Made by a program: the position numbers and the translations under genes
Notes under the pieces: generated by a model
Database searches by the model: none
What the model saw: only the letters and a program-made list of their open reading frames with translations
What the model was told of the DNA's origin: nothing
Shown: in pieces, positions 1 to 43,570 of the stretch
Position numbering within the stretch: position 1 is the first letter of the stretch
How the letters are laid out: every line of letters begins with the position of its first letter
From: a virus
Strand: one strand, 5' to 3'
Length of the DNA: 43,570 bases
Virus record (IMG/VR): IMGVR_UViG_3300027852_000016
Coordinates: 1 to 43,570 of that record

Positions 1-127
1 GCAGCATACTTAAGCTCAATGGATCAATACTATGCAGAGCTTGAGGAGTCAACTAGGCAATTCAACGAAACCATGGCTTGGTCTCAAGAAAGCTTTAAGT
101 TGGCAGCAGATGCAAAGAGATGGGAGA
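1..127. repeat. terminal direct repeat, copy 1 (identical to 43444-43570)
   Basis: Read directly: the first 127 nt (gcagcatacttaagctcaatgg...agatgggaga) recur exactly as the last 127 nt. An ORF is continuous across the join. Confidence 0.9.
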
Positions 128-543
128 CTGAGGAAACGTTGAAGATGCAAGGTAGAGAGATAGAGCAACGCCGTGATGCCTCGGAAATGCAATATGAATT
201 AGGGATTAAAGATCTAGCCAGTAAGGAAAGGATGACAAGAGATCAAGTAGATGCACAGAGGTATGGATATGATAGACAGGCTGAAGTTTCTAAGTATAGC
301 ATGGATAGACAGATGGATCAAAGGGAGCGCGAAGCTGCGGTAAACGCAGAAATACAATCCAGACAACTTGATCAAGGCGATGCGTCAGCCAGGTTTAATA
401 GAGAGAAGTTTGATTACGAAAAGAATGTGGCAGCGGATGCGTTAAGTTATAAGAAGAGTGAGGATGCTGAGGCAACTTCATACTTTAAAGAAATGATAGA
501 AGCTAATGAGGCTCGTAGATCAAAGCAAGACAAGGAGATGTAA
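1..543 (+). CDS. 3' part of the same junction-spanning gene (unique part 128-543)
   Basis: Track ORF 19..543 is in frame with 43348..43570. E/Q/R/D-rich. Stop TAA at 541-543. Confidence 0.7.
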   Translation, partial: AAYLSSMDQYYAELEESTRQFNETMAWSQESFKLAADAKRWETEETLKMQGREIEQRRDASEMQYELGIKDLASKERMTRDQVDAQRYGYDRQAEVSKYSMDRQMDQREREAAVNAEIQSRQLDQGDASARFNREKFDYEKNVAADALSYKKSEDAEATSYFKEMIEANEARRSKQDKEM

Positions 544-546
544 TGT

Positions 547-1752
547 ATGGATTTACAAAAGCTAAATGACTTAATGACCACACACAGCAACATCCAGAGA
601 TTCAACGATGAGCAAGATAGTAGAAACGCTCCACCACCACCAAAGCCAGAATACGATATGATGCAGGATCAGGCTAGGTCACGGCAAGCGCAAAAAGCCT
701 TTACAACCTATGCAAATTTATATAAAGATGCTAGTAAAGCTCAGCGTATTGTGCTGGATGAGGAGATGAAAGATCTTCATAATATTATGACGCCATTTGA
801 AAGGGCACAGGTGTCAATGGTAGCAGGAGCAACAGCAGTTAACCCAAGAGTGCAAAAAAGGAGATGGTGGAATGAGGATCATCCACTACCTAATAGGCCA
901 ACAGACCAAGAAGATATATATGGATTAGCAGAATACGGTTTCGCAATGGCAGACCGTAAGATGGCTGAAGCTATATTTATGGGAGATCAACCTGGAGAGA
1001 AAGTAAATATAGTTTCCATAGGTGGTGGACAGTTTGGATACAGAAATCAACATGGGAGTGTCCAGGTAATAAACGAAGAGCAAGTTGATCTGGTTGAAAA
1101 ACTCAAAGAACAAGGAAAAACTGTTGCAGAGCTAATAGCTAATAACGGGAAATTCCAGGAAGGGAAAGCTAAGATAATAACAGTAAACGGTGTAACGAAA
1201 CAGCTTATTAACAAAAGAGATTTCATTACAAAAGAACTGTCCACAGAGACACATGTCATGGATGATTCTAGTAAGAAGAAAGAACCTTTATCTGTCAAGC
1301 TACCAGCCTCAACAATCAAGATGATGGTTGACTTAGCTAACCCTGAAAGTGAGACTTCTCAACTACTTGAAGAGACTTACGCATCTGAAGGTAATGAAGG
1401 GTTAAAGGCTTTCGGTAAAAAAATATCTGCTGCACACCCTGGTTGGAAGATTTTACCTGTAAACTTACCTAAAGGTTCATTCTGGCATGGTGAAGACCAC
1501 GAGTTTAGGAGTAGTAAGTTTCACTTCGTAGCTATCCCAGCAGATACAACAGCTTACGCCTTTGGTCAGAAGATGCATTACGACTCACAAAGAGATATGT
1601 ACTATGACGGGAATGGTAGGAAGCTAGGTAGCTTAGAAGAGACAGAAGCGAAGTTATATCGTCACTATTTAAAGAAGCACGGCAAGCGAGTTAAAGGCTT
1701 CACAATGGAACAGGCACTGGAAGACCAACAAAGGATTAGAGCTGGGAGATAG
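547..1752 (+). CDS. hypothetical virion-module protein (401 aa)
   Basis: Track ORF. Starts 4 nt after the previous stop. Lies between tail and internal-type genes. Confidence 0.7.
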   Translation: MDLQKLNDLMTTHSNIQRFNDEQDSRNAPPPPKPEYDMMQDQARSRQAQKAFTTYANLYKDASKAQRIVLDEEMKDLHNIMTPFERAQVSMVAGATAVNPRVQKRRWWNEDHPLPNRPTDQEDIYGLAEYGFAMADRKMAEAIFMGDQPGEKVNIVSIGGGQFGYRNQHGSVQVINEEQVDLVEKLKEQGKTVAELIANNGKFQEGKAKIITVNGVTKQLINKRDFITKELSTETHVMDDSSKKKEPLSVKLPASTIKMMVDLANPESETSQLLEETYASEGNEGLKAFGKKISAAHPGWKILPVNLPKGSFWHGEDHEFRSSKFHFVAIPADTTAYAFGQKMHYDSQRDMYYDGNGRKLGSLEETEAKLYRHYLKKHGKRVKGFTMEQALEDQQRIRAGR

Positions 1753-1754
1753 GT

Positions 1755-4700
1755 ATGGATGATTATGATATAGTAGAGGTTCAAGATGATGAAGATTCCG
1801 ATTACGATCCTTTAGAGCAACCAATAGTAAGTGTAGACGAGAAAGAAAAACCACAGGTGGACGAGGAATATGAAGCTTTCCAGGATAAGCTTAATACAGA
1901 GACGATGTCTAATTGGCATAGAGTCTGGTCAGCTAATAATCCTAACCTATCTGCTTTAGCTCAAATGGCTTCCGATGCAATTCCATTCGATTGGGGTGAA
2001 AAGATATGGCACATAGGTGAAGGAGAAGATGAGCCTGCTGAGTTCTCTGAGAATGTTAAAAACTCCTGGGAAGGTAGGGCTGCAGCAAAGTATCCTACGT
2101 TGGCATCAGTTCTAAAGGTTGGAGCTTCCTTTACTGTACCATTTGAATCGCAGTTCATTCCATCATCAAAAGAAGATTTTGACAAGCTACCTGCATCTAT
2201 GAAAAGTTTAGTTCTTGGGGTTGAGTTAATATCACTTGCAACACTTCCTTTAATAGCTACACCGATTAGAGGGTTCTTTCTAAAGACAGCCAAACAGGCA
2301 ATAAAGTGGCAAGGTATAAAGATGGCAGCAAAGAAAGCTGATGATGCTATAAAACCAGCGCTTAATGCTATGGCTAAGGCCAACCCAAAAGCAGCAGCAA
2401 TAGCAAAGAAAGCTGTTGAAATGAAAAAGGCATATCTATTAAAGAAAGAAGCTTCTAAACAGGTTGATAAGGTTTTAGTAGATCCATACTCAGATAAGCT
2501 AATGAAGGATATACCTGAGTATATCTATAAGACGCCTATAGAGAGTGCGGCTAAGGCGTACGGGATAACACAGAGAGACGCTAAGCACCTACTAAACGAA
2601 ACAAAAGATGGCTTATGGAAGACAGTTAATAAGAGAAGTGGGTCTACATGGTACGACTCTCAAGGAATGAATAAGATAAGAAAGACTGAGAAGTTCAGGA
2701 AGAATGTAGAGAAGTGGGATATACCTCAAGGAGTTCAGAGGCAGATGCATTACAATAAACACCTTGAGAAGCAGCTTAATAAAGTATTAACCGGTACGAA
2801 GATTAAAGCCGATATAGCTTTCAATAAGATAGCCAGCAAGCTTTATGGGGATAATGCTATAGGTATGACAATGAAGAATGCTCCAACAGATGTCTTAGCT
2901 AATGTAATGCTAAGTTCAATCAAGCAAGAGCATGGTGTACTTAAGGGTATTGATATAGGTAAGATGAGTTGGTTCCGTACATCCAGAAGAGTCTTTGCTA
3001 AATATGATAAGATGTATGGTGTTAAGGATAAGATATATAACAAATTTGGTACGTTAGTTCAGAACTCAAACAAAACATCTTTCATGAATATGACCTCATG
3101 GCACGCGATCCTGCAAGCCAAAGGGTTAGGAAAGATTGGAACTAAAGGAGGTTCATATAAATTCAAAGAGCTTTACCATAAAGCAGACCTGGAAGCTGCT
3201 GGTAAGTTAGTAACAGATATAGATAACTTAACAGCTAAGGGTGGTACACAAGCAGCTATGAATGATTTGTTTAATGCTCAGTCAGATGTTGTACAGAAGC
3301 TCTCTAAGTCATGGACTGAATGGTCTGATCTTATGTATGGCAACCATATGAAGAGTAAGATAGGCCAGGCATTTGAAGGTGCTAAGCTAACGAATAAAGG
3401 TAACCTGGGTTTCCAAGCATCCATGAATGGTGCAACAGGTATCAATAGATATATAGACGAGGTGCTATCTTCAGCATCTAATCTATCTCAAGGAAATAAA
3501 AAGGAGTACACAGAAAAGATATTAGGGCAGATAGTTAATAGTTTGGATGATGGTAAGCTTAATTGGTTCTCTGATAAACCTATAAAGGATATGACGAAGC
3601 AAGAGATATACCAGGTAAGGAATCAAGCCAAAGCACTCAGAAAGAAACTAACCACAAAGAAGAATGGTGGCGAGTTTATGGATTACACAGAGAACTATGG
3701 CTTAAGGATAGGTAAGAAGCCTGGGCTATATGAATCAGTGCAAGGTGTTCCAGGCAAAGCAGCTGCTGGATACACTAAAGCAAGAATGATGGAGGAATTT
3801 GCCGGTGAAAGAGTAACTAACCTTGCAGACCTTGTTAATATTAGATCAAGGATGCAAGCCAAAGAACTTAATATTAACCCTTATATGAAGCAGGTTCAGG
3901 CAAGTATCAAGGATTTACCACCAGAACTAAAGAAATATTCTGAGCATTACATACAACGAATGCTTGGGATGACAAGTGATACTGATAACAAAGTTGCAGC
4001 TATAATAAGGAAACAATTTGGTGTAGGTATTTCAGGTGATAGAATAGCACGTATAGGCCAGACCATGAATAACTTAGTCTATATGGGCGCTCTTGGGTTG
4101 AAACCTTTCTCTGCAATGCGTAATCTATTTCAGCCATTAATGATGGTTCCTACTGATATGGGTGGCGTTAAGGATATTTATTGGCTAGCTAAAGGATATA
4201 AGAGAGCTTTCTCTGAAGAGGGTGCAAAATACGTTAGAAGTATAGGAGCTATACAGGACTTCGCTCCAGACTTGGTATTCATGAATAAAGCAAGTAAGTT
4301 AGGTGAGACTATCAAGGTAGGTAAGCACACGCTCGATGCACCAACTATGCAGAGTATTCAGGATACATGTCTATATCTATATAAGTCGTCAGATATAGGT
4401 AACAGGATGGTTACTGGTTGTGCAGCTTCTGCTAAGTGGGATCATTATATTAATAGATACACCAAGAATGGAGTCTTAGATAAAAAGAGATTTGTAAAGA
4501 AAATGAAGATACACCTTAGAGCATCCGACTCAGCCAAGAATATATCAAAGATGATAATGAAAGGCTCAGAAGAGATAGGTCATGGAGGAACGAGGAACCT
4601 TATTAAGGATGCTAAAGCAGCATTCTGTAATGATGTGATTAACGATACCCAGTACCTTTATAACTCAGCCAATTCACCACTAATCTCTTCCTCTAAGGGA

Positions 4701-5153
4701 GCGTTAACTAAGACTGGCTTTCTATTCCAGTCATGGTGGATGAACTATGGAGAAGCTTTCGCTAAATGGTCAACAAGAGGTACAGTTCCAGAGAAGACAG
4801 AGAAGATGTTTACATTTCTATTGACTTCAGCAATGGCGTATCAAGGTATGAGGTTAATATGGGACAAGGGTACAGCAGCAAGAACAGTTGTAACAGGCCC
4901 ATTACCGTTAGAGCCAAACTTACCAGCAACATGGAAACCAACAGTTGATGCAGTTAGGTTAGTTGCTAAATCTGTACAAGCTGTATCAGGTATGGGAGAC
5001 ATCAATGAGGCTAAGAAACAGTTTAAAAACCTAATAAGATCTACAGGTGTATTTGCACCAGGAGGTATACAGATACAACAGACAGCAAGAAGGACTATGG
5101 CAGAAGGTGGAGAGGGTTTCCTTAAGTCTATAATTAAATATAAAAAAGATTGA
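1755..5153 (+). CDS. large virion-associated protein (1132 aa); positional analogue of podovirus internal core/ejection proteins
   Basis: Longest ORF in the window. Acidic N-terminus and a hydrophobic segment (SLVLGVELISLATLPLIATPI). Sits just upstream of the tail-fibre block, like T7 gp16 by order and size. No catalytic motif recognised. Confidence 0.5.
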   Translation: MDDYDIVEVQDDEDSDYDPLEQPIVSVDEKEKPQVDEEYEAFQDKLNTETMSNWHRVWSANNPNLSALAQMASDAIPFDWGEKIWHIGEGEDEPAEFSENVKNSWEGRAAAKYPTLASVLKVGASFTVPFESQFIPSSKEDFDKLPASMKSLVLGVELISLATLPLIATPIRGFFLKTAKQAIKWQGIKMAAKKADDAIKPALNAMAKANPKAAAIAKKAVEMKKAYLLKKEASKQVDKVLVDPYSDKLMKDIPEYIYKTPIESAAKAYGITQRDAKHLLNETKDGLWKTVNKRSGSTWYDSQGMNKIRKTEKFRKNVEKWDIPQGVQRQMHYNKHLEKQLNKVLTGTKIKADIAFNKIASKLYGDNAIGMTMKNAPTDVLANVMLSSIKQEHGVLKGIDIGKMSWFRTSRRVFAKYDKMYGVKDKIYNKFGTLVQNSNKTSFMNMTSWHAILQAKGLGKIGTKGGSYKFKELYHKADLEAAGKLVTDIDNLTAKGGTQAAMNDLFNAQSDVVQKLSKSWTEWSDLMYGNHMKSKIGQAFEGAKLTNKGNLGFQASMNGATGINRYIDEVLSSASNLSQGNKKEYTEKILGQIVNSLDDGKLNWFSDKPIKDMTKQEIYQVRNQAKALRKKLTTKKNGGEFMDYTENYGLRIGKKPGLYESVQGVPGKAAAGYTKARMMEEFAGERVTNLADLVNIRSRMQAKELNINPYMKQVQASIKDLPPELKKYSEHYIQRMLGMTSDTDNKVAAIIRKQFGVGISGDRIARIGQTMNNLVYMGALGLKPFSAMRNLFQPLMMVPTDMGGVKDIYWLAKGYKRAFSEEGAKYVRSIGAIQDFAPDLVFMNKASKLGETIKVGKHTLDAPTMQSIQDTCLYLYKSSDIGNRMVTGCAASAKWDHYINRYTKNGVLDKKRFVKKMKIHLRASDSAKNISKMIMKGSEEIGHGGTRNLIKDAKAAFCNDVINDTQYLYNSANSPLISSSKGALTKTGFLFQSWWMNYGEAFAKWSTRGTVPEKTEKMFTFLLTSAMAYQGMRLIWDKGTAARTVVTGPLPLEPNLPATWKPTVDAVRLVAKSVQAVSGMGDINEAKKQFKNLIRSTGVFAPGGIQIQQTARRTMAEGGEGFLKSIIKYKKD

Positions 5154-5204
5154 TACTAACGATCAATCCAAAAGCAATCAATAGATTGCACAAGGATTAA
5201 CTAA

Positions 5205-5555
5205 ATGGCAGATATAATAGATGTTATAATGAGCGAAACTATTACAAAGAATACCACTGAATATACAGATGTCATAGATCTTAAAATGTACAACACAGAG
5301 AACTGGACATTTGCTATGTTTAGTAACATGACCGGTAATACAGCTTCGGTAACGATAACACCTCAGTATTCTTTCAATGGTAAAGATGACTGGGTAGATG
5401 GTACAGCTTTCATAACCACCCAAGATCCTGGAGCTGGAGGCAATCAGCAGTGGGTAGCTATAACCATGTTGGCAACCAGGTGGGTTAGATTTAGTATCGC
5501 GGAGGTTGCTGATACAGTTGATGCCGTAGTAAGTCTTTCAATGTCAATAGTTTAA
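5205..5555 (+). CDS. hypothetical protein (116 aa)
   Basis: Track ORF. Weak resemblance to the next gene (shared ...DAVVS... C-terminal block). Confidence 0.65.
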   Translation: MADIIDVIMSETITKNTTEYTDVIDLKMYNTENWTFAMFSNMTGNTASVTITPQYSFNGKDDWVDGTAFITTQDPGAGGNQQWVAITMLATRWVRFSIAEVADTVDAVVSLSMSIV

Positions 5556-5610
5556 GGGAAATCAAGAAGAGATTTCTATAGCTACGGATTATCCGTAGCA
5601 GGAGGTTTAT

Positions 5611-5943
5611 ATGTGGTGTCAAGCATTTAAGGCAATTACAGTTGCAAACGGTGAAACTGAGGTTTCCAGAGATATCATGCTGTATGACCATATGGATGTG
5701 CATGCCTTTGAATACGCAATAACAGGTTCAGGTACACTGGATATCTCAGTTGAAACATCCATATCAGGAGTGAACTGGATCGATAACGGAGTTAAGGCAT
5801 CTGGCGTTGGAGCAACCAGCGGCCCAGGTAGCGATGGAAACGACATAGTACCTCTATCACTGAAGCCAGGAGATGTACTTAGGATTAAGTGTACAGCTTC
5901 TGGAGATGATGCTGTAGTGTCTATGTATTTTACCCAGAAATAG
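5611..5943 (+). CDS. hypothetical protein (110 aa)
   Basis: Track ORF. AGGAGG at 5600-5605 precedes the ATG. Confidence 0.7.
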   Translation: MWCQAFKAITVANGETEVSRDIMLYDHMDVHAFEYAITGSGTLDISVETSISGVNWIDNGVKASGVGATSGPGSDGNDIVPLSLKPGDVLRIKCTASGDDAVVSMYFTQK

Positions 5944-5958
5944 GTGAAGGAGTTGGTT

Positions 5959-6291
5959 ATGTTTGAGAAAGCTATAGAAGCGAATAGGGTTGAAAGGATA
6001 AAGGTTATCTCTAAGGAGGTTATCAAGGTAGAGAGAATCGTTTTCATTAATAACGCAGGTAAGAATGCTGGTGAAATACATAAAACATATAGATATCATG
6101 GAGATATCCTAAAAGAAAAGACCACCAGGATGATAGGAGCTAAGAAAGAAAAGAGCTTTATAAAAGATATAATGAATAAACTCATGGGAAAGAAAGATGT
6201 TATCATGATAGAGAAACCTAACCGCACCATCATTCAAACAAAGATGGGCAAAGGAGTAGCTAAAGATGGCATGGAAGCCGATAAACGTTAG
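5959..6291 (+). CDS. hypothetical protein (110 aa from ATG 5959; the track starts at GTG 5944)
   Basis: GAAGGAG precedes ATG 5959. Lys-rich product. Confidence 0.6.
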   Translation: MFEKAIEANRVERIKVISKEVIKVERIVFINNAGKNAGEIHKTYRYHGDILKEKTTRMIGAKKEKSFIKDIMNKLMGKKDVIMIEKPNRTIIQTKMGKGVAKDGMEADKR

Positions 6292-8200
6292 ATTGTTTAA
6301 AGGCAAAGCGGCAGCACCCACAGTCAACGAAGATATTAACGATGGCTATGAAGTGGGTGATTGCTGGCTTGATGAGATGAATGATGCATCTTATCAATGC
6401 CTTGATAACACTGCTGGAGCTGCGGTATGGGAATCTATATCTGGAGCTGTATCAGATCATGGAGACTTAAGTGGGCTGCAGGGTGGAGACACTGATGAAT
6501 ACTATCATCTATCCTCGGCAAACTACACTGACCTTACAGACAGTAATGCAACCATATTACATAAACATAGTCATAACTTACAGGATGACTTACAAGGAGG
6601 TACAACTGACGAATATTACCATCTAACATCAGCCAACCATACAGATCTGACAGACGCTGGAGCTACTACACTCCATAAGCACGACCATGGTGGTATGGAT
6701 GGGTTAGGAGATGATGACCATACCATATACATAAAGGCTGATGGGACAAGAAGTTTCACCGGTGGAGTGTCAATAAGTGAATCTACAACTAATGAAGAAT
6801 CAACAGGTGTAGATGTCAACAAGACTATAACGTCCAATTCAGAAGGTTCATACACAACTATAGGAAATAGGGTGAGGGTGTATTCTAGTGGTTCAGCCAA
6901 AAATACTGGATACATCGTAGGTGAAGATCTCCGTGCGTACGGAGGGGTTAACAACCTTGCACGTATTGAAGCTTTGAAGCTTGTATATGGTAATGCTTCT
7001 GGGGATACCGGAACAACTGATTATGCTTACGGTTTAAGGATATATCCATATAGTCAAGCAGGTACGGTTTCCAGCATGAGGGATATCTACTTGTCTCCAG
7101 ATGTAACGGGTGGTACTATGACACAGGGCCACGGTATTTACCAGGCGAATACTAAAGACAACTATTTCGCTGGTGACATTAAAACTAACAAGAACCTTGA
7201 AGTGGTTGGCACAACAGAGCTTACTGGTGATGTGACCTTTAATACCAATAATATAACTGTTGATGGTACAACTGGTAATATAGTAGCTGGTGGATCACTT
7301 GACCTGTCAGACACGTTAGATATAACCCTTAATTCAATTGATTCATGGACTAATGCTATAGACATTAACAGGACGATCACAACGAATGCTGAAGCATCCC
7401 AGTACAATAAAGGCCTTTATGTATCTATGAAGACATCAGGGACTCATAAAAATACTGGTTACACTAAGGGGTTTCATTCTGAGGTTTTTGGTGGTGTTAA
7501 TAATAATACGCAGATATCATCAATGGACATAACATATGGTACATATACCGGTGATACTGGTACGATTGATAGTGCATATGGGTTAAAGGTAACGCCATAT
7601 CGAATGGCTGGGACTATAACTAACGCCTACGATATATATATTAGTGCAGAAATAACAGGTGGCACAGTAACTAACACATACGGTATTTATCAAGCTAACA
7701 CTAAAGATAATTATCTAGCAGGTGATCTTGAGATAAACAAGACCCTAGCTGTTAACGGTGGGCAGATAGCCTTCCCATCCACAGCCGTTCCAAGTTCAGA
7801 TGCCAACACATTAGATGATTATGAAAAGGGAACATGGACGCCTTCATTAAAGTTTGGTGGGGCTTCAACTGGAATGACTTATGGGACTCAAACTGGTACA
7901 TACGTTAAAATAGGCGATGAAGTTAGAGTGTCTATGAATATAATATTAACGGCTAAAGGTTCTGATACTGGTGATGCCACAATAACTGGTTTACCTTTTA
8001 CACCTGCCACTTCATTTAGGGTTGCCGGTTCTGTTCAGTCGAATAGGATATTATTTGATGGTACTATTAGGGCATATATAGTTAGCTCCACAACTATAAC
8101 CCTGAAAGAAACACCAGAAGATGGGTACAATGCAGATCTTGTATCTGGTGACTTCGCTGATGTATCAGACATAAGTATAACTTTCACATACGAAGTATGA
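6266..8200 (+). CDS. tail fibre / receptor-binding protein (644 aa)
   Basis: The N-terminal W.D...Y.C.D.TAGAAVW block and tandem GG.TDEYYHL...LHKH.H repeats are typical of phage fibres. It also carries a large internal duplication. GGAG lies upstream of the ATG. Confidence 0.7.
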   Translation: MAWKPINVRLFKGKAAAPTVNEDINDGYEVGDCWLDEMNDASYQCLDNTAGAAVWESISGAVSDHGDLSGLQGGDTDEYYHLSSANYTDLTDSNATILHKHSHNLQDDLQGGTTDEYYHLTSANHTDLTDAGATTLHKHDHGGMDGLGDDDHTIYIKADGTRSFTGGVSISESTTNEESTGVDVNKTITSNSEGSYTTIGNRVRVYSSGSAKNTGYIVGEDLRAYGGVNNLARIEALKLVYGNASGDTGTTDYAYGLRIYPYSQAGTVSSMRDIYLSPDVTGGTMTQGHGIYQANTKDNYFAGDIKTNKNLEVVGTTELTGDVTFNTNNITVDGTTGNIVAGGSLDLSDTLDITLNSIDSWTNAIDINRTITTNAEASQYNKGLYVSMKTSGTHKNTGYTKGFHSEVFGGVNNNTQISSMDITYGTYTGDTGTIDSAYGLKVTPYRMAGTITNAYDIYISAEITGGTVTNTYGIYQANTKDNYLAGDLEINKTLAVNGGQIAFPSTAVPSSDANTLDDYEKGTWTPSLKFGGASTGMTYGTQTGTYVKIGDEVRVSMNIILTAKGSDTGDATITGLPFTPATSFRVAGSVQSNRILFDGTIRAYIVSSTTITLKETPEDGYNADLVSGDFADVSDISITFTYEV

Positions 8201-8262
8201 TTGAAATATAACCATAGCGTTCAAAAGAAACGCTGCACGACTGTTTATCGCTAGGAGGATAA

Positions 8263-8535
8263 ATGCTAATAAAACAAGTAACATACGATCACCAAATAAC
8301 CGAGGAAGGCGCAATTAACGTGCGAAGGATTACAAGGATCCTTGAAGATGGTATAGAGATATCCAAGAATTATCATAGACATGTGATAACGCCTATAGAT
8401 AGTGTAACTAATCAAGATGATATGACTAAAGATCTATCTGTAATCGCCTTCACCACTGAAAGGAAAGCTCTGTGGCAAGCAAGAAAAGACGCTAAAGATG
8501 CTGAAGCTGCTTCTCATGCACAAGAGCCTAAGTAG
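8263..8535 (+). CDS. hypothetical protein (90 aa)
   Basis: Track ORF. AGGAGG precedes the ATG. Confidence 0.65.
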   Translation: MLIKQVTYDHQITEEGAINVRRITRILEDGIEISKNYHRHVITPIDSVTNQDDMTKDLSVIAFTTERKALWQARKDAKDAEAASHAQEPK

Positions 8536-8600
8536 CCGTATGGTATTTTAAAGAAAATACCTATAGCGGCCTTTAGCCGCACACACACACTGGAGATATC

Positions 8601-8903
8601 GTGGAATATAGAAAAGAGTTAGGGCCACTTAATTCATCAGAGCTTGCTCACGGTGTTAAGGGACTCAGGGCTGATGCTAGAGTTATATTACAGCAGAGTC
8701 AATCGTGGAAGAAGATGTTTGTGGGATTCTTAATACTTACATTGCCCGTCTTAGGGTGGATAACTGAGAGGGTGGTGACGTTACCTGAAACCTATATTGT
8801 AAAAGAAGAGCTTAAGGAGGTGAAGACTGATATTGTAAAGAGATTAGATAGGATAGATGATACATTAGTTTTTATTATACAGGAGATTGGGAAAGGTAGG
8901 TAG
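8601..8903 (+). CDS. single-pass membrane protein (100 aa; holin or spanin-type candidate), GTG start
   Basis: One hydrophobic span (MFVGFLILTLPVLGWI) followed by a charged helix. GGAG precedes the GTG. Last gene before the strong terminator. Confidence 0.45.
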   Translation: MEYRKELGPLNSSELAHGVKGLRADARVILQQSQSWKKMFVGFLILTLPVLGWITERVVTLPETYIVKEELKEVKTDIVKRLDRIDDTLVFIIQEIGKGR

Positions 8904-8910
8904 AGTGTTA

Positions 8911-8953
8911 AAGGCAGCAAGGTGACTAAACTCATCTTGCTGCCTTTTTTTTT
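8911..8953 (+). terminator. rho-independent terminator closing the late/virion operon
   Basis: 11-bp stem aaggcagcaag / cttgctgcctt with a 14-nt loop, followed by a T-run of 9. Confidence 0.85.
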
Positions 8954-9288
8954 ATGTCTAAACTGGATTAAAGTGGGATTCGCTATATCAAATATTAAGC
9001 CTAAATTAGAGAGCTGAGTAGGTTTTATATTATATTAGATATCAGTACAAGCTTAGGGTATAGTTCATGCGACCAGGTGTCGCTATAGATGCTTTAACAA
9101 GCATCACTGCTAGACAGATAGGCTTATATTAGCTATATTAGTCGCACATTGAGTTTTAAAAATTATATTATATGGAGAGGTGGTATTTTTTCAAAATTAT
9201 ATTATATAGGGAGTCGCTATTCATCCCCATCAGCCCAATGTTAGAACCCCCCAACGGAATTAGTTTGTACTAACTTCGATAGACATGT

Positions 9289-9487
9289 CTAACATCGCTA
9301 GGTTTGTCTATCTAAGAACGTTAGGTAAGTCTAACGGTGTTAGAATACCCTAACTTGGTTAGGTGGATCTAACTGGGCGAGGGGGTATATATACAAGGAT
9401 CACGTACTAACAACAGTAGACTAAGCTAATATTCTTAGATATATCTAACTATGTTAGGCTTATCTAACTCTGTTAGGTGTGTCTAAC
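9289..9487. repeat. cluster of CTAAC-N3-GTTAG palindromes (operator-like)
   Basis: Full sites at 9331-9343, 9350-9362, 9445-9457 and 9464-9476, plus an imperfect site at 9289-9301. Half-sites at 9320, 9369, 9407 and 9483. Confidence 0.6.
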
Positions 9488-9520
9488 TATACATCAATCT
9501 ATTAAAAGATATTAATAAAA

Positions 9521-9560
9521 CTATCTAGAAATATCCTGATCTATCCCGACCTATCCTGAT
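9521..9560. repeat. four tandem 10-bp units (ctatctagaa atatcctgat ctatcccgac ctatcctgat)
   Basis: Read directly. Exact 10-bp period. Confidence 0.6.
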
Positions 9561-9838
9561 ATTAGCCCATACCTAGGTAAGGGTTAGGGTGAGAACGTCC
9601 AACCTCGTGGCTCTATGCGATCTTATATAATGGTATGATATTACTTTATCTAGTATCTTAAAGTTTCTAGGCACAAGATATGGGATAATATGAGGTTTTG
9701 TGGGGGTTGAGATGGTTTCAGGTGGGGGTGGAAGGGGTGGGAGGATTACCTTTCCGCCCAAATCCGCCCCAATCCAAATCCTAATCTCCCTTATATAATG
9801 GTATAAATCACCCTAAGTTGGCCCAATCCCTGATAAAT

Positions 9839-9889
9839 GTCTCAAATAACCGTCTCAAGTGTCTCAAAAAGTGTCTCAAAGTGTCTCAT
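9839..9889. repeat. five direct GTCTCA(A/T) iterons
   Basis: Copies start at 9839, 9852, 9861, 9873 and 9883. Spacings are 13, 9, 12 and 10 bp, about one helical turn. Confidence 0.6.
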
Positions 9890-9896
9890 TAGTATG

Positions 9897-9913
9897 GTGA
9901 CAAAAATTGTCAC
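9897..9913. repeat. perfect palindrome GTGACA-AAAAT-TGTCAC
   Basis: Read directly. It lies immediately after the iterons. Confidence 0.6.
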
Positions 9914-10194
9914 TTTGTTACAATAATTGCTCCTGTTTTATAAGTCACTGTTATCCTTACCCTAACATCCACTTTTACCACCTAATATCCCACCTTTTAC
10001 CACTTTGTGGTACAATTTACGTTACGACTTCACATTATCCACTTTCATAGTATAACACACCTTAATCAATCCTAACCTAGTATTATCAATCACTTATGAA
10101 ATAGTTTGACCTTTTCACCTAGTTTGGCACGAGTCTCGCACTACTAGATGCCAACTTGGAGATAAAACTTTAATAAAACTTTAGGGAGTCAATC

Positions 10195-10461
10195 ATGAGA
10201 ACATTTAATATACGATCGAAAGATCGTTATAGAAACGAAGGGTACATTTCGTTTCATAGTAAAACGATCAGAGTGACCACCAAAGAGTTAATTAAAATGT
10301 TTGAAGATTATGTTGCTAAAGGAAATTGCATCAACTGTATCACCAATAAGATGAGACAAGAGGTCATAGCTCAGGCAGTTTCATCTAGGGAAGATGGTCT
10401 GGCCGATGTCAGTTCAGTGAGAATCAACAATCAGCAGGCAACAGTCGTAGTTTACTCTTAA
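10195..10461 (+). CDS. first early gene, hypothetical (88 aa)
   Basis: Track ORF. Preceded by tagggagtcaatcATG. Confidence 0.7.
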   Translation: MRTFNIRSKDRYRNEGYISFHSKTIRVTTKELIKMFEDYVAKGNCINCITNKMRQEVIAQAVSSREDGLADVSSVRINNQQATVVVYS

Positions 10462-10533
10462 TCAGGTAGATAGGGCAATGACTAAGCCGATTAGGTTGAA
10501 TTATTGCCCTTAACTATAAAACAGGGGTCAATC

Positions 10534-10839
10534 ATGGATAAAGCAAGGTTAAAGAGATTGATTGAGATTGAAACTTCAGCAAGTGACACCACCTTGAAGA
10601 GTTCAAGTGACGTTAAAGAGCACAACAACAATACTGAATTAGCTAGGCAAGACATGATTGACGCCCTAATGGCAGGGAAAGTCTTGAGTTATAACGGTTT
10701 GACTGTAATGTTTAGGGATAGCATAGAAGTCTATAAATATGATAAAGAAGGCTTCTTTGATAGGATAGCTGATTATGAGTGGTATACTGTAAATTCAGGA
10801 ATACTCTTAAGATTTATGGTAACTTTGAATAGAATTTAA
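10534..10839 (+). CDS. early protein, tandem paralog A (101 aa from ATG 10534)
   Basis: MDKARLKRLIEIETSASD... is highly similar to the product of 10933-11235. ATG preceded by ggggtcaatc. Confidence 0.7.
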   Translation: MDKARLKRLIEIETSASDTTLKSSSDVKEHNNNTELARQDMIDALMAGKVLSYNGLTVMFRDSIEVYKYDKEGFFDRIADYEWYTVNSGILLRFMVTLNRI

Positions 10840-10850
10840 CCCCTTAAAAA

Positions 10851-10919
10851 GTACCTGTAGCTCAATGGCTGCCTACGTTTCCCAGCTTTTGAGTCGACCT
10901 TGAGCGCAGGTATATTTTT
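10851..10919 (+). terminator. long interrupted hairpin plus T-run between the tandem paralogs (terminator or attenuator candidate)
   Basis: Stem 1 pairs 10852-10857 with 10907-10912. Stem 2 pairs 10860-10865 with 10900-10905. Followed by tatattttt. Confidence 0.5.
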
Positions 10920-10932
10920 AAATGAGTCAATC

Positions 10933-11235
10933 ATGGATAAAGCAAGGTTAAAGAGATTGATTGAGGTTGAAACTTCAGCGAGTGACACCATCTTAAATGG
11001 TTTAAGTGACGTTGAAGAACACAATAACAATACCGAATTAGCCAGGCAAGATATAATCGATACCCTTAAAGCATGGAAAACCTTGAACTATGACGGTTTG
11101 ACTGTAATGTTTAGGGATAATATAGAGATTTACAAGTATGATAAGGATGGTTTTTTTGATAGGATCGCTAATTATGAATGGGATACTATGAGCTCAGGCA
11201 ACCTCTTAAGGATGGTCTCTTTAAGCCAGAAGTAA
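10933..11235 (+). CDS. early protein, tandem paralog B (100 aa)
   Basis: MDKARLKRLIEVETSASD... Same length class and same upstream gagtcaatcATG as paralog A. Confidence 0.7.
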   Translation: MDKARLKRLIEVETSASDTILNGLSDVEEHNNNTELARQDIIDTLKAWKTLNYDGLTVMFRDNIEIYKYDKDGFFDRIANYEWDTMSSGNLLRMVSLSQK

Positions 11236-11249
11236 ACAGGGAGTTAATC

Positions 11250-11534
11250 ATGGATAAAAAACAATTCATAGAAGAACATGGTGAACTAGGAAGGGAACTA
11301 TTAGATACCCTTAACGACAACCTAGAAGATGCTATAAAAACCATGGAAGAAAACTATTTAGGGTGTTATAAGTCAGTGGCCGATTACGCAGAGCAATATG
11401 TTGACAGCTACGGTGCAGACATCCCAGACTTTTTAAATCCATATATTGATTTTGATGGTTTAGGATGGGATATGATGGATGATTGTATCGTTATTGAACT
11501 TATTAAAGGAGAAGTTTATATATTTGACCTTTAG
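11250..11534 (+). CDS. ArdA C-terminal-domain-like protein (94 aa), anti-restriction candidate
   Basis: FIEEHGELGRELL...EENYLGCYKSVADYAEQYVDSYGADIPDFLNPYIDFDGLGWDM...GEVYIF matches by eye the C-terminal third of ArdA. Tn916 ArdA reads ...MYDVARYYIEETGALGEVPASLQNYIDYQAYGRDL...GIFEI. Acidic. Early position. Confidence 0.5.
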   Translation: MDKKQFIEEHGELGRELLDTLNDNLEDAIKTMEENYLGCYKSVADYAEQYVDSYGADIPDFLNPYIDFDGLGWDMMDDCIVIELIKGEVYIFDL

Positions 11535-11621
11535 GAGTTAATCATGATAACACCAGTATGCATTTTGGCGCTAGCTTATATAATGTTAAGAGACTTAATG
11601 AGATCATAAGGAGATCATAAA

Positions 11622-11765
11622 ATGGATTACAAAGACCAAGGAATAAAAAACTTAAGACATGTTATTAAGCTAAAGAATGAAGAAATAGAAAGACTATTGA
11701 TAAAGGTTAAAGAATGGAAAGGTTATGCAACATACCTTACCGGCACAATAGACTATGAAAGGTAA
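11622..11765 (+). CDS. small hypothetical protein (47 aa), below the track cutoff
   Basis: ATG preceded by AAGGAG. Fills an otherwise empty gap. Coiled-coil-like sequence. Confidence 0.4.
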   Translation: MDYKDQGIKNLRHVIKLKNEEIERLLIKVKEWKGYATYLTGTIDYER

Positions 11766-11777
11766 TAGGAGCTTATC

Positions 11778-11981
11778 ATGGACATGAAAGAAGCGACAAT
11801 TAAAGCACTTATAAAGAAAAACATAGCCTTTGACGATGACGGATTAATAGGCTTTTGCACAAAGGAAGGGTTTGAGATCTATAGAGACATGGGCAATGGT
11901 AACTGTTTTAGAGAACTTAAGGCCGAATGGGGTGAACTTAGTCTAGACAGTGTCCTTGCTATCTATAATATCAATGGATGA
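11778..11981 (+). CDS. hypothetical early protein (67 aa)
   Basis: Track ORF. taggagcttatcATG. Confidence 0.65.
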   Translation: MDMKEATIKALIKKNIAFDDDGLIGFCTKEGFEIYRDMGNGNCFRELKAEWGELSLDSVLAIYNING

Positions 11982-11996
11982 TAGGAGAAAGAATCG

Positions 11997-12206
11997 ATGA
12001 AAGACAACCAAACAATTAAAGCATCAAAAGCTCAAGTCTGCAGAATGGTTGTTGACTTTATAGCCGACGAATCAAACAGGCAGAAATGCTTTGGCCTTAT
12101 TAGTGAAGCATTTGCTTATAGCCTAAAACAACAAGGACACGATAAGGTTAGAAGCGCACATATCATTGTTAACAATGACTTAAGCGCAAAGGCCATACTG
12201 GTATAA
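11997..12206 (+). CDS. hypothetical early protein (69 aa)
   Basis: Track ORF. AGGAG upstream. Confidence 0.65.
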   Translation: MKDNQTIKASKAQVCRMVVDFIADESNRQKCFGLISEAFAYSLKQQGHDKVRSAHIIVNNDLSAKAILV

Positions 12207-12219
12207 TAGGGAGAATGTC

Positions 12220-12426
12220 ATGTCAGAATTCAAGAACGGGCTTGTTAAGGCTTTAGTTAAAAGAGAATTTGACTTACTGGATTGCGGAGCATCAATGATA
12301 TTGTACCGATATACAGAAGACAGTTTGAAAATAGCAATGGTTATGCCTGATACAGATAGAAAGTTTATCACGCAGCCATGGGACACCGTAGACACAACAA
12401 CCTTAATCAATCTTAAGTCTTTATAG
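12220..12426 (+). CDS. hypothetical early protein (68 aa)
   Basis: Track ORF. tagggagaatgtcATG. Confidence 0.65.
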   Translation: MSEFKNGLVKALVKREFDLLDCGASMILYRYTEDSLKIAMVMPDTDRKFITQPWDTVDTTTLINLKSL

Positions 12427-12441
12427 GAAAAGGAGCTAGTC

Positions 12442-12648
12442 ATGGCAAAAGATACCCAATTTGATGAAATGCTTGAATTAGCAAGAGCTTCAATAGCTAG
12501 ACTAAGGATAGCTAATGAAGTAAGAAGAGACAGACAGGCGTCAGTAGATGCCCAAAAGAACTTAGGTAAAATTTTATTGGAGTTAACTAAAACAAGGCTG
12601 AAATTAACAAGGGCCATAGTTAAGGTAAAAAGGGGAATCAATGGTTAA
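12442..12648 (+). CDS. hypothetical early protein (68 aa), basic coiled-coil-like
   Basis: Track ORF. aaggagctagtcATG. Confidence 0.65.
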   Translation: MAKDTQFDEMLELARASIARLRIANEVRRDRQASVDAQKNLGKILLELTKTRLKLTRAIVKVKRGING

Positions 12649-12814
12649 AAATAAAGTAAGAAAGAATAGAGTATTTTTGGCAGCAACAATATTAATCCTA
12701 TCGATACTATTATTTATATTTGGCTTATTGCTTAATGAATGCATGACATCAAAGACATATTATAAAGTCATATGGAAGATACCTTATAAGATATGTGTTA
12801 TGGAGAAAAGATAA
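12641..12814 (+). CDS. small membrane protein (57 aa), below the track cutoff
   Basis: ATG 12641 overlaps the previous stop. Product reads MVKNKVRKNRVFLAATILILSILLFIFGLLLNE... Its stop TAA 12812-12814 overlaps the next ATG. Confidence 0.45.
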   Translation: MVKNKVRKNRVFLAATILILSILLFIFGLLLNECMTSKTYYKVIWKIPYKICVMEKR

Positions 12815-13029
12815 TGCCAGATGAAAGACTCATAACAAAGACAGAATGTGAAAAGATCTTTACCTTTAATAGTGGAAAGTTAGAGTGGAAGAATAAAGGA
12901 AGATATAATATAGGTTTGGATGACATTGAAGTTTTTGCCATCAATGGTACTGAATATAGAAAACGGCATATACAGTCAGCGTTTCACCTTGACCGCTTCC
13001 CTGTATGGCCTGTAAGGAGAATATCATGA
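12814..13029 (+). CDS. stand-alone HNH-N-terminal-domain-like protein, paralog 1 (71 aa from ATG 12814)
   Basis: L.T..ECEKIFTF...L.W ... I.G..Y....I resembles the N-terminal 70 aa of the HNH genes at 20440 and 23616. It lacks the HNH core. Confidence 0.6.
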   Translation: MPDERLITKTECEKIFTFNSGKLEWKNKGRYNIGLDDIEVFAINGTEYRKRHIQSAFHLDRFPVWPVRRIS

Positions 13030-13241
13030 AAAAACATTTGACCGCAGAAAGATGTAGAAGGCTTTTTATGTATGATAAACATGAGATGGAACTTTATTGG
13101 AAGATGAATACAGCAAACAGAGACACATCAATCAACTTGATGAAGGTAGACAAGATTAAGGTATTAGGAAGGATGTATGACGTTCTAGATATAGTTAGAT
13201 CGTACCATTATAATAACTTTCCAGTAATGACTTGCGGGTAA
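13026..13241 (+). CDS. stand-alone HNH-N-terminal-domain-like protein, paralog 2 (71 aa)
   Basis: HLTAERCRRLFMYDKHEMELYW... AAGGAG upstream. ATGA overlap with paralog 1. Confidence 0.6.
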   Translation: MKKHLTAERCRRLFMYDKHEMELYWKMNTANRDTSINLMKVDKIKVLGRMYDVLDIVRSYHYNNFPVMTCG

Positions 13242-13255
13242 AGAGAGGTAACCTT

Positions 13256-13459
13256 ATGGAAGGATTAACCAGTGAAAGGCTTAAGGAATTGTTGACATAT
13301 AATAAATACACTAAATCTTTTACATGGAATGTAAGCCAAGGCAATAGGAGCGTAGGCAGCACCGCGGGGAACTATCGGCTAGATAGAGGATACCGAAGGA
13401 TAGCGATTGACAAGAAGCTTTATTATGTCAAAGACTTAATCAAACTTTACCTTAGTTAA
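13256..13459 (+). CDS. stand-alone HNH-N-terminal-domain-like protein, paralog 3 (67 aa)
   Basis: GLTSERLKELLTYNKYTKSFTWNV...GYRRIAIDKKLYYVKDLI is the closest match to LTQKRLKELLRYDPETGEFY...GYWHIRIDRKKYNRSRLA of the intact HNH gene. Confidence 0.65.
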   Translation: MEGLTSERLKELLTYNKYTKSFTWNVSQGNRSVGSTAGNYRLDRGYRRIAIDKKLYYVKDLIKLYLS

Positions 13460-13469
13460 GGAGTCAAAC

Positions 13470-13754
13470 ATGCTTGCTAACCATGAAGACCTTTTAAGGG
13501 AAATGGTTGAGGAAAAAGAATACAGAAAGGCAAAGATAAAGATAGACCAAGAAGATATGATTAAGGTACTGATTTATGAAGGTTGCTTCACAGTAAATAA
13601 TGGCCATTACTTTGCACATAGATCTGGTCTTGATATAGCCGTAGACGTGCAAATGCCTGGGGGATATACTGAGTATTCTAATTGTTTTAGCACATGGGAA
13701 CAAGTAGGTATTGAACAAATAGATTATCTTTATAAAAAGGTTATAGGTGACTAA
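13470..13754 (+). CDS. hypothetical early protein (94 aa)
   Basis: Track ORF. taaggagtcaaacATG. Confidence 0.65.
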   Translation: MLANHEDLLREMVEEKEYRKAKIKIDQEDMIKVLIYEGCFTVNNGHYFAHRSGLDIAVDVQMPGGYTEYSNCFSTWEQVGIEQIDYLYKKVIGD

Positions 13755-14101
13755 TGGAAAATCTAATGAAAGGGATAGATCATCTAACAAGAAAAGAGTG
13801 TCTTAAATTATTCACTTATGAAAGAAAATTAAGGTGGTCTAATGGCCTAGACGTAGGAGACACACAGATATTTACTATTAATGGCGCCGACTACAATGTA
13901 CGAGCTATTAAGCAGGCCTTTTATTATGACTCTTTTCCAGTATGGTCTAATGAAAGATATGAAAGAGGTACAGCTAAATCATATAGGTGCTCCGAATGTG
14001 GTAATATTGGGTATTTGGAAGACTATCGAAAAGTTACTGATATATTACCGAGGGCATGTTGCCTTAAACTTTTAGAGGAAATAGAAGATGGAAACAAATA
14101 G
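13754..14101 (+). CDS. HNH-N-terminal-domain-like protein, paralog 4, with a Cys-containing C-terminal extension (115 aa)
   Basis: HLTRKECLKLFTYERKLRW...INGADYNVRAIKQAFYYDSFPVW parallels paralog 1. The tail carries CSECG...CC. Confidence 0.6.
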   Translation: MENLMKGIDHLTRKECLKLFTYERKLRWSNGLDVGDTQIFTINGADYNVRAIKQAFYYDSFPVWSNERYERGTAKSYRCSECGNIGYLEDYRKVTDILPRACCLKLLEEIEDGNK

Positions 14102-14253
14102 ATACGATGAAGTTTTGAAACAATTAGACAAACCAGTTAAACAAATAATCAGTAATAGGTATAACGAAATATTAACTAAAATACCTAAGAGGATATAATA
14201 ATAATAACAGTTCAGATGTCTTAAATTAAATTATATACGGTAACAAGGTTGCA

Positions 14254-14487
14254 ATGGACACTAGACAAGAATTAAGAGATAAGGAAAAGAATAAACTTAT
14301 AAAAAAAAGAAACATAGGGATTAAGCATAACTCGTATAACGAGTTTTACCTATGCACCAGTAGCGGTTTATCAAGATTTATAGACATTGAGCCTGAAAGT
14401 GATAGGGAAATAACGCTTGACTTCCATAAGGAATGGGATAGTGTACCTTTTGGCTTCATGGTGTATCTTAATAATGTAGAGGGTTGA
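14254..14487 (+). CDS. hypothetical early protein (77 aa), VPFGFMVYLN family
   Basis: Track ORF. Its C-terminal block is shared with 14929-15198. Confidence 0.65.
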   Translation: MDTRQELRDKEKNKLIKKRNIGIKHNSYNEFYLCTSSGLSRFIDIEPESDREITLDFHKEWDSVPFGFMVYLNNVEG

Positions 14488-14488
14488 T

Positions 14489-14917
14489 ATGGATAAATTA
14501 AAACTAAACGAGTTGCTAAGCCTTCCTGGTGGCGGAAAGGTTAGGAAAGTTTACGGTGGATTTGTTTATATTGAAGAAACAGGAGCTGTTTTCGTACCGC
14601 ATAAGAAGACAAGGGCAAAGAAAGCGACACTCGAATATAGTAAAGAATTAAGGCAGGCCATGGAGCTTATTTGGAAGGCATACCCATCCGGCAAAAGAGT
14701 ATCTAAACCTATGGTGTTAAAGTCTTTATCAGCTCTTAGTCTGAATAAAAAAATGTTAAATGAAATACTGACAGATATAGGAGAAAGGAAACAAGACAAT
14801 AGCTGGCTTGATGATAATGGAAAATACATCCCAATGTTAACTACGTACATTAACAATAGAAGATGGGAAGATGCGGTGGGAGCTTTTAACTCTAAACCAG
14901 ATAAATGGGATACTTAA
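14489..14917 (+). CDS. hypothetical protein (142 aa); weak replication-organiser-like C-terminal motif
   Basis: The C-terminal ...KYIPMLTTYINNRRWED recalls the YIP...TWLN..RWED motif I associate with phage replication-initiation or DnaD-like proteins. It lies upstream of the helicase. Memory-based and weak. Confidence 0.3.
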   Translation: MDKLKLNELLSLPGGGKVRKVYGGFVYIEETGAVFVPHKKTRAKKATLEYSKELRQAMELIWKAYPSGKRVSKPMVLKSLSALSLNKKMLNEILTDIGERKQDNSWLDDNGKYIPMLTTYINNRRWEDAVGAFNSKPDKWDT

Positions 14918-14928
14918 AAGGAGCTAAT

Positions 14929-15198
14929 ATGAACGGAGAAATTGGAAGAGCTACTGTAAAAGGCACTGTATCTAAAGAGCTGATGTGTAAAGATAGCGTT
15001 ATCATACCGCATAATATATGCACTGAAAAATATACATTCAGCGAAAGAGGTTTACATAGATATGTTGATGAAGACAGGTTCAATATTAGAACGGGCGAAA
15101 TGTATAGTCCTATGACAGTTGATTTCGAGTATCAAGGTTTCACTGCCTGGCATAATGTACCTCTTGGGTTTATGGTTTGGTTGAATGAGATAGCTTAG
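14929..15198 (+). CDS. hypothetical early protein (89 aa from ATG 14929), VPLGFMVWLN family
   Basis: AAGGAG at 14918-14923 precedes ATG 14929. The track start 14905 lies inside the previous gene. Confidence 0.6.
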   Translation: MNGEIGRATVKGTVSKELMCKDSVIIPHNICTEKYTFSERGLHRYVDEDRFNIRTGEMYSPMTVDFEYQGFTAWHNVPLGFMVWLNEIA

Positions 15199-15207
15199 GA
15201 GTAAGTA

Positions 15208-15438
15208 ATGATGTTATATAGGACAGAATATATACTTAAGCATATTAAAGGGAAATGGTTTCATATAAACAGCACAACCATATGTTATGTTGAAGACCAT
15301 CTATTGAGATTCAAAATTGAAGGAACTAAAGACGATGGGTCAAAGCATTTTATCAACTTGACGGAAAGCCCTTATTCAGTAACCGAAAAGATGGCTGATT
15401 TTTTATTACATGCGTTTTATAATGAGGTTAAGGAGTAA
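15208..15438 (+). CDS. hypothetical protein (76 aa)
   Basis: Track ORF. AGGAG upstream. Confidence 0.65.
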   Translation: MMLYRTEYILKHIKGKWFHINSTTICYVEDHLLRFKIEGTKDDGSKHFINLTESPYSVTEKMADFLLHAFYNEVKE

Positions 15439-15441
15439 GCG

Positions 15442-16725
15442 ATGGCAATCAAAGTCTATTCACATGACATAGAACAAGCTATATTGGGAGGCATATTGCT
15501 GGCTGGAGACAAAGCCCTTGTGAAAGTTAAAGAGATTATAGAGCCAGAAGACTTTTACGCACCTGAGCATATAGAAATCTACAAGGCAATCCTTGAAGTT
15601 GGTAACGATATACTATCTATTAAAGGGTTTCTGGAAAAGCATAATAAAACACAATTTATACCGGCAGAAATGATCTCTTTAATTGTCGAGAATGTAGCAA
15701 CTTCAGCAGGTATTAAACAGCATGCTCAATCATTAAGAGATATGTCTGTAAGGCGCAAGGTTTCTGATCTAGGAATGGAGATCCAGGCATGGATTAGCCA
15801 GACCAATAAAGAAACACCAGACATACTTGCTTTAATTAAAAAACGGGTTCGACTTCTGGATGCCAGGAAGGATAGAGTTCTTGAATCTAATCTTACGATT
15901 GCACAAAACGTTTACTCAGAGATCCAAAGAAAGATGACAACCAAGAATCATACAGTTGGATGTTTGACCGGTATAGAAACTGTTGATGGTATGCTGTATG
16001 GGCTTGAGCCTAAGACTTTAATATTAATAGCAGCTAGGCCATCAATAGGAAAGACAGCCTTAGCCTTGAATATGATTGAGTATATCTCAAGGAATTATGA
16101 CGGTAAATGTATATTCTTTTCTTTGGAGATGAGCGCTGAAGCTGTTATGATGCGGAGACTTGCTTGCGCTGGGTTGGTAGGTTTAACGAATCTAAAGAAA
16201 GCTAATCTAAATGACAGCGAGATGGATAAGTTAAACTACGCACTAAACATCGTAAGCGAATCGAACGCTGTGATTATAGATAAACCATTCTTTAAATCCC
16301 TTGAGAATATTGAATCTTTCATGGCATCATACACGATGAGTAATAAAGTATCAGCTATCTTTATAGACTACGTACAACTAATGCATGTTAAGGCAAAGAC
16401 TGGTAATAGAAATCTTGAACTTGGAGTTATCAGTAGCGCCTTGAAGTCTATGGCTAAGGAATACAATGTCCCGGTTATAGCTCTTGCACAATTAAGTAGG
16501 AACAAGGATAATACGAAGCCAAAGCTAAGCAGCCTCAGAGATTCAGGAAGTCTGGAAGCTGATGCAGATGTATGTTTTATGTTGCACACTGAAGCTAGAG
16601 GTTCTATGGAACTTGAGATTGCATGCTTAAAGGCACGGGATGGTGAGCTATGGCATTCAACTTTGGCTTTTGAGGGTAGATACCAAAAGGTATACGATCA
16701 AGACCCTATCATTTACGGAGGATAA
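15442..16725 (+). CDS. dnaB: DnaB-family replicative DNA helicase (427 aa)
   Basis: Motifs read in the translation: Walker A RPSIGKTALALNM, FFSLEMS, Walker B IFIDYVQLM, ALAQLSRN, LRDSGSLEADADV. Confidence 0.85.
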   Translation: MAIKVYSHDIEQAILGGILLAGDKALVKVKEIIEPEDFYAPEHIEIYKAILEVGNDILSIKGFLEKHNKTQFIPAEMISLIVENVATSAGIKQHAQSLRDMSVRRKVSDLGMEIQAWISQTNKETPDILALIKKRVRLLDARKDRVLESNLTIAQNVYSEIQRKMTTKNHTVGCLTGIETVDGMLYGLEPKTLILIAARPSIGKTALALNMIEYISRNYDGKCIFFSLEMSAEAVMMRRLACAGLVGLTNLKKANLNDSEMDKLNYALNIVSESNAVIIDKPFFKSLENIESFMASYTMSNKVSAIFIDYVQLMHVKAKTGNRNLELGVISSALKSMAKEYNVPVIALAQLSRNKDNTKPKLSSLRDSGSLEADADVCFMLHTEARGSMELEIACLKARDGELWHSTLAFEGRYQKVYDQDPIIYGG

Positions 16726-16726
16726 T

Positions 16727-16918
16727 ATGATAAAGAAAACAGATGTTAAGTATATTATTAGTCATAGAGAGGTTAAGGCATTAGTAATAAACTATTTAAA
16801 GGCTGGAGGTGTACACGTAACAAGAGATGACATTGATATAGATGAGAATGGATATATCGCAAACGTTAGCTCTTCTATTAAAACGGCATATTGCACTGAG
16901 AATAACCTTACAATGTAA
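16727..16918 (+). CDS. hypothetical protein (63 aa from ATG 16727)
   Basis: The ATG lies 1 nt after the dnaB stop and GGAGG is upstream. Paralogous to the next small gene (MIKKTD..../MIKTVG....). Confidence 0.6.
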   Translation: MIKKTDVKYIISHREVKALVINYLKAGGVHVTRDDIDIDENGYIANVSSSIKTAYCTENNLTM

Positions 16919-16945
16919 CATAAAACTAAAACTTTAGAGGATAAC

Positions 16946-17113
16946 ATGATAAAAACAGTAGGGACAACTATATGGATGGGCCGTGATGAGATAAAAGTTG
17001 CCATAAGTAGATATCTTTTAGATCGTAAAGATATACTAGTTAACGAGGATGACATAGTGATAAACGAAAGCGGTTGCACATTGACTATATCAGTGTCATC
17101 GGAGAACATCTAA
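16946..17113 (+). CDS. hypothetical protein (55 aa), below the track cutoff; paralog of 16727-16918
   Basis: MIKTVGTTIWMGRDEIKVAISRYLLDRKDILVNEDDIVINESG... parallels ...HREVKALVINYLKAGGVHVTRDDIDIDENG. TAATG overlap with the next gene. Confidence 0.5.
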   Translation: MIKTVGTTIWMGRDEIKVAISRYLLDRKDILVNEDDIVINESGCTLTISVSSENI

Positions 17114-18036
17114 TGCCAGCTACAGAGTTCATATGCCCAGACGGAGGAAGAATACCTATTAAGCAATGCCTAAAGGATAGGGGATGTAGAGCAAGCCAAC
17201 GATGTGCTAGCAGGTCTTACCTTAATATCGTAGCAGGGGTTAGAAAATATAGGGGTGTGTCCCCATCTATGGCAGCAAGTAGCGCTAGAGAGATCTATCT
17301 AAAAGCTACCACCAACTACGCTATTAATATTAATAGTAGTGTCTGGTCTACGTTCGGCACGATCCTTCATGCTGAGCTTGAGAAATACCCAATTGAAAAA
17401 GCGTTAACTGAAGTGAAACTTAAGAATGACTGGATAAGTGGTACAGTTGACCTGGTGGAACCAGACGAAACCAAGGAAGGGTATCATATTCTGATAGATC
17501 ACAAATTTTTCGGATCCTTTCACGTGCAAAAGATCTTAGGTATCTCAGTTAATAAAGTAAGAATACCAGCACTAGATAGAAATGGTAACGAGGTTTACTA
17601 TAAGAGTGGCACAAAAGCAGGCCAGCTTAAGACTAAATATTTTAACGAGAAAACTATTGATAGGGCATTAGCCAAGGAGGAGTTGCGCGGAGTAAGCTTA
17701 CAGCAAAACTGTTATAGGATGTTATTAGAAGAAGCAGGCTATAAAATATCAAGGATGCAACTACAAGTTTTCGTTAGGGATGGAGGAACATTTTCGGCAA
17801 AGAATAATGGTATTGATAATAATATCATGATGATAGATATACCTAGAATAAAAAACGAGGAGGTGAAAACTTTTTACAAATACCTAGGAAGAGATGTTGA
17901 CAAAGCTTTTGAGACAGGGTATAGTGACATGTGTACTTCTAGCCAGAGCTGGTCTGGGCGTAAGTGTTCAATATGCGAAGTTGAAGAAGCGTGTAAAATG
18001 ATGGATAGGAAAGCAGGTAAATTGATAGCAAAATAA
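17113..18036 (+). CDS. Cas4/RecB-like PD-(D/E)XK exonuclease with Cys cluster (307 aa from ATG 17113)
   Basis: N-terminal Cys residues (CPDGG..C..C), LIDHKF (D/E-x-K), QQNCYRMLLEEAGY (QxxxY), and a C-terminal C-x10-C-x2-C-x5-C. Confidence 0.65.
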   Translation: MPATEFICPDGGRIPIKQCLKDRGCRASQRCASRSYLNIVAGVRKYRGVSPSMAASSAREIYLKATTNYAININSSVWSTFGTILHAELEKYPIEKALTEVKLKNDWISGTVDLVEPDETKEGYHILIDHKFFGSFHVQKILGISVNKVRIPALDRNGNEVYYKSGTKAGQLKTKYFNEKTIDRALAKEELRGVSLQQNCYRMLLEEAGYKISRMQLQVFVRDGGTFSAKNNGIDNNIMMIDIPRIKNEEVKTFYKYLGRDVDKAFETGYSDMCTSSQSWSGRKCSICEVEEACKMMDRKAGKLIAK

Positions 18037-18055
18037 ATTTTAATAGGAGAAAACT

Positions 18056-18688
18056 ATGAGTTTGATTGCAAAGTCAGAAGCTGGGGAACGTAGTATCTTA
18101 GATGCAGCAGTGTATAGAGCGGTATGCGTCACCATCGTAGATCTAGGCACTCACCTTTCCGAAAAATACAATAAGGAGTCCCGTCACATTAGGATTATAT
18201 GGGAATTACCAGACGAAACATACACCTATGAAGACGAAGAAACCGGTAAGGAAGTTACTAGGCCAGGGAGAATTTCTAAGAGGTATTACTCAATGTCTCT
18301 AGGTAAGAAGGCTAATCTAGCTAAAGACCTAGAAGGATGGAGGTCACGACCTTTTACCAAGGAAGAGAAAGACGGATTTGATTTGAAAAATATACTGGGT
18401 AAGAGTTGTATGTTAAATATTATCCATGATAATTTTGAAGGTGGTGATACATATGCTAAGATTGCAGGGATAACACCCCTCATGAAGGGCATGACAGCCG
18501 CTAAACCTAGCGAAGAGCCTAGGATTATCATGATAGATGACCCCGACCCCGAATGGCTAAACGAGTGGATGGTAAAAGATAGGGAAAATAGTATTGAAAG
18601 AATGGCCTCAACTTATGGTCATGATGACCCGCGAAAAGACAGGAAAGAAGAAACTCATATAGTACAAGAAGACGACCTACCATTCTAA
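18056..18688 (+). CDS. SSB-like single-strand DNA-binding / recombination accessory protein (210 aa)
   Basis: The C-terminal acidic tip ...QEDDLPF mimics the bacterial SSB tail (DDDIPF). The N-terminal V..IVDLGT......K....IRIIWELP pattern recalls the phage DUF669-type SSB family. Confidence 0.5.
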   Translation: MSLIAKSEAGERSILDAAVYRAVCVTIVDLGTHLSEKYNKESRHIRIIWELPDETYTYEDEETGKEVTRPGRISKRYYSMSLGKKANLAKDLEGWRSRPFTKEEKDGFDLKNILGKSCMLNIIHDNFEGGDTYAKIAGITPLMKGMTAAKPSEEPRIIMIDDPDPEWLNEWMVKDRENSIERMASTYGHDDPRKDRKEETHIVQEDDLPF

Positions 18689-18729
18689 TGACTCATTGGC
18701 GGGTAACTCCGCCATAATAAGAGGTTTAT

Positions 18730-19410
18730 ATGTTTACTACAATTGCAAGAGACATTCCAGATAGTTTCAACCAGCTCTTAAGGGCCATAGCTACAGAGGG
18801 TAACATATATAAAATAGACAGGGGTTCCTTCGAAGGTTCTTGCCGTAAGCAGTTAGATATAGCGATGATTAAGATATGCTTTCCGTATGACAGCAACCAT
18901 CATAACATGATTAATGCAATTCCTGAGGGGTGTACAGTTCCCAATCCTGTTGACTCTGATTTTCTGGAAGGTTATATTTACGACCTACTGTTTAACACCA
19001 AGAAAGAGGGAGAAGATTACAGCTACGGGCAACGCCTTGACAGTCAAATGGATACAGCCATAAAGATATTAAGGGAGAATCCATACACAAATCAAGTTGT
19101 TCTACAGGTAGCTCAACCATCTGATATAGAACTGGAGCACCCACCATGCTTAAGAGAGATGGAACTCAAGGTTATCAATGGTAAGTTGAACGGATATGTA
19201 ACCTTTAGATCTAATGATATCTTCAATGCCTATCTAGCAAATATAGCATCATTGGCAGTTGTAAAAGATATTATAGCCTATGGAGCAGAAGTTGAAGATG
19301 GCTGTATATACTATACTAGTTCAGGTTGCCATATATATGACCATCAGGCAGATGCAGTTGAAAGGTTACTTCACTTACCAGCGGGATCTATATTCAGACA
19401 GGAGGTGTAA
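18730..19410 (+). CDS. short thymidylate-synthase-fold enzyme (226 aa): ThyA or dUMP hydroxymethylase-type
   Basis: YGQRL...HPPCLREMELKVINGKLNGYVTFRSNDIFNAYLANIASLAVV aligns by eye with E. coli ThyA YGKQW...[41 protein letters not shown]. The catalytic Cys, the RS.D block and the pyrimidine-reading Asn are kept. Confidence 0.65.
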   Translation: MFTTIARDIPDSFNQLLRAIATEGNIYKIDRGSFEGSCRKQLDIAMIKICFPYDSNHHNMINAIPEGCTVPNPVDSDFLEGYIYDLLFNTKKEGEDYSYGQRLDSQMDTAIKILRENPYTNQVVLQVAQPSDIELEHPPCLREMELKVINGKLNGYVTFRSNDIFNAYLANIASLAVVKDIIAYGAEVEDGCIYYTSSGCHIYDHQADAVERLLHLPAGSIFRQEV

Positions 19411-19762
19411 AATCAAAACATCATCATGTAAAGCAAAGGGACGTAAGCTCCAACAGTTAGTAGCCAAGAAGATCTCTGAACTAACAGGGATACCTCATGG
19501 TAAAGACTGTTTAATAGAGTCAAGAGAGATGTCACAATCCGGGGTAGATGTTAAACTAATAGGTGAAGCCAGGGATAAGTTCCCGTTCAGCATTGAATGT
19601 AAAAACTGTGAGAAATGGACTATGCCATCCTTCATAGATCAGGCCAAGAGCAACGTAATGCCTGACACAATGTGGTTACTTGTCATGGGAAAGAATAGGA
19701 CTAAGCCTGTGGTATGTCTTGACTTGGATGACTTCTTCGAGATCATGAGCAATCAACACTAA
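19352..19762 (+). CDS. PD-(D/E)XK nuclease, archaeal-Hjc-type Holliday-junction-resolvase-like (start uncertain: 19337 or 19352)
   Basis: KGRKLQQLVAKKI...GVDVKLIG...FSIECKN gives a D...E-x-K arrangement. The ORF overlaps the 3' end of the ThyA-like gene and there is no start after that gene's stop. Confidence 0.4.
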   Translation: MQLKGYFTYQRDLYSDRRCKIKTSSCKAKGRKLQQLVAKKISELTGIPHGKDCLIESREMSQSGVDVKLIGEARDKFPFSIECKNCEKWTMPSFIDQAKSNVMPDTMWLLVMGKNRTKPVVCLDLDDFFEIMSNQH

Positions 19763-19770
19763 ATGCTATG

Positions 19771-19865
19771 AGGCTTAAAATTAGCTACGTGGAGACGATT
19801 TAGAGTGTTGTAAATAGCAAGGCAAGAGTTACTAGGAGAACATGTACTTACGTACTCTTATTTTT
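19771..19865 (+). promoter_or_regulatory. conserved intergenic element, copy B (75-nt conserved core, then hairpin and T-run)
   Basis: 19771-19845 matches 37210-37284 at 57 of 75 positions without gaps. Hairpin aagagt/actctt spans 19824-19859, then aTTTTT. Confidence 0.6.
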
Positions 19866-19888
19866 ACTCAGCTTCATAGGAGAATAAA

Positions 19889-20128
19889 ATGGATCTAGTA
19901 AAGGATATGATTAAAGGTGAGTTAGGAAGGTATCACGAATATGAGACAGATGAACTATCTTTGTTTATTATAGCCGTGGAAGCAGCAGTTAAGAATAAAC
20001 TAACGGCTGAAATCAGCTTCGGTTCAATTGATGGGTATCTCTGTTTAGCATTTAAAAGAGGTGAAGTAGTAGATACATTGTCTATACCAATGACTACTTC
20101 GGATATAGATCAAATTAAATACAGTTAA
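19889..20128 (+). CDS. hypothetical protein (79 aa)
   Basis: Track ORF. AGGAG upstream. Confidence 0.65.
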   Translation: MDLVKDMIKGELGRYHEYETDELSLFIIAVEAAVKNKLTAEISFGSIDGYLCLAFKRGEVVDTLSIPMTTSDIDQIKYS

Positions 20129-20138
20129 GGTGTGCAAT

Positions 20139-20447
20139 ATGAAAAGCTTTAATGAGACAATCGAAGACATCTTACAGGAAGCAAGGGATACGATATCAGC
20201 TAAGGGTACAGAATATATGGTTGGGTTAGATCCTTTTCACGTATTCCATGAGGCTGGCAGGATTACAGGGAAGACACCACAACAGGCAGCGTGGGCTATA
20301 GCTATCAAGCATTTGGTAAGCGTGATTGATGTAATAAAATATGATAGAGGAAACGACCTAGATTTAATTAAAGAAAAGTTTGGAGACTTGCGTAACTACT
20401 TGATATTGATAGAGGCTTCATGGAGGATGGAGAAGGAGGATGGGTAA
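20139..20447 (+). CDS. all-alpha MazG/DUF1599-like nucleotide pyrophosphohydrolase-fold protein (102 aa), tentative
   Basis: The pattern AKGTEY...F.....G.........IKHLVS.ID....D....KEKFGDLRNYLILIE recalls MazG-like or nucleotide-modification-associated helical domains. From memory only. Confidence 0.3.
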   Translation: MKSFNETIEDILQEARDTISAKGTEYMVGLDPFHVFHEAGRITGKTPQQAAWAIAIKHLVSVIDVIKYDRGNDLDLIKEKFGDLRNYLILIEASWRMEKEDG

Positions 20448-20919
20448 GAAAAAGTTAACACAGAAGAGGCTTAAGGAGCTGTTGAGGTATGACCCGGAGA
20501 CTGGTGAGTTTTACCGATTAGTTACTTGTGGTGGAAGGGTTGAGGGATCTATTACTGGTGGACGGCACCATAGCGGTTATTGGCATATAAGAATCGACAG
20601 GAAGAAATACAACCGATCACGTCTAGCATTCTTATATATGAAAGGTTACACCCCAGAGTATGAGATTGACCATATCAACAGGGTAAAAGATGATGATCGA
20701 TGGGTAAACCTTCGGCACGTGACACATAGATGTAACATGCAAAATAAAGAGATTAATATTAACAATACATCTGGTGTGATGGGAATTTATTGGCATAAGA
20801 ATCGTAGAAAATGGCAAGTGAAATACTCAGATAAATACTTTGGTCTTTACCGAGATTTCTCTAGGGCATATTATGCAAACAAAACTATACGAGCAAAGTT
20901 TAGAACTTGCTTCGCATAA
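20440..20919 (+). CDS. HNH homing endonuclease with AP2-like DNA-binding domain (159 aa), apparently intact
   Basis: EIDHINRVKDDDRWVNLRHVTHRCNMQN is the HNH core. SGVMGIYWHKNRRKWQVKY is AP2-like. The N-terminal LKELLRYDPETGEFY domain is also present. Confidence 0.75.
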   Translation: MGKKKLTQKRLKELLRYDPETGEFYRLVTCGGRVEGSITGGRHHSGYWHIRIDRKKYNRSRLAFLYMKGYTPEYEIDHINRVKDDDRWVNLRHVTHRCNMQNKEININNTSGVMGIYWHKNRRKWQVKYSDKYFGLYRDFSRAYYANKTIRAKFRTCFA

Positions 20920-20930
20920 GAGGGTAACTA

Positions 20931-21725
20931 ATGGAAATAATTTATAAACGGATAGATTACAGCGAGCTTAAAAGCATAAGGCTGCGGCCAATTTATGACG
21001 CACACGTGGGAAATGAATTATGTGATGAAGCAGCCCTAAAAGCTTACATCTCATGCCGTGATGATAACCTCTTCTATATAAATGGTGGGGATTTTTTGGA
21101 TGCTATAACTGTCCGTGATCCAAGATACAGTAAGAGTATCGATAAAACAACGTCATCAGCTATTATTGATGAGCAGATAGAAATGGCATGTGACCTCTTA
21201 AGCCCTATCAAAGATAAGTTTATAGGCTTTGGAACTGGTAATCACGAAGCAACTATATTAAAGCACTCAGGCACTGATCCTACCAGGCGCATCTGTAAGG
21301 CACTAGACTTGACGTACGCTGGATACTCATGTTACTACAAGCTTGCACTGAGTAATAAGGGTAGCGGTGGTCGTACAGTCCGTATACGAGCACACCACGG
21401 AGCAGGTGGAGGTAGAACTGGTGGTGCAAGTTTAACTAGATATGAGAAAGACCTCAAGTCTTACGATGCGGACATATTTCTTTTTGGTCATTCACACGGA
21501 AAGGTCTTTAGAGCTTATCCGCAATTTAGTATTTCTGGGAAGCGTAACTTCATAGCAAAGGAAAGATATATTATAGAGTGTGGCACATTTCTTAAGACAA
21601 TGCAAGAAGGCGTAACTAGTTATTCTGAATTAGCAAACTATCCGCCCACTACCCTTGGTGGTTTTGAGATTACGATAACACCACAGTCATCTGGTAGGTT
21701 TAAGATTAAAGTGATGGAGGTTTAG
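20931..21725 (+). CDS. calcineurin-like metallophosphoesterase (264 aa)
   Basis: Ordered motifs DAHVGN, GGDFLD, GNHE, HHG, GHSHG. Confidence 0.7.
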   Translation: MEIIYKRIDYSELKSIRLRPIYDAHVGNELCDEAALKAYISCRDDNLFYINGGDFLDAITVRDPRYSKSIDKTTSSAIIDEQIEMACDLLSPIKDKFIGFGTGNHEATILKHSGTDPTRRICKALDLTYAGYSCYYKLALSNKGSGGRTVRIRAHHGAGGGRTGGASLTRYEKDLKSYDADIFLFGHSHGKVFRAYPQFSISGKRNFIAKERYIIECGTFLKTMQEGVTSYSELANYPPTTLGGFEITITPQSSGRFKIKVMEV

Positions 21726-22171
21726 TGAAAAAGTATAATGAGATTATAAAATTCCTAAAGAAATCGAAGATTAAATCTAGTACTGATAGAACTTTCTTTG
21801 ATGAAACAGTTAATAATATGTATATAGAGATGTGTAATACCGGAGAAGCTGCAACTAAGAAAGTCTTTCAAAGAGTGGTGCAGAGACAGAAACGGTTTGA
21901 TACCTCGAACGGTATGGTAAAGAGCTTAGATAATCCATCGACTAAAGATATTTATGATGCACCAGATGCTCACTTGAAGACGCATCCACCTTGCTCAGAG
22001 GAACAGCTCATAGAAATTATAGACCATAACGACCACCTAGAGTTCATGAAAGACGTGAAGCCTTGTATCTATCCTATGACTATGGATGAGCATTTAGCAT
22101 CTATCAGAAAAACAAAATTAGCTAGGCGAAAACGAAAGGCTGCCATTAAAAAGAAGAATGGCCGAATGTAA
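21725..22171 (+). CDS. hypothetical protein (148 aa), basic C-terminus, GTG start
   Basis: Track ORF. The GTG overlaps the previous TAG by 1 nt. Confidence 0.6.
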   Translation: MKKYNEIIKFLKKSKIKSSTDRTFFDETVNNMYIEMCNTGEAATKKVFQRVVQRQKRFDTSNGMVKSLDNPSTKDIYDAPDAHLKTHPPCSEEQLIEIIDHNDHLEFMKDVKPCIYPMTMDEHLASIRKTKLARRKRKAAIKKKNGRM

Positions 22172-22853
22172 TGAAAACTATTTCACTCAAGCTGGCTATA
22201 GGTTAACTGAGGAAACAGGACTAGAAAGTTCCGTTTAACTGAACATACTATATAGGGGTAAAAGAAATTCATTTTTCTTTATTCTTAGGTTTTTACAGCG
22301 CTTACTTTTCCCTGAGTTCTCTCAAATAAAAAAGCGATATATAAAAGTCTTCATCTAAGATGACACTTTTATAAAAGGATTTTAATATACTCTGCGTCAT
22401 CCTTATATAACAGACAGGGTAAAGAAGGACACACCGAAAGGCTGTGCGTTTGGAATAGTAAAGCTTACATAGAACAAATCATACACCATGTCCATCTTTA
22501 ATAGACGGATGTCAGTTGAGTGGAATTCAGCTTCACTCCCTGGATAAATAGTGGTTATATCGTGGTATTCAAGTGTTGAGTGAAGATGGCCTCAGCTACC
22601 TCCGGTTCTTTACCTTCCCGGAATTAATTAAGGTCATCGATAAAGACATGGTTGAACAATATTGCTGAGTACAGAGTGTAGGAGTGATAGCCTACGAGTT
22701 ATTAGGACATTAACTCAATGTGTAAATGTATCCATGGCCATAGTGGTGCCTCTTCTTTCTAGGAAAGTTGCTATATTTCTTAGTCTGTCCTAAGGGGTAC
22801 CACGTATAGTCTATATGACCGAGTTGCGTCCAAATTTTATATAAGGAGATATA
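22172..22853 (+). ncRNA. 682-nt ORF-free island; candidate large structured RNA or leader (class unknown)
   Basis: No ORF of 60 aa or more in any frame. By hand, the longest peptides are about 30 aa. Multiple hairpins include a GAAA-tetraloop hairpin (22430-22446) and a three-way junction (22743-22803). Confidence 0.35.
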
Positions 22854-23084
22854 ATGGAATCCGTAACAACAGATTCTTTAAAAGATATTCCAGTATGTAG
22901 AAAGCTTGAGATGGAGAAGTTAACAAATTACTGTGTTAGGAATAAATTAGATAATATCTATTATAGAAAATCGTTTTGGTTGGTCTATGCTATAAATAAT
23001 GGAGAAGTGTTCCATTACAATACTCACTACCAAAGGGTTGAGAAATGGTCTACTCAAGTTATGTTAAGTCAGCAGGTTTTTTGA
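22854..23084 (+). CDS. hypothetical protein (76 aa)
   Basis: Track ORF. AAGGAG upstream. Confidence 0.65.
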   Translation: MESVTTDSLKDIPVCRKLEMEKLTNYCVRNKLDNIYYRKSFWLVYAINNGEVFHYNTHYQRVEKWSTQVMLSQQVF

Positions 23085-23115
23085 TATAGAGATAATCCTA
23101 AAGCAGGAAAATACA

Positions 23116-23283
23116 ATGGAAAGAATAGTAATACACAAAGACATAGACCAAGATTCGCCAGACTGGATAGTCCAAACATCCAATTTAAACCCAGAGGATA
23201 ATGTTATTATAGGTAGGTATGACGACTTGTACGATGCCTTAGATGCTAAGGCTTTCGCTGGTGGTGGAAGAGATTCAATATAA
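23116..23283 (+). CDS. small hypothetical protein (55 aa), below the track cutoff
   Basis: ATG 23116 preceded by agcaggaaaatac. TAATG overlap with the next gene. Acidic product. Confidence 0.45.
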   Translation: MERIVIHKDIDQDSPDWIVQTSNLNPEDNVIIGRYDDLYDALDAKAFAGGGRDSI

Positions 23284-23468
23284 TGAGGTGTAACATGAAA
23301 GACGATAAGATAGAAATAATATCGCGGGATGAATGTTTTAATAGTGATTATAGGGTTATGACCATAGACGAGGTTGTTAATACATTCTTTAAAGATATCT
23401 TTAATACTGGGGTTAACAATGAGGAGGAAGACTTTTGGAAAAAATTAGAGAAGACAACGAGCAAGTAG
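23283..23468 (+). CDS. hypothetical protein (61 aa; alternative ATG at 23295)
   Basis: Track ORF. GAGG precedes ATG 23295. Confidence 0.6.
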   Translation: MRCNMKDDKIEIISRDECFNSDYRVMTIDEVVNTFFKDIFNTGVNNEEEDFWKKLEKTTSK

Positions 23469-23476
23469 TAGTAGAT

Positions 23477-31510: not shown

Positions 31511-33417
31511 TGAAGAACGAATCAGTAGAAAGGATGAAGAAGAGCCTCAAGAAGAACGACAAAGATGAACTCTGGTTCACTGTTCTTGAGAACTTCAACG
31601 CAGGTGCATCTTCAAGATTACCATACGAACGTAAGTGGTTGATTAACCTTGCCTTTGTTGCTGGTAGGCAGTATAGTTTCTTTAATAGCTCTGCTAATCA
31701 ACTCCAACAGGCAGCACTTAGAAAGGGTAGATTGAAGATTGTTGATAATAAATTGTTACCATATTACAGGAAGCAAGTATCGCGGTTAATTAGGAACACT
31801 CCAACGATGTCTGTTGTACCAAACTCAAACAGCCAGGATGATATTGAAGCAGCAAGAACAGCAGAGAAAGTTCTTAAGTCTTTCTGGGGGCAAGCTAGAA
31901 TGAAGAAGAAGATGAGACAGTTAGCAGGTTTTATCTATACTTGTGGTAATGCTTTCCTGGATGATAGATGGGATCCAAAGAAAGGCTCTACAGATCTTGA
32001 TGTTGAGACTGGTGAGATAAAGTATTCAGGCGATGTTGATTGTGGTGTATGGTCTCCGTTTGATATATATATTCCAGCGTATGGACTTGGAGATGATAGT
32101 CTACATGAACAACCGTGGATAATTAAAGCTAAGTTCAGGTCTCTTGATTATATTAGGAGTAGGTTTAAACGAGGAAAGGAGGTTGCGGCAGAAAGGAGAG
32201 AGGATAAGATAGTCAACGCTGAAATGTTGCTAGCTGGTGGTACCGGTAAGACTGGAAGTGATATAGACGGTGCTATGGTTATGGAGATGGATCTCAAGCC
32301 AAACCATGAACACACAAAAGGTTTACATATTATAGCAGCCAATGGAGTAATACTTCATAAGAGTGATTATCCTTTCAACCATTACCATATAGAACATTTT
32401 AAAGATCAAGAAATCCCAGGAGTCTTCTGGGGTATGGCAACCCTCGAAGCTGGTATTTGGTTACAGAAACTATGGAATAGACAAATCTCTGATATTGTTG
32501 AGTTTAATAGATCGATGGCTAGGGGTAAATACCTTGTTCCAAGGAAAAGTAAAATGGAAGTTGGCCCAGATGACAGTCATGGTCAAACGTTACTGTACAC
32601 TCCAGTCATGGGACATAAGCCTGAACAGATGAGGTTATCATCGTTACCTAGAACATATGATCTAGCTCTACAACAAATAGCCCAGAGCTTAATGGGGTTG
32701 TTCGATCAACATGAAGTATCTCAAGGAACAAATAAATCTGACATTCGATCAGGAGACATGGTTCAATTATTACTAGAGCAGGACTCTTACGGTGTTATAC
32801 CCACTCACGCTATCTTCGAAGAAGCTCTTGAAGAGGTAATGAAGAGAGTATTGAGGCGTATCCAGAAAGGGTACATCTTGGATAGAATGATTAAGATCGT
32901 AGGTAGGGATAATGATTATGAGGTAATGGCTTTTAAGGGTGCTGACCTTAGAGATAATACGGATGTTATAATAAGGAAAGGGAGTTCACTTCCTGACTCA
33001 AGGGCTGGTAGACAGGCTCAGATAATCCAAAGATACAGGGAAGAGCTATACGGAGAAAGGAGGGATCCTGAAGTTCGCAGGCATGTAATGAATATGTTAG
33101 ATGATGCATCTGTTAAGGATATTTACTCGGAGGTAAAGCTAGATGAGCAAAATGCTAAACTTGAAAATAGGGCAATCGCTTCGCAACCTGGTGCAAAAGT
33201 CATTATTAATCTGTATGACAATCATGCTGTGCATATGCGAACTCATACACTATTTGAAAAATCTAGGGAAGTCCAAAGGGTCAAAGTAGAGAACCCAAGA
33301 GCTTTCAAGACCTTCTCGGCCGACATGGGCTACCATAAACAGATGCACCAGAAAATACTACAGGAAGAGATGGAACAACAAATGGCTCAACAACAAGCTA
33401 TGGAGGGTAAGAGATAA
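31510..33417 (+). CDS. portal protein (635 aa from ATG 31510)
   Basis: Size, acidic/basic C-terminus, and position between the terminase and scaffold/capsid genes. TAATG overlap with the previous gene. Confidence 0.6.
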   Translation: MKNESVERMKKSLKKNDKDELWFTVLENFNAGASSRLPYERKWLINLAFVAGRQYSFFNSSANQLQQAALRKGRLKIVDNKLLPYYRKQVSRLIRNTPTMSVVPNSNSQDDIEAARTAEKVLKSFWGQARMKKKMRQLAGFIYTCGNAFLDDRWDPKKGSTDLDVETGEIKYSGDVDCGVWSPFDIYIPAYGLGDDSLHEQPWIIKAKFRSLDYIRSRFKRGKEVAAERREDKIVNAEMLLAGGTGKTGSDIDGAMVMEMDLKPNHEHTKGLHIIAANGVILHKSDYPFNHYHIEHFKDQEIPGVFWGMATLEAGIWLQKLWNRQISDIVEFNRSMARGKYLVPRKSKMEVGPDDSHGQTLLYTPVMGHKPEQMRLSSLPRTYDLALQQIAQSLMGLFDQHEVSQGTNKSDIRSGDMVQLLLEQDSYGVIPTHAIFEEALEEVMKRVLRRIQKGYILDRMIKIVGRDNDYEVMAFKGADLRDNTDVIIRKGSSLPDSRAGRQAQIIQRYREELYGERRDPEVRRHVMNMLDDASVKDIYSEVKLDEQNAKLENRAIASQPGAKVIINLYDNHAVHMRTHTLFEKSREVQRVKVENPRAFKTFSADMGYHKQMHQKILQEEMEQQMAQQQAMEGKR

Positions 33418-33418
33418 T

Positions 33419-33628
33419 ATGGTTCTTGCTTCAACAGCATTTAGTAAAGAAGAAATAAATTGGATAGTCTTCAAGTACCTTTCAGTTATACCTGATGACA
33501 GGGTAACAAATGCAAATAAGGAATTAGCTATGCTGGCTTTATTGAGAGAACAAGGTCTCCCAGGAAAAGATATACCTGAATTTAAGTTCGATGAATACGG
33601 AAATGTCACAATAACATTAAGAGGATAA
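33419..33628 (+). CDS. hypothetical protein (69 aa)
   Basis: Track ORF. Confidence 0.6.
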   Translation: MVLASTAFSKEEINWIVFKYLSVIPDDRVTNANKELAMLALLREQGLPGKDIPEFKFDEYGNVTITLRG

Positions 33629-33629
33629 T

Positions 33630-33902
33630 ATGGATAAAAGCATTGAGACTTTATGGAACATGTTCGTTGAAGAGATGAGGAATGCTGAAGGTGTTTGGAC
33701 TATGTATCAAAGGGAGATTCAAGCAAGGACTAATGAAGATATTGAATGTAATCATGAGACTGAGATGCAGAAAGTTGTAGCTCATACTCGTGGTTTAACT
33801 TTTAAACATATGTTGGAAAGCTTTACGTTAATGGCAATAGAAGCTGGTGGATCTGATGGTATGCTGGTTTTCGAGGGCGATAAAATAGAAGATGGAGATT
33901 AA
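33630..33902 (+). CDS. hypothetical protein (90 aa)
   Basis: Track ORF. Confidence 0.6.
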   Translation: MDKSIETLWNMFVEEMRNAEGVWTMYQREIQARTNEDIECNHETEMQKVVAHTRGLTFKHMLESFTLMAIEAGGSDGMLVFEGDKIEDGD

Positions 33903-33903
33903 G

Positions 33904-34704
33904 ATGTCAGAAGAAAACAACAAAGAAGTAGCAGGTGTTGAGCTTACAGTTAATGGAGAAGCACAAACATTCTCCCAAGAAGAAGTTCAACAGTTAGTAG
34001 ATCAAGGGAATAGTAAAGCAGCAGAAGCTGACAAGATAATGAATATGGTATCTAAGTATGATACTGATGTCGATACATTTCTAGCTAATGTAGATGGTTC
34101 ATTCTCCGCGGTATCTAACTTAATCTCTGAGGGTATTATAGATGAGAAAGGTCAGATAATCAAGAGAGAGCCAGCAGTGCAACCACAAAGACAGCCTCTA
34201 ACAAGCCTAGGTGAAACAAGACCTTCAACAGGTAATGTTCAACAGGGAAATCAAGAGTCAGTCGATGATGTGGTAGCGAGGGCCTTAGTAGGTATTAATT
34301 CCAAACTACAAGAGATTGATAAAACACAAACCGATATTATCAGAAACAATCTCCAGGGAGAGATCAAGGCTAAGTTTCCTAACTTAGATGATAATGATGT
34401 CTCTCAAGTATTTGGATCAGCCATGAGCGATAAGCGCAAATCGCTATGGGAACATGCCGAGGGCTTTAGTCAGGCAAAGGTTGGTAATGCGAATAAACAG
34501 GAACTTGCCTTTGCAAAGAAATATAATATAGATATTGAGAAGTTTAACGAAAACAAGATCTTTGGCGAGGATCCAAGTGGTGGTGCTACAGCGATCAGAG
34601 GGCAGAATAAAATGTCATTTAAACGTGGAGAAGGAAAAATGACACCTATGCAAGCTACACTTGAATTAATGAACAAAGTATCTTCAACTAGAAAGGAAAG
34701 CTAA
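33904..34704 (+). CDS. scaffolding protein candidate (266 aa from ATG 33904)
   Basis: Acidic, Q/E/K-rich and helix-prone. Lies directly upstream of the capsid gene. Confidence 0.45.
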   Translation: MSEENNKEVAGVELTVNGEAQTFSQEEVQQLVDQGNSKAAEADKIMNMVSKYDTDVDTFLANVDGSFSAVSNLISEGIIDEKGQIIKREPAVQPQRQPLTSLGETRPSTGNVQQGNQESVDDVVARALVGINSKLQEIDKTQTDIIRNNLQGEIKAKFPNLDDNDVSQVFGSAMSDKRKSLWEHAEGFSQAKVGNANKQELAFAKKYNIDIEKFNENKIFGEDPSGGATAIRGQNKMSFKRGEGKMTPMQATLELMNKVSSTRKES

Positions 34705-34706
34705 TA

Positions 34707-36059
34707 ATGGCTGATGCAACATTAACAACTTATGACGAAGCTTTAAGGACTTACTATCTTGATGCCTTAAGAGAAGAGAATAATAACGAGAATATCCTGT
34801 CTGCATTCATCGAGAAGAACACGACTGCAGTCTCAGGTAACGAAGCTGTGTTTGATGTACACTACGGAAGGTCTACTGGATCAGGTTCCAGGAATGAAGG
34901 CGATGCGTTGCCTACTGCGAACTATCAGAAATATAAAACCGTGTCCATCCCGATGAGACAACATTATGGCCAGATCAAATTGTCCGGTATAGGTGTAGCA
35001 GCAACTAGAGATGCTAAAGGTTCTGCTGTTAGAATGCTGGATTCTGAAGTCAAGGGTATCTCTAACGATATTAAGAAAGAAACTAACCGTATGATGTGGG
35101 GTGCTGGTTATGGTACGCTAGCCAGATGGAGGTCTACTGTAGGTGATACATCCTATACACTTCAAAAGAAATATCGCGGTAATGCTACTGGTGGTGATGG
35201 CTTTGGTTCTACCTTTGGTGGTAAATATATGGAAGAACGAGGCGATGCTGTTCCAGTTGTTGGTGCTACCTTTGGTGGTGCTGCTACTTATACTGTAGGC
35301 ACGACTGATATGGATGTATCAGCTATCAGTGAAGCTGCTGATGGAACTTATGATACTATTACTTGTACCAATCCTGCTGTAGTTGAAGTTGCTGGTACTT
35401 TCTATATCCGACCTGCAAGTCTAGGCGCTCAGAGTACTGGTGCGAATCGTAAAGAAATGATGGGTCTCAGAGGTCTTGTAACCGACACCAATATCGATGA
35501 CATCGTACTTACTGATGGTACTGATGCTGGTGGTGATTCTACTGATTCCCTCCAGGGTCTTGATGTAGATACTTACTCTTGGTGGAAATCAATTGTAGAT
35601 GCTCACAGCTCAGGCCGTTACGCTGGACAGAGAGCTTTGACTGAGAACATGATGCAGAAAATGTTTGATAAGGTTGAAGATGCTGCTGGTAAAGGTGTTG
35701 GCCCTGACATGATTATAACGACTAAAGCACTTAAACGTGAACTGATTGAGATTAGACGTGCTGATAGGCGCTTCTTTGCTCATATGGATCTTAAGTGTGG
35801 TCACTCTGGTATCGACTTCAATGGCGTACCTTTAGTGACTGATCCTGATGCGATTGACGGTGAGATATATTTCCTTACTTTAAGCGACTTTGCGATATTC
35901 TTTATGTCAGATTACGATTGGATGTCAGAGAATGGTTCTATCTTACGACCAGTATCTGGATATGATCAGTATGAAGCAACCCTGTTCCGTTATGCTGAGA
36001 TGGGTTGTTACAACCGGAGTCACCAGGGTGTTATTTGTGACCTTAGTTACTCTAACTAA
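34707..36059 (+). CDS. major capsid protein candidate (450 aa)
   Basis: Follows the scaffold-like gene. Gly/Ala/Thr-rich. Followed by a strongly structured intergenic region, as is common after highly expressed capsid genes. Confidence 0.6.
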   Translation: MADATLTTYDEALRTYYLDALREENNNENILSAFIEKNTTAVSGNEAVFDVHYGRSTGSGSRNEGDALPTANYQKYKTVSIPMRQHYGQIKLSGIGVAATRDAKGSAVRMLDSEVKGISNDIKKETNRMMWGAGYGTLARWRSTVGDTSYTLQKKYRGNATGGDGFGSTFGGKYMEERGDAVPVVGATFGGAATYTVGTTDMDVSAISEAADGTYDTITCTNPAVVEVAGTFYIRPASLGAQSTGANRKEMMGLRGLVTDTNIDDIVLTDGTDAGGDSTDSLQGLDVDTYSWWKSIVDAHSSGRYAGQRALTENMMQKMFDKVEDAAGKGVGPDMIITTKALKRELIEIRRADRRFFAHMDLKCGHSGIDFNGVPLVTDPDAIDGEIYFLTLSDFAIFFMSDYDWMSENGSILRPVSGYDQYEATLFRYAEMGCYNRSHQGVICDLSYSN

Positions 36060-36075
36060 AACCCAGTATCCTTTT

Positions 36076-36149
36076 GAGGTAGGTGGGATAGTAACCTTTT
36101 AGGTTACATCCCTATAGCGACTTTTCAGTCGCAGGATGTTTTCTACCTC
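36076..36149 (+). terminator. multi-helix RNA structure after the capsid gene (terminator, attenuator or stabiliser)
   Basis: Outer helix GAGGTAG (36076-36082) pairs with CTACCTC (36143-36149). Nested hairpins are GTAACC/GGTTAC (36091-36107) and ATCC..GCGAC-ttttca-GTCGC..GGAT (36108-36137), followed by gTTTT. Confidence 0.5.
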
Positions 36150-36188
36150 ATTAGGGGTAAACTATTCACAAATATAAAGGAATATAAA

Positions 36189-37151
36189 ATGATAAAAGCA
36201 AGAAACTTAGATCCAAGTATTAGACGAATCATTGAGGGCATGGGCGTTGCTGGTGTTTCAGATATACATTACGTTGCAACGGTTGCTGGCAATACTCATG
36301 AGTTCCTTGATGGTAAAGTCGAATCAGACAAACTACATCCTACTATCGGTGATGCTTATGTTAATGTAGAAAGTGGTCGTAACGATACTATCTTATTATC
36401 TCCTGATAGTCATTCACAAGCCGCTGCTTTAACCTTTGATAAGAACATGACCCACCTCGTTGGTATGTATCCAGATGCAGCTATGAACCACAGAGCACGT
36501 ATTGGGCATAGTGATGACTTCGATGCTCTAATTACTGTAAGTGGTTATGGCAATCTATTCTCCAATATCTATACGATGCATGGCAGGGGCAGTGCAACTA
36601 ACCTCCATAATCTAGAAGTTACTGGTGATAGGAATACATTCAAGAAATGTCATTTCGGTGGGCCGATGAATGCTACCGAATCTGGAACTGCTGGTTATTC
36701 TACTATCGAGCTAACTGGTGCTAAGGAAACTTTATTCGAGGATTGTACGTTAGGAATTGAAACGATAGCCAGATCAGCGGCTAACTCTGTAATCAGGGTT
36801 GGTACTGATTCAAGCAGGAATATCTTCAAGGGCTGTAAAATCCTTTCCATGTCAAGCGCAACCACACCTTACTATGTGGAGATTGGTTCATCAGTTACCT
36901 ACGGATGGACGATGTTTGAAGATTGTATCTTTATCAATAACTCTTCTTCGTGGACATCAAATCTGGCACTCGGTGTTAAGTTTGGGCCAGCTACAACTGC
37001 TCATAGAGTCTTCTTTAAAAATTGTCAGATGTATAATATAACAGATGTAACCGACAATACAAAAGAGGCCGGTGTTTTATTGAACACTGTATGGTCAGCA
37101 GCCGATGCAGCGCATATCGGATTACCAATATCTCCAGATCACACTGCTTAA
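36189..37151 (+). CDS. right-handed parallel beta-helix (pectin-lyase-fold-like) protein (320 aa)
   Basis: Repeating turns with the pattern ...N.F..C.F/I...: NTFKKCHFGG, TLFEDCTLGI, NIFKGCKILS, TMFEDCIFIN, VFFKNCQMYN. Confidence 0.5.
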   Translation: MIKARNLDPSIRRIIEGMGVAGVSDIHYVATVAGNTHEFLDGKVESDKLHPTIGDAYVNVESGRNDTILLSPDSHSQAAALTFDKNMTHLVGMYPDAAMNHRARIGHSDDFDALITVSGYGNLFSNIYTMHGRGSATNLHNLEVTGDRNTFKKCHFGGPMNATESGTAGYSTIELTGAKETLFEDCTLGIETIARSAANSVIRVGTDSSRNIFKGCKILSMSSATTPYYVEIGSSVTYGWTMFEDCIFINNSSSWTSNLALGVKFGPATTAHRVFFKNCQMYNITDVTDNTKEAGVLLNTVWSAADAAHIGLPISPDHTA

Positions 37152-37161
37152 TTAACCTTTT

Positions 37162-37190
37162 TAGCTGTGTAGACCAGTTCTACATAGCTA
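37162..37190 (+). other. 12-bp perfect-plus-one-GU hairpin just after the beta-helix gene
   Basis: tagctgtgtaga-ccagt-tctacatagcta. Confidence 0.6.
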
Positions 37191-37209
37191 AATCAGACCA
37201 AATCCCACT

Positions 37210-37314
37210 AGGCTTAATATTAGCTACGTGGGTAGACTTTAGTGTATCGAGAATAGCAAGGCAAGCTTTACAGGGAGAACGTGGATTGACGATACCTTAT
37301 CTTAATCCGTTTTT
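37210..37314 (+). promoter_or_regulatory. conserved intergenic element, copy A (75-nt conserved core, then hairpin and T-run)
   Basis: 37210-37284 matches 19771-19845 at 57 of 75 positions. GGATT/AATCC hairpin at 37283-37308, followed by gTTTTT. Confidence 0.6.
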
Positions 37315-37353
37315 GAGTGAGTTTATTTTAAAAATAAAGAATGGGGCAGTTTG

Positions 37354-37869
37354 ATGGATAATAGAAGATTTAACAGTTTCAGGACAACGAACGATGGCGT
37401 AATGATCGCAGACGTTGGATTTAAGAAACAGTTACAAGCATTAGATAAAGAACTCGATGTAGTGTGGGACAATGTTGCCAACAAGTGGGAGATATGGAAA
37501 TTTAACGGACAAGGTGACAGAGTTAAGAAAAGGTTAGATTCAAGAGCAAGACACGTAATGACAGTTCAGACTCAAGACAGAACCTTCAGGGAAGTTGGAG
37601 CTGATGTACTATTAAATCTACAAAAGAATGACACCAGTAAATATTCCCTGAAAGAGATCATGGGATACTTCGATAAAATGGATGAGAACCTACAGAGAGC
37701 TAATCGGAAAAGGTTGGACGATAAACTATCTGATTGTTCAAGTGAACTGGGTTGGTATACGAGAGGACAGAGGTTTCAGGTACCTAAGCGATTTATGAAT
37801 GGGACAGTTCTCAAAACTAAGATGTCTAACAGCAAGAAACTGGAAAGGGTAATATCTAATGGATATTAA
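37354..37869 (+). CDS. hypothetical virion-module protein (171 aa from ATG 37354)
   Basis: Track ORF (TTG at 37351, ATG at 37354). Confidence 0.65.
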   Translation: MDNRRFNSFRTTNDGVMIADVGFKKQLQALDKELDVVWDNVANKWEIWKFNGQGDRVKKRLDSRARHVMTVQTQDRTFREVGADVLLNLQKNDTSKYSLKEIMGYFDKMDENLQRANRKRLDDKLSDCSSELGWYTRGQRFQVPKRFMNGTVLKTKMSNSKKLERVISNGY

Positions 37870-38188
37870 AGGGGACAAGGTCGAGAGCTACAAGCTCACT
37901 AAGGATCAAGTGAAATGGTCTAAAAAATATAAGAAATTAAAGTTAATAGAGGGGATGATAAAAAAACAGACCATGATACAAAAGCAGAAGTTTAACACGC
38001 TGCAAGAAATGTACAGCCGATTGACTCAGGAGTTTCAGGGTCTAGCACAACAGATGCCACTAGAGCAGACACATGAGATGGATAACATGGACTTTCCGCA
38101 AGAGCAACAGGAGCAACCTCCTCAGCAACAGCAGCCCCAAGATCCTCAACAGCCACCACAGCAGCCACCAGAAGAACAACGGAGATAA
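37859..38188 (+). CDS. hypothetical protein (109 aa) with Q/P-rich C-terminus
   Basis: Track ORF. ...QEQQEQPPQQQQPQDPQQPPQQPPEEQRR. Confidence 0.6.
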   Translation: MDIKGDKVESYKLTKDQVKWSKKYKKLKLIEGMIKKQTMIQKQKFNTLQEMYSRLTQEFQGLAQQMPLEQTHEMDNMDFPQEQQEQPPQQQQPQDPQQPPQQPPEEQRR

Positions 38189-38190
38189 AT

Positions 38191-38397
38191 ATGAATCTAA
38201 AACATGAATGGTCTAAAGGATCTTTTATGGTAAATATGAGATGGAACTATGCTGGAAAACAAACAATAAACTATGACCCTAGCATTGAGTTGTTTACATT
38301 TACGGTTGGTGAAGAGGTCTACACCGCGACTCGCTTAGCATGGTTCCAGAGCTATGAACATCTCACAGATTGTCGTGGAAACTTTTGTTTTGAATAG
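38191..38397 (+). CDS. hypothetical protein (68 aa)
   Basis: Track ORF. Confidence 0.6.
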   Translation: MNLKHEWSKGSFMVNMRWNYAGKQTINYDPSIELFTFTVGEEVYTATRLAWFQSYEHLTDCRGNFCFE

Positions 38398-38405
38398 GGG
38401 TAAAA

Positions 38406-39242
38406 ATGAATTGCCACCAAATGCTCGAAATGGTTAGAGAGAATATAGGTGAGGAAACCGCCTCACATTGGACTGACCTCAACTTATTGAGGAGGCTTAA
38501 CGTTAGTCAGCGAAAGGTAGCACAAATGCTTTCCATGGCTGGGGGCGGATGGTTGATTGAAAGCGTTGATGTAACACCTGTAGCCAGCTTAATATCTTAC
38601 CCAGCTAATTGCTCTAAAATTTCTTATATAGAAGTAAAAGCCACTGAGCAGGTTATACACTTCCTTCCATCTATTAAGGGTAGGTCAGTTAATAGGGATT
38701 ACAGTAGAACCGGCCTCGAGGTTTATCCTATAATGGACGGCCTCATGATTAACGAAAATGATTATACTGAAGAGGTAACTGTCTGGTATCAGAGGAGAAT
38801 CCCAGATCTACACACTTGTGGGGTATCTGATTACGCCGATGCTGGTGGAGCTACCTCTCTAACATTAACCTCGGCGCTCAACCCTATTAGGGAAGCTGAC
38901 TATTACAACGATGCGGAGATAGAGATAGTAAGCGGAACCGGATCAACGCTCAGAACTTCTATTACAGATTATACAGCAGCCGGAGTCTGCACTATTGCAA
39001 CAGGTACTTTCTCAACAGATACAGTATATGGAACAATATCAATGATACCTGAAGAGATGCATTCATATATAGTATGGGATGCTACAGTTAGTGCTTTAAT
39101 GAGACCTGGTGCAACGATGGATGAAAAAGTTATAAGTTATTATATGCAAGAAGCTAGGGATGCCAAGCAAATAGTGGAAGAATGGATTGAAAGCCGAAAT
39201 GTCGGAGCTGATGGTGTCATGTTTGGAGACTTAATATTATGA
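38406..39242 (+). CDS. tail adaptor / tail-tubular-A-position protein (278 aa), by position only
   Basis: Precedes an 818-aa gene in the same order as T7 gp11-gp12. Confidence 0.35.
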   Translation: MNCHQMLEMVRENIGEETASHWTDLNLLRRLNVSQRKVAQMLSMAGGGWLIESVDVTPVASLISYPANCSKISYIEVKATEQVIHFLPSIKGRSVNRDYSRTGLEVYPIMDGLMINENDYTEEVTVWYQRRIPDLHTCGVSDYADAGGATSLTLTSALNPIREADYYNDAEIEIVSGTGSTLRTSITDYTAAGVCTIATGTFSTDTVYGTISMIPEEMHSYIVWDATVSALMRPGATMDEKVISYYMQEARDAKQIVEEWIESRNVGADGVMFGDLIL

Positions 39243-41695
39243 TGAAATTATTCAAAGAACCATTTAACGGAAAGTACGATGGTGTAACACCGGCTACTTT
39301 ACTACCTGCTGGTAGTGTCGCCGATGGATTAAACATGAGGAAGGTGGGTAAACTAGGTGGGTGGAAAGCACGTAAAGGATGTACTCTACATAATACTACG
39401 ACTCTTGGTGCTAATAGTATTTTATCTATCCATCAGTACACTCATCCAATGAATGCTGATTACCACTTCATGGCACAATATAATGGAAACCTATACGATG
39501 CAACCAACGATCCACCTGCTTCTGGCACAACTTTCGGTAGCAGTATTAGTTCAGACCTAAGTACCACGCAGCCAGGGTTCTCCTGTATGGTTAACGACCA
39601 GTTCTTCTATGCTGATGGTTCAGCGCCGTTAACCTGGGGTGGAGATAATCCATACTGTGTTGGTTTTAAAATATTCAGAGATGGTACAAAGGTAGATATA
39701 AACTCTTTCACTAATGAAGTAACAGATGGAAAAACAACAACATACGCAACTTTTAGGAATGATGCAGATGATGATCTTTATATATGTAGCCCTGAAAGGA
39801 TGAATAAGATAAGTATAGAAGTAGGTTCAACGGTTAACTCAGAAACAGCAACCATAACGTTGTATGCTATGAGGTCTGGTTCATGGACTGATACATCAGA
39901 GACAGACGGTACAGCATCTGGTGGAGCCACACTAGCTCAGGACGGTGATATAACGTGGGCCAGTAACACGGCAGATGAAATGTCTCTAATAGATAACCAG
40001 ATGGGTTACTGGTATAAGATAGAGTTTAGCGCAGCTATTACAAGTGGAACCCAGGTTACATCATGCAAGGTTGAGTATGATATGTGTGAAGTAACTAATA
40101 AATGGAATGGTGTGTTTGAGTATCCAGCAGCAGTTAGGCAATACAATAATACATCTAAGGAATACGCTAACTTAACAGGTAAGATTACTAATGAATCTAC
40201 AGGTACTTATGCTCAGATGGATGCAGTTGATACCGATGGATGGTTATATATCAAAACGATTGAACCTATAATTGCTGTAGGTTTTGCAGTTGTAGATGGG
40301 TATGAGAATACAGCGGCTGTAACTATAGATGCTATACAGACATGGGATGGCTCCTCGTGGACAAGTGTTGGTACGTTAACTGACGGTACATTAGATAATA
40401 CATCGTCAACTAAGACATTAACCCAATCAGGTTTAATAGCCTTTGATAGAACCACTGTCACCCCTATAAGAAGGACAACACTTAACGATAACGTAGCTGG
40501 TTATTGGTATCGAGTTGGTACAGACGGTACACTAGACAACGATGCAGATGATATTAGGGTTTCTTCTATAGTTGTAGCCGCTAAGCCAGACGCCCTCGAT
40601 GCAGTTGACGGTGTCATTGAATTTAAAGATAGGCTTTTCATGTGGGGTGAAGTTGAATATCCAAACAGATTAAGATATTCATGTGCTGATCGCCCTGATT
40701 GTTTCTCTGGTAGTGATAGTAGGCATACTAAACAGATTGGAGATATGAGCAAGATAGTTGCAGCAGCTCACTTCTACCATGAGCTAATGGTATTCAAAGC
40801 CAATGAGATATGGTTACTTGAAGGATATAGCCCAGCAACATTTGGGCCAGCTAAAGTATGTAAGACTATTGGATGTTGTTCACCTAAGACAGTACAGATA
40901 ATCGAAACAGGCTACCCATCAATTAAAACAGATGAGCCAATGTCAATAGCTATCTGGATGGATACCGATGGTATATATGTATTCGATGGTAGAAAGCCAA
41001 TGAAAGTATCTGGGCCAGTTAATCATTACTTTGATACAGAATACTCAACAGCTATTGAGGCAGCAAAGCTAGATAACTGTCAGAGTTTCGTAGATAGACT
41101 AAAAAATGAATACCATTTAATAGTTCCATATTCAGCCACACAGGCAGGGTTTGAAATAGTTTATAACTATATATCTGACGAGTTCTATCCTAGCTGGACA
41201 AGGCAAATTGACCTAGTAACTGGATTATCTATTAGAGGTACAGATAACAGGTATTACACATACGGTGGATCCAGAGGTGGTTTAGTTATGAGGCTAGAGG
41301 ATGATACATCAGATAAGACCACAGCAAATGCAGACCAAGGAATAAATCACAGTATTAAAACAAGAGCTATAAGCGCTGAACAAGGTATAACAACCACTAT
41401 GCGGTTCACCTTCAGGGGAGTCCATATAGAGGCTGTAGCTCGTACTTCTCCAACAACCAAGACAATCACATGTAACTTCTTCAAAGATCTAGCCACGTCA
41501 GGAACAGAGCTTGTTACACCGGATGTAATGGATCTGGCTAACGCTGGTTATGGCTTAGTATTGCCTAAGCTATCAGCTAGTGAAGAGAACTGTGGTGCAT
41601 TTCAATTAGAGTTCTCAGTTACAGAAGACGATCTTGAGCTAGAGGTGCATTCATTCCTGTACGCAGTTGATGTCAGAGGGGAGATTGACTTTTAA
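39239..41695 (+). CDS. tail nozzle / tail-tubular-B-position protein (818 aa), by position and size
   Basis: Its size is close to podovirus nozzle proteins. ATGA overlap with the previous gene. Confidence 0.4.
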   Translation: MMKLFKEPFNGKYDGVTPATLLPAGSVADGLNMRKVGKLGGWKARKGCTLHNTTTLGANSILSIHQYTHPMNADYHFMAQYNGNLYDATNDPPASGTTFGSSISSDLSTTQPGFSCMVNDQFFYADGSAPLTWGGDNPYCVGFKIFRDGTKVDINSFTNEVTDGKTTTYATFRNDADDDLYICSPERMNKISIEVGSTVNSETATITLYAMRSGSWTDTSETDGTASGGATLAQDGDITWASNTADEMSLIDNQMGYWYKIEFSAAITSGTQVTSCKVEYDMCEVTNKWNGVFEYPAAVRQYNNTSKEYANLTGKITNESTGTYAQMDAVDTDGWLYIKTIEPIIAVGFAVVDGYENTAAVTIDAIQTWDGSSWTSVGTLTDGTLDNTSSTKTLTQSGLIAFDRTTVTPIRRTTLNDNVAGYWYRVGTDGTLDNDADDIRVSSIVVAAKPDALDAVDGVIEFKDRLFMWGEVEYPNRLRYSCADRPDCFSGSDSRHTKQIGDMSKIVAAAHFYHELMVFKANEIWLLEGYSPATFGPAKVCKTIGCCSPKTVQIIETGYPSIKTDEPMSIAIWMDTDGIYVFDGRKPMKVSGPVNHYFDTEYSTAIEAAKLDNCQSFVDRLKNEYHLIVPYSATQAGFEIVYNYISDEFYPSWTRQIDLVTGLSIRGTDNRYYTYGGSRGGLVMRLEDDTSDKTTANADQGINHSIKTRAISAEQGITTTMRFTFRGVHIEAVARTSPTTKTITCNFFKDLATSGTELVTPDVMDLANAGYGLVLPKLSASEENCGAFQLEFSVTEDDLELEVHSFLYAVDVRGEIDF

Positions 41696-42927
41696 TGGCA
41701 GAGAAAAATAGGAAGAACTATCTAATGAGTGAAGATAGTATAATACAATACTATAAGAACCCAGAAAGATATCTATATCAATCACTTGAAATAGAATCAC
41801 AGTTTGAAAGGCCATATGATTATGATTCATACAGAGCAAGACATTTAGCACTACCAAGACAGGAGTGGCCTAGCTATGATCCTGGAGCTGTAGGGAGTGT
41901 TAATGGAGGTCTTAGGCCAAGGATAGATGATCCATCTGGTGAGTGTAACAGGTGTGACATATATCTACCTTTTCCTCCCTACGAGGATGATTGTTCAGAT
42001 GGTATGGACTGGTTAACATCTTCATTATGCACTTGGTATCCAATGTCTAGCCAGCATCCTGATGTTACAGTTGAGATTGTCGACTATCTCGGAGAATGGC
42101 TAACCATAGAGGATGACTGGTTTTTTGGGGATCTTGGTGGGCATCTAACTTTTGGGTTAAATTCAGGAGATCACCAAATAAATATAAGTATAATAGATAG
42201 TGCAGGTAATTTCTGCGACAGAACTAGTATACCGTTTAATTGTTCTTCGAGCCAATGTCCACCTGAAACTTCCATCTCATGGGATGATTCAGTTAGCTCG
42301 GAGACTATAGCCAGAGATGGCAGTTGTATTATAGCTATCCTGGATGGAGTTGGCCCGTACCACTGGACAGAAACAGGTACGGCCTTCTCTTTAACTAATG
42401 AATACACTGATGGGTTGGTTAATGAGTTAAATGCTGGATCTACGGCTTGTGGCTCTAGTACTATAACGGTAACCGATGCTTGCGGTGAGACTATTACTGG
42501 TTGGGTTAGGTGTACGACTGGTCAGTGGGTTTACCAAGGCGCACATAGTGGCGAGTGCATGTCTTCTGGGCCTGGTTATTTTGTAAACAATCTAGGCCCT
42601 CATTATGCTAGGTATTACTTTGATTACGGGAATAAGAGGCAAGAGCAATTAACTCAATGGGGGTGGTTAAGTTCAGCTCCATCAGGAGAAACAGCTTGCT
42701 CATATGAATCTTCCGGTTACTGGGGTGGCTTTGATACTGTCCAGGAGTATTGTGTTGATTTAGTCAATATTGTTGGTACTTGTATCATTGATGAAGATAA
42801 TTGCGCAGACGGTGTAAATGCTTATTGGTTTGATAATTATAACACTTGGTGCTCATATAACGGAGTAGCAAAAGATGCTAGATGTATATGCGCCACTTCG
42901 TTATCCTATCATTTATGGACGTGTTAA
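41695..42927 (+). CDS. Cys- and Trp-rich virion-module protein (410 aa)
   Basis: I count 20 Cys, all after residue 83, and many Trp/Gly/Tyr. No motif recognised. Confidence 0.6.
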   Translation: MAEKNRKNYLMSEDSIIQYYKNPERYLYQSLEIESQFERPYDYDSYRARHLALPRQEWPSYDPGAVGSVNGGLRPRIDDPSGECNRCDIYLPFPPYEDDCSDGMDWLTSSLCTWYPMSSQHPDVTVEIVDYLGEWLTIEDDWFFGDLGGHLTFGLNSGDHQINISIIDSAGNFCDRTSIPFNCSSSQCPPETSISWDDSVSSETIARDGSCIIAILDGVGPYHWTETGTAFSLTNEYTDGLVNELNAGSTACGSSTITVTDACGETITGWVRCTTGQWVYQGAHSGECMSSGPGYFVNNLGPHYARYYFDYGNKRQEQLTQWGWLSSAPSGETACSYESSGYWGGFDTVQEYCVDLVNIVGTCIIDEDNCADGVNAYWFDNYNTWCSYNGVAKDARCICATSLSYHLWTC

Positions 42928-42929
42928 CT

Positions 42930-43397
42930 ATGTATATACCAGAAGAATTTAAAGCAGATATAGAAGTGTTTGGGCAAGGGGTTTTACACGGAATGGTAGA
43001 CCTCTTGAAGCTTATAAAGAAACATGAAATAGAAATCGATGACTTCATCGAATGGAGGGCTGAACAATACGCAGTCAATAGGAAGAGTATGGAGCTGAAT
43101 GAATCCTTCAGGAAGAATGTACAATCCAAGTTAAAGACTTGCGATGAGTGCGGTTCTGCAATGGCTCCAATGGAAGTTAATAATACACCTGGCACAATGA
43201 TAGGTGGTTCATATAAAAGTCAATGGTACTGTAGAGATTGTGGTCATGCAGTATTCTCAAAGAAGACACCACAAGCCTTAATGAAAGCTATAGGAATCAG
43301 TAAGAGGTTCTTGAAGGTAAACGCTAAACAACAATGGAGACTACGAAATGGCAAATGGAATAGGGTTGTTCCTTCCAAGCGAGGCAGCGTACAGTAG
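42930..43397 (+). CDS. zinc-ribbon protein (155 aa from ATG 42930)
   Basis: CDECGS...(24 aa)...CRDCGH. The ATG lies 3 nt after the previous stop. The track start 42882 lies inside the upstream gene. Confidence 0.55.
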   Translation: MYIPEEFKADIEVFGQGVLHGMVDLLKLIKKHEIEIDDFIEWRAEQYAVNRKSMELNESFRKNVQSKLKTCDECGSAMAPMEVNNTPGTMIGGSYKSQWYCRDCGHAVFSKKTPQALMKAIGISKRFLKVNAKQQWRLRNGKWNRVVPSKRGSVQ

Positions 43398-43570
43398 GCC
43401 TGGAACATATGAAGATGCACTCAGGGCTGAAGCACAGAAGCAAGCAGCATACTTAAGCTCAATGGATCAATACTATGCAGAGCTTGAGGAGTCAACTAGG
43501 CAATTCAACGAAACCATGGCTTGGTCTCAAGAAAGCTTTAAGTTGGCAGCAGATGCAAAGAGATGGGAGA
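43348..43570 (+). CDS. 5' part of the junction-spanning gene (full product about 212 aa, charged coiled-coil-like virion-module protein)
   Basis: ATG at 43348 (MANGIGLFLPSEAAYSRPGTYEDALRAEAQKQAAYLSSMDQYY...) runs in frame into the repeat. It continues as track ORF 19..543 once the overlap is collapsed. Confidence 0.65.
   Translation, partial: MANGIGLFLPSEAAYSRPGTYEDALRAEAQKQAAYLSSMDQYYAELEESTRQFNETMAWSQESFKLAADAKRWE
43444..43570. repeat. terminal direct repeat, copy 2 (identical to 1-127)
   Basis: Same 127-nt string as the window start. Confidence 0.9.

Follow-up and report, generated by a model that had tools for sequence, protein, structure and literature searches.

The repeated non-coding element at 19771-19845 of the window (the whole 43,570-nucleotide stretch of viral DNA analysed here), referred to as copy B, most likely represents unremarkable signalling DNA of a gene spacer that has been duplicated. 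This reading of the sequence is drawn from two results, namely that copy B is absent from each of the related phages that were found and that neither it nor its partner, copy A, gives any sign of a folded RNA. The duplicated spacer may act as a weak terminator and leader, a role that we favour tentatively, at slightly under an even chance; we infer this role, as well as the spread of the element by recombination, perhaps aided by homing endonucleases.

Copy B would be a lineage-specific secondary copy of copy A, the spacer separating the head genes from the next structural gene, presumed to encode a connector or tail protein. In this small clade of phages, the signals at the A locus are, in order, a stop codon, a strong hairpin, a rapidly diverging spacer of ~90 nt, a short conserved hairpin followed by a T-run, and the leader and ribosome-binding site (RBS) of the next gene. 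About 110 nt of this spacer would have been copied by recombination into an insert hot spot after the RusA-like gene. The segment would punctuate the activity of the host RNA polymerase, being an untranslated operon tail with a leaky intrinsic terminator before the next RBS, and transcription would step down yet continue into the next module. The blocks shared by the two copies would be alike mainly because the duplication is recent, and not because an RNA fold has been maintained. As found, the element is of minor importance, one more short non-coding DNA copied between module junctions in a mosaic, HNH-rich phage. It also illustrates a trap, in which the similarity of copies within one genome is read as functional conservation while orthologues show a nearly neutral core and a dispensable copy.

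Genome and gene context

The window represents a phage genome of ~43.4 kb, assembled as a circle, in which bases 1-127 recur at 43444-43570. It has a G+C content of 39% and carries every gene on the + strand. No DNA match to it was found among 50,697 isolated phage records, and its major head protein has at most 25% identity to any protein of these records. Gene layout was assigned from PHROGs and Pfam. Early small genes, including one for an ArdA-like protein, begin at 10195 and are followed by a replication initiator-like protein, DnaB (15442-16725), an exonuclease, thymidylate synthase and a RusA-like resolvase (19280-19762), after which comes copy B. Small genes and an HNH endonuclease gene (20440-20919) lie 3′ of copy B, and genes for ribonucleotide reductase, the large terminase and the portal follow in this order up to the major head protein (34707-36059). 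Next is a 320-aa protein (36189-37151), then copy A, then the downstream structural genes, presumed to encode connector and tail. A strong late terminator (-25.5 kcal/mol) is found at 8910-8947.

The placement at module boundaries described in the original prediction holds, copy B lying after the RusA-like gene and copy A after the genes of the major head protein and the 320-aa protein. The anatomy it described is also present, with a shared non-coding segment, hairpin, T-run, RBS and gene in a genome with one transcription direction. Its statement that the phage has no recognisable antiterminator or RNA polymerase agrees with PHROGs and Pfam scans of ~50 of the ~70 predicted proteins, in which no RNA polymerase, sigma factor or antiterminator was detected. 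About half of the scanned proteins are without annotation, and a phage transcription factor may be hidden among these proteins of no known function. Prophage relatives of the 320-aa protein, sought for host identification, gave no matches, so that promoter expectations rest on the strong Shine-Dalgarno sites and the TATAAT-like boxes of the early region.

Anatomy of the repeat

The ungapped repeat between 19771-19845 and 37210-37284 is real, with 58 of the 75 positions identical instead of the 57 first counted. It includes a 22-mer, AGGCTTAAWATTAGCTACGTGG, which occurs only at these two sites in the window (0 expected, 100 shuffles). Longer alignments are given by a repeat finder (19758-19864 versus 37197-37303; 107 nt, 73%) and by BLASTN with the B region as query on the window (19752-19864 versus 37190-37303; 76% over 110 nt, E = 6e-15), and nhmmer extends copy B over 19752-19874. 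The homology begins ~20 nt upstream of the start originally given, and in copy B it therefore covers the stop codon of the RusA-like gene.

Copy B, read on the + strand, starts with this upstream extension (19751-19770, from the alignment and the repeat finder), and shares these bases in part with the end of the RusA-like gene, namely its final codons and its stop (19760-19762). Block 1, AGGCTTAAAATTAGCTACGTGG, follows at 19771-19792 and is the exact 22-mer in common with 37210-37231. The middle region (19793-19841) contains two blocks that are invariant in all four known element sequences, ATAGCAAGGCAAG (19814-19826) and GAGAAC (19836-19841). A weak hairpin with a T-run comes next, and the RBS (AGGAG) and ATG of a 79-aa gene, identified from the sequence and the list of open reading frames (ORFs), occupy 19878-19891; homologues of this gene are present in relatives. 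Copy A, also on the + strand, has its upstream extension and block 1 at 37190-37231, with block 1 (AGGCTTAATATTAGCTACGTGG) at 37210-37231, and its middle region at 37232-37280, with ATAGCAAGGCAAG at 37253-37265 and GAGAAC at 37275-37280. Similarity between the two copies falls along the element, from 15/16 in block 1 to 41/55 in the middle region and 16/28 in the hairpin region.

Distribution and divergence among relatives

Orthologues of copy A were found at the same locus in two relatives. One is an ~80% identical contig, IMGVR_UViG_3300027834_000002 (Ga0209344_10000906, comprising loci L135, L149, L158 and L189), which has a single orthologue of copy A (on L135/L149) and no other copy of the element. 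The other is L186. Block 1 of copy A is kept at 15/16 positions in L135 and is unrecognisable in L186 (best 10/15 with two gaps, read by eye), which retains the element from ACGTGGG to the hairpin that follows the core. More distant relatives, whose 320-aa protein is 47-59% identical, have only a GC-rich hairpin after that gene, in some cases with a T-run, and termination there thus seems to be ancestral. Very few relatives, about five, came out of the collections covered by pattern scans and protein-guided look-ups. The scans, run on contigs of IMG/VR and of JGI metagenomes and on 185,579 reference genomes, gave no further copies, and neither did nhmmer over 1.9 Mb of fetched loci; only the window phage, the one close relative and L186 were recovered, the other matches being due to chance.

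Five related sequences, representing at least four related phages, have no copy B where the 79-aa gene adjoins its upstream neighbour. The junction consists of a spacer of ~32 nt in L137 and of 10 nt in L188 and L189, where a PDDEXK-type gene, and not RusA, lies upstream; L188 and L189 are separate assemblies of one phage, the one in which the L135 orthologue of copy A is found. An unrelated ORF of ~110 aa occupies the junction in L136 and L138. Different relatives have, in other words, different inserts at the junction that follows the RusA-like gene in the window and, as judged from these sequences, copy B is dispensable in relatives.

The 55-nt middle region has 70-76% identity among the orthologues of copy A, and 75% between copies B and A. 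Four-fold degenerate sites of the flanking genes differ by 27-55% between the window and L135 and by 32-44% between the window and L186. Since the divergence of the middle region is about that of the four-fold sites, the shared core appears close to neutral. The sites of difference between the paralogues A and B show no coincidence with the sites at which A and its L135 orthologue differ (p = 0.39). Only the hairpin that follows the core of copy A (37283-37308; hairpin 2 below) is strongly conserved (28/28 in L135 and 26/28 in L186). A lack of core conservation in homologous phages, which the original prediction had named as evidence against a functional element, is largely what was found, copy B being missing from 5/5 junctions and the core of copy A diverging at about the four-fold-site rate.

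Over the 71 nt of block 1 plus the middle region, copy B matches copy A of its own genome at 56/71 positions and copy A of L135 at 49/71. The closeness of B to the A of its own genome fits an intragenomic duplication or a later gene conversion. On a rough estimate, the blocks ATAGCAAGGYAAG and GAGAAC, invariant in all four sequences, exceed what is expected from a pairwise identity of ~73%, which hints at some sequence-specific constraint, and this constraint would lie outside the explanation by a duplicated spacer.

Hairpins and transcription termination

Two hairpins flank the core at the A locus. Hairpin 1 (37160-37192, + strand; -18 kcal/mol, z = -7.0) lies just past the stop codon of the 320-aa gene and corresponds in position to the terminator hairpin that follows this gene across the wider phage family. 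Among three close relatives, the post-gene hairpin is located at 37160-37192 in the window, ~4976-5008 in L135 and ~411-447 in L186, with its structure kept and its sequences unrelated. Hairpin 2 (GGATTGACGATACCTTATCTTAATCC) with its T-run (37310-37314) occupies 37283-37314 on the + strand (-8.7 kcal/mol, z = -3.05). The hairpin of copy B (AAGAGT...ACTCTT) with its T-run (19861-19865) spans 19824-19865, + strand, and is weak (-6.6 kcal/mol, z = -0.73). With 16/28 identities between the two hairpin regions, these structures are not homologous, and copy B cannot form hairpin 2.

The claim that each core is followed by a hairpin and U-run stands in part. Both copies have a T-run, of five T each, but the terminator scan calls neither hairpin, and that of copy A is only modest; both are weaker (-8.7 and -6.6 kcal/mol) than the late terminator (-25.5 kcal/mol). 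Because the hairpin of copy B is no more stable than shuffles and is negative in the scan, a terminator role for copy B is weak.

Two further groups of hairpins occur in the late-gene spacers and their surroundings. The motif (C/T)(C/T)ATAGCG is found at 8214, 8561 and 36112 on the + strand and at 9081 on the - strand. A short hairpin comes after it in every case, with the GCG of the motif at the start of the 5′ arm. All four sites are non-coding, three in late-gene spacers and one in the long region past the late terminator. The 8-mer alone is within chance, and the common hairpin context is what is striking. In addition, the spacer between the major head protein and the 320-aa gene contains a nested multi-hairpin (36076-36152) with the outer stem GAGGTAG/CTACCTC and two inner hairpins.

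Tests for RNA, promoter and coding function

A known RNA family was excluded with Rfam 15, which gave no match in the whole window at the gathering score and, for the surroundings of each copy at E <= 10, nothing above chance level. Minimum free energy z-scores are -0.14 and -0.34 for the two cores and -0.32 and -1.23 for the cores with their hairpins; on both strands, the folds of the two copies are no better than those of shuffles. The consensus fold calculated with RNAalifold reaches -7.4 kcal/mol. Covariation was assessed on four independent element sequences, all that the searched collections gave, and has little power; pair counts in the four-sequence alignment revealed no compensatory changes in the block-1 stem or in hairpin 2. 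Single-sequence folds, RNAalifold and pair counts all give no support to a structured RNA.

An alternative long-range helix, joining alignment columns 21-41 with columns 70-88, would compete with hairpin 2. It is paired in 85% of the cells, with two compensatory changes, but it was derived from the same four sequences that were used to score the pairing, and its energies in these sequences (-6.0, +2.2, +10.3 and +4.6 kcal/mol) are weak or positive throughout. As a candidate antiterminator helix it was rejected.

No sigma-70 -35/-10 pair is conserved at aligned positions of the four sequences. The best mean score, 7.75/12, lies within the range that such promoter scans give on shuffled sequence, and the idea of a promoter plus leader, put forward in the original prediction, finds no support in its sigma-70 form. 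L135 has TTAGCC-17-TATAAT, which the other copies are without. A GAGAAC-N17-TANNTT promoter class was discarded, its matches being confined to the two copies themselves. Likenesses to sigma-54 promoters, ops and lambda boxA were checked by eye against consensus sequences, and none is conserved across copies.

A coding remnant was also rejected, since neither copy B nor L135 keeps the 87-aa ORF of copy A open in any frame. An in-frame TAG is common to the copies inside TTTAG, and the substitutions show no codon-position bias. Likewise, the element is not a remnant of an HNH gene 3′ end, as local alignment is no better than with shuffles (p = 0.41-0.82).

Alternative explanations

The most probable alternative, which we consider rather unlikely, is a functionless scar. 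Copy B and the short copies of block 1 at 9120 and 8986 (see below) would be neutral products of illegitimate recombination or of gene conversion under repeated homing-endonuclease attack, and function would be confined to the A locus, to its hairpin 2 and leader. The absence of copy B from all relatives and of the 9120 motif from a close relative, the nearly neutral divergence of the core, the lack of significance of the B hairpin and the lack of a recognisable block 1 in L186 all agree with a scar. Against it stand the similarity gradient from block 1 to the hairpin region and the invariance of a 13-nt and a 6-nt block in four sequences; moreover, other non-coding DNA is unalignable at equal divergence (8894-9856 versus L158).

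A phage-specific or factor-dependent promoter with a leader, situated in block 1 and starting transcription near the conserved TAGCTACGTGG, is distinctly unlikely, and so is its use by the host RNA polymerase, perhaps together with an unrecognised phage factor. Positions 6-11 of block 1 provide a -10-like TAAAAT, TAATAT or TATATT, with a conserved AGGC just upstream, and block 1 is both the part best kept between the paralogues and the part that recurs at the start of the early region. Promoter scans give TCAACA-17-TAAAAT (9/12) in copy B and TAGACA-17-TATATT (10/12) at 9111-9139, overlapping the 9120 motif, and the many phage proteins of no known function leave room for a hidden factor. However, no aligned -35/-10 pair is conserved, as shown by the shuffle-like mean score given above, the relative contains just one copy, located outside its early region, block 1 is unrecognisable in L186, and such a promoter would fire directly into a hairpin and T-run.

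Improbable, too, is a small RNA that is made from its own promoter or cut from a 3′ UTR, ends at the hairpin/U-run and pairs with host mRNAs through a seed, the single-stranded and invariant AUAGCAAGGCAAG. The position of a conserved block upstream of a terminal hairpin and U-run at the 3′ end of two operons would suit it, as would the 13-nt block that is invariant in four sequences, but the phage coding strand has no site complementary to AUAGCAAGGCAAG with <=3 mismatches, no fold is shared and copy B is dispensable in relatives. We give similarly little credence to the combined reading that block 1 is a non-canonical promoter or factor site from which an RNA of ~80-90 nt, ending at the hairpin/U-run, is made, with the unfolded AUAGCAAGGCAAG and GAGAAC as its acting parts; its supposed action on the polymerase, tuning read-through, or in trans on host mRNAs is held at the same low level. 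Such an RNA, if it exists, would be a new and very narrowly distributed phage regulatory RNA, and, should this minority reading be right, an unstructured RNA would control the passage between modules in a phage wholly reliant on the host polymerase.

The explanation favoured in the original prediction, an RNA that acts in cis in the manner of HK022 put, by processive antitermination (or else like a riboswitch-type attenuator), and lets the polymerase pass the downstream hairpin, is very improbable, for although two copies of similar size each precede a hairpin and T-run in a phage without a recognised antiterminator protein, and although the long-range helix pairs well by count, that helix is weak or unfavourable in energy and was derived from the very sequences that it is scored on, Rfam gives no match, the folds (z of -0.1 to -1.2; consensus of -7.4 kcal/mol) are unremarkable, the core diverges at a nearly neutral rate, copy B is missing in relatives, and the hairpins are weak terminators that would hardly need suppression.

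Relation to known phage elements

The closest behavioural likeness of the element is to the PeSL (promoter-early stem-loop) cassettes of T4-type phages, which it resembles by analogy. These are repeated promoter/stem-loop spacers associated with indel junctions and module shuffling (Arbiol et al. 2010, PMC2839356; Comeau et al. 2014, PMC4122927); PMC2839356 describes them as having a consensus sigma-70 promoter, as numbering ~50 per genome and as lying in hyperplastic regions. Like a PeSL, the present element is a short repeated intergenic cassette that runs from a stop codon to an RBS, with a candidate stem-loop that is not significant in copy B (z = -0.73) and modest in copy A (z = -3.05); PeSLs sit at insertion, deletion or replacement junctions of close relatives, where they provide patches of homology for recombination, and the element may do likewise. 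By the measure of copy number, the window has two long copies and two short fragments, with copy B exactly at the replacement junction of the relatives. In contrast to PeSLs, with their sigma-70 promoter and ~50 copies, the element is without a conserved sigma-70 promoter, has two long copies and belongs to an unrelated phage of ~43 kb. It is not a member of the PeSL family because the defining sigma-70 promoter is missing.

The HK022 elements putL and putR, each ~70 nt long, likewise make up a pair within one genome and precede terminators, and HK022 has no antiterminator of the N type. The put RNAs are defined by two stable stem-loops that are maintained between the copies. Our element is alike in having two non-coding copies of similar size upstream of candidate terminators, but differs in being without a stable or conserved fold and in that one copy is dispensable in relatives. 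Leaky intrinsic terminators between capsid and downstream structural genes, such as T-phi after gene 10 of T7, are comparable in position, directly past abundant head-protein genes, and a hairpin is found at that spot across the wider family of the present phage. Unlike T-phi, the hairpins of the element are AT-rich and weak, and its 75-nt core is upstream of the hairpin and outside any terminator.

A fourth comparison concerns the seg and mob loci of T4, which are free-standing homing endonuclease loci with co-converted flanks. Similarly, mosaic junctions in this lineage coincide with HNH genes, intact and decayed, which are scattered over its intergenic sites, including one inside the A locus of L186, where an HNH gene 41% identical to that of the window is inserted between the post-gene hairpin and the element. 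The element differs in that it has no similarity to HNH gene 3′ ends. The HNH genes of the window belong to one PHROG family, with one intact (20440-20919) and two decayed members. The decayed ones are an N-terminal fragment and a split gene, located among 13232-13459, 23580-23855 and 23880-24101. L188 has three HNH genes, and further copies are found at other sites in relatives. The link between homing endonucleases and the element is circumstantial.

Short copies of block 1 and the region past the late terminator

The original prediction had reported a third, short copy of block 1 at 9120-9135. This copy (AGGCTTATATTAGCTA, + strand) is present beyond chance, a site within one edit of the 17-mer being seen in 0/200 Markov-simulated genomes, but it equals the first block minus one base and is not an ungapped match. 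It lies 173 nt past the strong late terminator, in a long non-coding region. An inverted partial copy, AGGCTTAATATTTGATA, is found at 8986-9002 on the - strand. With three to four occurrences in the window, block 1 is far more frequent than expected by chance, and duplication alone gives no explanation of these excess copies. Block 1 (AGGCTTAAWATTAGCTA), spread further within the genome, may be a protein-binding or recombination-prone motif.

The copies at 8986-9002 and 9120-9135 are mutually inverted and bracket 117 nt directly 3′ of the late terminator, an arrangement reminiscent of a small element, mobile or invertible, with inverted repeats at its ends. The close relative has neither copy, the 9120 motif being missing from the equivalent region. 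This region is unalignable with the window, since 8894-9856 gives no BLAST match in L158.

Iteron-like arrays were also observed in this 1.3-kb non-coding region, at 9230-9490 and 9838-9888, with TCTAAC / GTTAGG inverted units and five GTCTCAA repeats. The related contigs L137 and L138 both stop at the equivalent of ~9445, and the iteron-like region (9230-9888), with these contig ends, may be an origin of replication or a genome end.

Other features of the genome

The ArdA-like antirestriction protein of the early region is encoded at 11178-11534 (Pfam PF07275, E = 1e-12). Close to it, the early genes at 10504-10839 and 10900-11235 are tandem paralogues, with 285 nt at 83% identity. A family of short repeats with three members, near 24113, 24296 and 24523 (24113-24581), is placed at the starts and ends of small ORFs. 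Finally, a stretch of ~680 nt at 22172-22853 has no ORF of at least 50 aa on either strand, has no Rfam match and has a fold z-score of only -1.0; most of it falls within 22275-23085, which is 87% identical in the relative L137.

Follow-up and report, generated by a model that had tools for sequence, protein, structure and literature searches.

An ORF-free gap in an uncultured phage genome that probably encodes a new family of large structured non-coding RNA

What does a compact phage genome keep in several hundred nucleotides of DNA in which no protein is encoded? The question is raised by positions 22172-22853 of the window, that is, of the whole 43,570-nt stretch of DNA analysed here. The gap is 682 nt long and is flanked by a 148-aa ORF (21725-22171) and a 76-aa ORF (22854-23084). 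A first-pass annotation had called it free of ORFs and a candidate structured RNA, and the former statement is borne out: with both strands checked, no ORF of at least 60 aa overlaps 22172-22853. Its estimate that peptides reach only about 32 aa was too low, as the longest start-to-stop ORF has 43 aa (22662-22793, with a TTG start), and the longest stop-free run, of 62 codons, lies on the minus strand. Each of the six frames carries 11-19 stop codons within the gap, and reassigning TGA, TAG or TAA to sense opened no frame across it. The gap is indeed neither AT-rich (GC 0.35-0.40, the same as in the flanks) nor built from repeats; no repeat family touches it and the element is single-copy in the genome. 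It had also been described as the only long gap besides a control region. When comparison gaps are defined as at least 400 nt without a 60-aa ORF, that region does qualify (8904-10194, split by a 62-aa ORF on the minus strand), but so does 24102-24523, a patch that contains genes of 51 and 59 aa, both kept in relatives. All credible genes of the window are on the + strand.

The window begins and ends with the same 127 nt and is therefore taken as a complete genome of ~43.4 kb. Among its products are a DnaB-type helicase and a class II ribonucleotide reductase, a T4-type large terminase, a P22-like portal, an SU10-like capsid protein and several HNH-AP2 endonucleases. Near the element, one HNH endonuclease gene is split, which shows that genes do decay in this genome. 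The source is an uncultured phage without a close cultured relative: BLASTN with the gap and with 19.5-27.4 kb gave no DNA-level match to GenBank phages, and the terminase is only ~22% identical to that of the nearest cultured phage. The element is located in a replication and nucleotide-metabolism module, preceded by the genes for the DnaB helicase and the exonuclease and followed by that for the ribonucleotide reductase. One neighbour accompanies it throughout:

21725-22171, + strand: upstream ORFan gene of 148 aa, always directly 5' of the element.

Homologues of this gene (126-148 aa, lineage-specific) immediately precede the gap in the related contigs L001, L003 and L005. The family has only 4-5 members among 1.8 billion representative proteins, the basic-tailed 148-aa protein has no Pfam or PHROG match, and its AlphaFold2 model, built on a two-sequence alignment, was unusable (pLDDT 58). 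A neighbouring 264-aa protein likewise has almost no relatives in protein searches. The gene 3' of the element varies; it encodes 76 aa in the window and L003 and 104-116 aa in the other types described below (104 aa in L001).

Relatives of the locus were collected through the neighbouring exonuclease gene, which led to five IMG/VR contigs, and through a DNA pattern of the element, which led to two JGI contigs. Six distinct copies (the window and five others) are available in total. They fall into three sequence types, type A with the window and L003, type B with L001, L037 and L045, and type C with L005 and its duplicates, and all belong to a single narrow phage lineage. The same phage is present in other samples, without new variation. 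Outside the lineage, searches with the block A pattern (see below) in IMG/VR, JGI metagenomes and 185,579 genomes returned chance matches only, as did two P10/P11 patterns on IMG/VR. An nhmmer profile found no copy in 40 more distant exonuclease-bearing phage contigs, whose ORF-free gaps are unrelated to the element.

According to the first-pass annotation, an intact gene at this position in relatives, or lack of conservation there, would have counted against an RNA. Neither is the case. The region is conserved, and in every contig long enough an ORF-free gap of 600-760 nt directly follows the homologue of the 148-aa gene; in L005-type contigs, the gene callers annotated nothing in it. Six-frame comparison revealed no peptide conserved across the three types, only short runs in all frames that are explained by DNA identity. 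The alternative of a decayed gene is unsupported, since no peptide is shared among the types beyond these runs. The gap DNA is non-coding in all relatives.

The pattern of conservation within the gap is that of an element with fixed ends and a variable interior. It opens and closes with almost invariant blocks, block A at 22287-22316 and block D at 22809-22831, the latter followed by the ribosome-binding site. The parts outside the helices are as follows:

22172-22286, + strand: 5' spacer, from the stop codon of the 148-aa gene to block A, including P0.
22261-22280, + strand: P0, a small hairpin (AAAGAAA/UUUCUUU).
22287-22316, + strand: block A, AGGUUUUUACAGCGCUUACUUUUCCCUGAG, nearly invariant in all six copies and used as the search pattern.
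22411-22426, + strand: purine-rich strand AACAGACAGGGUAAAGAA, near-identical between types A and B and proposed to pair with the loops of P3 and P8.
22809-22853, + strand: block D, GUCUAUAUGACCGAGUUGCGUCC, then AAAUUUUAUAU and the ribosome-binding site AAGGAG (22843-48), with the next ATG at 22854.

DNA identity over the 5' 127 nt of the element is 91% between types A and B, whereas the adjacent protein is only 42-48% identical. The stretch from block D to the ribosome-binding site is nearly identical in types A and B despite the different downstream genes. The central part has diverged like unrelated sequence, yet the order of hairpins is kept and their loops are conserved while the stems differ; loops and joining strands are thus constant where stems are not. 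Within type A, the first ~385 nt of the window and L003 differ by only five substitutions and two indels, and two of these five substitutions form a compensatory C-G to U-A swap in P8. Relatives also differ by the gain or loss of whole hairpins. In type B, two additional hairpins precede the strand AACAGACAGG, and L005 has an insert of ~90 nt after P2. Conservation of the 5' spacer is moderate between types B and C and lower in the window, and immediately 5' of AGGUUUUUA there is a small A/U-rich hairpin that is different in every relative.

The 5' spacer may belong to the RNA, or it may be a weak terminator or promoter DNA; a scan of it gave no convincing sigma-70-type promoter or terminator. 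Several candidate signals were considered and set aside. A phage-RNA-polymerase promoter at TATAGGGG (22254) was rejected, the motif occurring once and no RNA polymerase domain having been found. A sigma-70-type promoter just 5' of block A (TTGACt-17-TAtttc) has poor -10 elements and is degenerate in the window, and a promoter-like site at 22360-22388 falls within P2 and is deleted in L003. Sequestration of the ribosome-binding site as a consistent feature was also dropped, its predicted partners differing by type.

We then examined the helices individually. All hairpins listed by the first-pass annotation are present in the sequence where it had placed them, and those at 22430-22446, 22518-22538, 22601-22622 and 22678-22695 (P4, P6, P8 and P10) are retained in relatives with compensatory changes. 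The helices are:

22299-22336, + strand: helix P1 (22299-22303/22332-22336) enclosing hairpin P1a (22313-16/22321-24).
22341-22372, + strand: hairpin P2 (AUAAAAGU...ACUUUUAU), an optional peripheral module.
22375-80/22399-404, + strand: helix P3 (AAGGAU/AUCCUU), with an 18-nt loop that contains ACUCUG (22389-94).
22430-22446, + strand: hairpin P4 with a GAAA tetraloop; loop kept, stems differ.
22518-24/22532-38, + strand: hairpin P6, with a stem of 7 bp and a 7-nt loop, AUUCAGC (22525-31), that is conserved.
22601-05/22618-22, + strand: hairpin P8 with a conserved 11-12-nt loop, UUCUUUACCUUC.
22678-22695, + strand: hairpin P10 (GUAGG/CCUAC) with a conserved loop, AGUGAUAG.
22701-22719, + strand: hairpin P11, with double-sided change in four of six pairs.
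22743-22802, + strand: 3' domain, a closing helix GUGGUGCC/GGUACCAC and an inner hairpin (22759-65/22777-83).

In P1, three substitutions per arm separate L005 from the window (C-G to U-A, U-A to C-G and G-C to G.U) and pairing is preserved. The hairpin first drawn at 22343-22370, our P2, is real but only optional: it is identical in type B, is deleted exactly, as a 35-nt unit, in L003, and is shorter in L005, where the innermost pair has changed from U-A to C-G. The evidence for P3 is weaker. Its stem in L005 reads AUUAGG/CCUAAU, without a column-by-column alignment. The stems of P4 are CACACC/GG(C)UGUG in the window, CCGCUC/GUGUGG in L001 and CUCCCU/AGGGAG in L005, with double-sided change in four of the six pairs.

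Judged from the sequences, P6 is the strongest single case of covariation. Its register is fixed because the 7-nt loop, (A/U)UU(C/U)AGC, is conserved. All 21 of its 21 cells are canonical in three types with unrelated stems, and five of the seven pairs show double-sided change; P6-like hairpins occur in these sequences at 0.2-0.8% of positions. In P8, the stem is CCGG, CGAG/CUCG or CAGG/CCUG depending on the type, the second position being C-G, G-C or A-U in the three types. The changes in P10 (G-C to A-U or G.U, and U-A to U.G) include wobbles that are possible on the + strand only. P11 had been drawn at 22707-22721; a hairpin does exist there, but its register is better given as 22701-06/22714-19. 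Its stems are UUAAGU/ACUUAA in L003, UCAAGU/ACUUGG in L001 and CUCAGU/ACUGAG in L005, and the window copy has one A.C mismatch.

The 3' end of the element requires the largest revision. A compact three-way junction had been proposed at 22743-22803. The closing helix stands, although it is common to types A and B only: it is present in L003 and, as 5 bp with changes, in type B. The two inner 5-bp hairpins are not conserved, and the caution voiced at the time about 5-bp helices arising by chance was justified for both of them. The relatives favour instead a single hairpin of 7-10 bp inside this interval (22759-65/22777-83), in which pairs are flipped in type B relative to the window. In L003 a short hairpin takes the place of this interior, and in L005 a long hairpin of another kind.

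For the pair counts, each helix was placed by the coordinates of the individual sequences, with the conserved loops as anchors, and its pairs were counted in Python, because a plain MAFFT alignment misregisters P6, P8 and P11 by one column. Absence of covariation had been named as grounds for abandoning the structural claim. The hand-curated set comprises 12 helices with 64 pairs; of its 347 cells, 336 are canonical (96.8%), 26 of the 64 pairs have double-sided changes, and there are 44 extra pair types. When the 3' partners were slid by 1-3 nt as a control, 37-49% of cells were canonical and 0-6 pairs double-sided. This control flatters the model, as the helices were chosen and aligned by eye from the same sequences. 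Effectively three or four independent sequences stand behind the counts, and a statistical covariation test such as R-scape is impossible with six copies of three types from one lineage. P1, P1a, P6 and P11 were, in addition, predicted independently in the unconstrained minimum-free-energy (MFE) fold of each type.

The strand can be assigned from the same pairs. There are 31 G.U pairs on the + strand, which become A.C mismatches on the complement, where canonical pairing drops to 89%; the RNA is therefore read from the + strand. Folding energy had been suggested as a further check, and it is mildly below that of shuffled sequence but equal on both strands, and hence weak evidence alone. The whole-region z is -2.3 on either strand (20 shuffles only), and in sliding 150-nt windows the mean z is about -0.85 in the gap versus +0.18 in the upstream coding sequence. 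The supported helices cover ~128 of ~570 nt, and about half of the fold of the element remains unplaced. No local fold was found for the P4-P6, P6-P8 and P8-PK2 segments, and constrained folds disagree between types.

Three conserved loops are complementary to distant strands, and these complementarities lie at homologous sites in relatives. Two of them are designated here as pseudoknot candidates:

22389-94 with 22415-20, + strand: PK1 candidate, P3 loop ACUCUG with CAGGGU, 5-6 bp.
22526-31 with 22664-22669, + strand: PK2 candidate, P6 loop UUCAGC with GCUGAG.

PK1 would be UGCCUG:CAGGUA in L001 and the strand-swapped CAGGU:ACCUG in L005. PK2 would be UUUAGC:GCUAAG in L001 (type B), with a C-G to U-A change, and UUUAGC:GCUAAU in L005, with 5 bp kept. 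The PK2 strand ranks as the top partner of the P6 loop in the window, L003 and L001 and is tied for first in L045; it is not top in L005. The P8 loop is complementary to AGGGUAAAGAA (22416-26) over 11 nt in the window and L003 and over 7 nt in L001 and L045, and the match is absent from L005. PK1 and the P8-loop pairing share the purine strand, and the two may stack side by side or be alternatives. In RNAalifold, block D may instead pair with block A, in which case P1 cannot form. The loop-to-strand matches, of 6-11 nt, suggest pseudoknots.

We next asked whether the element belongs to a known family. At gathering thresholds, Rfam 15 gave nothing in the window or in eleven related loci, except a tRNA in an unrelated contig. 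Permissive scans (E up to 10) of the gaps of the window, L001 and L005 gave scattered sub-threshold matches, none recurring; L20_leader, for example, appeared in L005 only, at 18.4 bits against a gathering threshold of 58.7 (E 0.78). The precedents put forward by the first-pass annotation, ROOL, GOLLD and group I introns, thus received no Rfam signal. Assignment to ROOL, GOLLD, HEARO or OLE, to the group I or II introns, to the small ribozymes or to any known riboswitch or leader is therefore ruled out.

ROOL and GOLLD usually adjoin tRNA genes in phage or prophage DNA. The element resembles both (RF03087 and RF01998, respectively) in being ~550-800 nt long, with many helices, conserved loops and pseudoknot-type contacts, and in being borne by phages or prophages, without a known function and with peripheral hairpins that vary between members. 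It differs in that it matches neither covariance model, even at E up to 10, and in that ARAGORN found no tRNA in the whole genome and Rfam none near the element in relatives. It is, moreover, wedged between protein genes, runs into a ribosome-binding site and is confined to a single rare lineage. ROOL and GOLLD have been found by cryo-EM to form RNA-only homo-oligomers (PMC12286853).

Our reading is that the gap probably encodes a new family of large + strand non-coding RNA that acts as an RNA body. The main rival, which we consider unlikely but serious, is a cis-acting leader or intercistronic control RNA that sets the translation or stability of the small genes downstream, for instance by masking or freeing the ribosome-binding site or by keeping RNases away. 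It is supported by the position of the element, which lies directly upstream of a ribosome-binding site, like T-box, riboswitch and ribosomal-protein leaders, and ends in this conserved site and a start codon, which stay with the element when another gene follows. No terminator separates the element from the following gene, and its direct run into a conserved ribosome-binding site suits a leader no less than a free RNA. Alternative pairings are also possible, as in such leaders: block A with block D in place of P1, and an anti-Shine-Dalgarno-like arm of P3. The 3' arm of P3 in the window, UCCUUAUAUAA (22400-10), could pair without mismatch over 11 nt with the ribosome-binding region at 22837-47, the 5' arm AAGGAU mimics a Shine-Dalgarno sequence, and shorter complements exist in L001 (8 bp) and L005 (6 bp). 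However, only 5 bp of this match remain in L003, which is the closest relative, partition-function folds predict different partners for the ribosome-binding site in the different types, and the gene that would be regulated is not constant. With 570-760 nt, a dozen helices and candidate pseudoknots, the element is also several times larger than known bacterial leaders (3-5 times longer than the classes just named), and no Rfam leader model matches it. A role in replication, as a primer transcript or as a DNA hairpin for primosome loading, appears improbable. RNA II of ColE1 plasmids, ~550 nt long, primes DNA synthesis at the origin. The element resembles it as a structured non-coding transcript of similar size inside a replication module, and no DNA polymerase domain was found among the ten largest ORFs scanned, which is a partial check. 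Nevertheless, no antisense partner and no signal of an antisense regulator was found, and origin features are missing: there is no skew change at 22.2-22.9 kb, no iterons and no AT-rich unwinding stretch. A better origin candidate lies elsewhere, at 8.9-10.2 kb, with repeats, promoter-like repeats and the only bin of negative GC skew. An origin role is unlikely because of these repeats and the negative skew bin at 9-10 kb, and because the G.U pairs on the + strand favour RNA over DNA hairpins.

Two further explanations fare worse on the evidence already given. That the gap is a functionless remnant, a decayed gene or filler conserved only through recency, is very improbable. The lineage is narrow, near-identical parts between contigs could reflect recent exchange, and the split HNH endonuclease gene nearby shows that decay happens; against this, the diverged centre retains the hairpin order, the conserved loops and the compensated stems, the 5' 127 nt of the element are far better conserved (91%) than the protein encoded beside them (42-48%), and no protein trace is conserved. 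An ORF-less self-splicing intron or another large ribozyme is close to untenable, although group I introns are frequent in phage DNA-metabolism modules, homing endonuclease genes are common in this genome and around the element, and its size range, the putative pseudoknotted core, the GNRA loop and the optional peripheral hairpins are ribozyme-like. Context excludes an intron, since each flanking gene forms a cistron of its own and the second of them varies. The element is not within a gene: the ORF before it is closed by a stop codon of its own and varies at its C-terminus, the ORF after it is served by a separate ribosome-binding site, borne by the 3' end of the element, and differs between relatives, and no host gene is split. 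The Rfam models for group I introns (RF00028, with the catalytic core P3-P9), group II introns (with Domain V and other conserved domains) and small ribozymes have no match at E up to 10 in the three types, and no reverse-transcriptase ORF is adjacent.

Taken together, the conserved ORF-free gap, the conservation within it and the compensatory helices support the earlier proposal of a large structured non-coding RNA of unassigned class. The element measures ~570 nt if counted from block A to the ribosome-binding site, or ~680 nt if the whole gap is included. That it is non-coding and under structural constraint rests on solid evidence; the evidence for the details of the fold is moderate, and there is none for a function. 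A narrower version of the same reading is a new RNA class of ~570-760 nt with several pseudoknots, its own tertiary fold and an RNA-borne function, for example ROOL/GOLLD-like assembly, a decoy for host factors or a ribozyme; we regard this as a real possibility and put it forward tentatively. The folded body is favoured by the size, the conserved loops, the pseudoknot-type contacts and the interchangeable peripheral hairpins. We infer that the transcript would fold into a compact body of at least 12 helices, in which the GAAA-capped hairpin and two or three loop-strand pairings would tie distant parts together. The RNA would presumably be made while the DNA-metabolism genes are expressed, within a polycistronic transcript or processed from it, but there are no expression data. 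By analogy with ROOL and GOLLD, it might then act as a scaffold, a particle or a binder of host or phage factors, whereas a simple on/off leader role is disfavoured.

Should the element prove to be a giant leader instead, it would represent unusually elaborate translational control in a phage. As an RNA body, it would join a small group. In bacteria and phages, large RNAs of complex fold are a rarity, and structural or mechanistic questions have come with every new class (RNase P, group I and II introns, OLE, GOLLD, ROOL and raiA). The natural variants, with hairpins present or absent, can guide the design of minimal constructs for probing and cryo-EM. Several of the large RNA classes are phage-borne and still without a known function, and the element described here would be an independent example from a compact 43-kb lytic-type genome, which spends 1.5% of its length on it; a real selective value is thereby implied.

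Over 127 nt, the two ends of the window (1-127 and 43444-43570) match at 100% identity. The window thus represents the whole genome of a phage, about 43.4 kb long, and its shared ends are a terminal repeat or else an overlap left by circular assembly.

The identical phage was also assembled independently from other samples, as contigs L096 and L097. They begin at window positions 22799 and 22839, respectively, so that both assemblies break right at the 3' edge of the ORF-free gap read as a conserved structured non-coding RNA (the element). When the window is aligned with L003, the other contig carrying a type A copy of the element, near-identity drops to clearly lower identity at about 22670, and nearly all of the 33 substitutions lie 3' of that point. 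Both the assembly breaks and this switch in identity suggest that a recombination or strain-mosaic boundary lies within the element. In contig L048, a JGI-listed 'gene' (2381-2749) covers 369 nt within the element and has a product of just 18 residues, which looks like an annotation artefact of the source data.

The element is always preceded on its 5' side by an ORFan gene that is restricted to this lineage:

Window, 21725-22171: ORFan gene
L001 (type B element), 7093-7524: homologue
L003 (type A element), 6795-7226: homologue
L005 (type C element), 6243-6623: homologue

The N-terminal two-thirds of the encoded protein is conserved and the C-terminus is variable, being strongly basic in the window and in L003. 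In L005 the frame continues through DNA that in type B is conserved yet non-coding (GAAATTATAT..TATACTAT).

ORF-free gaps of 590-780 nt are also present in two distant phage relatives, L074 (6022-6804) and L077 (6665-7251), whose exonucleases show 28-29% identity. In each contig the gap lies downstream of the exonuclease gene and no more than about 1 kb from it; the gap sequences are unrelated to the element, and neither locus gave an Rfam match.

A second apparent non-coding gap in the window, at 24102-24523, was ruled out, as small genes are present there. This interval and the HNH-AP2 homing endonuclease genes of the window comprise the following features:

20440-20919: HNH-AP2 homing endonuclease gene, intact
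23580-23855 and 23880-24101: second HNH-AP2 homing endonuclease gene, broken into two ORFs
24180-24359: 59-aa gene, a paralogue of 23435-23614
24362-24517: 51-aa gene, kept in relatives
24113, 24296 and 24523: three copies of a direct repeat

The HNH-AP2 gene in two ORFs is probably a frameshifted pseudogene. HNH genes sit elsewhere in relatives (L003, 9435-9953; L005, 4789-5280 and 9066-9512) and are therefore mobile within this phage lineage.

Of the 500-nt bins, 9501-10000 alone has negative GC skew, and it lies in the other long gap, the control region at 8.9-10.2 kb. Three copies of a promoter-like repeat, CTTATATAATGGTAT, are located inside and shortly after this region (9617-9638, 9785-9806 and 11570-11591), and the repeat is followed by a family of three small paralogous genes in tandem (10504-11534). 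This control region is the better candidate for the early promoters and the origin.
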